64,000 nucleotides of DNA, taken from positions 17,385 to 81,384 of the forward strand of contig WGDC01000014.1 in NCBI GenBank assembly GCA_015493475.1, written 5' to 3'. Shown here piece after piece: positions 1 to 64,000 of this stretch. Under the pieces are notes generated by a model that saw only the letters and a list, made by a program, of their open reading frames with translations, searched no databases and was not told the DNA's origin. Within the stretch, counting starts at the first letter, position 1, and each line of letters begins with the position of its first letter. Source of the stretch: Deltaproteobacteria bacterium (GTDB taxonomy: Bacteria > Desulfobacterota > Dissulfuribacteria > Dissulfuribacterales > QOAL01). The translations under genes were made by a program, and so were the position numbers.

Positions 1-1
1 G

Positions 2-67
2 GATACCGTTATCACCTTTCGAGGGAAACCATGTGCCAAGCTATTCCATTTTGAGAATAAAAAATAA
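2..67 (+). CDS. Possible 3' end of a Phd/YefM-type antitoxin (partial, window edge)
   Basis: Frame 2 reads DTVITFRGKPCAKLFHFENKK*, resembling the Phd/YefM VxITxRGKPxAxL motif; only 21 codons visible. Confidence 0.3.
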   Translation, partial: DTVITFRGKPCAKLFHFENKK

Positions 68-173
68 CATAAAACCAATGGATTGGAATGCAGACTGAAT
101 CTTTTACATCAGGAACAAGACTGCTTAAAAAGGGAGACGGTTTCCAAGAGTCCTTTCAGGAGTGTAAAGACGC

Positions 174-1187
174 ATGGAAAAAATACTCGTTACAGGCGGC
201 TGCGGCTTCATAGGCACGAACTTCATACGCCTTCTTCTCAGGGAAAGAGACTACAAGGTGACAAATCTCGATGCCCTGACCTATGCAGGAAACCCCGAGA
301 ACATCAGGGACATGGAAGGACACCCATGTTATACCTTTATAAAAGGGAGGATCGAGGACCATGATCTCGTCTCAGGCCTAATGGAGGGTGTTGACGCAGT
401 TGTGAACTTTGCCGCCGAGAGCCATGTTGACCGCTCTATTAAAAACGCCGGACCCTTTATAAACACAAATGTTCTTGGAACCCAGGTGCTCCTTGACTGT
501 TTCAGGCAGGCGGGATGCAGCGGGCCGTTTCTGCATGTCTCCACGGATGAGGTTTACGGAAGCCTCAAAATGGAGGAGCCGCCCTTCAGGGAGGACAACC
601 TCCTAAAGCCGAACAGCCCCTATTCCGCATCGAAGGCATCCGCTGACCTCCTCTGCAGGGCGGCGTGGAAAACCTTCGGAACACCCGTTGTGATAACAAG
701 GTGCTCAAACAACTACGGTCCCTACCAATTTCCTGAAAAACTAATTCCCCTCATGATAATTAACTGTGTGGAAGGACGGAGGCTCCCGGTTTACGGCAAC
801 GGCATGAACGTGAGGGACTGGATATATGTTGAGGACCACTGCAAGGGGGTACTTGCCGCCATGGAAAAAGGCAGTCCCGGTTCTGTCTACAACCTCGGGG
901 GCAACTGCGAACTCGCCAATATAGAGGTGGTAGAAACCATACTGAGGCTTCTTGGGAAACCAAGGGAACTGATAGAGTTCGTCAAGGACCGGCCTGGCCA
1001 TGACAGGCGCTACGCCATGGACACCAGCCGTGCCGAGAGAAAACTCTCTTGGAGCCCTGAGATTGATTTTGAAACCGGCATGGAACGCACGGTCAGGTGG
1101 TACCTTGACCACAGACAGTGGTGGCGAAGAATACTATCGGGACAATATCGCTCTTACTACAGGGAACATTACGGCAGGGGGCTATGA
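174..1187 (+). CDS. rfbB: dTDP-glucose 4,6-dehydratase
   Basis: GGCGFIG Rossmann motif, AAESHVDRS, STDEVYG, YSASK, DRPGHDRRY. Confidence 0.97.
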   Translation: MEKILVTGGCGFIGTNFIRLLLRERDYKVTNLDALTYAGNPENIRDMEGHPCYTFIKGRIEDHDLVSGLMEGVDAVVNFAAESHVDRSIKNAGPFINTNVLGTQVLLDCFRQAGCSGPFLHVSTDEVYGSLKMEEPPFREDNLLKPNSPYSASKASADLLCRAAWKTFGTPVVITRCSNNYGPYQFPEKLIPLMIINCVEGRRLPVYGNGMNVRDWIYVEDHCKGVLAAMEKGSPGSVYNLGGNCELANIEVVETILRLLGKPRELIEFVKDRPGHDRRYAMDTSRAERKLSWSPEIDFETGMERTVRWYLDHRQWWRRILSGQYRSYYREHYGRGL

Positions 1188-1190
1188 ACT

Positions 1191-2078
1191 ATGAACACCC
1201 ACGTGGTGGTAACAGGCGCAAGGGGCATGCTCGGGCAAGATATTACAAGGGCCTTTGAAAACAGAGGCGCCCGCGTCACAGGTCTTTCCAAGAAAGAGCT
1301 TGACATTACCCGTGAGACCACGTGCCGCCAAGTATTAAAGGATTTGCGGCCTAATATAGTGGTAAATTGCGCCGCCTTTACAAAGGTAGATCTCTGCGAA
1401 AGGGAAAGGGACCTCGCCTACAGGGTAAACGCCCTCGGGCCACAGAACCTGTCAGGCATTTGCAGGGAAATCGGCGCATGGCTTGTCCACATAAGCACTG
1501 ATTACGTCTTTGACGGTACTGCAACCAGGCCCTATCTGGAAGATGAAAAGACAAATCCAGTAAATGTTTACGGACAGTCAAAACTAGCGGGAGAGAAGGC
1601 CGTGGCAAGGGCAGGAGGGCGCTATCTAATAGTGAGAACCTCGTGGCTCTTTGGCGCAGGAGGGCCTAATTTTATCGCCACCATGCTGAATCTGTCTGAG
1701 AATATCGACACCCTCAATGTAGTTAACGATCAAAGGGGGCGCCCGACGTTCACCATGGACCTGTCAAAAGGCATCCTATTGCTTCTTGACTCCGGGGCAT
1801 CGGGCATCGTTCACTGTGCCAACAGCGGCTCCTGCACATGGTTCGAACTCTGCTGCTACGCCCTCAAAAGGGCGGGGAAAACTGGCATCGAGGTAATTCC
1901 AGTATCCTCAAACCGCTTTGAACGGCCCGCAAAAAGGCCAGCCTATTCTGTCCTGAGCATTGAAAGGTTCAAGACCATTACTTCCACCACCCCGAGGCAC
2001 TGGACAGAGGCGGTTGACAGCCTGCTTTGTGAAAATAGTCCTACAACCCAGGAAACCCGGTTTAGAACTATCGGATAG
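1191..2078 (+). CDS. rfbD: dTDP-4-dehydrorhamnose reductase
   Basis: GARGMLG, NCAAFTKVD, STDYVFDG, YGQSK, DQRGRPT, RPAYS. Confidence 0.96.
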   Translation: MNTHVVVTGARGMLGQDITRAFENRGARVTGLSKKELDITRETTCRQVLKDLRPNIVVNCAAFTKVDLCERERDLAYRVNALGPQNLSGICREIGAWLVHISTDYVFDGTATRPYLEDEKTNPVNVYGQSKLAGEKAVARAGGRYLIVRTSWLFGAGGPNFIATMLNLSENIDTLNVVNDQRGRPTFTMDLSKGILLLLDSGASGIVHCANSGSCTWFELCCYALKRAGKTGIEVIPVSSNRFERPAKRPAYSVLSIERFKTITSTTPRHWTEAVDSLLCENSPTTQETRFRTIG

Positions 2079-3185
2079 ATGTATAGCTTCATAGTGACAA
2101 AAATGGTTTTAAAGGAGACGGCCCTTCCTTTTTTCTTATCCCTTGCGGCCATGAGCCTTCTTTTTCTCGTTGGCAAACTGTTCACGCACCTTGAGCCGCT
2201 TCTTGCCGCTGGCATAAGCCTTGAGGAGTTCCTGAAGCTGAACCTGCTCATGCTTCCGATCTTCCTCTACATACTCATTCCCATATGTACGCTACTTGGA
2301 GTCCTTATCGCATTTATAAGGCTGTCGAGGGACAGCGAAATAATCGCCCTCTTCGCTTGCGGGACGAGCCCATCAAGGCTTCTATTCCCAGTCCTTATCG
2401 TTTGCATGGCCGCCTTCCTGTCTGGGCTCCTCATATCTGGCATAGTAGTTCCCGAGGCAAAACGCCAGACGAGCCGGTTCATGGACGACATTACCGAAAG
2501 AGCCCTCATGAGAGGGCTTCCCGAGAAACAGTTCTTCACCCCGGTAAAGGGCCTTACCTTTTTCGTTGACAAGGCCATTAAGGGGACCAGGAACTACAGG
2601 GGCATATACATAAGGGACGCCAGGGGAAAGGCCATGACCTACTCAATACTTGCAAGGAAGGGCAACCTTTCAACAGATGCCAAATCCGGCAAAATTGCCC
2701 TGGAGCTCCTTGAAGGGAGACTGATAAGAATTGATCAACGCTACGAACTTGCCGACACGATATTGTTTGACAGGTACATCCTTTCCCTCGCCTCGGAACC
2801 CGAATCCACCAAAAAAAGACGAGGAGAGATGACCACGCTGGAACTGTACAGGCTGTCAAGGTCCACTGGAGTTTCCAACAGGCGGCGCGTCAAGTACCTA
2901 ATTGAGTTCCACAAGCGTATCGGCGTGCCCTTCGGGGCCTTCCTGCTCGGGCTCCTTGCCGCTCCACTCGGCATCTTTTTTGGCAGGGGCGGGATATCCG
3001 CCGGTATCTGTGCAGGGTTAAGCGCGTTCTTGATTTACTACATAGCCATCCTCCTCGGGACCACCTTAGCCGATGAAGGCACGCTGTCGCCGGGACTCGG
3101 GGTGTGGCTCCCAAACATCGCCTTTTCTATTCTTGTCCTTTACTCCTGCGGACTCCTGTACAAGAAAGGCCCCATATTCAGGTAG
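2079..3185 (+). CDS. lptF: LPS export ABC transporter permease LptF
   Basis: YjgP/YjgQ architecture, RLSRDSEIIAL motif, C-terminal WLPN; paired with a second permease. Confidence 0.88.
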   Translation: MYSFIVTKMVLKETALPFFLSLAAMSLLFLVGKLFTHLEPLLAAGISLEEFLKLNLLMLPIFLYILIPICTLLGVLIAFIRLSRDSEIIALFACGTSPSRLLFPVLIVCMAAFLSGLLISGIVVPEAKRQTSRFMDDITERALMRGLPEKQFFTPVKGLTFFVDKAIKGTRNYRGIYIRDARGKAMTYSILARKGNLSTDAKSGKIALELLEGRLIRIDQRYELADTILFDRYILSLASEPESTKKRRGEMTTLELYRLSRSTGVSNRRRVKYLIEFHKRIGVPFGAFLLGLLAAPLGIFFGRGGISAGICAGLSAFLIYYIAILLGTTLADEGTLSPGLGVWLPNIAFSILVLYSCGLLYKKGPIFR

Positions 3186-3187
3186 CC

Positions 3188-4249
3188 ATGATACTCGAGC
3201 GCTACATCGCAACGAGGTACTGTTCATTTCTCGCCATGCTCTTTTTTGGGCTCACGGGCCTATACCTACTCATTGAGGCATTTGAAAGGCTTCCTGACTT
3301 TCTCGACAAGGGAGCGGGGTTCCTTACAATACTGGTATACTTTTCTCTTATCTGCCCCAAGATAATCTACGAGCTTTGCCCCCTCACCATCCTGCTCGCA
3401 GGCCTTCTCACCATAGCCACCATGGGCAAGAACCGGGAGATAATGGCTATGCGTTCCCTCGGCATCTCGCCAAGAAGGATATTCCGGCCAATAATGGCCT
3501 CCGCCCTTCTTTTCTGCACTCTTTTCCTTCTCATGAACATTTACCTCGTTCCAAGGGCGGAGGAGGCGGCAAGCCTCATTGTCGAGATAGAGCTTGGAAA
3601 AAATCGTAAAAATGGTGTGATGATCCAGGGAGGACATCTTTTTTACCGTGGGAAGGACTCCATCCTGTCCGCTGAACTTGTAAATCCAGATGCTGAGGAA
3701 CTTTCTGGCGTACAGTGGCTCTTTTTCAACCCGGATTACTCCCTTTCCGAATTCATCGGCGCCCCTGTCGCCAGATACTCAAACGGTAGGTGGTACTTCT
3801 TCAACGGCATAGAGGAAACGGGAGGCAATATCACCTTCTTTAAGAAAATAGAGAAGGACCTAATGGTCTCCCCTGCCGACCTCGCCGATATAGAAACGCC
3901 CGTGGAAGAGGCTGGCTTCCATGTGCTTATTCGCGCGGTAAAACGCCTTAAAAGACTCGGGCTTCCTGCCTACAGCCAGGAAATGGTCCTTCTTGGCTAC
4001 ATATTTTACCCGCTCCTTGGAGTAACCCTTCTGTACCTGTGCCTTCCAGTTGGCTTGTACAGGCTCCAAGGGGGCGCGGCCTTGGGACTCGTGCTTGGCA
4101 CCATAGTGGCCTTTTCAGTTTGGGCGCTTTGGAATATGCTCTTTTCCATGGGGAAAACCGGCACCCTTCCCCCGGCTGTCTCAGGCCTCCTGCCCCACGC
4201 TGGCCTTGTGACCGGCGGGCTATGGTTCAGAAAACGTGTAAGATTTTGA
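3188..4249 (+). CDS. lptG: LPS export ABC transporter permease LptG
   Basis: Start moved to ATG 3188 (MILERYI); NREIMAMRSLGIS motif; six-TM YjgP/YjgQ layout. Confidence 0.87.
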   Translation: MILERYIATRYCSFLAMLFFGLTGLYLLIEAFERLPDFLDKGAGFLTILVYFSLICPKIIYELCPLTILLAGLLTIATMGKNREIMAMRSLGISPRRIFRPIMASALLFCTLFLLMNIYLVPRAEEAASLIVEIELGKNRKNGVMIQGGHLFYRGKDSILSAELVNPDAEELSGVQWLFFNPDYSLSEFIGAPVARYSNGRWYFFNGIEETGGNITFFKKIEKDLMVSPADLADIETPVEEAGFHVLIRAVKRLKRLGLPAYSQEMVLLGYIFYPLLGVTLLYLCLPVGLYRLQGGAALGLVLGTIVAFSVWALWNMLFSMGKTGTLPPAVSGLLPHAGLVTGGLWFRKRVRF

Positions 4250-4893
4250 TGGTAACAGAAATGGACAAAAGAGAAAAGATCATGGAGATAATCAGGCGGT
4301 TACACAAAGAGTACGGCGAGGCAAAAACCACCCTGAAATTCAACAGCCCCTTTGAGCTCCTCGTCGCCGTTGTACTTTCCGCCCAGTGTACCGACGACAG
4401 GGTAAACAGGATAACGCCCGTTCTTTTCAGAAGGTTTCCAGGCCCGAGAGAGATGGCGGAGGCAAGCGCGGAAGAGGTGGAAAATCTTGTCCACTCATGC
4501 AGCTTCTACAGAAACAAGGCAAGGAACATCCAGTCTGCTGCAAAGATGATAGTTGAAAAATACGGCGGCAAGGTGCCGGACAACATGGAGGACTTGGTGA
4601 AGCTTCCAGGGGTAGCGAGAAAGACCGCAAACGTGATTCTTTACAACGCATTTGGCAAGAACGAGGGCATTGCCGTGGATACTCACGTAAAAAGGCTGGT
4701 TCAAAGGCTTGGCATATGCGACAGTAAAAACCCAGCGAAGATAGAAAAAAGGCTCATGGAAATCGTGCCGAGAAAATACTGGGGACCCCTGACATACCTC
4801 CTAATAGAACATGGCAGGAAGGTATGCAGGGCTAGAAAGCCGGGCTGCCCTACCTGCGTTCTAAGGGATATTTGCCCATCTCGAAGTAGTTAG
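4249..4893 (+). CDS. nth: Endonuclease III
   Basis: LSAQCTD, HhH LPGVARKTAN, VDTHV, C-x6-C-x2-C-x5-C 4Fe-4S motif; start overlaps lptG stop (TGATG), alternative ATG 4261. Confidence 0.97.
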   Translation: MVTEMDKREKIMEIIRRLHKEYGEAKTTLKFNSPFELLVAVVLSAQCTDDRVNRITPVLFRRFPGPREMAEASAEEVENLVHSCSFYRNKARNIQSAAKMIVEKYGGKVPDNMEDLVKLPGVARKTANVILYNAFGKNEGIAVDTHVKRLVQRLGICDSKNPAKIEKRLMEIVPRKYWGPLTYLLIEHGRKVCRARKPGCPTCVLRDICPSRSS

Positions 4894-4909
4894 CAGGGAG
4901 TTGTAAGAC

Positions 4910-5746
4910 ATGAAAGATTACGTAGAAAAGGTGAAAGAGGCGGTCTCCTTCCTGGATAAAGCCCTGCCCTTTGCCCCTACCGTCACCGTGATGCTGGGAA
5001 CCGGCCTTGGGGGACTTGTTGATGCCATGGAAACGGAGACTGTCCTTGACTACGGAGCCGTGCCGAACTTTCCCGTATCCACCGCTCCTGACCACGCGGG
5101 CAGGCTCCATATAGGCAGGATAGGAGGCACAGGATGCGCGCTCTTCCAGGGACGGTTTCACTACTACGAGGGTTACTCAACAAAGGAACTTGCCTTGCCA
5201 GTCAGGGTGATGTCGCTTCTTGGCTCAAGGGTCCTTATTGCATGCAATGCTGCCGGCGGACTCAATCTTGACTTCCAATCAGGAGACCTGATGCTTATAA
5301 AGGACCACATAAATCTCATTCCGGAAAGCCCGCTCAGGGGGAAAAATATCGATGAGTGGGGCCCCCGTTTCCCGGACATGTCTCGTACATACAGCCGGGA
5401 ATTAAGGGATCTCGCAAGACTCGTTGGGGCAAGTAGCGGGATTCTTCTCAGGGAAGGGATATTCGTTTCGGTTCCTGGCCCACAGCTCGAGACCCCAGCG
5501 GAGACCCGCTACCTGCAGTTCATAGGGGCAGACGCCGTGGCCATGTCCATGGTACCCGAGGTGATCACGGCAGTTCATGGCGGAATGAAGGTCCTCGGTA
5601 TTTCAGTAATAGCCAACGTCAACGACCCGGATGACTTCACGCCCATACTTATTGAAGACGTCATAGCCAAGGCGAAAAACTCGGAGGCAAGGCTGGAGCG
5701 GCTTATAGAGGGAATACTAACAGAATATGACGACAGTGAAGAGTAA
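4910..5746 (+). CDS. punA: Purine-nucleoside phosphorylase (trimeric type)
   Basis: LGTGLG, GRFHYYEG, NAAGG, DHINL, GPQLETPAE. Confidence 0.93.
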   Translation: MKDYVEKVKEAVSFLDKALPFAPTVTVMLGTGLGGLVDAMETETVLDYGAVPNFPVSTAPDHAGRLHIGRIGGTGCALFQGRFHYYEGYSTKELALPVRVMSLLGSRVLIACNAAGGLNLDFQSGDLMLIKDHINLIPESPLRGKNIDEWGPRFPDMSRTYSRELRDLARLVGASSGILLREGIFVSVPGPQLETPAETRYLQFIGADAVAMSMVPEVITAVHGGMKVLGISVIANVNDPDDFTPILIEDVIAKAKNSEARLERLIEGILTEYDDSEE

Positions 5747-7052
5747 CGGGGAACTATTGCTTGTATCTGGGGAGTTCGTCATACCATCCCCCTTCAAAAG
5801 TCCCATAAGGCAGGGTGCCGTGGCCATAGAAGGCGAAAAGGTTCTGGAATGCGGCCCTATGGAAAGACTCAAGGCCAAATACAAGGCCGCAAGAATCATC
5901 AAGCGCCCCTCGGGGCTCATAGCCCCAGGGCTGATAAACTGCCATACCCATGCCCCCATGGTGCTTATGAGGGGTATGGCCGATGACCTTCCTCTTAAGC
6001 AGTGGCTTGAAGAACACATCTTTCCCGCAGAGGCTAGATTGTCTGAGGAACTTGTCAGGACTGCCACCTTCCTGGCCTGCGCCGAAATGATCAGGGGCGG
6101 AACAACTACATTCGTAGACATGTACTTTTTTGAAAGGCAGATGGCTCAGGTAGTGGACAAGTGCGGCATGAGGGCCTATCTCGGAGAAGGAATATTCGAC
6201 TTTCCATCCCCTGCCTTTCAAAACGCCGGAGAGGTTATGGAGGAAACCAGGGAACTCGTCTCCCTTTACAGGGACCACCCCCGCATACACTTTACTGTTG
6301 ACCCGCATACACCATATACTTGTAGTGACAGTATACTTCAGGAGGCGGGGGATTTCGCCAAGGAAAACCACCTGCCCCTGGTAATACACCTTTCAGAAAC
6401 GAGACAGGAATTCGACGAGACCCTCTCAGCCCATTCAAGAACGCCTGTCAGGCGCCTTGATGATCTTGGGCTTCTAGGGCCAAATCTCCTTGCCGTGCAC
6501 TGTGTATGGCTCGAGGACCAGGACATAGAAAGACTTGCGGAAACCGGAACGAGTGTGGTCCACTGCCCGGAAAGCAACCTGAAGCTCGGAAGCGGCATAA
6601 GCCCCGTGTCAAGACTTATCGAAGCCGGGGTCAACGTTGCCCTTGGCACAGACGGGGCGGCAAGTAACAACAACCTCGATATGCTGTCGGAAATGGATTT
6701 TGCCGCCAAGCTTCCAAAGGGACTTTCCCACGACCCGTCCATAGTAAGTGCAGAACAGGTACTCGGGATGTCAACATGGAACGCGGCAAAGGCCCTCGGG
6801 GCAGGCGACATTGGAAGACTCGAACAAGGATTCCAGGCGGATCTCACTATAATCAATCTTGACAGGCCGCATCTCAGACCGTGCTACAACCCCGTATCTC
6901 AGATGATTTACTCGGCTTCCGGCCCGGATGTGACCGATGTCATGGTCGCAGGACGCTTCATAATGGAGAACTCCAAAATCCTGACCATGGACGAGAAAGG
7001 GCTACTTGAAAAGATCAAATCTCTAGAGAATCGGCCATTTTGGCAAGAATAG
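5727..7052 (+). CDS. mtaD: 5-methylthioadenosine/S-adenosylhomocysteine deaminase (amidohydrolase)
   Basis: NCHTH, RGMADDLPL-WLEEHIFPAE, HLSET, HCPESNLKL, GTDGAASNN. Confidence 0.88.
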   Translation: MTTVKSNGELLLVSGEFVIPSPFKSPIRQGAVAIEGEKVLECGPMERLKAKYKAARIIKRPSGLIAPGLINCHTHAPMVLMRGMADDLPLKQWLEEHIFPAEARLSEELVRTATFLACAEMIRGGTTTFVDMYFFERQMAQVVDKCGMRAYLGEGIFDFPSPAFQNAGEVMEETRELVSLYRDHPRIHFTVDPHTPYTCSDSILQEAGDFAKENHLPLVIHLSETRQEFDETLSAHSRTPVRRLDDLGLLGPNLLAVHCVWLEDQDIERLAETGTSVVHCPESNLKLGSGISPVSRLIEAGVNVALGTDGAASNNNLDMLSEMDFAAKLPKGLSHDPSIVSAEQVLGMSTWNAAKALGAGDIGRLEQGFQADLTIINLDRPHLRPCYNPVSQMIYSASGPDVTDVMVAGRFIMENSKILTMDEKGLLEKIKSLENRPFWQE

Positions 7053-7788
7053 CCCGGTAACTCAGCCCGGCCTTCCTGAAACCCTCCCGGCCGAAGTGAA
7101 TATTTGCCTCAAGAACAAGGGGACCCCTTTTTGACATGCAAATGTCAAAGCCTGCGTGGTCTATATTGCAGCGCCCTGCCGCAACGATTGCGAGATCTAC
7201 CGCCTCCTGTGGCACGTTTTCAAAATCTATATCACCGCCCTGGGCCACATTTGTCAGGAACGTACCCGTTCTTGCCACCTTCCAGTAGGAAAGCACCGCC
7301 TTTGCACCTATCACAACCACGCGCACGTCCCTTTTCATGGGAAGGTATTCCTGAATATATGCGGCACCTGCCATGGATAGATACTCCTCAAGTCCGGCCC
7401 TATCCTTTATAAGAAAGACCCCGCGCCCCTGTGAGGAGCCTACGGGAAGCTTCGCAACAAGGGGGAAGGAAAAACTGTCCATAATCCTTTTAAGCCTGCC
7501 CCTGCCTGTAAAAAACCGCGTCCTTGGCATGGGAATGCCAGCGGCGTTGAATGTCTGGGTCTGAAGTACCTTGTTGCCAAGAAGGCTGTAGCTCGAACTG
7601 GTCGGGAAGATATCTTGGCCAATGGCGGAAAATACTGGTGCATAGTGAAGAGTTGGGAAATATACCCTGTCTGCCTCAAGGATAAGCCTTTTTTCCTGCT
7701 CAGCATAATCGCACCAGTCGTATCTAAGAGGCAGACAGCGTACGGTTTTTGCCTTCTTGAGCTTTCCTCCAAGGCATACCTTCAGCAT
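7015..7788 (-). CDS. RimK-like ATP-grasp ligase
   Basis: PLVAKLPVGSSQGRGVFL, YIQEYL, DVRVVVIG, TNVAQGG, GFD..LEAN. Confidence 0.85.
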   Translation of the reverse strand: MLKVCLGGKLKKAKTVRCLPLRYDWCDYAEQEKRLILEADRVYFPTLHYAPVFSAIGQDIFPTSSSYSLLGNKVLQTQTFNAAGIPMPRTRFFTGRGRLKRIMDSFSFPLVAKLPVGSSQGRGVFLIKDRAGLEEYLSMAGAAYIQEYLPMKRDVRVVVIGAKAVLSYWKVARTGTFLTNVAQGGDIDFENVPQEAVDLAIVAAGRCNIDHAGFDICMSKRGPLVLEANIHFGREGFRKAGLSYRAILAKMADSLEI

Positions 7789-7790
7789 GG

Positions 7791-9083
7791 TCAGGCGTTT
7801 TTGAGTATCTTCGAGGGATCAATGCCTGCCGCCTGCCTCGCGGGGTATATGGTTGCGAGAATGCAAATTATCAGGGCACAGGCGGCAATCAGTATCACGT
7901 CAGACCGGTACAGGAGTATCGGAATGCTATCCGTGTAGTAAACCTCCTTGGGTATCTTTATGAACTTGTACCTCTTTAAAAGCCAGCAAAGCCCGGTGCC
8001 ACCCATTACCCCAAGTATGGTTCCCATTATTCCTATCAAGGTCCCGTTAAGTATGAATATGCGAAGTATCTGGCCGTTTGTGGCCCCCATGGCCTTTAGA
8101 ATGGCAATATCGGATTTTTTCTCCATAACCATCATGGAGAGGGTGGAAATGATGTTAAAGGCGGCGACAAGCACAATGAGGGTGAGGACAACAAACATGG
8201 CGAACTTCTCGAGCTCCATTGCGGAAAACAGGTTCCTGCTCATCTGCTGCCAGTCCATTATCGAAAAGGGATAACCAAGCATTTTTTCAAGGGCCTTAAC
8301 GAAACTGCTAGCCGCATAGATATCTGAAATTTTCACCTCGAAGGCATGAACCTTGTGACCAAGGCCGAGAAGCTTCTGGGCCGCCGCTATGGGCATGAAG
8401 GCAAGGGACATGTCATACTCGTACATGCCCATGGTCTGCACGCCGATAACACGCACGGTCCTTATCTTGGGCATCATGCCTATGGGTGTTATGGTGCCGC
8501 TAGGCAGGACTATCCTTATATAGTCTCCAGCCCTTACGCCAAGGGTTATGGCAAGCTCCTTGCCTATGAGAATGGGAGGAGGGCCCTTGGCCGGATAGTC
8601 CTTGAAGGCCTCAATCCCCCGTCCCTGCAACACCTTTCCAAAGGTTATGACCCTTTTCACGCTTCCCGGGTCCACTCCCCTTATGGCAACCCCGCTGACG
8701 GCTCGTCCGGAACTCAGCAGAGCCTGGATGTAAACCACGGGTGTAACAGCGACTACGTGGGGCGTGCCGCCCTTTCCCCTTAACCTATCAATGAGGTAAG
8801 ACAGCCCGCTCCTCGGCTTCACGCTTACCCCCTCAATTATTCTCTTCAGCTTGTCAACGGAGTCAAATGGTCCCTCATAACTCCTTATGAGAAGGTGGGC
8901 GTTGACCCCGAGAATCTTATCCTTAAGGTGATTTTCAAAACCAGCCATGACGGCTATAACCACGATTAGCGCCATTACACCCACAGCGACTCCCCCGGTG
9001 GATATGGCAGATATCAAAGAGATGAACTTGTGCTGTTTTTTGGCCCTGAGATATTTAAGGGCCATGTATAGCTCGTATTTCAT
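7791..9083 (-). CDS. lolE: Lipoprotein-releasing ABC transporter permease LolC/E
   Basis: ALIVVIAVMAGF, LVAAFNIISTL-MMVMEK-DIAILKAMGA, YPARQAA. Confidence 0.92.
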   Translation of the reverse strand: MKYELYMALKYLRAKKQHKFISLISAISTGGVAVGVMALIVVIAVMAGFENHLKDKILGVNAHLLIRSYEGPFDSVDKLKRIIEGVSVKPRSGLSYLIDRLRGKGGTPHVVAVTPVVYIQALLSSGRAVSGVAIRGVDPGSVKRVITFGKVLQGRGIEAFKDYPAKGPPPILIGKELAITLGVRAGDYIRIVLPSGTITPIGMMPKIRTVRVIGVQTMGMYEYDMSLAFMPIAAAQKLLGLGHKVHAFEVKISDIYAASSFVKALEKMLGYPFSIMDWQQMSRNLFSAMELEKFAMFVVLTLIVLVAAFNIISTLSMMVMEKKSDIAILKAMGATNGQILRIFILNGTLIGIMGTILGVMGGTGLCWLLKRYKFIKIPKEVYYTDSIPILLYRSDVILIAACALIICILATIYPARQAAGIDPSKILKNA

Positions 9084-10579
9084 GGAGAGGATTTGCGACC
9101 GCCTTCGGGCCTGAGCTGGGGAAACAGAATAACATCCCTGATGGAAGGGGAATCAGTGAAGAGCATCACCAGCCTGTCAACCCCTATTCCCTCCCCTGCC
9201 GCCGGGGGCATGCCAATCTCCAGGGCACGTATGTAGTCATAGTCCACCTCGGGCGGGATCTCCTCGTCATCGCCCCTTGATGCGACCTGCTCCTCAAAAC
9301 GCCTCTTCTGGTCCCTTGGGTCGTTAAGCTCGGAAAAGGCGTTAGCAATCTCCCTGCCGGTTATAAAAAGTTCGAAACGGTCTGTAACCGAAGGGTCCTG
9401 GGCGTTCCTCCTGGCGAGGGGCGAAATGTCCGTTGGGTAATGGGTGATGAAAGTGGGCTGAATGAGCTTTGGCTCCACAAGCAGGTCAAAAAGCTTTCCA
9501 AGGTATTTTCCAAGAACGAGCCCGTTGCCGAGCTCCACTCCAAGGTCCTCAAGCCTTCTGTTAAGCCCTTTCCTGTCGTCTATCTCCTCCTCGGGGATTC
9601 CCCCAACCTCCACAAGGGACTGACGCAGTGTCATCTTCTTCCACGGAGGCGTCATGTCTATCTCATTACCCTGGTAGGTAAATTGGGTGCTGCCCTTTAT
9701 GTCTATGGCGATCTGGGCAAAGAGCTCCTCTGTCCTCACCATTAGGTCCTCAAAGGTTGCGTAGGCCTCGTAAAACTCAAGCATTGTGAACTCTGGATTG
9801 TGCTGAAGAGAGATGCCCTCGTTCCTGAAATTCCTGTTCAGCTCAAAGACCCTTTCAAAGCCCCCAACGAGGAGCCTTTTAAGGTAAAGCTCAGGGGCTA
9901 TCCTCATGAAAAGGTCTATCCCCAGGGCATTGTGATGCGTTACGAAAGGCCTTGCGGTTGCACCGCCCACAATGGACTGCATCATAGGGGTTTCCACCTC
10001 GAGAAAACCGTTTGAGGCAAAATAACGCCTGAGCATCTCGATAATGCGCGCCCTGGTCCTGAAGGTCTGCGCTACCTCCTCATTCATTATGAGGTCCTCG
10101 TAGCGCCTCCTGTAACGAAGCTCCTTGTCCTTGATTCCATGGTATTTTTCAGGAAGCGGACGCATGGACTTAGAGACAAGGCGCACCCTGTCGGCCTCTA
10201 TGGTGAGCTCGTTTGTCCGGGTACGGAAAAGGCTACCCTCCGCCTCAACGATGTCTCCTATGTCGAATTTCTTGAATACCTGGTAATTTTCAATGCCCAC
10301 GCGGTCCCGCATGATATGGACCTGTATAGAGCCAGAACTGTCTTTCAGGCTGAAAAAGGCAGCCTTTCCAAAACGCCTGAGGGCCATGATGCGCCCTGCG
10401 ACCCGGAAGGTGTCTTCCACGCCTTCAAGGGCCTCGCTGTCGTAACCTTCATATACCTTCCGTATGGCCCTTGCCCGTTCAGGCAGCGCCACGTCATTTG
10501 GGAAAAGGTCGATACCGAGCCTCTCAAGCTCCTTAGCCTTCTGCCGCCGCTGCTTTATTATCTGACTTTCCTCACTCAA
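9080..10579 (-). CDS. lysS: Lysine--tRNA ligase (class II)
   Basis: LRYRRRY, FLEVETPMM, RIAPELYLKRL, FRNEG, HNPEF, GIGVDRL. Confidence 0.98.
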   Translation of the reverse strand: MSEESQIIKQRRQKAKELERLGIDLFPNDVALPERARAIRKVYEGYDSEALEGVEDTFRVAGRIMALRRFGKAAFFSLKDSSGSIQVHIMRDRVGIENYQVFKKFDIGDIVEAEGSLFRTRTNELTIEADRVRLVSKSMRPLPEKYHGIKDKELRYRRRYEDLIMNEEVAQTFRTRARIIEMLRRYFASNGFLEVETPMMQSIVGGATARPFVTHHNALGIDLFMRIAPELYLKRLLVGGFERVFELNRNFRNEGISLQHNPEFTMLEFYEAYATFEDLMVRTEELFAQIAIDIKGSTQFTYQGNEIDMTPPWKKMTLRQSLVEVGGIPEEEIDDRKGLNRRLEDLGVELGNGLVLGKYLGKLFDLLVEPKLIQPTFITHYPTDISPLARRNAQDPSVTDRFELFITGREIANAFSELNDPRDQKRRFEEQVASRGDDEEIPPEVDYDYIRALEIGMPPAAGEGIGVDRLVMLFTDSPSIRDVILFPQLRPEGGRKSSP

Positions 10580-10720
10580 TGTCCAAGACTCCTCAAACTT
10601 TTGCCAGACGCCACGATGCCTGTTAGAATTTCAGTTTATTCAGTGTCATGACAGCTTGCAATTCTTAGTGTACTCTTTAATTGGAGTCAAGCTCCCTCTA
10701 AGCCGGAAGGGGAAAACGCC

Positions 10721-11098
10721 TTGTCAGTCGTAAAAAAATACAAAAGGCCATTGCTCGTTCTTGCCTGGATGGCCGTCATTTTCACAGGTTCGTCCATTCC
10801 CGGCAAAGACTTGCCCACCGGACTGCCCCCGGATTACCTCATGCACTTTCTCGAGTACGCTATCCTTGGCGCTGTCGCCTTTTCATGGACATCGAAGGAC
10901 CTGTTCAAAAATAATTACAGGGCAGCATTACTCTTTTCCACTCTATTCTGCTCGGCATATGCTGTTCTTGACGAGATACACCAGTACTTCGTGCCTGGCA
11001 GGTGCATGGATCCAAGGGACTGGCTCGCAGACACCCTGGGCGGTCTTGCAGGGGCTTTGGCCCTGATGCTCCTGTTCATGTCTATTTCGGGTGAATAA
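10721..11098 (+). CDS. VanZ family membrane protein
   Basis: HFLEYAILG, DEIHQYFVPGR, DWLAD motifs. Confidence 0.88.
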   Translation: MSVVKKYKRPLLVLAWMAVIFTGSSIPGKDLPTGLPPDYLMHFLEYAILGAVAFSWTSKDLFKNNYRAALLFSTLFCSAYAVLDEIHQYFVPGRCMDPRDWLADTLGGLAGALALMLLFMSISGE

Positions 11099-11853
11099 TG
11101 ACAGGTGAAATGAAAAAGGCAATAGGAGAAGTAATATCCCTTTGCAGGGGCGCAAGAGAAAGCGGCATGGAGCTCGTTCCAGCCTCCCTTCTCCGCAGGA
11201 TAGAAAAGATGGGAAAAGAAATAGAAAAATCAAGGAATCTACGTGGAAGGCAGACTGCGGCCCTTGGCTCAACAGACCTGTCAAGCCTGGAGCAAATGGT
11301 GCGAAACTGCAACCTGTGCGATCTTGGCAAGGTACGGAAAAATACGGTCTTTGGCGAGGGCTCCACAAGCCCCATACTCATGCTCGTTGGGGAAGCCCCA
11401 GGCCGGCAGGAGGACATAGAGGGACGGCCCTTTGTGGGAAGGTCCGGCGAGCTGCTTACCAAGATGCTGAGGGCGATTGGGCTTGAAAGAAAGGAGGTCT
11501 TCATTACAAGTGTCATAAAGTGCCGCCCGCCGAGAAACCGGACCCCTAACAAACAGGAAATGGAGGCATGTCTCCCCTACCTCTTGAGGCAGATAGACCT
11601 TCTTGACCCTCGGCTGATTCTCTGCCTTGGCTCAACTGCGGCGAAAGCCCTTTTAAAAACGGAAAGGCCACTTTCAAGGCTAAGAGGCAGCTTTCACGAC
11701 CTTGGCGGAAGAAAGGTCCTCGTTACTTACCATCCCGCGTACCTGTTGCGCTTCGGGGGTTCAAGGCTATTGAACCTGAAAAAACAGGCTTGGCATGACC
11801 TCCAGATCATTCAAAGGGCATATGAAAAAATCGAAGGAGAGAAGAAACATTAG
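11098..11853 (+). CDS. Uracil-DNA glycosylase family 4 (4Fe-4S)
   Basis: CNLC, VGEAPG-EDIEGRPFVG, KCRPP-NR, HPAYLLR. Confidence 0.93.
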   Translation: MTGEMKKAIGEVISLCRGARESGMELVPASLLRRIEKMGKEIEKSRNLRGRQTAALGSTDLSSLEQMVRNCNLCDLGKVRKNTVFGEGSTSPILMLVGEAPGRQEDIEGRPFVGRSGELLTKMLRAIGLERKEVFITSVIKCRPPRNRTPNKQEMEACLPYLLRQIDLLDPRLILCLGSTAAKALLKTERPLSRLRGSFHDLGGRKVLVTYHPAYLLRFGGSRLLNLKKQAWHDLQIIQRAYEKIEGEKKH

Positions 11854-13201
11854 GTTACAACTTGGACTCTTTGCCATCTGCCTTGCCGTTGCCCTGACTG
11901 CGGCATCCAGTGGCCTGGCAAAAATCAGGATTGGGGTGCGACACGAGGGCAGAGTGCGCCATGCGCCCTCGGTCCTGACGGGGCCTGTCGTTGCGGTACG
12001 GATTGACTCTTCCATAAACCCGGCCTCTTACGCGCTGCTTAAAAGGGGTATTGAAAGGGCGCGCTCGGAGCAGGCGTCTCTGTTTCTTGTTATTCTCGAT
12101 ACGCCTGGGGGCCTTGTCACCACCGTAAGGAAGATGATCCAACTCGTCATGTCGTCCCCCGTGCCAGTGGCGGTTTTCGTCTTCCCGCCTGGGGCAAGGG
12201 CAGCATCAGCAGGAGCGCTTCTCACCATCTCCGCGGATATTGCAGCAATGGCTCCAGGAACCAACATAGGCGCAGCACACCCGGTCACTGTCGGAGGGGG
12301 AATGGAGGCCAACAGCACCATGTCCAAGAAGATAGAAAACGACCTATCAGCCCTTGCAGTAAGCATTGCCATGAAAAGGAAGAGAAACGCCAAGTGGGCG
12401 GAGGAGGCAGTCAGGGAGAGTATATCCACGCCCGCCGTGGAGGCCCTTAAACTCCACGTTATCGACATTCTGGCGGAAAGCGTTCCGGAACTCTTAAAAA
12501 AAATAGAAAGGCGCCCCATAAAACTGAGCGATGGCCGGCTCGTAACCATAAAACCGGCCCCTCCGGTGCCCGAATTTCTCAAGGAAAACATCAGGGAAAG
12601 GGTCCTCGGAATTATAGCAGATCCGAACATCGCATACCTACTTCTCATGATAGGGATGGTGGGGCTATATTTCGAGCTTGCGCACCCGGGCGTGGTGCTT
12701 CCAGGCTCCGTTGGGTCCGTGTGTCTGCTTCTCGCCCTGTACGCCCTGCACACTCTGTCTGCAAGCACCGCAGCAGTCCTTCTCATTCTTCTTGCCTTTG
12801 TACTTTTTGTTCTCGAGCTTTTTATAACAAGCCACGGCGTCCTCGGAATCTGCGGGGCTGTTTCCCTCGCAATTGGCTCTCTCATGCTATTTGACAACGG
12901 AGGCGGCCTTGCCATATCCGCCTCGGTTCTGTGGCCCACCCTTGCCATGGTCGTTTTATTTTTTCTCACCATAGCCGTACTTGCGGCAAGGGCTACGCTT
13001 TCGAGACCAAAAACCGGCGGGCAGGCGATCGTGGGCAAAACGGGAGTTGTAAGGAAACGGCTCGGGCCCGGAAAATACATGGTCTTTATCCACGGAGAAC
13101 TTTGGGAAGCCACCGGCCAGGAAATGCTTAAAACCGGCCAGGAAATCCGGGTCTCGGGAATAAGGGGTCTTAGACTTGAAATAAAACCAAAGGAGGAATA
13201 G
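11822..13201 (+). CDS. nfeD: NfeD family membrane-bound serine protease (long form)
   Basis: [25 protein letters not shown]-terminal OB-fold GELWEA; start moved to ATG 11822, giving a signal peptide. Confidence 0.92.
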
Positions 13202-13203
13202 CC

Positions 13204-13965
13204 ATGCCTTTCGCACTTGTTTTTATAATCTTTTTCGCCATCGTTTTTCTTGCAACATCCGTTCGGGTCCTGAAGGAGTATGAACGTGGCGTAATATTTC
13301 GCCTCGGCAGGATAATAAACGCCAAAGGGCCAGGATTAATCATTCTCATTCCCATACTCGATAAGATGAAAAAGGTGGACCTCAGAACCGTCACCCTTGA
13401 CGTACCGCCCCAAGACATCATCACCAAGGACAACGTATCGGTCAAGGTGAGTGCGGTCGTTTACTTCAGGGTGCTTGACCCAACAGCGGCAGTAATCGAG
13501 GTGGAAAATTTTTACTTCGCTACCTCCCAGCTTGCGCAAACCACTCTCAGGAGCGTATGCGGGCAGGAAGAACTCGACAGTCTTCTTTCGGAAAGAGAAC
13601 AGATTAATGCTAAGATACAAAGCATACTTGATCTGGATACTGAACCTTGGGGCGTAAAGGTAAGCAAGGTGGAAGTAAAGGAAATCGATCTCCCCGACGA
13701 GATGAAAAGGGCCATGGCAAGACAGGCAGAGGCCGAAAGGGAAAGACGCTCCAAAATTATCAACGCTGAGGGCGAATTTCAGGCAGCCCAGAAACTCGCC
13801 GATGCCGCAAGGATCATAGAAAGCGTGCCCGCAGCCCTGCAACTAAGATATCTACAGACCCTCCGGGAGGTTTCCCAGGAACACAGTTCCACCATTCTAT
13901 TCCCGATTCCCATAGATCTTGTGAAACCCTTCCTTCAAAAGGCTGGTGAAAAATCACATAGTTGA
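13204..13965 (+). CDS. Stomatin/slipin (SPFH domain) protein
   Basis: [43 protein letters not shown]; typical nfeD partner. Confidence 0.95.
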
Positions 13966-13974
13966 GAAAAAGAC

Positions 13975-14820
13975 ATGGACGCGCAGACCAAAAAACAACC
14001 CCTGCTTCCCATTGACTGGAATAGCCCAGATCTCCCAACCATGCCTTCCATTGCGGAGCGACTTATATCTCTTATGTGCCAGGAAGACGTGGAGACCAAG
14101 GAGCTTTGCGAACTCATTGCACAGGACCCGGCACTTACCGCCAAACTCCTGCAAATATCCAACAGCGCCCTCTACTCACTGAGCGCCGAGGTTACCTCCA
14201 TCAGGCAGGCGGTTGTCCTTCTCGGACAGCAGGAAGTCATCGAGCTTGCCATAAGCAGCCTCCTTGCAAAGCGCTTTCTCACAGTACCATCGGGATTAAA
14301 AGCCGAGGCGGAAAGGCTCTGGAAACACCTAATGACAACGGCAATACTGGCCAAGGACTTCGAGTCCGACCTCGAGGAACCGGACCTCTACACCCTTTCC
14401 ATGCTTCACGACGTTGGCTGGCTTGTGCTCATAGCCCAGGGCCCAACGGTCTTCCAGACCATTGCACGCGAGAAGGGCAAGACAATGGAGGAGATACAGG
14501 CGAGCTGGGGCGTGGATCACGAGCTTTGGGGGGCAAAACTCCTCGAAAGGTGGGGGCTTCCCGAGCCGTTCCAGGTCACGGCCTTCCGCCATCACCACCC
14601 CTTTACCGACGCAGCGCCACCAAGGTACCTGCTCATTGTGAGCCTGGCGAACTACCTGTCCATCGCCATGGGAAATGGCCTTATGGAAACAAGCGCCAAC
14701 GAACCTTCGGATCCCTTGCTCGAACACCTCGGCCTTGACAGGGACGCCCTTTCGGAAATGGTTGAGTGGGCCGTTTCCGAAAAGGGAAAAATTGATCTCA
14801 AGTGCCATCTCGTGATTTAA
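13975..14820 (+). CDS. HDOD domain protein
   Basis: LPTMP, DPALTAKLLQISNS, LHDVG, DHELWGAKLLERWGLP. Confidence 0.9.
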   Translation: MDAQTKKQPLLPIDWNSPDLPTMPSIAERLISLMCQEDVETKELCELIAQDPALTAKLLQISNSALYSLSAEVTSIRQAVVLLGQQEVIELAISSLLAKRFLTVPSGLKAEAERLWKHLMTTAILAKDFESDLEEPDLYTLSMLHDVGWLVLIAQGPTVFQTIAREKGKTMEEIQASWGVDHELWGAKLLERWGLPEPFQVTAFRHHHPFTDAAPPRYLLIVSLANYLSIAMGNGLMETSANEPSDPLLEHLGLDRDALSEMVEWAVSEKGKIDLKCHLVI

Positions 14821-14837
14821 ATCATTTGCCTAAAACC

Positions 14838-14865
14838 TCAAGTCTGTAAGACATCCTGCCGATCC
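14838..14865 (+). promoter_or_regulatory. Putative sigma-28 (FliA) promoter of the chemoreceptor gene
   Basis: TCAAGTCT-N12-GCCGATCC versus consensus TAAAGTTT-N11-GCCGATAA, directly upstream of an MCP. Confidence 0.5.
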
Positions 14866-14884
14866 AGGAAAAATAGAAGGCACC

Positions 14885-17239
14885 TTGAACATCAAGACAG
14901 GAGCCACGAGAGGAGAGGTGTCAAATCAAATTTTTTCCGGAGGTATTCAAGCATTGAAGAAGACAGGCAATTTCATATCGTCCATGTCACTGTCCACACG
15001 GCTCATTCTTGGAATCACCGTTCTCATACTGTTGATTCTTGCCATTCAGGCAGGACTTTCAATCAGGCGGGCCAGGGCGAAAAAGCACAATCTCGTCGAG
15101 GAGGCACTTGAAGGAAAGGATGCTTTCATGAAGGAGGCGGACGACATCTCCATTGATCTTATGAAACAGGCCCTTATCATCTCCAACATACCGGAGGTGG
15201 AAAAGGCGGTAGCCGACAAGGACAGGGATTCCCTCATGGGAATCGTCCTTCCCATGGAAAAGGCCATGGCAAAAAACATAGGCCACCCCATAAAGATACA
15301 CTTTCACGTCCCGCCAGCCATCTCTCTCCTCAGGAGCTGGAAGCCGAACAAGCACGGGGATGACCTTTCATCCTTCAGGTTTTCGGTGGTAGAGGCAATA
15401 AGGGACAACAAGCCCGTAAAGGGTATCGAGGCTGGCCGGGGTGGCTTCGCCGTAAGGGCCGTCTGCCCCATTGACATGAACGGCGAGGTAGTGGGTTCAG
15501 TGGAGGTGCTTGAAAGCGGGGCCCGTGTGGCCAAGGCGCTCCAGAAACTCAAGGGTGAGATAAACCAACTCTTCTATCTTGAGAAAATCAGCGCCAATGC
15601 CGCGGATTCTGCTAAACGTATAGGCAAATTCATCATACTCACCCGGACAAATATGGGCCTTTCTAAGAAAATTGACGAGCCCTTCCTGGAAAAGGCAATT
15701 ACCAAGGGGTCGGCTGTAAAATTCGTGGGGAACAAGGTGATCACCGCCTCTGCCATAACCGACTTTGCGGGCAACCCCATAGCGGTTTACACGAGATACG
15801 TGGACTTTACAGCCATAAACAGGCAGATCAGGAATGAACTCATGGAGTTCGGATTACTTTCCATAGGCTGTCTTGCACTGTCACTGATACTCGTGGCGTT
15901 CCTGCTTAAGAGGTCTGTCGCCCTGCCCCTTAACAAATGCCTTGGGACCCTTACAACGACCTCCGAGGGAAGGCTCGTGGAACACGCCGAGCCTGAAGGG
16001 GCCCCGGAGATGCGCAAAATCGCGGTGGCCACCAACAACATCATCCTGAATACGGGCTCCCTCCTTGAAACCCTCAAGATTCAGGCAGGAAGCCTGAACG
16101 TGCTCGGCAGCCAGCTAGAAAAGATAGTCGACCAGATGCAGGAAGGCGCCCACGATATAGACTCTGCAGCCAAGACCATGGCGGAATCCTCGGCAACTGC
16201 CGCACAGACACTTTCCACTGTCGCCACGGCCTCAAACGAGCTGAACGCTGCAACCGGGGAAATCGCCCAGAACGTGGCCGAAACCGCCCGGGCCGCAGGC
16301 GAAGCCACGGACGAGGCTACCACCACCAACGACCTCATGAAACGCCTCGGGCAGCAATCAGAGAAAATCAAGGATATCATCGGGGTCATAAATTCCATTG
16401 CCGAGCAGACAAACCTCCTTGCCCTGAACGCCACCATAGAGGCCGCGCGCGCCGGAGAGGCCGGAAAGGGCTTTGCCGTTGTGGCAACGGAGGTAAAGGA
16501 GCTTGCAAAACAGACCTCAGACGCCACGGAAGAGATAACGGGAATCATAGGGTCGCTAACCACCGGCATTTCAGAGGCCGTTTCCGCAGTCGACAAGATC
16601 ACCGATACCATTAACAGGGTTAATGACCTCGCAAACACCATTGCCAGCGCGGCAGAGGAGCAGACTGCCACGGTCTCTGAAATAGATCAGAGCATAACAG
16701 AGGGGGCAAACAGCGTACAAGAACTCGAAAGCAGGGCAAACGCCCTTGCAGACAGGTCCAGCGACTTTGTCCGTTTCTCCGGCAGGGTAATGCTTGCAGA
16801 AGAGGCCATCCAGAACATTGGGCAACAGCTCGCTTCTGTTACCGGAATGTACCACGTTCGCCTCGGTGCCCTGGAGCAGGCCAAGGCACATGCCGGCGCC
16901 AAGGTCATGCTAATGGTTGCCGTACTGACCCACTTCAAGTGGCTTGAAGAATTCAGGATGGCCGTAATTAACACACAGGACCCAAGGGTGGAAGAAGACC
17001 CAAGGGCATGTCTGCTCGGAAAATGGCTCGAGGAACACAGCCATCAAGAAGCGGCAAGCCACGCGTCAACCATAGAAGAGATAAGGAGGCTGCACGATGA
17101 GCTCCACAGCACCGTATCCGAGGTGAGAAAGGCCATGAATGAAGGAAAAGATTCAATTGAACTTGCACGCATTTTTGACAACAAGGTTACCGGCAAGTTC
17201 AGGAGGCTTGTGGAGCTCCTGTTAAAGATTGCTAAATAA
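14885..17239 (+). CDS. Methyl-accepting chemotaxis protein with Cache-type sensor and C-terminal CZB domain
   Basis: Two TM segments, [30 protein letters not shown] signalling hairpin, CZB ligands H-FKW / CLLGKW / HDELH; start uncertain. Confidence 0.93.
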
Positions 17240-17278
17240 TTTTCCAAGAAACTGCCTTACACGGGTGGGCAAAGGGCC

Positions 17279-17307
17279 TTGACAAGGCACATGCCCCACC
17301 TTATTAT
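17279..17307 (+). promoter_or_regulatory. Sigma-70 promoter of tRNA-Gly
   Basis: TTGACA-N17-TATTAT 21 nt upstream of the tRNA. Confidence 0.75.
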
Positions 17308-17328
17308 TGGCCGTGGATTTCACACGGG

Positions 17329-17403
<75 letters not shown>

Positions 17404-17423
17404 CAACTCTATTGTATTACTTC

Positions 17424-17455
17424 GGGCACCCTTTGTGGCTGCCCTTTTCTTTTTT
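17424..17455 (+). terminator. Rho-independent terminator after tRNA-Gly
   Basis: GGGCA...TGCCC hairpin followed by TTTTCTTTTTT. Confidence 0.6.
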
Positions 17456-19307
17456 GCTTGTAGGCGCACGTCTTTACAAAAAGGTTGATAGGCATGCCGC
17501 CGCTTTCCTGCAGCTTGCGTTGCTGCTCTTTCTTTTCTTACAAGCTCCATGGACATCCAGTGCCCTTGCAGAAAACGCCCCACTTAAAAGGCCCAATAGG
17601 GTAACAAGAACCCTGAGCGGCCAGATCGACATGTGCCTTTCCTGCCACAAGGAAACCCTTGACAAGGCACATGCCCGGCAGGTACTCGGCTGTTACAGCT
17701 GCCACCTTGGGAACCCCCTTGCCGGGACCCCAGAGGAGGCTCACAAGGGCATGGTCTTAAACCCGGGGGACCTGCGGGTGGTGGACAGGACCTGCGGCCA
17801 GGAGGGATGTCACGTTCAGCAGGTCAAGGACGTAAAAAATACCCTGATGGCCACAAACAGGGGCATAATCAGCACCCTCAGATACTACTGGGGCGAGACC
17901 AGGAACCACAACGAGCCCCTTACGGTTGAAAAACTCCTTGAGGAAAATGCGCCAAAAAGCCTGGCCCTTGACTACTTCAGGAAACTTTGCGGCACCTGCC
18001 ACCTCTGGCTTCCAAGACATACCCTTCCCTCCTTTCTCTCTGCAAAAGGCGGCGGCTGCACTGCCTGCCACAATGTAAAAAAGGCAAGAGATGGAAGAGC
18101 CACCACCCATGACAGGCACCCCCTCATAACCAGGAACATACCCATGGAAAACTGCGTAAGGTGCCACAACAGAAGCGGCAGGATCGGACTTTCCTACCGG
18201 GGGCTTTACGAAACCGAGGGCTACGGCACCCCTTTTGAGGACGGGGAGACATCCTCCCTGCAACTCGAAGACGGACGGTTTGTCAAGAAAATCCACCCTG
18301 ACGTACACTTTGAAAAGGGGCTTGTCTGCATAGACTGCCACAGCCAGAAGGAGATCATGGGAGATGGCAAACAAAGGGCGCACCTTTTTGAGCAGGTGGA
18401 GATAAGGTGCACCTCCTGCCATAGTGGGAAAAAGGTCCTTGAAAGGCTTTTTCAGGAACAGGAAAGCAAGAAAAAATTCCCCATGTTGAATAACCTTGTA
18501 ATGGCAAGGGACGGACGCATCCTTCTTGAGGGCAAAAAGGACAAGAAGACCCACCCCTTGAGGCCCTTTTCCAGGGGAAAGTGCCGAAACCCCCAACACG
18601 TGCGCCTTTCCTGCCAGGCATGCCACAGTACCTGGGTTCCCCAGTGCTACGGGTGCCACGTGCGATTTGACCGCGGGAAACGTCAACTGGACAAGCTTGC
18701 CATAAAGAAAACCTTTGGCATGTGGCAGGAGTTTAAGTCCTACATGCGTTTTGAGAGCCCTGTTCTTGGAGTCATGGAAGAAAGGCCTAAAAACGAAGAT
18801 GGAAAGGAAGGGGAAGGAGGCAGGGTGGTCATCCTTGTGCCTGGCTGACAGGACTTTGTGAGCTTTCTGGATGAAAGGGAAGAGTTCAGGGGCACCTTTG
18901 AAAGGCTGACTGTCTCCACCATGGACCCTCATACCACAACCAAAAAGACAAGGACCTGCCGTGATTGCCACGAAAATCCAAAGAGCATGGGCCTTGGTTA
19001 CGGAAACATATTCCTGAAAAAAGACGGAAGCTGGGGCCTTACCCCTTCAAGCTCCGCAAATGCCACCATATTTGGACAGGACAGACGCCTTGACGCCTTT
19101 GTAAGCACCGATGGCGCACCGATAGTACACACAAGCAGAAAAGGGCTTAGGCCCTTTAACCAAAGTGAACTTGAAAAAATCGTACGCGTGGGCCTTTGCC
19201 TTCCATGCCACCCTGGCATGGACGACCCGGTGATGAAAAACTGGAAGGGAGACACCACCCCAAAGCCATGCAAGGCGTTTCTATACATGGCCCGCCCCGT
19301 CAAATGA
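17454..19307 (+). CDS. Multiheme (about 12) c-type cytochrome, predicted selenoprotein (UGA at 18846-18848 read as Sec)
   Basis: ORFs ending 18848 and 18858..19307 share one frame with a single TGA (VILVPG-U-QDFVSFL); 11 CxxCH plus one CxxxxCH; signal peptide; SECIS-like hairpin after UGA. Start uncertain (track start overlaps the tRNA; TTG 17454 chosen). Confidence 0.8.
18851..18887 (+). promoter_or_regulatory. Putative bacterial SECIS element of the multiheme cytochrome
   Basis: Lower stem GGACUUU/AGAGUUC, upper stem CUUUC/GAAAG, loop UGGAU starting 19 nt after UGA. Confidence 0.55.
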
Positions 19308-19316
19308 AACGGATAG

Positions 19317-19796
19317 ATGAAATTAGTAGCGGCCCTTCTCCTCTACATGAGGTCACTAAGGGTCTCTCCCATTTCCCTTACCCTCCCCTTTCTCGTATTT
19401 ACACCTGCATTCATGATACTTACAGGGGCCTTGATACTATGCGAGCACATGAAAGCCGCAGGAACCGCCGGGATAATGCTCATAATTTCAGTCAGCTACA
19501 CACTCTACCTTCCAAGTTTAAGATACGGCCTCACAGAACCCATAAGGGCCATGTTCAGGGAGCAGGGCTCCATGCTCATGCTCCTTGTTGTCTTCATCTA
19601 CTCCATAACCTCTGTCCTTGGAAAGCTTGCCATCCAGCACTCAAATCCCACCTTCTTTGCGAGCTTCTACTTCGTGGTCCACGGCCTCTTTGCAACCTGC
19701 GTCCTTTCCCTGATCTTCGGAACAAATCCGGTAGAGGTGCTGCGAAAGCGCCCAAAGGGAGACCTCCCCAAAAAACCTCATCTTGCAGCCGCCTAA
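19317..19796 (+). pseudogene. Truncated EamA/DMT transporter remnant
   Basis: Internal DMT motif SPISLTLPFLVFTPAFMILTG-LIL-E, then part of a second repeat; lacks N- and C-terminal helices of a ~290-aa EamA. Confidence 0.6.
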
Positions 19797-20141
19797 TGGT
19801 TCCCTTATTTTTTGCTTCTCTGAACCCGCCTTTTTTGCAGACCCTGTCACCATGGTAGCCCCTGCAAGATTGTTCAATATTTCCCGAAAGTTACTCCAGA
19901 AATTTTCATTGACGATTTGAGAATTTGAATTAATACTCAGCGCTTGAAGTAATTTTTTTTGGAATATTTTCAACAAGTGAATTTTTTCGACAAACCTGTG
20001 AAATGATTTTTTATTACATTGATAAAAGGATACCTTTAATTAACAAATCCGGGTTAAGGCCGTTGAACATTGGACGCCGCTTTTAAAGGGTCTCAGTTAT
20101 TGGAGTGTTAATCGGCAAACAAGAATCTTGCGTTTGATATC

Positions 20142-21878
20142 ATGGCTATTTCTTCTTCATTAAAAATCATTCAGTTTTTTCTCCTGCTAATCATTTTCTC
20201 GGCCGCCTTCTTACCCGTGCCTGTCCAGGCCGAGGCGACCCTTGAGGGTTCGGTCCACGAAGGCTTTGGTTGCGAGGTCTGCCACAACAGCCCTGAAGGG
20301 GGCGGTCCGGCCCATTGCACCAGGTGCCATGATGATCAGGCATATGCGTACAAGCATGGCATACACGCTGAAAAAAACAAGAATGGCCAGCCAAATGCCA
20401 GATGTTATGACTGCCATGGAAGTCACAATATCCTACCGGTATCCAATCCAAACTCCGTGGTCTCAAGCGGCAAGATAACCGACACCTGCGGAACCTGTCA
20501 TGCTCAGGAAAAGAAGGACTACGCCGGGAGTATCCATGGAGAGATATTTGAGGACGATCCAGATTCCGCGCCCGGGTGTCTGACGTGCCACGGCTACCAC
20601 AAGATAGGCCGGGTGAATATGCCTGGATTTGTCAAAAACACCGTAAAGACCTGCGGCAAGTGTCACCAGGACGCCTTTAAAACATACGAGGAAAGCCTCC
20701 ATGGTCAGGTAGTCACCCTCGAAGGCCGGGTTGGAGCAACATGCTGGGACTGCCATTCCTCCCATAAAATTGTTGAGGTTTCAGACCCTGCATCACCCCT
20801 TTCAGCCAAGAGGAAGGCCAAGACCTGCGGGAAATGCCATGGCAAGGTCAACTCTCTTTTCATGTCATACTGGCCACACGCATCACTACATGACAAGGTT
20901 AACTACCCCGTCCTCTACTACGCTTATATAATGATGAAAATGCTTTTTCTTGTAGTGATGGTCACCGCCACGATACACACCCTTGCCTGGCTCCGGGCCT
21001 TCCCCAAGATAGTAAAATCCAGAATCGAAACGCCGGGGCGTCATTACGTGTATTACCTGCGGTTCCGGGCTTGGCACCGGCTGACCCATTTCGTGTTGTT
21101 TATAAGCGTCTTAGGCCTTGCCCTTTCCGGCCTGCCCCTCCGGTATCCAGGCACTGAATGGGCCTGCAAGATATCAGAAATCCTGGGAGGGTTTAAGGCA
21201 TTAAACCTACTCCACAGAAGCATGGCCGGGCTCCTTTTCGTTGCCGTGGTACTGCATGGATATTACCTATTGAGGCTTATACGCGAAAAGGGCCTGAAGG
21301 GATTCCTGCAATTTCTCCGTTCGCCAGACTCCCTTTTCCCGAAGATAGAGGATTTCAAAGAGGCCTGGGAAGAATTCCTGTGCTTTTTAACATTCAGGGA
21401 GGAGCCTAAAAAGGATAAATGGAGCTACTGGGAAAAATTTGACTACTGGGCCGTATTCTGGGGCATGATCGTTATTGGTGGCTCAGGACTGATGCTGGCG
21501 TTTCCCAAGGTGACCACGAGCTGGCTCCCCGGCTGGGTCCTGAACGTGGCCCTCGTGTTCCACTCGGAAGAGGCTTTGCTCGCCGTATTCTTCCTGTTCA
21601 TTTTTCACTTTTTCCATGCACATCTGAGGCCGTTAAAATTCCCGATAGACGAAACCATATTCACCGGCAGGATCTCCGAGGAAGACTATTTTCACGAAAG
21701 GCAGCTTGAAGTTGCAAGAAAAAGCCCGGAGGAGCTCGAAAGGATGAAGGTACCACCCCCTAACTTCTTTTTCAGGGTGACCGTCTACATAGTAAGCTTC
21801 ATTGCCGTAGATATCGGACTTATCCTGATCGCATGTATTCTCTATACAGCCTGGAAAACAGGAACCTTGATACCATAA
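20142..21878 (+). CDS. CbcL-like multiheme cytochrome c / cytochrome b fusion (quinol-linked inner membrane protein)
   Basis: Signal peptide, 8 CxxCH, then FdnI/HydC-type b-heme domain (RF-HRLTH, LHR, KWSYWEKFDYWAVFWG, HSEEA, HFFH). Confidence 0.88.
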   Translation: MAISSSLKIIQFFLLLIIFSAAFLPVPVQAEATLEGSVHEGFGCEVCHNSPEGGGPAHCTRCHDDQAYAYKHGIHAEKNKNGQPNARCYDCHGSHNILPVSNPNSVVSSGKITDTCGTCHAQEKKDYAGSIHGEIFEDDPDSAPGCLTCHGYHKIGRVNMPGFVKNTVKTCGKCHQDAFKTYEESLHGQVVTLEGRVGATCWDCHSSHKIVEVSDPASPLSAKRKAKTCGKCHGKVNSLFMSYWPHASLHDKVNYPVLYYAYIMMKMLFLVVMVTATIHTLAWLRAFPKIVKSRIETPGRHYVYYLRFRAWHRLTHFVLFISVLGLALSGLPLRYPGTEWACKISEILGGFKALNLLHRSMAGLLFVAVVLHGYYLLRLIREKGLKGFLQFLRSPDSLFPKIEDFKEAWEEFLCFLTFREEPKKDKWSYWEKFDYWAVFWGMIVIGGSGLMLAFPKVTTSWLPGWVLNVALVFHSEEALLAVFFLFIFHFFHAHLRPLKFPIDETIFTGRISEEDYFHERQLEVARKSPEELERMKVPPPNFFFRVTVYIVSFIAVDIGLILIACILYTAWKTGTLIP

Positions 21879-21884
21879 CCATAG

Positions 21885-22255
21885 GACCGCGCCTGGCTCG
21901 GAGCCGCCGTGGGCCTTGCCGCCCAGGGAGTACTTAAAAACATCCTTGGAACTGTAATGATACTTGCAGACAGACATTACTGGGTGCGCGAAAGTATAGT
22001 AGTAAACGGTTACGACGGGGAACAAGTAGAGGAGATCGGCCTGCGATCAACCGCTATCAGGCTCCTGACCGGCCATCTCACCACCATACTAAACGACGAG
22101 ATAGAAAAGAGCGCCGTAGAGAACACAGGAAGGCGGCCCTTCATCAGGAGGTAGCAGGATATCAGGCTTGCCCTTGATACACTCCTGAAAAGGTGGAAAA
22201 GCCCGTTTCCATCATGAGAAGGTCCTTAAAGGAGACCCCCGCCCGGGACCAGTAA
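21885..22255 (+). pseudogene. MscS mechanosensitive channel remnant
   Basis: AVGLAAQ-LKNI-G, VEEIGLRST; no N-terminus, TAG at 22152, then frameshifted PEKVEK-VSIMR. Confidence 0.75.
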
Positions 22256-22280
22256 GCAGTAATGATAAACGGTGGGTTTC

Positions 22281-22856
22281 TCAAGAAACCGCCTTGCCGC
22301 CAAAAAGCGGGGCCTGTCTCTCCTCAAGGCCTGTTTCAATCTCGTTTACGCCAGGCAGGTCCTTTATACTGCCAAGCTGGAATACCTCGAGAAAATGGCT
22401 CGTTGTGGCGTACAGCAGGGGCCTACCGGGAACATCCTTTCTGCCCGCTATGCGGACAAGATTCCTTGACAGAAGATGCCTTATGGTCCCGGAGGAATCC
22501 ACTCCCCTTATCCTTTCTATCTCGGCCCTGGTTACTGGCTGCCTGTAGGCGATAACGGACAGGGTTTCAAGACCGGCCCTGCTTAGCCTCTGGCAGGACC
22601 GCTTGGCAGACCGGAGAATCCATTTTCTGTAACAGGGCCTTGTCTGGAAACGAAAGCCCTTGCCCGCCCTTACAAGCTCTATTCCCCTGCCCTCCATGGA
22701 ATAGTCTGCCTCGAGACTCGATATGGCCTGTTTTAAAAGCTCAAGGGGGGCGTCCGCCACTGCCTGCCTCAGTACAGAGATTGAAACCGGGGCAGGGCTT
22801 GCAAATATAATGGCCTCTATGACAGGCTTAATGGAAGACAGGCTCCAGGTTGTCAC
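22281..22856 (-). CDS. scpB: SMC-Scp complex subunit ScpB
   Basis: IEAIIFA, LSRAGLETLSVIAYRQPVTRAEIERIRGVDS, PGRPLLY-TT-FL. Confidence 0.96.
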   Translation of the reverse strand: MTTWSLSSIKPVIEAIIFASPAPVSISVLRQAVADAPLELLKQAISSLEADYSMEGRGIELVRAGKGFRFQTRPCYRKWILRSAKRSCQRLSRAGLETLSVIAYRQPVTRAEIERIRGVDSSGTIRHLLSRNLVRIAGRKDVPGRPLLYATTSHFLEVFQLGSIKDLPGVNEIETGLEERQAPLFGGKAVS

Positions 22857-22859
22857 GGT

Positions 22860-23162
22860 CTAAAGCTCTTCCACCACTACCGTGCCACTTATCTTTATAT
22901 CCTTGCCCTTGTCATCTATGAAAGAAATGTAGGCTCCCTGCACTTCTATCTTGAACCGGCCCTGCCAGCTCCTTATCACCTTGCCGTTACAGTCGTACAA
23001 CGTTACGCGCCTTTTTAGGCCAATGATGTCGGATTTAAAATGTTTGAGATTCTTTCTCTGCCTTTCGGTGCAACCTGCCCCAAATATCAAGATGGCAAGC
23101 ATGAAAACAAGTAGAAGAAAAAGGACACCGCGCCTGTTCTGACTTCTTGATCGAATTTTCAT
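22860..23162 (-). CDS. Hypothetical lipoprotein
   Basis: Basic N-terminus, hydrophobic core, lipobox-like GAGC; start moved to ATG 23162. Confidence 0.7.
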   Translation of the reverse strand: MKIRSRSQNRRGVLFLLLVFMLAILIFGAGCTERQRKNLKHFKSDIIGLKRRVTLYDCNGKVIRSWQGRFKIEVQGAYISFIDDKGKDIKISGTVVVEEL

Positions 23163-23175
23163 CTCCTGAACCTTC

Positions 23176-23766
23176 CTAACACGATACACTTGAAATTCCG
23201 AGCTCAAAGGCATTAAGATTAGCATCAACAAACTTTGGTTTTACCTTGCCCCTGATGGTCTCTTTCATCATCTGAGCCGTAACGGGCAGCTCCCCTAGCC
23301 CTATGAGAACACCGAGGAGAACCACGTTCACCGCCTTGGCCGTTCCAGCCTGCCTTGCAAGTTCGTCAGCATCAACAGCGCAGACCCTCCTGTAATTCGA
23401 CTTGATGAAAGCGATCCATTGGTCCACGTCTGGGTACTCTGCCTGGCCAAGCTTCACTGTAATAGGGGTAATGGGCCTGATGTTGGTTACTATGGAAGTA
23501 TTCCTGGAACACCTGTTTAACGCCCTTATGGTTTCAAGTGGTTCAAAGCTGACTAGCATGTCCGCCTCACCAGTTGAAATTATTGGGCTTTTTAAACCTC
23601 CAAGCATCACGGTAGACTCAACAACGCCGCCCCGCTGCGCCATACCGTGCACCTCGCTCACCCGCACATCCATTCCTGCCGCCATGGCTGCCTCCCCCAT
23701 GAGTCTCGAGGCAAGCAAGGTTCCCTGTCCACCAACGCCTGAAAATAGTATCTTCATGGTATCCAT
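23176..23766 (-). CDS. iorB: Indolepyruvate:ferredoxin oxidoreductase subunit beta
   Basis: GVGGQG, SEVHGMAQRGG, N-AFELG. Confidence 0.94.
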   Translation of the reverse strand: MDTMKILFSGVGGQGTLLASRLMGEAAMAAGMDVRVSEVHGMAQRGGVVESTVMLGGLKSPIISTGEADMLVSFEPLETIRALNRCSRNTSIVTNIRPITPITVKLGQAEYPDVDQWIAFIKSNYRRVCAVDADELARQAGTAKAVNVVLLGVLIGLGELPVTAQMMKETIRGKVKPKFVDANLNAFELGISSVSC

Positions 23767-25458
23767 CTACTTTCTGCCTCCAAACTTTTTGTAATAGAGA
23801 ATGCAAGGGGCCTCGGCAATGACCACGGAAAGCTCGTCGCGCGAAAGCACGTCCTTGAAAATGGCTACCGTCTCCTTTTTCTTGTAGGGATTAACCTTGC
23901 GGACATTCCGGATTCCAAGACCTTTCACGGCATTTTCAATGGGGATGCGGGGCCTGTCATAGCCTGGAGGACGTATCTCGATGCCGGGATTGGGCTGGTG
24001 GCCCGTCATGGCAGTGGTGCTGTTATCGAGTACCACGAGGCAAAACTTGTGTTCGTTGTGGAAAGCGCTTGCAAGGGACGAAAGCCCGGAATGAAAAAAG
24101 GTGGAATCCCCTATGAATGAGACTATCCTCTGATCGGTTGCCACCGAGAACCCGGATGACGAACCAACACTCGAACCCATGCAGAGGAGATAATCGGCCA
24201 TCTGTATGGGAGGAAGGAGACCAAGGGTGTAACAACCGATATCAGTAGGGTAGACGGCCACGTCTTCCTCTCCAAGTTCCCTAAGCGCCTTCTTTACGGC
24301 ATTGTAAGTCTCTCTGTGGGGGCAGCCCTTGCATAGGCTTGGCGGCCTCATGGGAAGCGGGGGAAGCGAGGAAAGATCCGGCATCTCCGGCTCAACAAAT
24401 GCCGTCCCAAGGAGGTCTGAAACGGCCTTTTTCACCATGAGAGGATCAAATTCATACATCCTTGAAAAATGGCCGCTTGACTTTCCAAGGACCTGTATGT
24501 CCCTGCCCATGTCCTTGCAAAGTATCTTGATCTCGTCCTCGAGAAACGGTTCAAGCTCCTCAACCACGAGCACCCTCTCCACTTTTCCGATGAAATCCTT
24601 CAGCAGGGCAACAGGATATGGAAATGTGAACCCGAGTTTCAGGAAACGCACCCTGTCTTTTACATCGAGCTCCGAAAGAGCATCTTCCACATAGCAGACA
24701 CTTACGCCAGAGGCCACTATTCCTACGGTTCCATGGCCCTTCACGCTGTTGAATGGCGAATCTTCTGCGAGCCCCTGGGCCTTTTCATCTTTTTCCAGAA
24801 GCACCTTATGTCGAATCCTCGCTACAGCAGGTACCGGGACCCACCTTCTCATGTCCTTCTCGAACCTTCCCTTGCGCTTCACCTCTTCAGGCAAGGGGCC
24901 GAGCTTCACAGGACCTCTCACGTGGGACGTACGTGTGGTGGTCCGGATTATAACCGGAAGCTCGAGGGATTCTGAAATCTCAAAGGCCCGGATCGTCATG
25001 TCTCTCGCTTCTCCGGGAGAGGAAGGCTCCAGCATGGGAAGGCCGGCAAACCTTGAATAGGCCCTGTTATCCTGTTCGTTCTGGCTCGAGTGCATGTAAG
25101 GATCATCAGCGGTAACTATCACCATCCCTGCCTTCACTCCCACGTAAGCCAGTGTCATGAGAACATCCGAGGCCACGTTCATGCCAACATGTTTCATGCA
25201 AGTAAGGGAACGGACACCTGCGGCTGCCGCTGAGGCCGCCACCTCCATGGCCACCTTCTCGTTTGTGGAAAACTCAAAGTAAAGAGGCCAGTCCCCCTCA
25301 AGGGAAATGAAAAACAGGTTGTTTGCAATCTCTGAGGAAGGAGTGCCGGGATACGCAGCCGCAACAGCCGCACCTGCCTCTATTGCTCCCCTGACTATGG
25401 CCTCGTTTCCAAGAAGCAATCTGTTCTGCCCCGTTTCCTTGGATAAAAGAGGATGCAT
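23767..25458 (-). CDS. iorA: Indolepyruvate:ferredoxin oxidoreductase subunit alpha (no C-terminal ferredoxin domain)
   Basis: LLGNEAI, YPGTPSSE, NEKVA, MKHVG, SSQNEQD, C-GCPH, DIGCY, GDSTF-HSG, TAMTGHQP. Confidence 0.94.
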   Translation of the reverse strand: MHPLLSKETGQNRLLLGNEAIVRGAIEAGAAVAAAYPGTPSSEIANNLFFISLEGDWPLYFEFSTNEKVAMEVAASAAAAGVRSLTCMKHVGMNVASDVLMTLAYVGVKAGMVIVTADDPYMHSSQNEQDNRAYSRFAGLPMLEPSSPGEARDMTIRAFEISESLELPVIIRTTTRTSHVRGPVKLGPLPEEVKRKGRFEKDMRRWVPVPAVARIRHKVLLEKDEKAQGLAEDSPFNSVKGHGTVGIVASGVSVCYVEDALSELDVKDRVRFLKLGFTFPYPVALLKDFIGKVERVLVVEELEPFLEDEIKILCKDMGRDIQVLGKSSGHFSRMYEFDPLMVKKAVSDLLGTAFVEPEMPDLSSLPPLPMRPPSLCKGCPHRETYNAVKKALRELGEEDVAVYPTDIGCYTLGLLPPIQMADYLLCMGSSVGSSSGFSVATDQRIVSFIGDSTFFHSGLSSLASAFHNEHKFCLVVLDNSTTAMTGHQPNPGIEIRPPGYDRPRIPIENAVKGLGIRNVRKVNPYKKKETVAIFKDVLSRDELSVVIAEAPCILYYKKFGGRK

Positions 25459-25479
25459 TGGTATCTCCTGGAATTCGCT

Positions 25480-26517
25480 TTATTCTGCCAGCTCTGCCAT
25501 CTTCACAACATCCGTAGTGGTAAAACCGGAACCGGCAATGATGCGCGCCTTAGACGCATCAGTACCAAAAAGCTGCTCCACCTCTATGGTTCCCTTCAGG
25601 GAACCAAGCCCGTAACCGAGGGAATGCCGCGTGATGGGATCGATTATCTCCTTTCCCCTTGAATAGACGTTAAGCTTGTCACCGGGCTGCAGACCTGTCA
25701 GCCTGCCCGAATTCAGATAGACGTGCCCGTCTTCCACCTTCACTATCCGGCAAGACCACTCGGTCCCCCTCACAATGTCCTTTGAGATCTTCTTCGCAAC
25801 CTTATCAAACTGTGAAATGGTCGCGAGGTAGGAGCCGATCAGGACATTTTCCGTAGCGTGTATCACATCAAGACGCAGCGCCGATCTCTCTCCCTTGGCC
25901 GTGGCGGCATTCCCTTGTGGAAAATAAACAAATATATAGGCCTGGATGCCAGCAATGGCAGCAATTTCTCGCCTTACAGACGCTGAGGCAAGATCGGCCA
26001 CTGTGTACCCATGTTTCTTCAAGAGAAAGGCGAGCTCGTTGGAATCCACAGGGACAATCCCGTCCGTTCTCCTCAAGGCCGCTGGAAGCAAGGACAGGAC
26101 ATCGAGGCCAAGATCGCCAAGAAGGGATATCAGGACCACCTTTCTCCTGAGAACGGGAAGCCCGTGGATATCCGTGGCCCGCTCCGGAAGACCCTTAAGC
26201 CTCTGCTCAAGCTTTGCAAGCCTCTTCTCAAGTTCCTTTTCCCTCTTGCTGCTGCCGAAAAGCCTTATCTTAGACCCTGACGACTTTGTCTTTCTGAAGT
26301 ATTCAGCGGTGATACCAAAGGTTGGGTCCCCGATTATCTGCTCCGCCATTTCCTGCTCATCCTTATCCTTGGAAGAAGCAGCGGCCTGTTTCCCGGAAGC
26401 AGGCCTGGAAGCGGAGCTTTTTGCCGCAGGCGAACAACCGCTAAGGGAAAACACGAGAAAAAGAAGGCAGAAAAAAATGGCCTGGGGCCTATCTGGTCTA
26501 ATAGATATCTTTTCCAT
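25480..26517 (-). CDS. Lipoprotein with FlgT-C-like C-terminal domain
   Basis: Lipobox LSGC; C-terminal VYLNSG-GL-GD-L-V-IIDP-T-LG motif typical of CsgG/FlgT-type proteins. Confidence 0.65.
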   Translation of the reverse strand: MEKISIRPDRPQAIFFCLLFLVFSLSGCSPAAKSSASRPASGKQAAASSKDKDEQEMAEQIIGDPTFGITAEYFRKTKSSGSKIRLFGSSKREKELEKRLAKLEQRLKGLPERATDIHGLPVLRRKVVLISLLGDLGLDVLSLLPAALRRTDGIVPVDSNELAFLLKKHGYTVADLASASVRREIAAIAGIQAYIFVYFPQGNAATAKGERSALRLDVIHATENVLIGSYLATISQFDKVAKKISKDIVRGTEWSCRIVKVEDGHVYLNSGRLTGLQPGDKLNVYSRGKEIIDPITRHSLGYGLGSLKGTIEVEQLFGTDASKARIIAGSGFTTTDVVKMAELAE

Positions 26518-26774
26518 TATCGAAAAACCTGATAAACAGTCCTTGAAACGCAGGCAAAATCATAGCGAAAATTGGAAAACGGTTCTCCCGTTTAAAGCCT
26601 TTTGATTAAGCGCAGCAGCGTAGTTGATGTTGGCAACTATAGACGGCTGCTCGACTCCGGTCAAGAAAAGTCGGGACCTAAAAATGGCATAACCGGGACA
26701 AAAAACAAGGGTAGAGTAGGGTTATGAAAAAACGGCATTTTGCATAAATGTGAGCAGAGGCGGGGGAACGACCT

Positions 26775-27434
26775 CTATTTCATCAGCCTGATGAATATCC
26801 TTACATCCCTGGCGTTTTCCGTAAACCGCAGTGAGCTGACATACCCGCAGATGGTTCCCTTAAATGAATTCCTCACAAATCTTTTCAGCGGTATTTTTCT
26901 TCCGTTAACGAGAAGGCATATTTCGTCTTCTCTCACCATGGAGTGAAGTTGCAAGGTCTCTTCTATGAAATCGCACAGGGCCTTTACCTCGTGGAAGCCG
27001 AAGCGCCTGACCCCTTCCACCTTGAAATCGGAAACTACCGCAACCACGCCATCTACCTTGTCCTTGATAAGCTCCATGGAAACCGAGCGGCGGGCCACCT
27101 CTATCTTCCTGACATCGTTTGCCGATTTAAACCCCTCGCATAGAACAAGATCGCTATCGGGAAAAAGTGAAACCGCAAGGGCAGCAAGGTCCTGATCCTT
27201 CCTTGGAACAGTCGCCGTACAGGAAGAAGGCGTTACCACGGCAAGGCGCTCCACGCCTTCCTGCCTGTAGAGATCCGTATCAGAACCGGGTTTTTCGAAG
27301 GGGACTAGCTCGTGCTCTGTGGACTTTATGATCCCGACGGTGTATCCCCTGCCCTTTAGCTCCCTGAATACCTTTGTTAACAGGGTTGTTTTCCCAGAAT
27401 CGTGGTAACCGATAAACGATAGAACTCTACCCAT
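26775..27434 (-). CDS. mobB: Molybdopterin-guanine dinucleotide biosynthesis protein B
   Basis: GYHDSGKTT P-loop, KPGSDT, LCEGFK, C-terminal extension; start moved to ATG 27434. Confidence 0.88.
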   Translation of the reverse strand: MGRVLSFIGYHDSGKTTLLTKVFRELKGRGYTVGIIKSTEHELVPFEKPGSDTDLYRQEGVERLAVVTPSSCTATVPRKDQDLAALAVSLFPDSDLVLCEGFKSANDVRKIEVARRSVSMELIKDKVDGVVAVVSDFKVEGVRRFGFHEVKALCDFIEETLQLHSMVREDEICLLVNGRKIPLKRFVRNSFKGTICGYVSSLRFTENARDVRIFIRLMK

Positions 27435-27523
27435 AACTTCTCCATATATGAACATGCCCTGATTTTGCTTTACAAGCGAGCTATGTTACTTTTAAAAAAT
27501 TTAGGGCGCAATACACAAGAGCG

Positions 27524-28291
27524 ATGATACCAGTCACCCTCAAATATGAAACCACATTAATCTCCCGTGAAGGCACTGAAGCCAGACAGGAAACCGTGGC
27601 CGTGGAAACCCCGTTCAAGGTGGCCTTGAATGACGAATCCATTGGCGCATCAATGGTTCTGCCAAGCGGTCTGCAGGAATTCGGAGTGGGCTTTCTTTTC
27701 GGCCAGGGCTACATAGAAAAAAGAGAACAGCTCAAGGAGGTCTACGTCTGCCATGAAGGCAGGATAAGCGTCTATGCCGACGTGGAAAACATGGAACATA
27801 GGGAGGTAATCATCACCTCTGGCTGTGGGGGCACTGGAAAGATCTCCAGAAAAATGCTCGAAGGGGCCTTCGGCCCGTTATCTGAATGCACCATCAGCCT
27901 CGACGAGATGGAACGGTTTATTATCGAAGTCCTTCACTACTCGGACCTTGGGCTTAAAACCCACTGCATCCACGCCTGTGGGTTCTGGTCGGGAGGGAAA
28001 CTTACCGCATTTTACGAGGATGTCGGCCGCCATAACGCGGTGGATAAGGTCATAGGGGCAATACTGCTCGGAAAAATAGCGCCCAAAGGAGCAATCTATA
28101 CAACCGGCAGGCTCACCTCTGACATGGTGTTGAAATGTGCCAGGATCGGGATTCCCATTATCATGTCAAGAACCGCTCCGTCCTCTCTTGGCCTGGCCAT
28201 AGCGAGAAGGGCCGGTGTGACCCTGGCAGCATACGTCCGGCCACACAGGGTGAACTGCTTCCACGCACCCGGAAGGATAATTACCGCCTGA
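27524..28291 (+). CDS. fdhD: Formate dehydrogenase accessory sulfurtransferase
   Basis: ITSGCG, EDVGRHNAVDKVIG, TGRLTSDMVLK. Confidence 0.93.
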   Translation: MIPVTLKYETTLISREGTEARQETVAVETPFKVALNDESIGASMVLPSGLQEFGVGFLFGQGYIEKREQLKEVYVCHEGRISVYADVENMEHREVIITSGCGGTGKISRKMLEGAFGPLSECTISLDEMERFIIEVLHYSDLGLKTHCIHACGFWSGGKLTAFYEDVGRHNAVDKVIGAILLGKIAPKGAIYTTGRLTSDMVLKCARIGIPIIMSRTAPSSLGLAIARRAGVTLAAYVRPHRVNCFHAPGRIITA

Positions 28292-28388
28292 AAAATCGGG
28301 CAATGGATAGCACTTTGCACATTTATCCTTTCTTATCGCACATTCGTGCTTAGAATATTTGTAAAACAACTCTACGGGACAGGGGAAT

Positions 28389-29363
28389 ATGTCAAAAGAG
28401 GTCAAGGAACTTGTAAAGACGATCAGGCCAGGCCTTTCTCTCGGGGAATACGGCAGGGTATACAGGGACACCTCGGCTTTCATGAAAATCTCCTACGGAG
28501 ATGTCATTGAGCTCAAGGGCCAGCACTATCTCGTGCTCAGAGACGAATCTGAAAGGAGCTTTGGGATAGAGGACCCCAAGTACTGGGTCAAAAGATGCAT
28601 ACACTTAGAATCGGGGGACAGGAAGATACTGAAGCTGGTGTTCCACGAAAAATTCACGCTGAAGCTCGGTGACCTTGAAATACCCTGTTACAGGAGCCCG
28701 AGAAAAGAGGCCAGGATACTTGACCTTGTGAGGGGGGACAAAAGGTTCATGCAGGGGCAGTCCTACCATGACGCCAAGGGAAACGTGGTGAGAATACTTG
28801 ACGTAGTAAGAGGCAAGAGGCTGGACCACTGTGTATTCGAGATAGAAAAGGGCCACCGCGACTACTTCTTCCAGGATTTCCCTCGCATACTTGGAAAATT
28901 CATGGATTCATGCAGGGCCATAGGGATGCTGCATGAAAAGAGAGAAATCCATGGAGATATACGAAGGGATCATCTGTGGAGAGAATACAAGGGCGGCCGA
29001 TACGTCTGGATCGATTTTGACTACGCGTACGAGTTTGAGGAAAGCCCATTTGGCCTGGACATATTTGGCCTGGGAAACCTGCTCATATACCTTGCGGGCA
29101 AACAGATTTACACGGCCGCCAATATCGAAAGGATTATTGGAGAAAGAAGGGTAAAGCTTGAGGAAAACGACTTTTCCCTTCTCTATCGGAACAGGATAGT
29201 AAATCTTCGGAAACTTTTCCCTTATATTCCGCAGGAACTTAACCTCGTTTTTCTTCATTTTTCCCAGGGCGCCGAGGTCTTCTATGAAACGGTGGAGGAA
29301 TTTCTCCGGGAGCTTGAGCCCTGCTTAGACATCATTATTGAGAGAAAGGAAGGCTGGTCATGA
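28389..29363 (+). CDS. Atypical protein kinase-like protein
   Basis: KILK lysine, E helix, HGDIRRDH catalytic loop, WIDFD, DIFGLG. Confidence 0.75.
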   Translation: MSKEVKELVKTIRPGLSLGEYGRVYRDTSAFMKISYGDVIELKGQHYLVLRDESERSFGIEDPKYWVKRCIHLESGDRKILKLVFHEKFTLKLGDLEIPCYRSPRKEARILDLVRGDKRFMQGQSYHDAKGNVVRILDVVRGKRLDHCVFEIEKGHRDYFFQDFPRILGKFMDSCRAIGMLHEKREIHGDIRRDHLWREYKGGRYVWIDFDYAYEFEESPFGLDIFGLGNLLIYLAGKQIYTAANIERIIGERRVKLEENDFSLLYRNRIVNLRKLFPYIPQELNLVFLHFSQGAEVFYETVEEFLRELEPCLDIIIERKEGWS

Positions 29364-29812
29364 ATTACAAGAAGATACTAATTGCGGCGGATGCGTCGGA
29401 AAATGCAAGAAGGGCCGTAGACTATGTCGGGCGGATCGTGGGGCGCAGCCCGGGCTTCGAGATTACGGTCCTGTATGTAATCCGTCATGCAGAAAGGGAC
29501 CTTTTCCCCGATGACAAGTCGTGGCAGGCAAGGAAAAGACACGAAAAAGAAGAGGCACTGCATGTCCTCCGCGAACTTAAGGAACTCCTTTCCACGAAAG
29601 GGCTCGAACGTGGTACGTTGTCCACGGACCTGTTGGAGATAACGGATTTCAGCATTGCCCAGGCCATCATGGACTACCAGAAAAACGGCGGCTTCGGGAC
29701 TATAGTAGTAGGACGGCGAGGCATGTCAAAGGCAGAGGAATTTCTCTTTGGCAGCATATCCAACAAGATAGTCCATTACGCAAAAAACTGCGCCGTATGG
29801 ATTATAGAATAG
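29360..29812 (+). CDS. Universal stress protein
   Basis: KILIAADASEN, IVVGRRG-S-FLFGSISNKIV. Confidence 0.92.
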   Translation: MNYKKILIAADASENARRAVDYVGRIVGRSPGFEITVLYVIRHAERDLFPDDKSWQARKRHEKEEALHVLRELKELLSTKGLERGTLSTDLLEITDFSIAQAIMDYQKNGGFGTIVVGRRGMSKAEEFLFGSISNKIVHYAKNCAVWIIE

Positions 29813-29890
29813 AATCGTTTCTCCCTCGCGGTCTTTTGTTCTTTCCTTTAAACTCCCGTTCAACAGGCCAAGGGATATGAAGGCGACAAC

Positions 29891-30457
29891 ATGAGGCCAC
29901 GTCTTGTAAACTGCATTGGTTTTGACGACTGCCCTTTTCAAAGAAACTACCGGGGACAAATCGGGATCGTTGGGACCGTCTATGCCGGCAAACGACTTGA
30001 TGGAATCCTAAAAGGTAGTGTGGAAAAAGACGGAGACGACTCTGCGGAACACCTAATTGAAATCGTGGGAAGTTCGCGGTTCTATGAGCACTGCAACCTC
30101 ATAATGCTTCAGGGAATCTGTCTCGGAGGATTCAACATAGTGGATGCGGAAATGATCCACCGGGAACTGTCAAGACCCGTCTTAGTGGTGGCGAGAAAAA
30201 TGCCCGATTACCAGGCCATAAGGAATGCCCTTTTAAAAAAGGTGCCCCGGGGGAAGGCAAAATGGAAGATAATCAGCGGGCTTGGTCCCATGGAGCCGTG
30301 CTGTAAATGCTTTATCCAGAGGATTGGACTTGGTTTTGAAGAAGCGGAAAAGATCATTAATTTCTTTTGCATAAATTCAAATATCCCAGAGCCCATCAGG
30401 ACTGCCCACCTCATAGCCGGGGCACTAGGCAAGGGGTCGAGCAGAGGAAGGGTGTGA
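29891..30457 (+). CDS. DUF99 family (endonuclease dU-like) protein
   Basis: IGFDD-PF, DGDD, LQGI-GGFNIVD, PEPIRTAHLIA. Confidence 0.88.
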   Translation: MRPRLVNCIGFDDCPFQRNYRGQIGIVGTVYAGKRLDGILKGSVEKDGDDSAEHLIEIVGSSRFYEHCNLIMLQGICLGGFNIVDAEMIHRELSRPVLVVARKMPDYQAIRNALLKKVPRGKAKWKIISGLGPMEPCCKCFIQRIGLGFEEAEKIINFFCINSNIPEPIRTAHLIAGALGKGSSRGRV

Positions 30458-30584
30458 TGCCCAGGAAACGGATAAGCGAATATCACGCCATATCATCAAC
30501 AAACGGGGCCTCTCATAAAATTATTTTATGCTTGGCCCCGTTTAATTAACTTTTTTAAAGGTTTTTCTATAGCAAAAGAGCGGA

Positions 30585-30866
30585 CTATTTCAGCTTTTTC
30601 TCTTCTTTCTTTAAATCTTTCAACTTCTTCTTGTAATATTTCAGGCACTGCTTGATGAACCTCTGCTGTCCCCTCTTGGAGGTGAGATTTTCCCTCTCTA
30701 CGGGTGCATCCCAGCATGCCAGCAGGATAAGCTTTATGGGCAGATTCATATCCATCAGGCAGCTTATCTTGCTTTCATAGTATTCCTTTTCCACCTGAAG
30801 CTGAATACGCTTGTTTTTAGTGATTGCAGTGACTGGAAGCTCTCTTTTCACCATGGCAAGATTCAT
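30585..30866 (-). CDS. Hypothetical basic protein
   Basis: 93-aa ORF with RBS-like GGTGGA filling an intergenic gap; no family recognised. Confidence 0.55.
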   Translation of the reverse strand: MNLAMVKRELPVTAITKNKRIQLQVEKEYYESKISCLMDMNLPIKLILLACWDAPVERENLTSKRGQQRFIKQCLKYYKKKLKDLKKEEKKLK

Positions 30867-30951
30867 TGTTCAGTCCACCTTTCTCTCTGATCTTTCCAAT
30901 TCTCCTGCAAAGTTACTGCCAATCTCGACGAACGCGAGCAGGGAAAATCTG

Positions 30952-30979
30952 TAAATAATCCCGTCCATCCAGCCGATAA
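30952..30979 (+). promoter_or_regulatory. Putative sigma-28 promoter of the HDOD gene
   Basis: TAAA-N16-GCCGATAA 54 nt upstream of ATG 31034. Confidence 0.65.
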
Positions 30980-31033
30980 AACAAAATAGGTAGAACTTTT
31001 TTTCTAAAAACGGAAGAATTTTTCACATAAGAA

Positions 31034-31912
31034 ATGATAAAAAATGTTGCCATAATTGATCTCGACACCCAGAGACGGAAAAAAGAGATCATCTCCAAGA
31101 TCAAAAGGATCCCCCCTCTGCCCGCTGCGGCACAGGAGGTCCTTACAATTGTGGCCCAAAACCCCCAGGACATAAGACGGCTTGAGCAGGTGATAATGCA
31201 CGACCCCTCCCTTTCATCGCAGCTTCTAAAGGTAGCCAACTGCGCCGCATACTATCCCGCAAGCCAGATCACCACCATACACAGGGCCATAGTGTTCCTC
31301 GGCTTTTCCGAAGTCAGGAGCCTTGCCCTGAGCCTGAGTATCTCCAGCGTATTCAAGGGCAAGAAATCACGCACCGGTTTTGACAGGCAAAAATTCTGGG
31401 AACATTCCATAGCGACCGCAATGATAAGCAGGATACTGGCAGGGGAACTCGAAATTGAAGAGACGGATGTCTATTTCACCTGCGGGCTGCTTCACGACCT
31501 TGGCAGAGCGGTCATGGACACGTGTTTCCCCCAGGACTGGAAGCGTATTCTAAACCTCGCAGAGGAAAACGGATATTCCCTGATCAAGGCGGAAAGAACC
31601 ATGGGCTTCCCCCATAATGTCATTGGCGCCTGGCTCGTGAAAAACTGGGACCTGCCTTCAATCTACCACCGTGTCATCGCAAGCCACCACCTGCCCCCTG
31701 GCCATCCACACTTCAATACGGACGGCGCAATCATTGAGCTTGCCGACTACCTGAGCCACGAACTCGGCCTGGGCCTTTACATGTCTCCCCATTGCAACAA
31801 AACTGCGCTGGCCAATTACCTGGGACTTGGGCAGGAAAGGATAGAGCTCCTGCAAGAACACATCAACAAACTTGCGGAGATTGCCGAGGCCATTTCAAAG
31901 GGAATGCTTTGA
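31034..31912 (+). CDS. HDOD domain protein
   Basis: IPPLP, DPSLSSQLLKVAN, FWEHS, GLLHDLG, H-IGAWL-W-LP. Confidence 0.92.
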   Translation: MIKNVAIIDLDTQRRKKEIISKIKRIPPLPAAAQEVLTIVAQNPQDIRRLEQVIMHDPSLSSQLLKVANCAAYYPASQITTIHRAIVFLGFSEVRSLALSLSISSVFKGKKSRTGFDRQKFWEHSIATAMISRILAGELEIEETDVYFTCGLLHDLGRAVMDTCFPQDWKRILNLAEENGYSLIKAERTMGFPHNVIGAWLVKNWDLPSIYHRVIASHHLPPGHPHFNTDGAIIELADYLSHELGLGLYMSPHCNKTALANYLGLGQERIELLQEHINKLAEIAEAISKGML

Positions 31913-31927
31913 AAACCGACCCCTGAC

Positions 31928-32908
31928 CTAACCTTCCGCAGCCCTCTGGAGGTCTATTATGCCCTCCGTACCTGGATAGTCCTTTCTAGCGTACCTTGTA
32001 ATATCCGTGAGCTTGTGAACGAGTTCTCCAAGGTACTCAACCTGCGTTTCAAGCCTTAAAAGGGGTTTCCTGTCTAAAGATGAAGAGGAGGAACGAAGAA
32101 GCTCGCAATTAAGGAGAATTGCCTGGAGGGGCTGACTGAACTCGTGGGCCACGGCCCCTGCCATCTCCACAATACCTTCGAGGCGCTGCTGTTCAAGAAG
32201 CGCCTTTTGCGCCTCCTTCAGCTCTGTTATATCGAGAATCAACACAGCAATCTCGTTGCCTTCGGGCCTTTTTGTAGAAGAAATCAGGAACCACCTTTCA
32301 GTTTCTTCGTCAAAATACTCAAAATTGCCTTTTTTACTGCTGCTTATCATTTCCTCAATAAGTTCCCTGCCAAAGGGCAGCCTCGGCGCCCCAAGCTGTT
32401 CTGTCAGGTTAAAAAGCTCCCATGCAGACTTGTTGGCCCACTGGATGCAGCCTTCAAGGTCTATGATGACCAGGCCTGCACCTATACGCGAAATGACCTT
32501 TCCCCAGAGCTCCCTTTCCAGGCTGACCCTTCTCTCTATGCTGGCGATTTCCACCGCTCGCTGGATAATGTCCTTAAGCTGCTTTGCGTCAACAGGCTTC
32601 TCGAGGTAAGAGAACGCACCCTTCTTCATGGATATGACCGCGTCGTCAACCTTTCCATAGGCCGTCATTATGATAACGGGGATGAAAGGCGCAATCTCTT
32701 TTATCTTGGACAGGAGCTCTACACCCTTTAGACCGTCCATCCTCTGATCGGTAAGTACGAGATCGAAATCGCCATCCTTGAACAGGTTGAGGGCATCCAT
32801 GGGATTGTCACAGGATGTGACGTTGAGCCCCATAAGCTCCAGACGCATCTTCAAGACCGTCAAGATGTTTTCGTCATCGTCAACAAGAAGAATTTTTTTG
32901 GTGGGCAT
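31928..32908 (-). CDS. Response regulator with PAS-like and HisKA-like domains (no HATPase)
   Basis: ILLVDDD, LTDQRM, MTAYG, KP; MAGAVAHEFSQPLQ H-box; start moved to ATG 32908. Confidence 0.85.
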   Translation of the reverse strand: MPTKKILLVDDDENILTVLKMRLELMGLNVTSCDNPMDALNLFKDGDFDLVLTDQRMDGLKGVELLSKIKEIAPFIPVIIMTAYGKVDDAVISMKKGAFSYLEKPVDAKQLKDIIQRAVEIASIERRVSLERELWGKVISRIGAGLVIIDLEGCIQWANKSAWELFNLTEQLGAPRLPFGRELIEEMISSSKKGNFEYFDEETERWFLISSTKRPEGNEIAVLILDITELKEAQKALLEQQRLEGIVEMAGAVAHEFSQPLQAILLNCELLRSSSSSLDRKPLLRLETQVEYLGELVHKLTDITRYARKDYPGTEGIIDLQRAAEG

Positions 32909-33002
32909 AATTTTTATCCTTAACGATATTGACAAATCTCCAACCTGTTTTATAAGCAAATTATATACCTTAATAGAGAAACATGAAACGGGCAAATTTA
33001 GA

Positions 33003-33865
33003 TAACATAAGAAAAACAGTGGAAAAACTTGCCGTTCACATCGGTCCAAGGCCAATAAAACGGCGGGACAGACTGGCAAAGGCAAGGACCTTCATAGCCG
33101 AGTCCTTCCGGGGCTTCGGCATGTCCGTCGCCCTTCAACCCGTGATCTACATGGGGATTTAGTACCATAATATCATCGCCGGATGGAAGCGAAGCGCCAC
33201 CCTTTCCATGCATGAAAAGGCCATCCTTGTAGTAGGAGCCCACTACGATACTGTCTCTTCTACGCCTGGATCCGACGACAACGCAAGCGGCGTCGCGGCC
33301 CTCATAGAAACCGCAAACCTCCTTTCTCCTGTGGAACTTGACAACGTCATCTTCGCCGCCTTTTGTATGGAAGAACCACCGGTTTTCAGTACAAGGAACA
33401 TGGGAAGCCACCGTTATGCGAAACACCTAAAAAAATGGGCCAGAAGCTCATGGGAATGATTTGCCTTGAGATTGGTCGGCTACTTTTCAAACAGGCCGGA
33501 TAGCCAGCAATACCCCTTTCCCTTCATGGACAGGTTGTATCGAGACACGGGAGACTTTATAGCAATTGTTGGAAACCTGAAATCCTGAGACCTGACATTG
33601 AGATTGAAGAAACTTTTCAGGGAATACAGCCCTATTCCGGTAGAGACCTTGAATGCCCCTGCTATCATGGTCGGCATTGATTTTTCAGACCACTGGGCCT
33701 TTCAAAAACTCGGTTACAAGGCCATAATGGTGACAGACACCGCCTTTTACGGAACCCGAATTACCACAGGGCAACCGACACCCCTTCCACGCTCAACTAC
33801 AAAAAGGCCGCCCAGATCGTGGACGGCCTTGCAGGTTCCATTTCCAATATTTGCTCCATTGGTTA
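33003..33865 (+). pseudogene. M28 family peptidase pseudogene
   Basis: GAHYD, GSDDNASG, EEPP, SDHW-F, MVTDTAF spread over several frames; frameshifts near 33435, 33470, 33750 and TGA at 33586. Confidence 0.85.
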
Positions 33866-34351
33866 ATCCCTATGCCACTCAATACGCACGCTATTTTCGC
33901 CGTCTCCGTATTCAATGCCGTAGCTGCCCTGGTAGGAACGCCGTACCGCCTCGCCTATACGTTTCGCAAGGTGAATACCAGTAGTAAGCACCTCTACAGC
34001 ACCGTCCTCATTTCTTGTCTCCATTATCCTTTCCAGTGGATGCTCGGCCTTTTCCGCCTTTTCCTCATTCCTTATAAGGTTCAATATCTCCTTGCCATGT
34101 CCCTTTAGAAACCTACCGCTGAGCCTGATCACGCCGGCAGCCATCTTCTCCCTTATTCTCCTGCAGGCAGGGCACAGAGCCCTATTGGCCTTATCAGGCC
34201 TTTCTTCCATCCACGCCCAGCGGCCGCCTGAATAGACACAGCCGCAACCTGTACACACTGTCGGCTCAGGAAACTTTTCGGTTGAGCGGTAGGGATCGTG
34301 CCTTTTTTCCTTAACCAGCCTGTCAAGCCTGCCAAACTTGCCTTTGTCCAT
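33863..34351 (-). CDS. BCAM0308-like protein (CxxC...CxxC)
   Basis: HDPY, EPTVC-GC, GRW-W, CPAC-RI, HPLERIM, TT-HLA-RIG; RBS GGAGG. Confidence 0.8.
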   Translation of the reverse strand: MDKGKFGRLDRLVKEKRHDPYRSTEKFPEPTVCTGCGCVYSGGRWAWMEERPDKANRALCPACRRIREKMAAGVIRLSGRFLKGHGKEILNLIRNEEKAEKAEHPLERIMETRNEDGAVEVLTTGIHLAKRIGEAVRRSYQGSYGIEYGDGENSVRIEWHRD

Positions 34352-34452
34352 AAGCACCTCCTCGGCTCTTTAATAGGGAACACAACCGAACCACCTTTCT
34401 ATTATTAAAGGTAGGTACCAGCCAACCCATGGACAAGGGCACAGGTCACCGA

Positions 34453-35010
34453 CTATTTCTTTTGGTAAGTCCCCAAAAGGACCGCTTCTGATAAAACATG
34501 GCCATCCATGGCAGCCTCGAGCTCTGGCCTTGTGGGACGCTTCAGGCTATCAAGCATCGTGTCAAGGGCGTAGAGCCTGAAAAAATACCTGTGACATCCG
34601 ATAGGGGGACATGGCCCTCCGTATCCGGTCCTGTGCCAGTCGTTCAGCCCGGATTTCACTCCAGGGGGAAGCATGGCATCTGTTACGCCCTCACGGAGTT
34701 CGTCTATTTCGGAGGGAATATCAAAAAGTATCCAGTGTACCCAGATCATCTTTGGGTTTGCCGGATCAGGTGCATCCGGGTCCTCCACAATCAGGGCGAA
34801 GCTCTTGGTGCCTTGAGGAACACCATCCCACTCAAGCGGCGGGGATACATCCTTACCATCGCAGGTGTAGATAGCCGGAATTTCGCCGCCATTTTCAAAG
34901 GCTGCGGACCTGAGTTGAAAAGACATTGCAACCTCCCCTGATACAAGATTAAAGGCCATGAACAAAAATGATAGCAAGAGAAAATAGACAATATGGCTAA
35001 ATTTTTTCAT
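34453..35010 (-). CDS. YbhB/YbcL (PEBP-like) protein
   Basis: YTCDG-DVSPPL-W, DPDAP, WVHW, YGGPCPP-G-HRY; start 35010 (with signal peptide) or 34926. Confidence 0.92.
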   Translation of the reverse strand: MKKFSHIVYFLLLSFLFMAFNLVSGEVAMSFQLRSAAFENGGEIPAIYTCDGKDVSPPLEWDGVPQGTKSFALIVEDPDAPDPANPKMIWVHWILFDIPSEIDELREGVTDAMLPPGVKSGLNDWHRTGYGGPCPPIGCHRYFFRLYALDTMLDSLKRPTRPELEAAMDGHVLSEAVLLGTYQKK

Positions 35011-35260
35011 ACCTTTAATCTTATCAAAAAACTCAGGTCTTTTGAACTGCCAATTGGGACTTGACCATTTCACGAAAGCGCTTAGCTTCTTTCAAGGAAA
35101 GCCATTGATAAGTCGTTTGCCTCTGTGATGAATGCGTTCTTATTGCAGGAAAATGTACAGGCGCATCAAGTTTGTATACCATTTTTGTGGATGCTCAATC
35201 AATGTCAATGAAAATGGAAGCCGTTTTTCAACCGCCGGCAAAGGAAAAAAGGAGGCAGCC

Positions 35261-35650
35261 ATGACGAAGAGCAGAAGACCACTGACAAAGAAAGAAATAG
35301 GTGAATTCAGAAAACTACTCCTTGAAAAGAGGGAAGAAATATGGAAGGAGATCAGAACCGAGTTGAAGTCCAGGGTAAGCGAGGAATATCATGGACTCAT
35401 AAACGACGTTAACGATGAACAGGACCTGGCCCAGATAGACCTCCAGGAAGAGGTTGTCCTCGGAGTCTTGGAGACCAGGAAAAAAGAGCTCGAGGCCATC
35501 AGCCAGGCCCTGTGGAGAATTGAACACGGCGAGTACGGACGATGCATTGAGTGCGAAGACTGGATATGCACAGAAAGGCTTAAGGTGAGACCCTGGGCCG
35601 TCTACTGTATCCCGTGCAAGGAGAGGCTTGAGAAGCTTGGAAAGGTGTAG
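35261..35650 (+). CDS. TraR/DksA family C4 zinc-finger protein
   Basis: AL-RI-GEYGRCIEC, ERL-P-A-YCIPC; RBS GGAGG before ATG 35261. Confidence 0.9.
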   Translation: MTKSRRPLTKKEIGEFRKLLLEKREEIWKEIRTELKSRVSEEYHGLINDVNDEQDLAQIDLQEEVVLGVLETRKKELEAISQALWRIEHGEYGRCIECEDWICTERLKVRPWAVYCIPCKERLEKLGKV

Positions 35651-35665
35651 GCCCGTATTCCAATA

Positions 35666-36619
35666 TCACCTGCGAAGAGCCGATAAAAGAGCACCCTCCG
35701 CTGCATGAGGGTCAATCTGCCTAAGACAGACAGGCTCCGGACATTTCCTATAGCTTTCTCCACAGGGGCTGCATGGGGCCTTGCTTCTAAAAACTGTTAC
35801 ATTCCTGCAGACAGGCGCCCAGAGCTCCGGGTTGGTGGGTCCGAAGTTGATATATGTTCTCGCCCCGCACCATGCTGACAGATGAGAAACGCCAGAATCA
35901 TTTCCCCAGAAAACCCTGGTCCGCCCGAGAAGGTTGGATAGGCCTCCGAGATCGAATCCCATTGCAATTTGAACCCTTCCATCAAAGCCGCGAGCGAACC
36001 TTTCCACATCCTCTATCATACCTCCTTCGGCAGGTCCCAGGATGAAACAGCAGGTCATCCCGGGGGCATTATCGAGGAGCCTTGCCGCCACGTCCATGAA
36101 CATTGACAGTGGCAGGTTCTTCATAGCACTGCCACTGCCCGGATGAATAGACAGGTCAAATCCCTCCCGCTCATCCATAGCCATTGAATATGAAAGGGGC
36201 ATCAGGAAATCACCAAAATCTGCCCCCTTTTCGTTTAACTCGTTGCAGACCTGCTGAAACTGAAAGGCCGAGCAGTTTGTGCCGCCTGGCCCTTCATCCA
36301 CCGTGAATATAACCCTTGCCTTCAGCCTGGAATCCGGCATCATTAAGATGGTTGGGACAAGACCCCTCCTTCTCGTAAACCACCAGATATCATCAAAATA
36401 ATCGAGATGCGGAGGAATCGTTCCGGTAAAAAGCTGTGAAAATGCCGCTGAATTTGCGGGGAACACAGAGGTAACCTCGCCGATAGCCTTGAAAAAAAGG
36501 CATCTCTCCGGATCACCCGCCAATGTGAAATCCCCGAGGTGTTTCTTTATTAAACGAAGAGCGGGCAGAGACAACAACAGGTCCCCAAGGGCACCCTGGT
36601 TCACGACCAAAGTTCGCAT
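35666..36619 (-). CDS. Glycosyltransferase family 9 (heptosyltransferase-like)
   Basis: GALGDLL, IHPGSG, GNDSG-SHL, FGPT-P-W-P, C-terminal CSPC-C-C. Confidence 0.88.
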   Translation of the reverse strand: MRTLVVNQGALGDLLLSLPALRLIKKHLGDFTLAGDPERCLFFKAIGEVTSVFPANSAAFSQLFTGTIPPHLDYFDDIWWFTRRRGLVPTILMMPDSRLKARVIFTVDEGPGGTNCSAFQFQQVCNELNEKGADFGDFLMPLSYSMAMDEREGFDLSIHPGSGSAMKNLPLSMFMDVAARLLDNAPGMTCCFILGPAEGGMIEDVERFARGFDGRVQIAMGFDLGGLSNLLGRTRVFWGNDSGVSHLSAWCGARTYINFGPTNPELWAPVCRNVTVFRSKAPCSPCGESYRKCPEPVCLRQIDPHAAEGALLSALRR

Positions 36620-36785
36620 AGAACCTCCAATGTCCAAAATGATTACGCCCTAGGCGAGGCCGTGGCAGAAAAACGCTACAAATAACCGGATAAATAAGTT
36701 ACAGTGTTGGCCTTGTAGGGAATAATAATACCAAGTCGGAGTGACGACTACAGGAACCGTCCATTTTTCAAGGAGGAAATACTAA

Positions 36786-38006
36786 ATGGCAGGGGAAAAG
36801 ATCACTATAAATACAGACAACACCATAAGCGTACCTGAAAATCCCATCATTCCCTTCATAGAGGGAGACGGGATAGGCCCGGATATATGGCAGGCTACCC
36901 GCATGGTGCTTGATTCAGCGGTCGAGAAGGCTTACGGCGGCAGGCGCTCCATTTCATGGAAGGAAATATTCGCCGGGGAAAAGGCCATGGAAAAGACCGG
37001 CGAGTACCTTCCCAAGGAAACCCTTGAGGCCCTCTCGGAATACGTGGTCGCCATAAAGGGCCCCCTTACAACCCCTGTTGGTGAAGGAATAAGGAGTCTT
37101 AACGTCACTTTAAGGCAGGTGCTTAACCTTTATGCATGCGTGAGGCCTGTACGTTATTTCAGTGGTGTTCCAAGCCCCGTAAAGAGGCCGGAGCTTGTAG
37201 ACATGATCATATTCAGGGAAAATACGGAAGATGTCTATGCCGGCATCGAGTGGGCCGCAGGAAGCCCGGAGGCCATGAAGGTAATAGATTTTCTCGGAAA
37301 GGAACTCGGCGCTGATATCCGCCCGGACTCCGGTATCGGCATAAAGCCTATTAGCAGGACGGGTACCTTCAGGCTTATGAAAAAGGCGGTCAGGTACGCC
37401 ATCGACAACAACAGGGATTCTGTCACCATAGTTCACAAGGGTAACATCATGAAATACACAGAGGGGGCATTCAGAAACTGGGGCTACGAGCTTGCAGAAA
37501 CTGAATTCCCCCAAGAAACCATAACGGAAGCCGCCGTATGGGAAAAGCACGGTGGCAAGGTTCCGGAAGGAAAGATAGTAATAAAGGATCGCATTGCTGA
37601 TGCCATGTTCCAGCAGATACTTTTAAGACCTTCTGAGTATGGGGTACTTGCCCTGCCAAACCTTAACGGGGATTACATGTCGGACGCCCTGGCAGCCCAG
37701 GTGGGAGGGCTCGGCATGGCTCCAGGTGCAAACATTGGAGACGGGGTGGCACTCTTTGAGGCAACCCACGGCACGGCGCCAAAATATGCGGGCCTCGACA
37801 AGGTGAATCCCGGTTCCTTGATCCTTTCAGGGGCCATGATGCTTGAATACCTAGGCTGGTTAGAGGCGAGAGACAGGATATACAGTGGCATCGAAAAGGC
37901 CATCGCAAAAAAAAGGGTCACCTACGACCTTGCGCGTCAGATACCAGATGCCACAGAGGTAAAATGCTCCGAGTTTGCAAAAAGTATCATTGAATCCATG
38001 GATTAG
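36786..38006 (+). CDS. icd: Isocitrate dehydrogenase (NADP)
   Basis: [47 protein letters not shown]. Confidence 0.98.
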
Positions 38007-38790
38007 CCTGTTAAGAAACTGGCTTTCAAGCCGGACCGGCAGAATTTCCCGCCAGTCTGGCCGGCTTCTCGATTTTGTTTTCCCTCGCCTCTGTCCCGCG
38101 TGCTCATCGCCGACTCCGGTACCATGGAGCCTGCCGTTATGCGCCGAATGCATGGGAAAAATCAGGAAGATTCCGTCACCTATCTGCCCCCGCTGCGGAA
38201 CTCCCCTTGAATCCAGAACCTCTATGACGCATCTTTGTCAAGACTGCATGGTACGACCCGGTCCCATTGACTGGGCAAGATCTGTTCTCGTATACGAAGA
38301 ACCGGTGGCACCCCTCATAAGGAACTTCAAATACCGAGGAGACAACTCCAGCCTCAAGGCTCTTATAGAAATAGCTAGGCCCCTTGCCGAGACTGTCATG
38401 GACTGTGCCCCTGCGGAAATCCACAGCGAGGCTGAGAAAACTTGCGTCGTGCCCGTTCCCCTCCATCCAAGGCGGCTCAGAAAAAGGATGTTCAACCAGG
38501 CCCTTGTCATGGCGCGGGCGCTATTTCCCGGTCTGATAGTGAAACATGGCATGGTCCGGAGAACAGTTCACAACTCTCCCCAGAGAGGACTTTCAAGGAA
38601 AGAGAGGCGTCAAAATGTGAGGGGCATATTCGAGGCCGGCTCCATAGAAGACTTCAGCCATTTCATCATTTTTGACGATGTCCTGACAACAGGCAGCACG
38701 GTCCGTGAAATGGCTCGGATGCTTAAGGGAAAAGGGGCCAGGAAGGTACTCGCGCTTACCCTTGCCCGTACATTAAGGGATGTCTGCTAA
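37975..38790 (+). CDS. comF: ComF family protein (double zinc ribbon plus PRTase domain)
   Basis: Four CxxC pairs, [19 protein letters not shown]; start uncertain. Confidence 0.9.
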
Positions 38791-39998
38791 TGAACAAGCC
38801 CCCAGTGGCCCGAAAAAAACCTGAGGACTGAAAGGGAGGACGGATCAAGACGCGAATGATCCCTCTTGTCAAAGTAAAATTTCCCCACCACCCCGCGATA
38901 GCCCTTGATACCCTTTTCAAGAACCGATCTCAGGGCCTTGCGGCTGCCCACTCCTCCCCTTGTCGATTTGAGGGCCATGACCACCACGTGCAGCGCATCC
39001 CAGGCCTGTGCAGCATAAAGCCGTGCTCCAAAAGGAAGGACGTCAAGTTCACTGCCCCATTTGTTGAGAAAATTCCTTGCGCTGAAGGAAAGCCCCCTTC
39101 TCAGTCCCTCCGGGGCAAGAGCAGATGGGACAGCCACAAAGATGAGCTCGCTTCCGGTCGAGTTTCCAGCCTGCAACAATGACGGATCAAAAAGCCCGTG
39201 AGATATCCCGATAGGCAGGTCCGCCCCGTGAAGCGAATTTATCACAAGGGGCATTGCCGAGCTGTTCGCCCATAACAGAGCAGCGTCCGGATCACACCTG
39301 TCTATGAAGGCAAACTTTCTCGCCACGTCCTCCTTGTTAAGATTGAATCCTTGGGCACACCCGATCTTTAAGCCGTATTCCGGGGCGTATCCACGTATCC
39401 ATAGAAAAAGTTCCCTGTAAAATTCACCCGCCTCGACTATGACACCGAGGTTCTGGTAACCGCGCCTCTTGAAAACCGAGAAAAGTGCCTTCAGCTCCGA
39501 TGAAAAATTAAGCGTAGTGGAAAAAATCCACTTCGTCTTCAGCCCGGAGAATGTCAGTACCGGAGCTGTGCCAGATATTAATACAAGCGGTATCCTGCTC
39601 TTTTCCGCGAACTTCCTCAGTAAGATACAATTTTGTGGTGCAGAGGGGCCTATCAAAGCCACCACGCCCTGATCCTTCAACTTGGTAGCGCCTTCTATCA
39701 TCCTCTTGCCGTCTGAGGCCGTATCAAAAACAGTTATTTCAATGTGTCTTCCCCCTACGCCGCCAAGCAGATTGATATCCTCCACTGCAAACTGGATCGA
39801 TTTGTACGCTGCCTCTCCACTCTGGCTCAATGGTCCCGACAGATCGAGGAGTACACCTATTCGGACCTGCCCTGCGAGAGCGCTGTAAACGGTATGGGCA
39901 AAGATGACCTGCATGAAAAGCAGGCAGAGCACGGCACAAGCCGCCACGGGACAAGCATTACTACCCGTCATTTTCCAACGTATGCCAGACAAACCCAA
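38787..39998 (-). CDS. Branched-chain amino acid type periplasmic binding protein
   Basis: RIGVL-DLSGP, AVEDIN-GGV-GR-I, AWDA; start uncertain. Confidence 0.8.
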   Translation of the reverse strand: MGLSGIRWKMTGSNACPVAACAVLCLLFMQVIFAHTVYSALAGQVRIGVLLDLSGPLSQSGEAAYKSIQFAVEDINLLGGVGGRHIEITVFDTASDGKRMIEGATKLKDQGVVALIGPSAPQNCILLRKFAEKSRIPLVLISGTAPVLTFSGLKTKWIFSTTLNFSSELKALFSVFKRRGYQNLGVIVEAGEFYRELFLWIRGYAPEYGLKIGCAQGFNLNKEDVARKFAFIDRCDPDAALLWANSSAMPLVINSLHGADLPIGISHGLFDPSLLQAGNSTGSELIFVAVPSALAPEGLRRGLSFSARNFLNKWGSELDVLPFGARLYAAQAWDALHVVVMALKSTRGGVGSRKALRSVLEKGIKGYRGVVGKFYFDKRDHSRLDPSSLSVLRFFSGHWGLVH

Positions 39999-40859
39999 TC
40001 ACCTCAGAAGCTTCAATTGCCTCTTGGCCGCCTTTGCCTGAGGGGTCGTCGGAAAACTCTTTATGAGCCTTTTCAGTAGTATCCTTGCGCTTTCCTTGTC
40101 TCCAAGCTTTGCAAATGCAAATCCCTGTTTAAGCAGCGCATCCGGCACCTTGTTACTCTTGGGAAACTTGTTAATGACCTTATTATATTCAAGAATGGCC
40201 TCCTCATATCTGGAACGCTTGTATTCACATTCACCTATCCAGAAATGAGCGTTCGCCACCATTGGGGAGCCCGGATGCTGTTTTATGAAATCCCTGAAGG
40301 CGGACTTAGCCTCCTGATACTTCTGCATCTTAAACAGCTTGAGCCCCTCACGGTAAAGGTCTTCAGGCCTTGCAGCCGGCTTTGGCTCCTGGACCTGGAC
40401 TTCCTCCTGAACTGTGGCGGACTTGGCGCCCCGAGGGGAGACCGTGCTGACACCCGGCTGTACGGCAGGAGACATTTTACCAACTCTTTCAAGGCTTGAC
40501 TGTATCTCCTCCTTAAGCTGTGCAAGCTCTGTCTCCTCTCTTTCCTGATTGTACTTGAGCTGGTCCACGAGGCCGTTCAACCTCATAAGCTCGCTTTCCA
40601 GGCCGTCGATACGGGCGTTCAGCCTTGCCACTGACTTTCGACCGTTTTCACCACTCTGGCCCTCTACCTCTACCATTCGCTTCTTGAGGGTTTCAACCTC
40701 CTGGCCAATCCTGTGGGTCTCTATTTGAAGCCCGGAAACATTCCTGTCAAGCATGTCAAGCTGGGCCTGAGGCGCACATCCACCAAGAAAAAGGGCCAGT
40801 AAAATGATAAAAACTGGCACGGGCCGGGCAAACAGGTGTATCTTGTGAGCTGATTGCAT
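39999..40859 (-). CDS. cpoB: Tol-Pal system protein CpoB/YbgF
   Basis: Lipobox LGGC, coiled coil, TPR ANAHFWIGE, KVPDALLK; start moved to ATG 40859. Confidence 0.9.
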   Translation of the reverse strand: MQSAHKIHLFARPVPVFIILLALFLGGCAPQAQLDMLDRNVSGLQIETHRIGQEVETLKKRMVEVEGQSGENGRKSVARLNARIDGLESELMRLNGLVDQLKYNQEREETELAQLKEEIQSSLERVGKMSPAVQPGVSTVSPRGAKSATVQEEVQVQEPKPAARPEDLYREGLKLFKMQKYQEAKSAFRDFIKQHPGSPMVANAHFWIGECEYKRSRYEEAILEYNKVINKFPKSNKVPDALLKQGFAFAKLGDKESARILLKRLIKSFPTTPQAKAAKRQLKLLR

Positions 40860-40872
40860 TGGAAAAAATCCT

Positions 40873-42141
40873 CTACTTGAAAGTATTTGGCCCCCAAAAA
40901 GGAAAAAAGTCCTGTCGGCCATATCTTAAAAGAAGCCTCTGATCCTGTCCATTAGCCTGCATAACGAACAGGTGTTTATTACCACCAGTCCTGTCTGAAC
41001 TGAAGAGAATTTGTCTCCCATCAGGAGACCAGGACGGATTCTCGTTATTTCCTTCAAAGGTAAGCTGCAAGGGGTCTCCGCCCTTGGACGAAATCGTGAA
41101 GACCTGGAATTTCCCTCCGACCCGGCTCACGTAGATGATCCGGTCTCCACATGGTGACCACTCGGGATCTGTGTTGTAGCTTCCCGAGTACGTCAGCCTA
41201 ACGGTCCGGCCTGACGATACATTCATTATATAAAGCTGGGGCCCACCGGCCCTGTCAGATACGAAAACGATCCTTGCCCCATCAGGAGAAAACGATGGAG
41301 AGACATTTATACCAGGTCCGTGGGTAAGCCGTTTTATGATCTGGCCCCTTATGTCCAGGAGGTATATATCAGGACTCCCATCCTTGCTGAGTGTAACAGC
41401 AAGACGCTTGCCTGAGGGATGCCACGCAGGAGACATGTTTACTCCCTGGAAACATGCAAGCTTTCTTATACTCCCGTTCCGGACAGCCTTTATATATAGG
41501 CAGGGGCGGCCGGTTTTGAAGGAAGTGAAAGCGATAAACCGGCCGTCCGGAGAGTATCTTGGGGACATGACAATGGTATGCAGCCATGTCTCTTGCCTGA
41601 TGCCTGTCCCGTCAAAATCTGCCGAATATATTTCGCGGTTCGATGCATTTTCTGAAACAAAAACAATTCTCGACAGGGTTACGCCCGGATGCCCTGTTAT
41701 TGATAGTACGATCTCGTTTGCAAACCTGTGGGCAACCTTCTTGAGATCAGACAGCGTGGCTATATATTTCCGGCCCACTACCATGGTTCCATTGGACAGG
41801 TCATAGAGTTTCAGGATCACCGTGACAGTCCTGCCCTTTCTGGCAAAATCAGTGGTAACCTTGTAATCTATCTTTTCATTTTGGCCCTCTGCTATGCACC
41901 TAAACACTGAAAAAAAGCCCTGAAACAACAAGTCCTTGGACAGGGTATCCACGATCTCCTGAGATGCCTGCCTGTTTTCATAGGTCATGACGGACAGGTT
42001 CGGATCCTGTACCATGACTGGAATTTTTTGGAAATATGGAGAGTTTATATCTATGAAGATCTTTGCGAAGCCATTACAGGCATGAAACAGGAGGAAAAGA
42101 CTTAGAAGGCAAAATGCACCAAGAAATGATTTTTTGTTCAC
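40873..42141 (-). CDS. tolB: Tol-Pal beta-propeller protein TolB
   Basis: AHRFANE, repeated SP-(W/F)SPDG PD40 repeats, SDR-G-PQLY. Confidence 0.92.
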   Translation of the reverse strand: MNKKSFLGAFCLLSLFLLFHACNGFAKIFIDINSPYFQKIPVMVQDPNLSVMTYENRQASQEIVDTLSKDLLFQGFFSVFRCIAEGQNEKIDYKVTTDFARKGRTVTVILKLYDLSNGTMVVGRKYIATLSDLKKVAHRFANEIVLSITGHPGVTLSRIVFVSENASNREIYSADFDGTGIRQETWLHTIVMSPRYSPDGRFIAFTSFKTGRPCLYIKAVRNGSIRKLACFQGVNMSPAWHPSGKRLAVTLSKDGSPDIYLLDIRGQIIKRLTHGPGINVSPSFSPDGARIVFVSDRAGGPQLYIMNVSSGRTVRLTYSGSYNTDPEWSPCGDRIIYVSRVGGKFQVFTISSKGGDPLQLTFEGNNENPSWSPDGRQILFSSDRTGGNKHLFVMQANGQDQRLLLRYGRQDFFPFWGPNTFK

Positions 42142-42180
42142 CTATTTTCCCCTTTGAACTTCTTGACGAACCAATATAAA

Positions 42181-42214
42181 AGGCCCCAGCCAATTTGCAA
42201 ATCAACCGGGGCCT
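42181..42214. terminator. Terminator hairpin downstream of the YTD cluster
   Basis: AGGCCCC...GGGGCCT inverted repeat with T-rich flanks. Confidence 0.5.
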
Positions 42215-42257
42215 CTTTCAATATTCGTTTTATTCGTTTCTTTCTTTTAGTCCAAAG

Positions 42258-42449
42258 CTACCACCAGCTTACTGTCTGATCGGCATCGAAGATCATCTGG
42301 ACCAGCGTGTCGTAATTAGGATCGCCAATATAAAGCCTGAATTCAGCCGCATCCCTGTCACGGCTCAGTATCTCAACAAGTTTCATAGTATCGTCGTTGG
42401 GCTCGGACCTGTAGATATGCAGAATTTTCATCTTTTTTTCTTCGCTCAT
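42258..42449 (-). CDS. Small conserved protein of the YTD cluster (DsrH-like size)
   Basis: RBS GGAGG; KILHI...YD-LV-MIF-D-VSWW. Confidence 0.8.
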   Translation of the reverse strand: MSEEKKMKILHIYRSEPNDDTMKLVEILSRDRDAAEFRLYIGDPNYDTLVQMIFDADQTVSWW

Positions 42450-42467
42450 CTTTTATCCTCCCCTTTG

Positions 42468-42809
42468 TTAGTCTTCTGAACAGGCAGGCGGCGGGGTCTT
42501 GCTCTGTTTTGGCAGGCCGTACGGAATAATCAGGTCAGCCTCCCTAAGCCTTTCGCCCAACTCCTCGAGACTCAGTTTTGTAAGTTCTACGCCCTCCGCA
42601 TCCTCTCCTTCTATGGTAAAAACATCCCCTTCCATGTCCCTGATCCAGTCGATGTTCTCTTTCACGTAATCTGAGAAACGGGGATATTCACTATACATAA
42701 AGCAAGGATAAGAATAATGGTTCTCAACAGCGAGACCAAGCGCTGAACGCACGGCATCACCTGAATACATCCTGTTTTGCATCAAAAAGTAACATTTTTT
42801 TGATTCCAT
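42468..42809 (-). CDS. Conserved protein of the YTD cluster (DsrF-like)
   Basis: RBS GGAGG; DAVRSALGL-VENH, L-EADLIIPY. Confidence 0.78.
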   Translation of the reverse strand: MESKKCYFLMQNRMYSGDAVRSALGLAVENHYSYPCFMYSEYPRFSDYVKENIDWIRDMEGDVFTIEGEDAEGVELTKLSLEELGERLREADLIIPYGLPKQSKTPPPACSED

Positions 42810-42827
42810 GGTTTTATGCCTCCTGCA

Positions 42828-43160
42828 TTAAAGGACCAGATATTTTCCACACTCGTCTATGATGGCGCCATGATAGGCCTGAGTCCTCATCTGACGCGGA
42901 GTCAGCCCCTTCGGCACATCCTTTTCCACGTCGTAACCTTCACAGGTATAACTGTCTGCGCAAATGGCGAGGTCTTCCACCTCGCACATGTTGGCGAGCT
43001 TCACGAAATCTGGATGTTTGGTCAGATGTACGGACTTGAATGTAAAGAACACCATCACCTTCTTCCCAGCCCTCGTGGCAGCGGCTGCAACGCCTATGAC
43101 ATGCCTCATGTGCTGGGGAGAAGTAACAAAGATTCCAAGTTTATTAGCATCGGTAGCCAT
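42828..43160 (-). CDS. DsrE family sulfur relay protein
   Basis: KLGIFVT, AA-RAGK-V-VFFT, conserved Cys in AICADS; RBS GGAGG. Confidence 0.85.
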   Translation of the reverse strand: MATDANKLGIFVTSPQHMRHVIGVAAAATRAGKKVMVFFTFKSVHLTKHPDFVKLANMCEVEDLAICADSYTCEGYDVEKDVPKGLTPRQMRTQAYHGAIIDECGKYLVL

Positions 43161-43207
43161 TGTTGTGAAACCTCCATCTCTTCATTGCTTTCTTCAGCAA
43201 ATACCCT

Positions 43208-43465
43208 TTATTTTTTCTTCACGTAAAAACGGATAAACCCCTCATCTTCCTTTTCGCCAAGGTACTCGTGACCAGCCCTTGAGCACCAGCCGGGGATGTC
43301 ATTCCTGGACCCTGGATCAGTGCCAAGGACCTCGAGAATCTCGCCGGAGTTGATCTTCTCTATCTCTTTCTTGGTCCTCAAAAGCGGCATGGGGCAGCTA
43401 AGTCCCTTTGCATCGAGTGTGCGGGCTACTTCCAGGCCTTCGGGGGCAATCTTGATGTCGCTCAT
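43208..43465 (-). CDS. tusA: Sulfurtransferase TusA family protein
   Basis: LDAKGLSCPMP, GEILEV-TDPGS-DIP-W. Confidence 0.95.
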   Translation of the reverse strand: MSDIKIAPEGLEVARTLDAKGLSCPMPLLRTKKEIEKINSGEILEVLGTDPGSRNDIPGWCSRAGHEYLGEKEDEGFIRFYVKKK

Positions 43466-43515
43466 GTTTCCTCCTTTTTTCTATTCATATAATTTTATTC
43501 AGTCTTTCACTGAAA

Positions 43516-44865
43516 TCACATCTCCACAATCAATTTGTTTGAATCCTCGTTCCAGTCAACAATGATGTACCAAAGGGCCATAGCGATAACTACCACGGCA
43601 AGGGCACCCCCGTATCCAAGGGCGTCCGGGAGATAAAGATGTATTCCAAGCTTGCTACCTTCATGGGTCGGCCCAATGCCTTCCATGTGTATAGCCCTGA
43701 ACCATTTTGTCATGATGGCGTTTGATATCCCGAAAAATGGCACCACGAGCCAAAGCTTCAATTGCCCCTCTCCAACGCGCCACAACGTGCCCGAACCACA
43801 GCCGCCAGCAAACATAGCGCCAAGCCCAAAGAGGAAACCACCAAGAATCGACCCCCAACCGAAGGTCCCGCGTACGTAATTTACGGGATCCAGTGTACGC
43901 CTTGCCGCTATTTCCGCCTGGCCTGCCGCATCCACCACGTCTTCAAGGGTATCTGCAAGGTCCTGGTCATGAACTTCCTCCGGGTCGATTTCATCCACCA
44001 CATCGCTCAGTATGGACTGGACCGCCACGGCAGAACCCCTCTGTGGCACCGCATACTTGAGAACTGCGGCACCGATGGCCACCACGAGGATACTCAGGGC
44101 AACCGACTTTGCCAGCGTACAATCCCCCGTCATGTGCGGTTCCCTGAAGGCTTGGACCATGCACCAGCGTCCCCTCTGCATGGTGTACCCGAGACCAGCG
44201 GAGATAAGAAGAATGCCGCTAAGAGAGGATATGTAATTGTCGTTTTGACCTGAATAATGATATGCACCCCATATCACGGCTACCATTGCGGCAATACCTA
44301 TCAATATCTTTAATCCGTAAGGAAAATCGAAGTTCCTTCCACCTGTAGTGCCCCATGTGATGTGTTCCATCTCCCAGTATATGTACTTGAGACCGAGAAC
44401 CACGCCGACCACTAGGCCAAGCCACATGGTAAAACCGTTGGCAGCAAGGTTTCCTATGGCGTTGTACATGCCGCCCACGTTACAGCCCCCCGCGAAGGCG
44501 GAACCAACGCCCATGAGTATTCCCGCGATAACCGCCTTTACAAATTCCCAGGGAGGAGGAACCTTGAACGAGAAATCATTCCCGAGGCACGCGGATATGA
44601 AAGCGCCTGCAAGAAAGCCTATGCCTATGACCGATCCAGAGCTCGCCACTACACTTGCGGGCCTTGAGTGAAAAATTCCGGCTCCGTAAAGTATCCATTC
44701 TCCCCAGTTCCTGATGGCTCCGACGGCGCCCCAAGGCCGCCACCACGCCATGATAAGGATACTCAAAAGGGCAACAATAAGACCTGCCGCAGTAGCATTC
44801 CATTCGGTTTGGCAAAGGATTTTGAAAAAATTCTTGACCTTTTCCTGAAAAAGTCCGTCGCTCAT
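43516..44865 (-). CDS. YeeE/YedE family sulfur-compound transporter
   Basis: Multi-TM; three conserved Cys motifs AGGCNVG, RGRWCM, AGGCGSG. Confidence 0.92.
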   Translation of the reverse strand: MSDGLFQEKVKNFFKILCQTEWNATAAGLIVALLSILIMAWWRPWGAVGAIRNWGEWILYGAGIFHSRPASVVASSGSVIGIGFLAGAFISACLGNDFSFKVPPPWEFVKAVIAGILMGVGSAFAGGCNVGGMYNAIGNLAANGFTMWLGLVVGVVLGLKYIYWEMEHITWGTTGGRNFDFPYGLKILIGIAAMVAVIWGAYHYSGQNDNYISSLSGILLISAGLGYTMQRGRWCMVQAFREPHMTGDCTLAKSVALSILVVAIGAAVLKYAVPQRGSAVAVQSILSDVVDEIDPEEVHDQDLADTLEDVVDAAGQAEIAARRTLDPVNYVRGTFGWGSILGGFLFGLGAMFAGGCGSGTLWRVGEGQLKLWLVVPFFGISNAIMTKWFRAIHMEGIGPTHEGSKLGIHLYLPDALGYGGALAVVVIAMALWYIIVDWNEDSNKLIVEM

Positions 44866-45071
44866 AAACCGCTCCTCTCCTCCAAGTGATCAGTGCAGGC
44901 ACAGGTTAAAAGGATAAGCATTGCGTGAAGAGAACATAAAAGTTATTAATATTTTTCCAAATCGAATTCGTGTGTACCAAAATTCACGCACTGTGTCAAG
45001 GATTAGTTGAATGACCATTCAGTCGTAACTGTGCTTGAACACTTTTATCCCGATATTCAGGAGTTACAACA

Positions 45072-47732
45072 ATGAACAGAACACTTTTCCTGGTCTTAAT
45101 GCTTGCAGTGGCGCCAATCCTTTTATCGTCTATGGCCTTGGCAATGACATCATCCGGCCTTTCTGGCCTTTTCGTGAAGGTGCTGCCAAATGGCCTTACG
45201 GCAGTGGTGAAGGAAAGCCACAGGGCACCGGTGGTAGCCGTCCAGATATGGGTCAAGGCGGGAAGCGCCTACGAGACAGAAAAACAGGCAGGCATAACCC
45301 ACATGATAGAACACATGATATTCAAAGGCACGGAAAAGAGGGGGCCTGGAGAACTGGCATCAACCATAGAATCCCTCGGGGGAACCATAAACGCTTATAC
45401 CTCCTACGATTATACCGTATATCACTGCGTGGTGCCGAAAAGCCACCTTTCAACAGCCCTCGATGTGCTCGAAGATGCGGTCTTTCACTCTAAGTTCGAC
45501 CCTGACGAGCTTGAAAGGGAAAAGAAGGTGGTTCTCGAGGAGATGAAAATGCGGCTCGACGACCCACACACCAGGCTGTTTGAAGACCTCATGAAAATCT
45601 CCTATCAGGTCTACCCCTACCGGCGGCCCATAATCGGTTACGAAGAAACCGTGACATCTTTTACCAGGGATGACATTCTTTCCTACATGGCACTCCACTA
45701 CAGGCCCTGCAACATGGCTGTAATAGTAACAGGGGACGTGAATGCCACGCAGGCCCTTTCTCAGATAAACAAGTTTTTCGGCAAAGATAAAAAAGAGGCA
45801 TGCTCCGAGCCATCTTTCCCCGCAGAGCCGGCCCAAACCTCCCCTCGCATGATAAGGACGTCCATGGACTGCAACGAAGGCTACATAGCCCTGTCCTTTT
45901 CCGGGATTCCCGATTTCAACAACGAGGATGTTCCCGCCCTTGACCTGCTCTCCGCCTGCTTGTCTGACGGAGACAGCTCGATTCTCGTATCCCGGCTCAA
46001 GAACCAGCTCGGACTCGTGCATTCCATAGGGGCCTCGGCCTTCACACCTAAGGGACCTGGACTGTTTGAGATAACCGCAGACATAGACCCTGAAAACCTA
46101 AAGAAAGTCCTTGTCAACATCCTTGTAGAGCTGTCGAAACTCAGGAAGGAAGAAATATCAGACAGACAGCTAAGGCGCGCCAAAACCAAGCTCATCACCG
46201 ATTTCATATACAGCCAGGAAACCATGGAAGGAGAGGCCAGGAAAATTGGCGTCTTCCAGATACTTGCCGGGGACGCCGCCAAGGAAACAGAGTACATTAA
46301 ACGGGTCAAAAAGCTCACGGCGGCAGACATAAAAAGGGTCAGTGAAAAATATCTTGACCCCAATAAGCTAAACGTCTCCCTCGTCTTTCCTGAAGAATCC
46401 ACTGTTACCTTTGATGGGAAGGACCTTGAAAACGTAATTCAAGAGGCATCCACCGAGGCCATCAGAGAATCGGTAGGGTTTACGGACAACGGCACGGATA
46501 GGGAAAAGGTAAAACGCTTTACCATAGGCAACGGCGTTACCCTTCTGTGCCTTGAGGACCATTCCCTCCCGACTGTTGGAGTACGGATCGTCATGCCGGG
46601 CGGGTTAAGGTACGAAAACCCTGCCAACAACGGCATCTTCAACATGATAGCAAAGGCATGGACAAAGGGCACCAACCTCCACAATGCCCAGGCCCTTTCA
46701 GAGATAATCGATGACATGGGAGCAGAGGTTCACGGTTTTTCAGGCCAAAACTCCTTCGGACTCAAGGCCAAATTCACAAGCGATACGTTCAAGAGGGGCG
46801 TTGCGCTCCTGATGGAGATGCTTCTATCCCCCTCTTTTCCGGAAAAGGAGATAGAAAAGCTCAAGCCCCAGATACTCGCCTCATTAAAGAGACAGGACGA
46901 CTACATTCCCTCGGTGGCCATCAGGGAGTTCAGGAAACTCCTTTTTTCCCCACATCCGTACGGGATGAACGTACTTGGCACACCTGAAAACGTCATGAGG
47001 TTTTCGAGACAGGATGTCCTTTCAGCGTACAGAAACTTTGCTGTACCAGACAGGGCAATCATTGCCGTGGTTGGAGACTTTGATAGCCATGAAATAAAAA
47101 ACGAGCTTTCTGCCCTGCTGAAGGGATGGGTAAACCAGTCGAATTCCTTTCTTCCATCACCGCCTTCTCCATCCGTGCTCACGGCCCCAAAGGTGGTTAA
47201 CATCCACAGGGACATACAACAGGAGAATATTGTGCTTGGTTTTATGGGGACCTCTGTCTCGGACAGGGACCGTTACCCCATGGAGGTGTTGAATGCCATC
47301 CTTGCCGGCCAGGGAGGGAGACTTTTCAAGGATCTCCGGGACAAGGAGTCCCTAGCATATTCAGTCACCTCATTTCTCAACTTTGGAGTGGATTACGGAT
47401 TCATAGCCGCCTACATAGCCTGTTCGCCGGAAAAGAAAAAGAAGGCCCAGGAGGAGTTGTGGAGAGAGCTTTACAGGATACAGGAACAACCGCCTGCCGC
47501 CGCCGAGATACAGCGGGCTAAGAACTGGATTATCGGAAGGTACGAGATATCCTTGCAAACTCCCGGAGCCAAGGCCATGGACATGGCCATAAATACAATG
47601 CTCGGACTTGGATACAATTTTTCAGAAAAATATCCGGAATTTATCAGGAAGGTAACTCCAAAGGACGTATCTATGGTGGCAAGGAAATACTTCAATTCCC
47701 AGGCGTACGTTTTGCTATCGGTGGGGCCCTAA
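45072..47732 (+). CDS. M16 family zinc peptidase (two-module)
   Basis: Signal peptide, HMIEH inverted zinc motif, NAYTSYD, second degenerate module. Confidence 0.93.
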   Translation: MNRTLFLVLMLAVAPILLSSMALAMTSSGLSGLFVKVLPNGLTAVVKESHRAPVVAVQIWVKAGSAYETEKQAGITHMIEHMIFKGTEKRGPGELASTIESLGGTINAYTSYDYTVYHCVVPKSHLSTALDVLEDAVFHSKFDPDELEREKKVVLEEMKMRLDDPHTRLFEDLMKISYQVYPYRRPIIGYEETVTSFTRDDILSYMALHYRPCNMAVIVTGDVNATQALSQINKFFGKDKKEACSEPSFPAEPAQTSPRMIRTSMDCNEGYIALSFSGIPDFNNEDVPALDLLSACLSDGDSSILVSRLKNQLGLVHSIGASAFTPKGPGLFEITADIDPENLKKVLVNILVELSKLRKEEISDRQLRRAKTKLITDFIYSQETMEGEARKIGVFQILAGDAAKETEYIKRVKKLTAADIKRVSEKYLDPNKLNVSLVFPEESTVTFDGKDLENVIQEASTEAIRESVGFTDNGTDREKVKRFTIGNGVTLLCLEDHSLPTVGVRIVMPGGLRYENPANNGIFNMIAKAWTKGTNLHNAQALSEIIDDMGAEVHGFSGQNSFGLKAKFTSDTFKRGVALLMEMLLSPSFPEKEIEKLKPQILASLKRQDDYIPSVAIREFRKLLFSPHPYGMNVLGTPENVMRFSRQDVLSAYRNFAVPDRAIIAVVGDFDSHEIKNELSALLKGWVNQSNSFLPSPPSPSVLTAPKVVNIHRDIQQENIVLGFMGTSVSDRDRYPMEVLNAILAGQGGRLFKDLRDKESLAYSVTSFLNFGVDYGFIAAYIACSPEKKKKAQEELWRELYRIQEQPPAAAEIQRAKNWIIGRYEISLQTPGAKAMDMAINTMLGLGYNFSEKYPEFIRKVTPKDVSMVARKYFNSQAYVLLSVGP

Positions 47733-47735
47733 TAT

Positions 47736-48551
47736 ATGATAGGGCGCGTTAACGTCACGGTAAAGCAGGATTCTGAATGTGCCACTGAGATAGCAAACAG
47801 GGTAAAGAACTTTCTTGACGCCCGCAAGGTAGAGGTCTCGGAAGGAGATATCCGTCCCCATGACGAGGCAGTTGTCGTGGTCGGTGGAGACGGGACCCTG
47901 CTACACGTTGCCGCCAGTGCATTCAAGAGGCAGATCCCACTTCTCGGAATAAATGCCGGCGGTCTCGGCTTTCTGACCGAAGTCCACACGGACGAGATGG
48001 ATGAAGCGCTTGAGGGGCTCGTGACAGGCTCCTTTGAACTTGATAAGAGAATGGTCCTGCACGTAGAGGTACTAAACCACTGCGGTAAAACAATCGCGGA
48101 ATATACCGCCCTTAACGAAGCGGTAATAACAAAGGGAGCGCTGTCAAAAATAATCAGGATCGATACATGGGCCGACGACCGTTTTCTCACCACATACAGG
48201 GGAGACGGCCTCATCATATCCTCCGCCACCGGCTCCACGGGTTACAACCTGTCTGCCGGCGGCCCGATAATCCGTCCGGGACTCGAGATAATAGTACTGA
48301 CCCCGATATGTCCATTCGCCTTAAGCTCACGCCCCATCATCCTGTCAGGTTCATCCACGATAAGGGTGGAGGTACGGCACATGCAGGAGGAGGTCTGCAT
48401 AGACGTTGATGGACAGGTGGGAATGCACCTGCTCAAGGACTACGTAATACAGGTTTCCCGTGAAAAGGGATACCTCCTGCTTATCAAGTCACCATCCAGG
48501 GACTATTTTACCATTCTCAGGGAAAAACTTGGGTGGACAAAGAGCATATAA
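47736..48551 (+). CDS. nadK: NAD kinase
   Basis: GGDGT, GLGFL, LNE, DGLI-S-TGSTGYNLSAGGP. Confidence 0.96.
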   Translation: MIGRVNVTVKQDSECATEIANRVKNFLDARKVEVSEGDIRPHDEAVVVVGGDGTLLHVAASAFKRQIPLLGINAGGLGFLTEVHTDEMDEALEGLVTGSFELDKRMVLHVEVLNHCGKTIAEYTALNEAVITKGALSKIIRIDTWADDRFLTTYRGDGLIISSATGSTGYNLSAGGPIIRPGLEIIVLTPICPFALSSRPIILSGSSTIRVEVRHMQEEVCIDVDGQVGMHLLKDYVIQVSREKGYLLLIKSPSRDYFTILREKLGWTKSI

Positions 48552-48797
48552 CACGTTTCAGGGAAAAGGCTCGGCCATGAGGAGGTTATAGATTACCAAG
48601 ATGGGCTGAAATACGCTTTAAAAGAGCCGTATAGGTAGCCTGTACCCTTGTATAGTTATCCAGAGAAATAAACAATATTGCACTGGAGGGTATCAGAAAG
48701 AAACAAGACCAGGGAGGAATAAGGTCCTAATGTTTTGCTAAAAGGCCCTGCCCTTTTCGGCAGGACCTATCAACATACCGGGAAGGGTCCCGGATTT

Positions 48798-49136
48798 TCA
48801 TACCTTCTCTGCCTTTTCGTCAAACTTTATCTTGGTGAGCAGGCGCTCCTTTTCCTTCTCCATGGCCTCTTTTCCAGCTTCCAACGCAGATTCCAGCACG
48901 GCCCTTTTCGTCTCAACGACCTCCCTGCTCTTTTCTATAAGCCCAGTGCCCTTCTTCTTCACCTCATCGGCCACCTTAAGGGCTTCGTCCTTGGCCACGT
49001 TGGCCTGCTCCTTCAAAAGTTCCCTTGTCTCTGTACCAGATTTTGGAGCGGCGAGCAGGGCAAGGCCCGCACCTACCGCGCTTCCAAGCACAAAGGCGAG
49101 TGCCACGCTCCCTGCCGAATAACGTCCGTTACTCAT
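48798..49136 (-). CDS. YtxH domain protein
   Basis: FVLG-VGA-ALL-APKSG-ETR motif. Confidence 0.9.
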   Translation of the reverse strand: MSNGRYSAGSVALAFVLGSAVGAGLALLAAPKSGTETRELLKEQANVAKDEALKVADEVKKKGTGLIEKSREVVETKRAVLESALEAGKEAMEKEKERLLTKIKFDEKAEKV

Positions 49137-49744
49137 TTATCTTCACCTCCTTTATGGATGTTGTCTGTTACATACTCTAACGACGCCTTCATACCTACCG
49201 CAAGGCTAGCCAACTGAACCGCAAGCCCTGAAAAGCCACTTCTCACGATACCGGTGACCATCCTTACGGTCTGGCCCGTCTCTTCAACGGCCTCGAAAAG
49301 TTCATCAGCAGCCCTGACCTTCCTTTCTACATCATGGGCTATCTCGTTGACCCCGGTAACAAGTTCCCTTGTTTCTTCCAGGATGGGAGGAACACCCTCT
49401 TCAAGCCTTTGCTCAAGCTTACGCAGCGTGGACAGTGTCTCTGTCACACTGGACATTACCATGGATGCCTCCTGCTGTATCGTTTCCACGTGTACCGCGG
49501 CATCACCGATAATCTCGTTCAGGTTCTCCTCAACCTTTCTTGCGCCTTCCAAGATCGGCTCGATCTGGTGAAGGCGTTCGTCAACAAGAGCCAGGCTTCT
49601 ACGCATTTTTTTCAAGAAAGAAACCACAGAAGACACAAGCATCACAAAACAAACAGTAACAATAATCAAACAAGCCGCAACCACCACGTAAAATAGATAA
49701 ACCGGATTTCCAAGGATGTGTTCCAGACTCACCTGCGCCTCCAC
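49133..49744 (-). CDS. DUF948/YtxG-like membrane-anchored coiled-coil protein
   Basis: N-terminal TM plus long coiled coil, coupled to ytxH. Confidence 0.7.
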   Translation of the reverse strand: MEAQVSLEHILGNPVYLFYVVVAACLIIVTVCFVMLVSSVVSFLKKMRRSLALVDERLHQIEPILEGARKVEENLNEIIGDAAVHVETIQQEASMVMSSVTETLSTLRKLEQRLEEGVPPILEETRELVTGVNEIAHDVERKVRAADELFEAVEETGQTVRMVTGIVRSGFSGLAVQLASLAVGMKASLEYVTDNIHKGGEDK

Positions 49745-49962
49745 GTCGGTATTTGGGAATAAATCCCCTTTCCATAGGAAACCTTAAGTCATTGACTATC
49801 CATTTTCAACCACTCGACACCCTTTTGACAATGGAAATCATGCCGGGTTAAACGAGCCTATATATTGCAACCTCTTTCAACGTACTTATATTGCAAAAAT
49901 AAGGTTCTCTTTCTTTACCACCTTTCCATTTTCTATAAATTGACGACCATAAGGAGGAACAC

Positions 49963-50451
49963 ATGAAAAACCTGGTAGTTTATTCTTCAAAAACAGGCAA
50001 CACCAAAAAACTCGCCGAGGCAATCTATGATTATCTTCCAGAAGAAAAGGAGATATACCAGGTTAACCACGCACCAGACCCAAGTGATTACACTTTTGTC
50101 GCTGTTGGTTTCAGGATAGAAAACGGCCAGCCGGACAAGGCGGCCCAGGAATACCTGAAAAAATTCATTGATGAAAAGGAGCTGTTTCTCTTTGCCACCC
50201 ATGCCTCCGAACCAGAATCGGAAACGGTGAAAAGGGCGATGAACATGGCGAAGGAGCTATCAAAAAAGGCAAAAATAGTAGGCATATTCGATTGCCTCGG
50301 CGAGGTGCCTGAAGAGGTGCTGAGTGAGGCGCGAAGCCAGGGGCCAGTGCCCGAATGGGTAAAAGATGCAGAAAACGCCAAGGGACATCCCAACAAAGAG
50401 GACATTGAAAGACTCATCAAGCTCCTGAACAGCCTGGACTTGCCCTTGTAA
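49963..50451 (+). CDS. Flavodoxin family protein
   Basis: YSSKTGNTKKLAEAI FMN-binding loop, C-terminal HP-ED; RBS AGGAGG. Confidence 0.88.
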   Translation: MKNLVVYSSKTGNTKKLAEAIYDYLPEEKEIYQVNHAPDPSDYTFVAVGFRIENGQPDKAAQEYLKKFIDEKELFLFATHASEPESETVKRAMNMAKELSKKAKIVGIFDCLGEVPEEVLSEARSQGPVPEWVKDAENAKGHPNKEDIERLIKLLNSLDLPL

Positions 50452-50591
50452 TCTCTGTTCCAGAATACGCGGAAACGGCCGGTGCGCCCCGGTAAAGAGG
50501 CGCTGGGCTTTCTATCTTTTTACAAAATTTCCTTGTGAATACTTTTTAATCTGAATTATTACCCTTTTTATCTTGAGTCTGGTTAAAAAAG

Positions 50592-51290
50592 GTGTATATT
50601 CTTGCTCCGCTGAAATCTTCCGAAACGGAGCATACGCCTTTGATTGTTACCATAGATGGCCCAGCGGGCGCAGGGAAAAGCACTATCGGGAAAAAGGTGG
50701 CCAAGAGGCTTGGATTTCTGTACCTTGATACCGGTGCCATGTACCGGGCCTGCGCGCTTTTCATGATGGACAACAACGCGCCAATTGATGACCCAGGCCG
50801 GGTATCCGCCCTTCTTCCCAAGATAGACATCAGGTTCAGGGCAACACGCGTCCTGCTCGATGGCGTGGACGTTTCCGATAGGATAAGGAGCCCCGAAATA
50901 GACCAAGCAGCCTCCCTGATTTCACAAATTCCTCCCGTCAGGGAAAAACTCACCCTGCTCCAGAGAAAAATCGCCGCGGGAACCAACATAGTTGCAGAAG
51001 GACGAGACATGGGAACCGTGGTGTTTCCCAATGCAGACGTAAAGATATTTTTGACCGCCTCCCCTGAAGAACGTGCTTTGAGAAGAAAAAGACAGCTCGA
51101 TGAGCATGGCAATATAATTGCATTTGATATTATATTGCAACAAATTAAAAAACGTGATAAAAAAGATAGGGAACGGGAAATTGCTCCATTGAAGGCGGCG
51201 CCTGACGCAGTGGTAATAGATTCAACGGAACTTACAGCCGAAGAGGTGGTTGAAGCTATATTAAAATTAGTGAATAGACAGGAGAAAAAA
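50592..51290 (+). CDS. cmk: Cytidylate kinase (no stop codon; in frame with the downstream MarR gene)
   Basis: IDGPAGAGKST, DTGAMYR, EGRDMGTVVFP, RD-D-R-APL, IDST. Confidence 0.93.
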
Positions 51291-51779
51291 ATGAACAAGC
51301 AAACAGACACTTCGAGTTTTTCATTTAGCGTGGACAATTGCCTTGGATTTATTGCGAATCGCCTCGTAAAGGCGTTCTTGAAGCTTCTTGATTACAAGCT
51401 CGAAGATTTTAACCTGACCGGCGCCCAGTTCTGTGTTCTTACAAAGCTGTTTGAGGAAGAAGGCTTGACCCAGACGCAACTTGCTCACAGGCTCTACATT
51501 GAAAGTCCCACCCTTGTCAGGACTCTTGACAGGCTGGAAGAAGCAGGCCTAATAGAAAGACGCAGGGTGCCGTCGGACAGGAGGGCATTCCACATATTCC
51601 TCACCGAAAGGGGTCATGGACTCCAGGAAACGCTCATTCAGAAAGGCAGCGAGGTCCATGAGACCGCCGTAAAGGGACTCAACGACAAGGAGATAGAAAT
51701 GCTGAAAGACCTGCTCTTTACACTTTGGCAAAATCTTGAAAGCGGCGCCAAAAAGGCGAAAATGGAGGCGCGAGGATAG
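51291..51779 (+). CDS. MarR family transcriptional regulator
   Basis: Own RBS (AGGAG) and ATG 51291; LT-Q, TQ-LA, LDRLE-GLIER, DRRA-LT-G. Confidence 0.88.
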   Translation: MNKQTDTSSFSFSVDNCLGFIANRLVKAFLKLLDYKLEDFNLTGAQFCVLTKLFEEEGLTQTQLAHRLYIESPTLVRTLDRLEEAGLIERRRVPSDRRAFHIFLTERGHGLQETLIQKGSEVHETAVKGLNDKEIEMLKDLLFTLWQNLESGAKKAKMEARG

Positions 51780-51813
51780 AGAGGGCTGAACGCCTTGGGC
51801 TAACTTTCTTTTC

Positions 51814-53979
51814 CTATAACTGGCCCTCGAAAAGCCTTGACATCACCTGGATTATATCATTCAGCCGGAATGGTTTTGTCAGAAGGGCGTCAATACCTTT
51901 TTCCTTTAACTCTTCCTCCTTGAAAGAGGCGCCCCATCCGGTCATCAGCACTACGCATGTCTTTGGGGAAACCTGGCGGATTTTCGAGGCGATCTCCCAA
52001 CCGCTTAACCCCGGCATGCCGAGATCGGTAAGGACCAGGTCGAAATCCTCCCTTTCCACCCTGCTTATGGCATCCATTGGGTCGTTACAGACAGTTACGT
52101 GGTGTCCGAGGCTTCCGAGCATAAGACCTATGAGCTCAACTATCTGCAGCTCGTCATCTATCACCATTATCCTCAGTTGTTCACTATCTGATGGCCTTTC
52201 ATCGAATTCCGGATCTGGCTCTCTTTCGTCCTGCTCCTCACTCGGGAGCAAAATAACCAAGGTGCTTCCGCATCCTTTCTTTGAAACAACGTCGATCTTG
52301 CCTCCAACATTGGAAATCAGGCCGTACACGATGCTTAGTCCAAGCCCGGAACTCCCGGTCTCCTTTGTTGAAAAATAGGGATCGAAAATGTGGGAAAGCA
52401 CGTCTTCGTCCATGCCAGTACCCGTGTCCCTGACCTCAATAACCGCATTGTCGCCCTTCTTGTAGGACCTTATGATTATCCTGCCACCCGATGGCATGGC
52501 ATCAATGGCGTTAATAATAAGGTTTATCAGTACCTCCCTCAATTCGTACGCAGGTATATTGGCCTTAAGCCCCTTTTCCAGCTCCGTTTCCACGGAGATA
52601 TATATCCCTTTCTTCTCGCAGTCGTCCTTCCAAAGAGGCCTGGTGAACTGCACGGCCTCCTCTATTATGGATGATGTCTCAACGGCCTTCTCGGTCGCTG
52701 TCTGGTTGCCCGACCTGCCTTTTACAAATGTCTGTATCCTCTTGATGGTTTTAGCGCCGTCATTTACGCATGACTCGATATTTTTGAGCCTTTCCTCGAA
52801 TTTGGTGCCCTTAAGCTCCATCTGTAAAAGCTCAACGTTCCCTAGTATGGCCATAAGCAGATTGTTAAAGTCATGGGCGATCCCTGCCGCCATCGAACCA
52901 AGGGCCCTGAGTTTCTCTTCACGTATTCTCTGCTCAGAGTCATGAAGATGATCAGAAAGGTCGTGGATAAAAACTATTCCCCCTTTCTTTTCCCCCTTTT
53001 TGGACTTGACCGGGTGAAAAAAGAAATCGGCCAGGACTGTTGTGCCATCGGGTTTTATTAGCCTCACCTCTGAAATTTTTTTGTAGGAAACCGACTTGAC
53101 CGTCTTGGTGAAATCAAGGAAGACGGACGCATCCATGAAAAAACGCCCAAGACCCTTCTCCTTCAAAGATACCTCGTCACACTGAAGAAGCCTGCAAATC
53201 GATTCGTTGGCATGGATAACATTTCCATCGATATCAAGCAGGCAGATACCCTGTGGGGCATTTTCCATTGCGGACTTGAGGTAATCAAGGGGCATTCCCT
53301 CCTCGGAAGGCAAAGGCCTCACCCTGTTGTTGCTTTCCACGATATTCTGGATGTGAAAATGTCCCTCTGACAGGACCTCGCCCCTCCCAAAGCCCTGGAT
53401 CAGATGGGCTATCACCTGAGAAATTATTATAAGGTTCCTTTTTAGCCCGTTGGTAAATTCTATTTTGGAGGAGGAGCTGAGATTCAAGATACCCTTGGAA
53501 GATATGGGGAGGCATGCAAGGGAACGCGGCACCCGCCTTGCGTTTTCTACAAGGGGTATCTCTATCTCGGAGCTTTCGCTGATGAAGACCGGCTGCTGGG
53601 AGTCAAAAACCTCCCACGCTATACTTTTACCTTCCCGAAAAAAGAGTCCCCTGTTGAACTTCCTGTCAAACCTTCTATCCTCATCCTGGACGATCTGGTT
53701 TATCCCGATGGCCGCGGCAAGCTCCAGTATCTCTTTCTCTGGCCTGTAAATAAGCAGGGATACATTTTCGCATCCCATGTCCTCTGCAACTATCTTTACC
53801 ACAAGGGAGTAAAGCTCTTCTATGGACGACGCCTTTGAGGCCACCTCCATGAGACGGAGCACTATACCGAGGGCCGTCCTATGGATAAGCCTCTCCTGAT
53901 CCATTTCAAGGACTGCGGAATGGATCTCCTCAGTACTCAGCTTCTTGTCGCAATTACTCACGTCCGACATATCAGTCAT
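51814..53979 (-). CDS. Hybrid sensor histidine kinase (GAF-PAS-HisKA-HATPase-REC)
   Basis: AHDFNNLL, NA-DAM, DTGTGM, FDPYFSTK, GLGL, C-terminal receiver with TDLGMP. Confidence 0.93.
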   Translation of the reverse strand: MTDMSDVSNCDKKLSTEEIHSAVLEMDQERLIHRTALGIVLRLMEVASKASSIEELYSLVVKIVAEDMGCENVSLLIYRPEKEILELAAAIGINQIVQDEDRRFDRKFNRGLFFREGKSIAWEVFDSQQPVFISESSEIEIPLVENARRVPRSLACLPISSKGILNLSSSSKIEFTNGLKRNLIIISQVIAHLIQGFGRGEVLSEGHFHIQNIVESNNRVRPLPSEEGMPLDYLKSAMENAPQGICLLDIDGNVIHANESICRLLQCDEVSLKEKGLGRFFMDASVFLDFTKTVKSVSYKKISEVRLIKPDGTTVLADFFFHPVKSKKGEKKGGIVFIHDLSDHLHDSEQRIREEKLRALGSMAAGIAHDFNNLLMAILGNVELLQMELKGTKFEERLKNIESCVNDGAKTIKRIQTFVKGRSGNQTATEKAVETSSIIEEAVQFTRPLWKDDCEKKGIYISVETELEKGLKANIPAYELREVLINLIINAIDAMPSGGRIIIRSYKKGDNAVIEVRDTGTGMDEDVLSHIFDPYFSTKETGSSGLGLSIVYGLISNVGGKIDVVSKKGCGSTLVILLPSEEQDEREPDPEFDERPSDSEQLRIMVIDDELQIVELIGLMLGSLGHHVTVCNDPMDAISRVEREDFDLVLTDLGMPGLSGWEIASKIRQVSPKTCVVLMTGWGASFKEEELKEKGIDALLTKPFRLNDIIQVMSRLFEGQL

Positions 53980-54883
53980 GCCCTACGATTATGTCTGCCA
54001 GTACTTCTATCTCGTCGAGCAGTTCCATTGTCTTTCCAAAAAAATGGTCCATCTTCTCAAGTTCCACACCGGCAAGCAGAAAAACCTTGGTATCCGGCAG
54101 CTCCGGTTCAGGCCCTGTTCCAGCCGTGAATTCGACCATTTTGGCCTGATACGCTGACAGGCTTACTATGGCGCACTCTCTTGGAAAGGATCTAGAGGAT
54201 AGAGGATCATGATGAAATTCCAGCACATCTGAAATCTGCGGGGTAAGCCCCCACCTCTCGGATAGCAGACGCCCGATAGAGGTATGGGTTATGCCCTCCT
54301 GTTTCTCAACAACATAGGGTAAAACCTTTTTCTTTCTTGCCTTCACCTCTATGAGGTTGAACTCATCTGGCACCAGTTGGGCCATGGCTAGTCTGCCGAG
54401 GTCGTGAAGCAAGCCCATCAGGTAGAGCTCGTCTGCATCAAACATGGGATATTCCTTGCCCATCTCTCTGGCACAAAAAGATGTAAGCAGGTTGTGAATC
54501 CAGAACCGTCTGAGGTCGAATCCCCGTGCAAGCACACCGGCCTTGAACTGATTGACAAGGCAGATGGCGAGCGAAAGGTTTCTCACCTCGTCGACCCCTA
54601 TCAGCATCACCGCCTTATTTATGGTGTTAACCTTGCCCTTGAATCCGTAATAAGCACTGTTTGCCACCCTGAGAAGCTGTGCACACAAGGAGGCATCCGG
54701 CTCTACGATGGAGCTTATGTCTTCAAAGGTACAGTTTTTTTTTGTAATTGTGCGAAAAAGGCTTAAAGCTATACTGTTTGGCACCGGGATATACTTTATC
54801 TTGCGTACCCTTTCGGCAAGGTCCTTGTAAGATTGGGCTTCCATTTTTGGTTTCCGCATCGGCATTTTTTTCTTTATCGGCAA
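53972..54883 (-). CDS. HDOD domain protein
   Basis: D-SL-AQLLRVANSAYYG, FW-H, GLLHDLG, H-IG-L-WGL; true start probably a downstream ATG (54865-54844). Confidence 0.9.
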   Translation of the reverse strand: MPIKKKMPMRKPKMEAQSYKDLAERVRKIKYIPVPNSIALSLFRTITKKNCTFEDISSIVEPDASLCAQLLRVANSAYYGFKGKVNTINKAVMLIGVDEVRNLSLAICLVNQFKAGVLARGFDLRRFWIHNLLTSFCAREMGKEYPMFDADELYLMGLLHDLGRLAMAQLVPDEFNLIEVKARKKKVLPYVVEKQEGITHTSIGRLLSERWGLTPQISDVLEFHHDPLSSRSFPRECAIVSLSAYQAKMVEFTAGTGPEPELPDTKVFLLAGVELEKMDHFFGKTMELLDEIEVLADIIVGHD

Positions 54884-54919
54884 GAAAAAAGAGAATGATG
54901 AAGGAATCCGGCCAGTTTA

Positions 54920-56656
54920 TTAGTACTTATGATAATTTTCTGGAAGGTTTGACACCAGGATCAAGCACCTGAGTACGAGCCTTTTGTCATGGTATTCAAA
55001 TGGAAACTTGACACCCTTGGCCCTGAAATAACCGTATCTCTTGCGGTCAAGGATGATGAATACCCGCCTTTGCCGGTTCCTCATCATCCAGGCGGCCTTG
55101 TCAAGGTCAATCCTCGAAACGATTCTATCAAGGTAAAAGGTACATTCCTCGTCCCAGAATCCGCCGTAAAAAAGCGGCATCCTCCCTACCACTTCTTTTA
55201 CATGCCTGCAAAATGGCCTGGCGTCTTTACCCCTGTATACAGCGGGAAGAGTAAAAGAGGTAACAGTCAGGATGAAAAGACCTCCCACCAATAGCAAGGA
55301 AGACAAATAGGAGGTGGCATCTTCCCTTGCGCCATGTCCGTTTTTGCGCCAGAGGACCCAAAGGCACAGGAGGAATGAAAAAAGAAAAACAAAGGCCTCC
55401 TTCTTCAGTACGTCCGCGAATAGTGCGAGCACGTCCTTATTGACATGGGAAAACAAACGGGATGCAAGAGACTGGGCCTGAACGAGATAACAACACAGGC
55501 CAATTATGGCCATAATTGCACATAGTATGGGCAACAACCACGTCACGGCCCTTATAAAACACATAGAGAGCGAACAATCTTTCTTAACATTGAAAAGGAA
55601 ATCGGCGCTCAGAAAGGCTGCTGCGGGATAGAGAGGCAGAATATAGTCGCTTCTCTTTGACTGTGCCACGGAAAAGAACAGGAAGACGAAAATGAAATAG
55701 ATAAACAGGAACCTATAGACCGGTTTTTTATCCTTCCATTTACTGACGGCATGAAATATCCACAATGGCATAATGAGGGACCAGGGGAAAAAACCAGACA
55801 GAAAATAAACAAGATACCTCGTGGGAGGAGAATGGTTAAAGTCCTTGAAAGATCCGAATGGAAGCAGACTAGTGAAACGGGAAAGATTCTCTTCGAGAAT
55901 AAAACGGTGAAAGAAACGAAAATCCGTCTTCAACGTAACATAAGCATACCAGGGAAGGCATACGAACAGAAACAGCAAGAAATAAGGAGATAAAAAAAGC
56001 TTCCTGATAAGGGAGAATCTCCTTTCGGAAATGGCGAAAAGGACCACAGTTGAAAAAACGAGAATGGCCCCTAGGGGGCCTTTTATCATTACGGCAGCCC
56101 CGGCTGAAACGTGAAAACCACACAGGCACCAGGCCTCGTGGGCGGCATCGTCCATGCTACCCGGGGTTTCGTCAAGGAGCCCTGCCCACTGAATAAAAAA
56201 AAACAGGGCGAGAAAGCAGGTTACCGAAAACAGAAGGTCCATCCGCGCCATCTGGCTCATCCACAAGACCTTGGGACAGAAAAGGAATATGGCGGAGAAG
56301 GCCGGGAAAAAAATCCCATCTTGGCCTGCAATAATTGAAATCTTGTAAAAAAGGATGATAAACAGGGCTGCGGCAACGAGGGACGGAAGCCTTGAAGCAA
56401 GCTCATAGTTGGGGAAAAACAAGGAAAAACCTGCGATTAGCCAGTAGTAGAGCGGGGGTTTGTCCAAATCCTCCGTGCCGTTCAACTCGTTGACCAAAAG
56501 GGCCTTACCCTGCACGTAGGCCTTTGCTATGAGGGCCGATTCAGCCTCAAGGGTCTCGCAGAGGGAACGCTCAAGGGAAAGACAGGTAAGGCCGAGGAAA
56601 AAACAGGCCAGGAAAAAGGCAAAGGCCCTGTGAGGATCTATCCTTGCAATCACCAT
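54920..56656 (-). CDS. ArnT/PMT family membrane glycosyltransferase
   Basis: DKPPLYYWL, SRLPS, ARMD, KGP, PWY, SKR-YILP-YP. Confidence 0.9.
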   Translation of the reverse strand: MVIARIDPHRAFAFFLACFFLGLTCLSLERSLCETLEAESALIAKAYVQGKALLVNELNGTEDLDKPPLYYWLIAGFSLFFPNYELASRLPSLVAAALFIILFYKISIIAGQDGIFFPAFSAIFLFCPKVLWMSQMARMDLLFSVTCFLALFFFIQWAGLLDETPGSMDDAAHEAWCLCGFHVSAGAAVMIKGPLGAILVFSTVVLFAISERRFSLIRKLFLSPYFLLFLFVCLPWYAYVTLKTDFRFFHRFILEENLSRFTSLLPFGSFKDFNHSPPTRYLVYFLSGFFPWSLIMPLWIFHAVSKWKDKKPVYRFLFIYFIFVFLFFSVAQSKRSDYILPLYPAAAFLSADFLFNVKKDCSLSMCFIRAVTWLLPILCAIMAIIGLCCYLVQAQSLASRLFSHVNKDVLALFADVLKKEAFVFLFSFLLCLWVLWRKNGHGAREDATSYLSSLLLVGGLFILTVTSFTLPAVYRGKDARPFCRHVKEVVGRMPLFYGGFWDEECTFYLDRIVSRIDLDKAAWMMRNRQRRVFIILDRKRYGYFRAKGVKFPFEYHDKRLVLRCLILVSNLPENYHKY

Positions 56657-57627
56657 GACAACAGCAGGAAAAGGACCATTGGCAAAAAGCAGTAAAGTAT
56701 AAGCGAGACCCTGTAAAGAAGCCTCACCGCTTCTTTTATGTCTGCCGGAACCGGTACCCTGGCCTGTCCGTTCATGCGGGGGGAATCTGATAGAACCCCG
56801 TCATAAACCGCAGGCCCACCGAGGTTAACCCCGAGTACGTGGGCAAAAGCGGCCTCCGGGAGCCCGGAATTGGGGCTTTTTTGTCCCGTAGAATCCTTTA
56901 ACGCCTGTCTGATAATATCAATAACCCCCTTGCCGTTCCAGATTCGTCCTGCAAGGGCTATTATAAGGAGCGCTATCCTGGCGGGAAGAAAGTTCGCAGC
57001 ATCGTCCATCCTCGCGGCCGCCTTGCCAAATTCCTCGTACTGGATGTTTCGATAACCGATCATGGAATCCATGGTGCTTATCATCTTGAAACAGAGACAC
57101 AGGGCAGGCCCCCCTATAACCGCATAAAAGTAAGGGGAACATATTCCGTCAACGAAATTTTCGGAAACGGTCTCTATCACCGCCCTTGAAACAGCCGTCT
57201 CGTCCATGTCTTGTGTCTGCCTGCTTACGAGCATGGAAAGCCTCTTCCTGGCAAGATCCAGGTCCCCGCGTGAAAGGGCGGCGAGAACCCTCATTGCCTC
57301 GTCTGCAAGACATCTGAGACAGAGGCTGAAATACACACACAGGACTGAAAAAAGGATACATAGAAAATGGGAAAATGCCGCTGTGAGACCCATCATCACC
57401 TTTACCATGGAAAAGGTCAACACGGGCAGAACCATGCTCATCAAAAGACCGGCCTGAAACTTGGGCAGAAACAAGGCCGTGGCCCTTTTCTCGCCCCATG
57501 AAATGGCGGCGCCCATAATCCTTACCGGATGCAAGGGGCTGTCACCGTCACCGAGGGCAATGTCTGCGGCAACCGCGCTAAATAATACGAGCCATGAAGA
57601 GGCCTCATGGATATAAGGCTCAAGCAT
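56650..57627 (-). CDS. cbiB: Adenosylcobinamide-phosphate synthase
   Basis: HPVR, VSR-T, ETVSENFVDG, T-DSMIGY, ARMDD-NF-PAR, SPNSG-PEAA. Confidence 0.94.
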   Translation of the reverse strand: MLEPYIHEASSWLVLFSAVAADIALGDGDSPLHPVRIMGAAISWGEKRATALFLPKFQAGLLMSMVLPVLTFSMVKVMMGLTAAFSHFLCILFSVLCVYFSLCLRCLADEAMRVLAALSRGDLDLARKRLSMLVSRQTQDMDETAVSRAVIETVSENFVDGICSPYFYAVIGGPALCLCFKMISTMDSMIGYRNIQYEEFGKAAARMDDAANFLPARIALLIIALAGRIWNGKGVIDIIRQALKDSTGQKSPNSGLPEAAFAHVLGVNLGGPAVYDGVLSDSPRMNGQARVPVPADIKEAVRLLYRVSLILYCFLPMVLFLLLSW

Positions 57628-59125
57628 TCAGTAACCCCAGCAATTCCGTGACCCGGCTATGTTCCTCAAGCCAGTCCGCTAGCTTATCGAACTGGCCAAG
57701 CCTGTACCTTCTATAATCGAGACGGGACGGGAGCGGCACAAGCCCCCTCCTGATTCTTGCAAAGTTCAAAAAGGAACGCCTGAAAAGATCATTGTCGAAG
57801 ATGCCGTGAATGTAAGTACCCAGGATACCCGCCTTCCCGTCAAAGACTATAATGGGGCCCTTGTCGGAGCCGACGGACAGGAGGCCCGTAGCCTCTTTCT
57901 CGAGAACACTTCTTCCCATGTGTATCTCGTATCCCTTGATAGAGACCGGCCCCTTGTGAAGTGGCGGAAAGGACGCGAGAATTTCTACCTGCTTGAGCAC
58001 CTTCTTCCCCGCCATCTCCGTATCCAATGGCAGGAGTCCGAATCCTTCGTACCTGCCGGGAGGACCGTCACTACCAAGGCTGTCGGTTATGGACCTCCCA
58101 AGCATCTGGAAACCCCCGCATATTCCCACCACCAGCCCTCCCCTTTTCAGGAATTCCGGTAACGCCCTTGCCCATCCGCGCCTTTTCAGGAACCCGAGAT
58201 CAGACGAAGTCGCCTTGGTGCCGGGAAGTATCACGATATCAGAGGTTAAGATGGCCCTGGGATCATCACTGAGAATCATCTCCACGTCCCTTTCAAGTCC
58301 AAGGGGAGAGAAGTCGGTAAAATTACTTATCCTTGGAAGTCTCGCCACGCAAACCCTTACCGCATCCTTCACAGACAGGCCCCTTGACTCTATTTTCCCA
58401 ACATGGACCCCATCCTCCTCATCCACGTGGATATCATGAAACCATGGAAGCACAGCGACCACGGGTACAGGAACAATCCGGTAAAACATCTCGATTCCTG
58501 GCTCAAGCAGACCCATGTCTCCTCGAAACTTGTTTATGATAAACCCCTTGATAAGGGGCCTGAATTTCTCCTCTACGAGGTCGAAGGTACCCTTCAGACT
58601 AGCGAAGACCCCTCCCCTGTCTATATCGGCAACTATTACAACCGGGGCACATGCATGGTGGGCCATTCTCATGTTCACGATATCCGTGCGCCTTAGATTT
58701 ATCTCGGCGGGGCTGCCCGCCCCCTCTATGACAATGACGTCATACTCGCCGCTGAGGCTGTTATATGCCTCCCGCACCACCTGCCAGTGCTCCTCTGACC
58801 GGTCATAATAATCCATAGCATTGAGGTGTCCGCATGCCTCGCCCATGAGTATCACCTGGCTCCTTGCATCCGTGGAAGGCTTCAGCAAAACAGGGTTCAT
58901 CCTTGCGTCAGGTAGAAGCCCACAGGCCTCGGCCTGAAAGACCTGGGCCCTTCCCATTTCCTTTCCCTCAGCGGTAACAAAGGAATTAAGGGCCATGTTC
59001 TGGGCCTTGAAGGGACAGACTTTCACCCCCCTGCGGGAAAGCAGCCTGCACATTGCGGCCGCAACGATGCTCTTTCCCACACCGGACCCAGTACCCTGGA
59101 ACATTATGCCTCTCGCTCTCGCCAT
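57620..59125 (-). CDS. cobQ: Cobyric acid synthase
   Basis: QGTGS-VGKS, PFKAQNM, NPVLLKP, EGAGSPAE, GICGGFQMLG, GYEIH-G, TYIHG. Confidence 0.97.
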   Translation of the reverse strand: MARARGIMFQGTGSGVGKSIVAAAMCRLLSRRGVKVCPFKAQNMALNSFVTAEGKEMGRAQVFQAEACGLLPDARMNPVLLKPSTDARSQVILMGEACGHLNAMDYYDRSEEHWQVVREAYNSLSGEYDVIVIEGAGSPAEINLRRTDIVNMRMAHHACAPVVIVADIDRGGVFASLKGTFDLVEEKFRPLIKGFIINKFRGDMGLLEPGIEMFYRIVPVPVVAVLPWFHDIHVDEEDGVHVGKIESRGLSVKDAVRVCVARLPRISNFTDFSPLGLERDVEMILSDDPRAILTSDIVILPGTKATSSDLGFLKRRGWARALPEFLKRGGLVVGICGGFQMLGRSITDSLGSDGPPGRYEGFGLLPLDTEMAGKKVLKQVEILASFPPLHKGPVSIKGYEIHMGRSVLEKEATGLLSVGSDKGPIIVFDGKAGILGTYIHGIFDNDLFRRSFLNFARIRRGLVPLPSRLDYRRYRLGQFDKLADWLEEHSRVTELLGLLNA

Positions 59126-59375
59126 GGTAAGAGAAATTAGAACAGCCTTCCATTTAAGGCAACAAGATAGACGACGCCCCTGAAAAACCGCCTTTTTTCG
59201 TCGAGTGGCCGGGTTCTCGTAACCCCCAAATGCCTATCCTGGTTCTTACATGCCACCCCTTCTTGCGATCAGGTCCTTACACTATGGAAAAGGCGGTTTT
59301 CCCCCTATGGCATTTGATAAAGTGACACAAGTCGCAACGAGGAAGGAACGAAAACCTTTTGAAAGGAAGGAGAAA

Positions 59376-59450
59376 TGGTGGGCGGTACTGGGATCGAACC
59401 AGTGGCTTCCACCGTGTGAAGGTGGCACTCTCCCGCTGAGTTAACCGCCC
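59376..59450 (-). tRNA. tRNA-Val (CAC)
   Basis: GGGCGGT/ACCGCCC acceptor stem, CCACC-TTCACAC-GGTGG anticodon arm, GGTTCGATCC T arm, encoded CCA. Confidence 0.97.
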
Positions 59451-59472
59451 GCTTTCTTCAGTGTTAGAAAAA

Positions 59473-59501
59473 GTAATAAAGATATGTTCAAGCCTTGTCA
59501 A
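59473..59501 (-). promoter_or_regulatory. Sigma-70 promoter of tRNA-Val
   Basis: TTGACA-N17-TATTAC on the minus strand. Confidence 0.6.
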
Positions 59502-59569
59502 CCACTAAAATTGGGGTAAAAGTGGCGAAAAATTGAAGTCCGTGCAAAAGCACGATAAAAATAAGACAC

Positions 59570-60769
59570 ATGCCTCAAAAACAAGCACCATCAGACCACG
59601 AATACACAAAGCCGGCTGAAGGCCTTTTCCTATGGGATAACGGAAAGACGCCCACAGGCCAGAAAATGTGCCTGCTTTTTAAGAACCCGGTAAAAACCTT
59701 GTTACTTGGCCCTTTCGCAGAAACATGCCATGTAAAGAATTTTTTCACTCAACTTAAAGAAGGGACAAATAGCGGACTTTTCGCAGCCGGCTGGCTCTCC
59801 TACGAGGTCGGATATCTCATGATACCGAGGCTAAGACACCTCATAGCAAAAAAACCCCCTTCGGTGCCACTTGCATGGTTCGGTCTTTATGAAGCACCCT
59901 GCGAGGCTCACCACTGGTATCCATCCACAGACGGCATTGATATTTATCCATTAGAGCTCAGGCTTGATACTTCAAAGGAGGAATTCATAGATTCCATACA
60001 CAAGATACACGACTACATCAAGGCGGGCGACACCTACCAGATAAATTACACCGTTCGGGCAAGCTTTGACTGGAAAGGACCGGGGCTTGCCCTTTACAAC
60101 TCACTGAAAAAGAGGCAATCCGTTAACTACTCTGCCTTTATCAGGCCATTTCAGGGCCTTGAAATCCTGTCTCTTTCCCCGGAACTCTTCTTTGCAAAGA
60201 AAGGACGCCTCATCTGGTCAAGGCCCATGAAGGGAACCGCCCCGAGGGGGACAGACCGGGTTGATGATGAAGCCATAGCAAAGGCCCTTTCCATAGACGA
60301 AAAAAACAGGGCTGAAAACGTAATGATAGTTGACCTTCTGAGAAACGATCTTGGAAGGATATGCAGCACCGGCTCCGTAAGGGTCCCCGAGCTTTTCAGG
60401 ATAGAAGGCTACGAAACCCTCTTCCAGATGACCTCCCGGGTGGAAGGAATATTAAGGCGGGAGGCAGGCCTTTACGACGCCTTTCGATCCCTGTTTCCCT
60501 GCGGATCCATAACGGGCGCCCCAAAGATCAGATCAATGGAGATAATCTCCGAACTTGAACAAAATCCCCGCGGCGTCTACACCGGGGCCATCGGCTTCGT
60601 TACACCTGGGGGCGATGCGATCTTCAACGTAGCCATTCGCACAATAACACTTCAAAACGGTGGGGCAGAGCTTGGGATAGGCGCCGGAATTACCATTGCC
60701 TCTGACCCATATTCCGAGTACGAGGAAACCCTGTTAAAGGCGAAATTTGTCTCAGACCGGGCTTTATAG
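59570..60769 (+). CDS. pabB: Aminodeoxychorismate synthase component I
   Basis: GDTYQINYT, SPELF, PMKGT, AENVMIVDLLRNDLG, FPCGSITGAPK. Confidence 0.93.
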   Translation: MPQKQAPSDHEYTKPAEGLFLWDNGKTPTGQKMCLLFKNPVKTLLLGPFAETCHVKNFFTQLKEGTNSGLFAAGWLSYEVGYLMIPRLRHLIAKKPPSVPLAWFGLYEAPCEAHHWYPSTDGIDIYPLELRLDTSKEEFIDSIHKIHDYIKAGDTYQINYTVRASFDWKGPGLALYNSLKKRQSVNYSAFIRPFQGLEILSLSPELFFAKKGRLIWSRPMKGTAPRGTDRVDDEAIAKALSIDEKNRAENVMIVDLLRNDLGRICSTGSVRVPELFRIEGYETLFQMTSRVEGILRREAGLYDAFRSLFPCGSITGAPKIRSMEIISELEQNPRGVYTGAIGFVTPGGDAIFNVAIRTITLQNGGAELGIGAGITIASDPYSEYEETLLKAKFVSDRAL

Positions 60770-60778
60770 GATGTCTTT

Positions 60779-61450
60779 ATGGAAATATCAAATAATTTCC
60801 TCATAGTCGAGACCCTGTGCTATGAAAAAAGAGCTGGAGAAAAGGGACACTTCCGCCTTTTACAGGAACATATAGAAAGGCTTGAAAAGTCTGCAGCCTT
60901 TTGGGGGTTTCCATTCAACAGGGATAGTTTTTCAAAAACGCTGGAACAGGTTCGGAAGATCTTCATTAAAAAAGGAAAAAAATTAATGAGGGTTCGCCTC
61001 GCACTTGACCGAACAGGCTCATTTAAACTCACCTACTCGTCGATAGCAGCAACAGTGGAACTGCCCGTAAGGATAGACGTCTCCGAGCACAGGGTCAACA
61101 GCACTGACATCTTTCTCTACCACAAGACGACAAACAGGCATCTTTTTGAACTGGAAAGAAGAAGGCTTGATACCCTTGGCCTGTTTGAAACCATCTTCCT
61201 GAATGAACGCGCGGAGTTGACTGAGGGGACCATAACAACTCTGTTCATAAATACGGGAGATGGCGTCCTTCTTACTCCAGCCCTTTCCTGCGGCTTGCTC
61301 CCAGGAACACTAAGGCGACATCTCTTGGAACAAGGCCGGGCCAGGGAAGCGGTGCTCCGGCTTGACGATCTTTTCATGGCAAAGGAGATTTTCGTAGGCA
61401 ACTCGGTACGGGGGCTTTTGAAAGCAAGGATTATAGCGGGAAGCCCTTAG
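60779..61450 (+). CDS. pabC: Aminotransferase class IV (aminodeoxychorismate lyase-like)
   Basis: H-RL-SA, HKTT-R, ELTEG, GLLPG-R, NSVRG. Confidence 0.85.
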   Translation: MEISNNFLIVETLCYEKRAGEKGHFRLLQEHIERLEKSAAFWGFPFNRDSFSKTLEQVRKIFIKKGKKLMRVRLALDRTGSFKLTYSSIAATVELPVRIDVSEHRVNSTDIFLYHKTTNRHLFELERRRLDTLGLFETIFLNERAELTEGTITTLFINTGDGVLLTPALSCGLLPGTLRRHLLEQGRAREAVLRLDDLFMAKEIFVGNSVRGLLKARIIAGSP

Positions 61451-62253
61451 CGTCTTTTCCATTTCAGAAACGGGGACTGATCAAATAACGGACTCTTAGG
61501 AGAAAGATCAACAACCGCCACCCTTGAGATGGTAAGCGTGCCACTTACTGCTGCCCTGTAAAACCTGAACCTTATCTGCCTTGGATATACTGGAATTGTT
61601 TTCAGGCCCTGTGAAAAGGATACATCACAATCCGCCGAATAAAACCTTGAAGGCGCAAGATTATCACGGAGGTATTCAAATATAAAAGGTTCACTGAGAA
61701 AATTGCCCATCAAGCAAACGACCCCGCCATTACCCTTTGAACAGGCTACCTGTTGCAGGACCAGGGAATTCGCAGGCGCCCACGGGTTCAACAGGCTTTC
61801 CATAACCTTTACGCCGTCTTTAACATCAATGGAGCCGTAACTTGTGAAAAACCGTGAACCCTCAAGGACCTTGCCCGCCCTTGGAAGGTATATATAGGCA
61901 TTATCTCCTCTCGACAGGAAGTCAAAAACCGTGATGCCGAATGGGGCAAAACCCCGAATCCTCATGTAACGCCTGCTTCGTGTTGAAAGAAGCCACGAGC
62001 GGATCTTTACAGATGCGAGATCATGGCCTTTTACAGTCAATTTGAGGCGTCCAGAAAGGGTAATGGAGCGAAAAAACTGCGCCCTTGTGTACAGGTCTTC
62101 CAAGACTCGGCCGGTCCTTTCCGGAGGTTGCGCCACCCCGTGTACGCTGCCCCTTAGCAGGCTGCATCCGCCTGACATATTCAGGAGACTAAATAAGAGA
62201 GTCAGGGCCACGGCCGTCCTGACGGTATATTTTATGTCTCTTGAAAATGTCAT
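61447..62253 (-). CDS. Hypothetical lipoprotein (LolB/DUF4292-like)
   Basis: Signal peptide with GGC lipobox-like motif, beta-rich, RI-G-PFG motif. Confidence 0.55.
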   Translation of the reverse strand: MTFSRDIKYTVRTAVALTLLFSLLNMSGGCSLLRGSVHGVAQPPERTGRVLEDLYTRAQFFRSITLSGRLKLTVKGHDLASVKIRSWLLSTRSRRYMRIRGFAPFGITVFDFLSRGDNAYIYLPRAGKVLEGSRFFTSYGSIDVKDGVKVMESLLNPWAPANSLVLQQVACSKGNGGVVCLMGNFLSEPFIFEYLRDNLAPSRFYSADCDVSFSQGLKTIPVYPRQIRFRFYRAAVSGTLTISRVAVVDLSPKSPLFDQSPFLKWKRR

Positions 62254-62323
62254 TTCTATGGGTAGTGCCTTGTCTAAATGGTAAGAGGCTATTAGATTTT
62301 ACTCAAAATTCCAAGGAGGTTTC

Positions 62324-62833
62324 ATGGTAGAATCGGCCGTCTCCCAAAAGGCCTTGGAACTTTTTAATGAAGGTTACCATTGAAGCCAGGCGGTATTTTC
62401 TGCAGTTGCAGAAAATATAGGTATATCTTCAGATGAGGTTATAAAGGCCCTTTCTCCCTTTGGAGGGGGGCTCGGCAGCAGCGGCGGTACATGCGGAACC
62501 CTTGCGGGGGCCCTGGCGGTACTGGGAACACTCATGGGGAAGAAAACGCCCCGAGCACGGGATCACCGGCTCATGTGGCGGCTATCCAACAAAATGGTAA
62601 GGGAATTCCGGAAAATTACGCGAGATTACGGGGGCATGAACTGTTCGGATATTGCCCGCATTGACTGGACGGACATAAAACAGGTGAAGGCATTTTACCG
62701 GGATTCTTCGAGCAGGCGCAACGAGTGCTGTAGCGTGATAGCAAAAACAGTGGAGATACTCGAGGGCCTTCTTGCGGATTATGGCTTAAAAAGGGGGGTA
62801 CAAAAATATGTCAACGGAAGAACTGCTTCCTGA
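62324..62833 (+). CDS. C-GCAxxG-C-C family redox protein, predicted selenoprotein (UGA 62381-62383)
   Basis: RBS AGGAGG, ATG 62324, F-EGYH-U-SQAV, FGGG, CGTLAG, NC, EC; one frame with ORF 62534..62833. Confidence 0.88.
62394..62417 (+). promoter_or_regulatory. Putative bacterial SECIS element
   Basis: Perfect 10-bp stem UAUUUUCUGC/GCAGAAAAUA, loop AGUU starting 20 nt after UGA. Confidence 0.75.
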
Positions 62834-62984
62834 AGGAGAAAAACTAAGAAAGGCCGTAAGGTGGTTTTCTGAAATGATAAAGGAACATCCTGAAAAACAC
62901 AGGAAGGAGCTAGTGCTTGAGGCGGAGATAAAGTTTGACCTTTCTCCCAAGGAGTGCGATTTTTTGAACAAAAAGTTCCTGTAG
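62808..62984 (+). CDS. Small hypothetical protein (58 aa, below the ORF track cutoff)
   Basis: MSTEELLPEGEKLRKAVRWFSEM...FDLSPKECDFLNKKFL*; G-rich RBS; fills the gap before flaG. Confidence 0.75.
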   Translation: MSTEELLPEGEKLRKAVRWFSEMIKEHPEKHRKELVLEAEIKFDLSPKECDFLNKKFL

Positions 62985-62992
62985 AGTAATTT

Positions 62993-63382
62993 TCAGGCCT
63001 TCTTGTCAAAGAGTATTCCGACCATCTCATCCAGCTTTTCGGCGAGTTTCCTTACCTCTTCCGGAGGTATCTCTCTTAGGGTCTTTCCAGTGTCCTTGTC
63101 CACGATCTTGATGTAGGTCTGGCCGGTTTCCTTGTCCCTGTTGAACTTTAGTTCCACATTGTTAATTAGGCTAAAGTCCTGCTTGAATGCCTGGAGGACC
63201 TCGTTTGACAGTTTGGAATCCCTTTTACCGTCTTCTTCACCTACCTGCACCCCTTTTGAGGGGCTTTCCATAGGTCTTATACTTTTAGGTCTTATACTTT
63301 CCGGTCCACGATTTCCTTGCTCCTGCCGCGCTGGGTCCAGGGCAGGATAGCTTGCCTGTTTTATCCCTATTGCACTAATCAT
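62993..63382 (-). CDS. flaG: Flagellar protein FlaG
   Basis: L-F-DKETG-IKIVD-TG-REIPPEE-GILFD. Confidence 0.92.
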   Translation of the reverse strand: MISAIGIKQASYPALDPARQEQGNRGPESIRPKSIRPMESPSKGVQVGEEDGKRDSKLSNEVLQAFKQDFSLINNVELKFNRDKETGQTYIKIVDKDTGKTLREIPPEEVRKLAEKLDEMVGILFDKKA

Positions 63383-63708
63383 GGCCTTACTCCTTTAAGG
63401 CTTTGATTGCCGTAGGCGCTATATGCCTTCCTGCGGCTTTTAATTCCCTTCATTTCTTCCATGATTTCCTGCTTCTTTTCCCTTGCAAGTTCGGTAACGA
63501 GCTGTTCAAGGGAAATCACCGTTCTGAGCACCTCCGCTACCTCGTCTACATCCTCTCGACACGGTTCCAATGCCTGTATTTCCTCCATTAGGCAACTTCT
63601 GCGGGAAAGGAGCTCACCTATGCGGCTCATGTCTCCCTCAGCCACACTTCTTGTTATTTCCTTTAAGGTCTGTTCCAAACCCTTACATGCCAAAAGCATA
63701 CGATACAC
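63379..63708 (-). CDS. FliT-like flagellar chaperone
   Basis: Helical ~109 aa with LL-RR-L-I and C-terminal AY, directly after fliS. Confidence 0.65.
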   Translation of the reverse strand: MYRMLLACKGLEQTLKEITRSVAEGDMSRIGELLSRRSCLMEEIQALEPCREDVDEVAEVLRTVISLEQLVTELAREKKQEIMEEMKGIKSRRKAYSAYGNQSLKGVRP

Positions 63709-63711
63709 CCC

Positions 63712-64000
63712 TTAAATAGCCGTCTGGACCTGCCTGGCTTCCGTTTCCTGGCTGGCTGCAGATCCAGTTACTTGGTGTTTGTGCTGCCACAAAACCCCTT
63801 GCCATGCCTCAATAATTGGCAGCAGGGCCGACTTGGCATTTTCGAGCAAGTTCCTGTCGTTTTTCAGATTAGACAGGAGCAAAGTCCTTATGATGTAGTC
63901 GTAAAGCAGGTTGAGCCTCTCTGCTATCTCTCCGCCTTCCTTGAAATTAAGGGAAGCCTGGAGTTCGCCGGCAATGGCGATGGCCCTGGTAATTCTTTCT
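63712..64000 (-). CDS. fliS: Flagellar export chaperone FliS (partial, 5' end outside the window)
   Basis: Manual translation: RAIAIAGELQASLNFKEGGEIAERLNLLYDY...EAW. Confidence 0.92.
   Translation of the reverse strand, partial: ERITRAIAIAGELQASLNFKEGGEIAERLNLLYDYIIRTLLLSNLKNDRNLLENAKSALLPIIEAWQGVLWQHKHQVTGSAASQETEARQVQTAI

What the first reader, a model, noticed from the sequence alone, without database searches (positions are those of the whole stretch)
17454..19307. Hidden 12-heme c-type cytochrome with an in-frame UGA: candidate multiheme selenoprotein
Seen: two track ORFs are one frame interrupted only by TGA at 18846 (...GRVVILVPG-UGA-QDFVSFLD...). Readthrough gives ~617 aa with 11 CxxCH plus one CxxxxCH. 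The downstream part carries two CxxCH but no signal peptide, so it could not plausibly be heme-matured alone. A hairpin (CUUUC-UGGAU-GAAAG on a 7-bp lower stem) has its loop 19 nt after the UGA. Established: bacterial SECIS elements lie just 3' of UGA with a G early in the loop; few multiheme selenoproteins are characterised (Geobacter ExtKL/MHSEP). Inference: Sec at about residue 465 lies outside any heme motif and could be a catalytic or heme-ligating selenol for periplasmic S/Se redox chemistry. Size and heme count recall ExtM-type cytochromes (from memory, unverified). Pipelines would split this gene.
Basis: partly seen in the sequence, partly recalled or inferred. Interest (0 to 1): 0.9.

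Follow-up and report, generated by a model that had tools for sequence, protein, structure and literature searches.

The report
Twelve-heme cytochrome containing selenocysteine
Two neighbouring reading frames are really one gene for a large twelve-heme electron-transfer protein in which an apparent stop codon encodes the rare amino acid selenocysteine, at a spot that may touch one of the heme irons, and public annotation has missed this whole protein family.

Summary
Window 17454-19307 (+) is one frame broken only by TGA 18846-18848. Read through, it gives 617 aa with 11 CxxCH plus 1 CxxxxCH.

The TGA is a genuine Sec codon:
- It sits in the same P-G-U-Q-D column in 21 of 30 orthologous loci and in 38 of the best 80 named-genome loci, including cultured Thermosulfurimonas dismutans S95.
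- All 102 of 102 full-length database homologues carry Cys there.
- dN/dS downstream of the TGA is 0.12, against 0.14 upstream.
- tRNA-Sec, selA, selB and selD are present.
- A hairpin 19 nt after the UGA is fully paired in 37 of 52 Sec-type segments and 0 of 47 Cys-type segments.

The protein belongs to the ExtM superfamily but is not an ExtM equivalog (272 bits, cut-off 800). It is unrelated to MccSep/ExtKL.

Across the superfamily this column holds Met 72, Cys 48, Tyr 7 and His 3 of 144. I therefore infer, but have not shown, that Sec is the distal ligand or reactive residue of one heme.

Public pipelines split the gene. I found no description of this family as a selenoprotein.

The parts
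17279..17307 (+). Promoter-like site (TTGACA-17-TATTAT, 11 of 12) upstream of tRNA-Gly and the cytochrome gene. Context only.
   Evidence: This is a consensus match, not evidence of function.
17329..17403 (+). tRNA-Gly(GCC) 51 nt upstream of the cytochrome start. A spurious ORF extension (17307-) runs through it.
   Evidence: The same tRNA lies directly upstream on the same strand in 8 of 29 orthologous loci.
17454..19307 (+). The complete gene: a 617-aa ExtM-superfamily dodecaheme c-type cytochrome selenoprotein. The start could be TTG 17454 or TTG 17433. The terminal stop is TGA 19305-19307.
17454..17570 (+). N-terminal signal peptide or membrane anchor (residues 1-39). It has a basic n-region, a hydrophobic helix, then ...SSALA/ENAP.
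   Evidence: Sequence. The AF2 model gives a helix at 13-39. Cleavage has not been tested.
17634..18659 (+). Ten heme-binding motifs upstream of the UGA: CxxCH at 17634, 17691, 17988, 18057, 18153, 18327, 18408, 18612 and 18645, and CxxxxCH at 17793-17813.
   Evidence: All are invariant in alignments A3 and A4.
18846..18848 (+). In-frame UGA read as selenocysteine (residue 465) within the P-G-U-Q-D motif.
18851..18887 (+). SECIS-like hairpin. The lower stem is 18851-18857 with 18881-18887, the upper stem is 18863-18867 with 18873-18877, and the loop UGGAU is 18868-18872.
   Evidence: fold; z -0.17 alone; the core helix is fully paired in 37 of 52 Sec-type and 0 of 47 Cys-type segments, and the loop is UGGAY in 42 of 52; 38 of 38 against 18 of 42 by the descriptor.
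18849..19304 (+). C-terminal 152 codons translated only after Sec insertion. They carry invariant His493 and heme motifs 11 and 12 (18957-18971, 19197-19211).
   Evidence: dN/dS is 0.12 between L004 and L005.
20142..21878 (+). Neighbouring gene for a multiheme c-type domain fused to a membrane cytochrome b (FdnI/HydC type). It is a candidate quinol-side electron donor. This is inference only, and the gene is not a conserved neighbour.
   Evidence: It was not found next to the orthologue in any of 20 other contexts.

Best explanation
Window 17454-19307 is a single gene for an exported 617-aa cytochrome c with twelve covalently bound hemes. It belongs to the ExtM superfamily. UGA 18846 is decoded as selenocysteine with the help of a hairpin starting a few nucleotides downstream.

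Sec465 replaces a Cys that is otherwise invariant in this orthologue group and in true ExtM. It lies in a tight P-G-U-Q-D turn between two beta strands.

More distant relatives carry Met, Tyr or His at exactly this position. I therefore infer that the residue is the sixth (distal) ligand, or the immediately adjacent reactive residue, of one heme. That would create a His/Sec heme analogous to the His/Cys hemes of sulfur-converting cytochromes.

Electrons would enter from the quinol pool through a Rieske/cytochrome b module, which is encoded next to the gene in some relatives and fused to the domain in others. In this window a neighbouring c/b-type fusion protein might play that role. Electrons would then run along the heme chain to the Sec heme, where a sulfur or selenium compound (polysulfide, S0-derived species, thiosulfate or selenite) is reduced or oxidised.

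Shown: one gene, a conserved Sec/Cys site, the Sec machinery and a conserved hairpin. Inferred: heme ligation, the electron route and the substrate.

My separate odds are: genuine selenoprotein about 0.93; residue at or in the distal heme position about 0.45-0.5; sulfur or selenium substrate about 0.4.
For: Conservation of the TGA:
- It occupies the identical codon in 21 of 30 loci from the phylum sample. The other 9 have Cys.
- Among the best 80 named-genome loci, 38 have TGA and 42 have Cys. The TGA set includes the isolate Thermosulfurimonas dismutans S95.
- All 102 of 102 full-length database homologues have Cys, with PGCQD invariant.
- True ExtM proteins (970-1075 bits) and this genome's own paralogue also have Cys. 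P463, C465 and Q466 are invariant.

The downstream part is coding:
- Between L004 and L005, dN/dS is 0.12 (dS 0.48) downstream against 0.14 upstream.
- Invariant H493 and two heme motifs lie after the UGA.

Sec machinery:
- The genome has tRNA-Sec, selB, selA and a selD that itself contains a TGA.
- selB scores over its cut-off in 28 of 28 other genomes that carry the orthologue.

Hairpin:
- The five core pairs all form in 37 of 52 distinct Sec-type segments and in 0 of 47 Cys-type segments.
- Pair 21-29 is T-A in 28 segments and C-G in 16.
- The loop is UGGAY in 42 of 52.

Ligand idea:
- In the top 150 representatives of the superfamily, the column holds Met 72, Cys 48, Tyr 7, His 3 and Lys 1 of 144 with a residue.
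- In the orthologue group, the conserved non-motif residues are 7 His and 4 Met, plus this Cys, for 12 hemes.

Electron route:
- Rieske and cytochrome b genes lie directly upstream in 4 of 20 contexts examined.
- Superfamily members of about 900 aa are cytochrome b (ExtP-like) fusions.
- Geobacter ExtM lies in one cluster with Rieske ExtO and cytochrome b ExtP (PMC5877670, passages read).

Structure model: pLDDT 80, pTM 0.80, with residue 465 in the turn between strands 457-463 and 468-472.
Against: - No coordinates of the model were available, so no Se/S-to-iron geometry was measured. Heme ligation is inferred from substitution patterns only.
- At the same column, 13 of 144 representatives carry residues that cannot ligate (Phe 4, Gly 3, Pro 3, Val 2, Arg 1). 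ExtN has a gap there.
- In MccSep, the one multiheme selenoenzyme with a solved structure, Sec does not ligate the iron. A separate Cys does (PMC13510729, Results read).
- This clade has a second invariant non-motif Cys (C377) and a nearly invariant C606.
- The window's own hairpin is no better than shuffles (z -0.17).
- Free-energy tests against synonymous shuffles did not separate Sec-type from Cys-type loci (mean z -1.30 against -1.09, p 0.34).
- The fixed-register covariation test on 21 sequences was inconclusive.
- The contrast between Sec-type and Cys-type loci is partly a contrast between clades, and kin are not independent.
- The Rieske/cytochrome b neighbourhood is absent from the window and from 16 of 20 contexts.
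- There is no protein-level, selenium or expression evidence.
Confidence: 0.5

Rival explanations
1. The protein is a genuine selenoprotein, but Sec465 does not bind iron. It is a free catalytic nucleophile in the distal pocket of a heme whose sixth ligand is another residue (for instance invariant Cys377), as in MccSep, where Cys239 ligates heme 2 and Sec325 attacks the substrate.
For: - MccSep precedent (PMC13510729, Results read): Sec sits on a D-G-U-P loop of a beta-sandwich domain beside a His/Cys heme.
- Here Sec also sits on a P-G-U-Q-D turn in a beta-rich region.
- The orthologue group has an extra invariant Cys377.
- Some relatives have Gly, Phe or Pro at the column, which a strict ligand position would tolerate less well.
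Against: - Cys377 is not conserved in true ExtM or in the paralogues, whereas Cys465 is invariant there.
- Met in 72 of 144 and Tyr or His in 10 of 144 at the column fit a ligand position better than a nucleophile position.
- The family is unrelated to MccSep (hhalign probability 11%), so the analogy has no basis in homology.
Confidence: 0.28
2. The protein is a genuine selenoprotein in which Sec465 forms a selenenylsulfide with Cys377 or Cys606. It would act as a thiol/selenol redox switch or structural link rather than as part of a heme site.
For: Two further conserved non-heme cysteines exist in the orthologue group: C377 is invariant and C606 is conserved in at least 90%. From general knowledge, many bacterial selenoproteins use Sec-Cys redox pairs.
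Against: - No partner Cys is conserved across the superfamily, where Cys465 is invariant (A3).
- Met at the column in half of the distant relatives cannot form such a bond.
- There is no CxxU or UxxC type motif.
Confidence: 0.12
3. UGA 18846 terminates translation. The cell would make a 464-aa ten-heme cytochrome, and the downstream frame is a separate small gene or untranslated.
For: - This is how public gene callers read it. The closest database entries are 409-524 aa and end at ...VPG.
- 39 short 'hypothetical' clusters match the tail.
- A GTG at 18858 could start the tail.
- Some termination at Sec codons is normal (general knowledge).
Against: - The tail stays in the same frame with no spacing variation in all 21 TGA loci.
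- It is under the same purifying selection as the body.
- It has no leader for export, yet carries two heme motifs and an invariant His.
- Cys-type relatives are single ORFs.
- A hairpin specific to the TGA forms follows the codon.
Confidence: 0.04
4. The TGA is an assembly or sequencing error, or a recent nonsense mutation (pseudogene) in this metagenome-assembled genome.
For: The genome is a 99-contig assembly from a hydrothermal vent metagenome. The only run covering the codon is probably its own source.
Against: - The same TGA occurs in 20 other genomes of the sample and in 38 of 80 named loci, including an isolate genome.
- The covering contig has depth 36 with no variant.
- dN/dS downstream is 0.12.
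Confidence: 0.01

Closest known systems
ExtM (GSU2935) of the Geobacter extHIJKLMNOPQS cluster; NCBIfam NF040943
   Same: - Same superfamily and overall architecture: about 600 aa and twelve heme sites in the same order (PMC5877670 passages).
- Shares the P-G-C-Q motif at the Sec position.
- Associated with Rieske and cytochrome b genes in some genomes.
   Different: - Scores 272 bits against a cut-off of 800, with 30-32% identity to true ExtM.
- Forms a separate clade.
- The third heme motif is CxxxxCH, not CxxCH.
- Carries Sec instead of Cys.
- Not next to extKL. This genome has no ExtKL scoring over the cut-off.
- ExtM itself has no assigned function in the passages I read.
MccSep / ExtKL (GSU2937-2936), pentaheme selenoenzyme polysulfide reductase (PMC13510729, Sci Adv 2026); NCBIfam NF040886
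   Same: - A periplasmic multiheme cytochrome c with one Sec encoded by an in-frame UGA that annotation splits.
- Sec sits on a Gly-Sec turn of a beta-rich part.
- Sec and Cys forms both exist.
- Found in the same phylum and in sulfur-metabolising taxa.
- It is the neighbour of true ExtM in several genomes.
   Different: - Unrelated in sequence: no NCBIfam hit and hhalign probability 11%, limited to heme motifs.
- Five hemes and about 49 kDa, against twelve hemes and about 68 kDa.
- Motif PDGUPTPNR against PGUQD.
- Its Sec does not ligate iron (PMC13510729).
His/Cys-ligated c-type hemes of sulfur enzymes (TsdA; also SoxAX and DsrJ, which I recall from memory)
   Same: The proposed mode of action: a chalcogenolate as sixth heme ligand that doubles as the reactive centre for sulfur compounds. 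TsdA is cited this way in the Introduction of PMC13510729.
   Different: There is no sequence relationship: no such families appeared. Those proteins have two or three hemes and use Cys. No natural Sec form is known to me.
Other cytochrome-type selenoproteins listed in the 2026 selenoproteome review (PMC13188914, passages): the GSU2204 family CXXCH protein (NF041027) and the octaheme tetrathionate reductase family (TIGR04315)
   Same: They are multiheme or CXXCH proteins for which Sec forms have been recorded.
   Different: Neither family appeared among the NCBIfam matches of this protein at E up to 1.
Engineered selenocysteine-ligated cytochromes P450 (P450cam, CYP119, CYP125; PMC11273360 passages)
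   Same: They contain a selenolate as axial heme ligand.
   Different: They are man-made substitutions of the proximal Cys in b-type heme monooxygenases. They are not natural, not c-type and not distal ligands.

Membership tests
Bacterial selenoprotein (UGA decoded as Sec) | In-frame UGA with a conserved, selected coding frame on both sides | tested here: met
   One TGA in an otherwise open 617-codon frame. dN/dS downstream is 0.12 against 0.14 upstream. Invariant His and heme motifs lie after the UGA.
Bacterial selenoprotein (UGA decoded as Sec) | Cys in the aligned column of homologues, and UGA conserved among orthologues | tested here: met
   102 of 102 full-length homologues have Cys. TGA occurs in 21 of 30 loci and in 38 of 80 named loci.
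Bacterial selenoprotein (UGA decoded as Sec) | SECIS-like stem-loop shortly 3' of the UGA with G early in the apical loop (criteria recalled from bSECISearch) | tested here: met
   - The loop UGGAU starts 19 nt after the UGA.
- The descriptor is met in 19 of 21 and in 38 of 38 Sec loci, against 1 of 8, 8 of 13 and 18 of 42 Cys loci.
- The core helix is paired in 37 of 52 Sec segments and 0 of 47 Cys segments.
- The single-sequence energy is not significant.
- There is no Rfam SECIS match.
Bacterial selenoprotein (UGA decoded as Sec) | Sec insertion machinery in the genome | tested here: met
   tRNA-Sec, selB, selA split over two contig ends and selD with its own TGA.
Bacterial selenoprotein (UGA decoded as Sec) | Selenium in the protein | not testable with these tools
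   Needs 75Se labelling or mass spectrometry.
ExtM equivalog (NCBIfam NF040943) | Score at or above the curated cut-off of 800 bits | tested here: not met
   272 bits. True ExtM proteins from three genomes score 970-1075 bits.
ExtM equivalog (NCBIfam NF040943) | Twelve-heme architecture of about 600 aa with the P-G-C-Q site | tested here: met
   All twelve heme sites align. P463, C/U465 and Q466 are invariant.
ExtM equivalog (NCBIfam NF040943) | Location in an ext cluster next to extKL, extN, Rieske extO and cytochrome b extP (PMC5877670) | tested here: not met
   The window neighbours are tRNA-Gly, an EamA remnant and a c/b fusion gene. This genome has no ExtKL over the cut-off. Rieske and cytochrome b lie upstream in only 4 of 20 orthologue contexts.
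MccSep / ExtKL (NCBIfam NF040886) | Sequence membership, five hemes, and Sec in the PDGUPTPNR motif | tested here: not met
   No hit at E up to 1. hhalign probability is 11%. The protein has twelve hemes and a PGUQD motif.
His/Cys(Sec)-ligated heme cytochromes (functional class) | Chalcogenolate bound to heme iron as sixth ligand | not testable with these tools
   Only indirect evidence: the column holds Met 72, Cys 48, Tyr 7 and His 3 of 144.

The most novel reading that the evidence does not exclude
Sec465 is the sixth ligand of a c-type heme. That would be the first natural selenolate-ligated heme. The ExtM superfamily would then be a set of bc-complex-linked dodecaheme proteins that tune one heme by swapping its distal ligand (Met, Cys, Sec, Tyr or His). 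The Cys and Sec forms would be so far unrecognised periplasmic sulfur-compound oxidoreductases of sulfur-disproportionating and sulfide-oxidising Desulfobacterota, including cable bacteria (Cys form) and Thermosulfurimonas (Sec form).
Probability: 0.3. Interest if true: 0.9.

Novelty: new variant of a known kind. Interest (0 to 1): 0.74.

Why it matters
- **A further multiheme selenoprotein family.** Multiheme selenoproteins are very few. The 2026 selenoproteome review passages I read list three cytochrome-type entries, and only MccSep has been characterised (2026). This would add a widespread family: 38 of the best 80 named loci, and nine GTDB families in the phylum sample. It includes a cultivable organism, Thermosulfurimonas dismutans, in which it can be tested directly.
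- **A functional residue for ExtM.** The finding marks one residue of the uncharacterised ExtM superfamily as functionally essential. ExtM is among the cytochromes conserved in all Geobacter genomes examined in PMC5877670.
- **A concrete hypothesis.** The residue may be a tunable distal heme ligand in the cytochrome subunit of an alternative Rieske/cytochrome b complex.
- **Possible chemistry.** If the selenolate binds iron, it would be a cofactor state known so far only from engineered P450s.
- **Annotation.** The gene is split and called 'hypothetical' in public records, so a family model with a Sec flag would correct many genomes.

Tried and rejected
**Hairpin statistics**
- The single-sequence energy was not significant.
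- The fixed 8-bp structure count was inconclusive: 64.9% paired, against 59.5-62.5% for slides of +1 and +2.
- MFE against synonymous-codon shuffles did not separate Sec from Cys loci.
- The bSECIS-like descriptor, whose criteria I recalled from memory, is lenient. It is met in 42-92% of synonymous shuffles of Sec-type loci and in 8 of 13 outgroup Cys loci.
- Rfam gave no SECIS family match at the gathering threshold or at E up to 10.

**Structure**
- PDB by sequence gave nothing below E 0.08.
- Foldseek against the PDB gave 0 matches at E up to 0.001.
- Model coordinates are not returned by the tool, so I could not measure the distance from residue 465 to the heme sites.
- Complex prediction, the protein-atlas search and the second structure job were not used.

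**Reads**
- Run X1, probably the source of this DNA, covers the stretch at depth 36 with no variant.
- Run X2 covers only 18549-18793 and not the TGA.
- No RNA holder was listed.
- This gives no independent support and no evidence on expression.

**Neighbourhood**
- The c/b fusion gene at 20142-21878, the MCP gene and the HDOD gene are not conserved next to the orthologue beyond the genus or family.
- The genes beside the Rieske/cytochrome b pair in other genomes are housekeeping genes.
- This genome's own paralogue on contig C97 is also a stand-alone gene.

**A second, independent Sec switch**
- P0191, from another subclade, ends exactly at ...PG.
- Its DNA was not recovered. All of the related metagenome loci where the site was found carry Cys codons. 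The question stays open.

**Co-occurrence with MccSep**
- MccSep is present over its cut-off in 10 of the 21 Sec-type genomes and is never adjacent to the gene there. There is no clear link.

**Literature**
- Searches found no paper describing a Sec form of ExtM or of a 12-heme cytochrome.
- For PMC13188914, PMC5877670 and PMC11273360 I read passages found by term search.
- For PMC13510729 I read the outline, Introduction, Results and passages.
The selenoprotein tables in the supplements of PMC13510729, PMC13188914 and the screens they cite could list this family without my seeing it.

Full report
**What is in the sequence**

On the + strand a frame opens after tRNA-Gly(GCC) (17329-17403) and runs to TGA 19305-19307. 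The only interruption is TGA 18846-18848.

Read through from TTG 17454, it gives 617 residues. They comprise a basic and hydrophobic N-terminus, 11 CxxCH motifs, one CxxxxCH motif, and Sec at residue 465 in ...VVILVPG-U-QDFVSFLDER.... Two of the heme motifs lie after the UGA. An in-frame TTG at 17433 is an alternative start.

It has a 7-bp lower stem, a 5-bp upper stem CUUUC/GAAAG and a loop UGGAU beginning 19 nt after the UGA. By itself it is no better than shuffled sequence (z -0.17).

**Is the UGA a Sec codon?**

- Database homologues. The closest proteins (60-85% identity) are 409-524 aa long and end at ...VPG. The full-length homologues (about 50% identity) read VPGCQD. In an alignment of the query with 102 full-length homologues, P463-G464-C465-Q466-D467 is invariant.
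- Phylum sample. A six-frame search of 401 genomes of the phylum found the orthologue group. Of the 30 best loci, 21 (including the window) have a single TGA at precisely this codon and 9 have Cys.
- Named genomes. In the best 80 loci from the named genome collection, 38 have the TGA and 42 have Cys. One search's pattern left L092 unresolved, and one search placed it with the TGA forms.
  - The TGA forms include the isolate Thermosulfurimonas dismutans S95 and MAGs labelled Thermodesulfatator, Thermodesulfobacteriaceae, Dissulfuribacterales and SEEP-SRB2.
  - The Cys forms include Desulfobulbus, Desulfocapsa, Desulfurivibrionaceae and the cable bacteria Ca. Electronema and Ca. Electrothrix.
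- Selection. Between the window and its closest relative, the 152 codons after the TGA have dN/dS 0.12 (dS 0.48), against 0.14 for the 300 codons before it.
- Downstream residues. Invariant His493 and two invariant heme motifs lie downstream.
- Machinery. The genome encodes tRNA-Sec, selB, selA (split at contig ends) and a selD that itself carries a TGA. selB is over its cut-off in all 28 other genomes examined, 20 Sec-type and 8 Cys-type.

Together these results exclude a sequencing error, a pseudogene and two separate genes for practical purposes.

**The hairpin**

Energy-based tests and a fixed 8-bp covariation count on 21 sequences were inconclusive.

The informative comparison uses all distinct 51-nt segments. 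The five core pairs (positions 18-22 with 28-32, counted from the U of UGA) all form in 37 of 52 Sec-type segments and in 0 of 47 Cys-type segments. Pair 21-29 is T-A in 28 and C-G in 16 Sec-type segments. The loop is UGGAY in 42 of 52. The remaining Sec-type loci carry a hairpin shifted by a few bases.

A bSECIS-like descriptor, whose criteria I recalled from memory, is met by 38 of 38 Sec loci and 18 of 42 Cys loci in the named set. It is lenient.

The Sec and Cys forms are largely different clades, so this contrast is not a set of independent trials. No Rfam family matches.

**What family is it?**

- The best NCBIfam match is ExtM (NF040943), at 272 bits against a cut-off of 800. Three true ExtM proteins from other genomes score 970-1075 bits.
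- Those proteins, this genome's own 634-aa paralogue and other subgroups align over all twelve heme sites and share P-(G)-C-Q at the Sec position.
- On a tree rooted with ExtM, the Sec forms make one clade of 22 rows (21 Sec plus one nested Cys, SH-aLRT 98). Its sister is a Cys clade of 7, and all outgroups are Cys. The fewest changes are therefore one gain of Sec and one reversion.
- The family is unrelated to MccSep/ExtKL. No HMM hit appeared, and hhalign gave probability 11%, limited to heme motifs.
- No solved structure resembles it by sequence or fold.

**What the residue may do**

A profile search of 1.84 billion representatives found 594 superfamily members at E up to 1e-30. I aligned the top 150. 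In these, the Sec column holds:

| Residue at the Sec column | Count |
|---|---|
| Met | 72 |
| Cys | 48 |
| Tyr | 7 |
| Phe | 4 |
| His | 3 |
| Gly | 3 |
| Pro | 3 |
| Val | 2 |
| Arg | 1 |
| Lys | 1 |
| ends before the column | 6 |

Three of the six truncated entries end exactly at PG. The Pro-Gly anchor is visible in the printed contexts.

Met, Cys, His, Tyr and Lys are the residues that serve as axial heme ligands (general knowledge), and they account for 131 of 144. In the orthologue group, the conserved non-motif residues are 7 His and 4 Met, plus this Cys, for 12 hemes.

The AF2 model (pLDDT 80, pTM 0.80) puts residue 465 in a turn between strands 457-463 and 468-472. I could not read its coordinates. 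I therefore infer, at roughly even odds, that Sec is the distal ligand or the reactive distal-pocket residue of one heme.

The main rival is the MccSep arrangement, in which a separate Cys ligates the iron and Sec attacks the substrate (PMC13510729). Invariant Cys377 could play that ligand role here, but it is not conserved in ExtM.

**Electron supply and likely chemistry**

- Rieske and cytochrome b genes lie directly upstream of the Sec gene in 4 of 20 contexts examined.
- Superfamily members of about 900 aa are fusions of an ExtP-like cytochrome b with the ExtM-like domain, and they carry Met at the column.
- In Geobacter, ExtM is clustered with Rieske ExtO and cytochrome b ExtP (PMC5877670).
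- In the window, the neighbour 20142-21878 is a multiheme c domain fused to an FdnI/HydC-type cytochrome b. As I recall, Geobacter CbcL has the same architecture. It is not a conserved neighbour.

The organisms carrying the Cys and Sec forms are, from my own knowledge, largely sulfur disproportionators, sulfur reducers or sulfide oxidisers. The window comes from a hydrothermal vent metagenome. A sulfur or selenium substrate is therefore my best guess, but it is untested.

**Novelty**

Public gene calls split the gene and name the pieces 'hypothetical protein'. The passages of the May 2026 selenoproteome review that I read list only ExtKL, the GSU2204 family and the octaheme tetrathionate reductase family among cytochrome-type selenoproteins. 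None of these matches this protein.

Five literature searches found no description of a Sec-containing ExtM-type cytochrome. Supplements were closed and might list it. Selenolate heme ligation appears in the passages I read only as an engineered state of P450s.

**Verdict**

| Claim | My odds |
|---|---|
| Genuine, previously unannotated selenoprotein | about 0.93 |
| Sec sits at a heme distal-ligand position | about 0.45-0.5 |
| Works on sulfur or selenium compounds | about 0.4 |

Noticed in passing
window 17307-17403 and loci L005, L006, L010, L014, L015, L016, L021: tRNA-Gly(GCC) lies directly upstream of the cytochrome gene on the same strand in 8 of 29 orthologous loci, all in the window's order. 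Gene callers extend ORFs through the tRNA: database proteins P0013 and P0031 begin with the 'translation' of the tRNA.
   Followed up: partly
window 19317-19796: The EamA-like ORF is a remnant. It matches only residues 74-219 of the 288-aa homologue in the sister genome (83.6% identity). Both ends are missing.
   Followed up: partly
window 20142-21878: A 578-aa protein with a multiheme c-type domain fused to an FdnI/HydC-type membrane cytochrome b. This is a quinol-oxidoreductase-like architecture, and I recall it as resembling Geobacter CbcL.
   Followed up: partly
G000:C97:2364-4268 (L059/L067): The same genome has a second ExtM-superfamily dodecaheme cytochrome (634 aa, 12 CxxCH, Cys form, motif IPGCQV). 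It is a stand-alone gene between a PIN-domain gene and greA.
   Followed up: partly
G000:C70:12852-13775 (L003): selD of this genome contains an in-frame TGA, so the selenophosphate synthetase is itself a Sec form.
   Followed up: no
protein P0191 (no DNA recovered): A 549-aa database protein from a different ExtM subclade (42% identity to L054) ends exactly at ...VAPFVPG. This may be a second, independent Cys-to-Sec switch or a contig-end truncation.
   Followed up: partly
alignment A3, third heme motif (window 17793-17813): The third heme-binding motif varies in length across the superfamily. It is CxxCH in true ExtM, CxxxxCH in this clade, and about Cx9-11CH in L054 and L058.
   Followed up: no
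loci L068-L079 and one search places (G102, G135, G068, G196, G099, G226): MccSep/ExtKL genes, each with one TGA, lie immediately beside true ExtM genes in several genomes of the phylum, as in Geobacter. MccSep scored over its cut-off in 42 of 401 genomes sampled.
   Followed up: partly
window 14885-17239: A large methyl-accepting chemotaxis protein (dCache_3 sensor, MCP signalling domain, C-terminal CZB zinc-binding domain) lies just upstream. It is conserved next to the cytochrome only in the closest relative.
   Followed up: no
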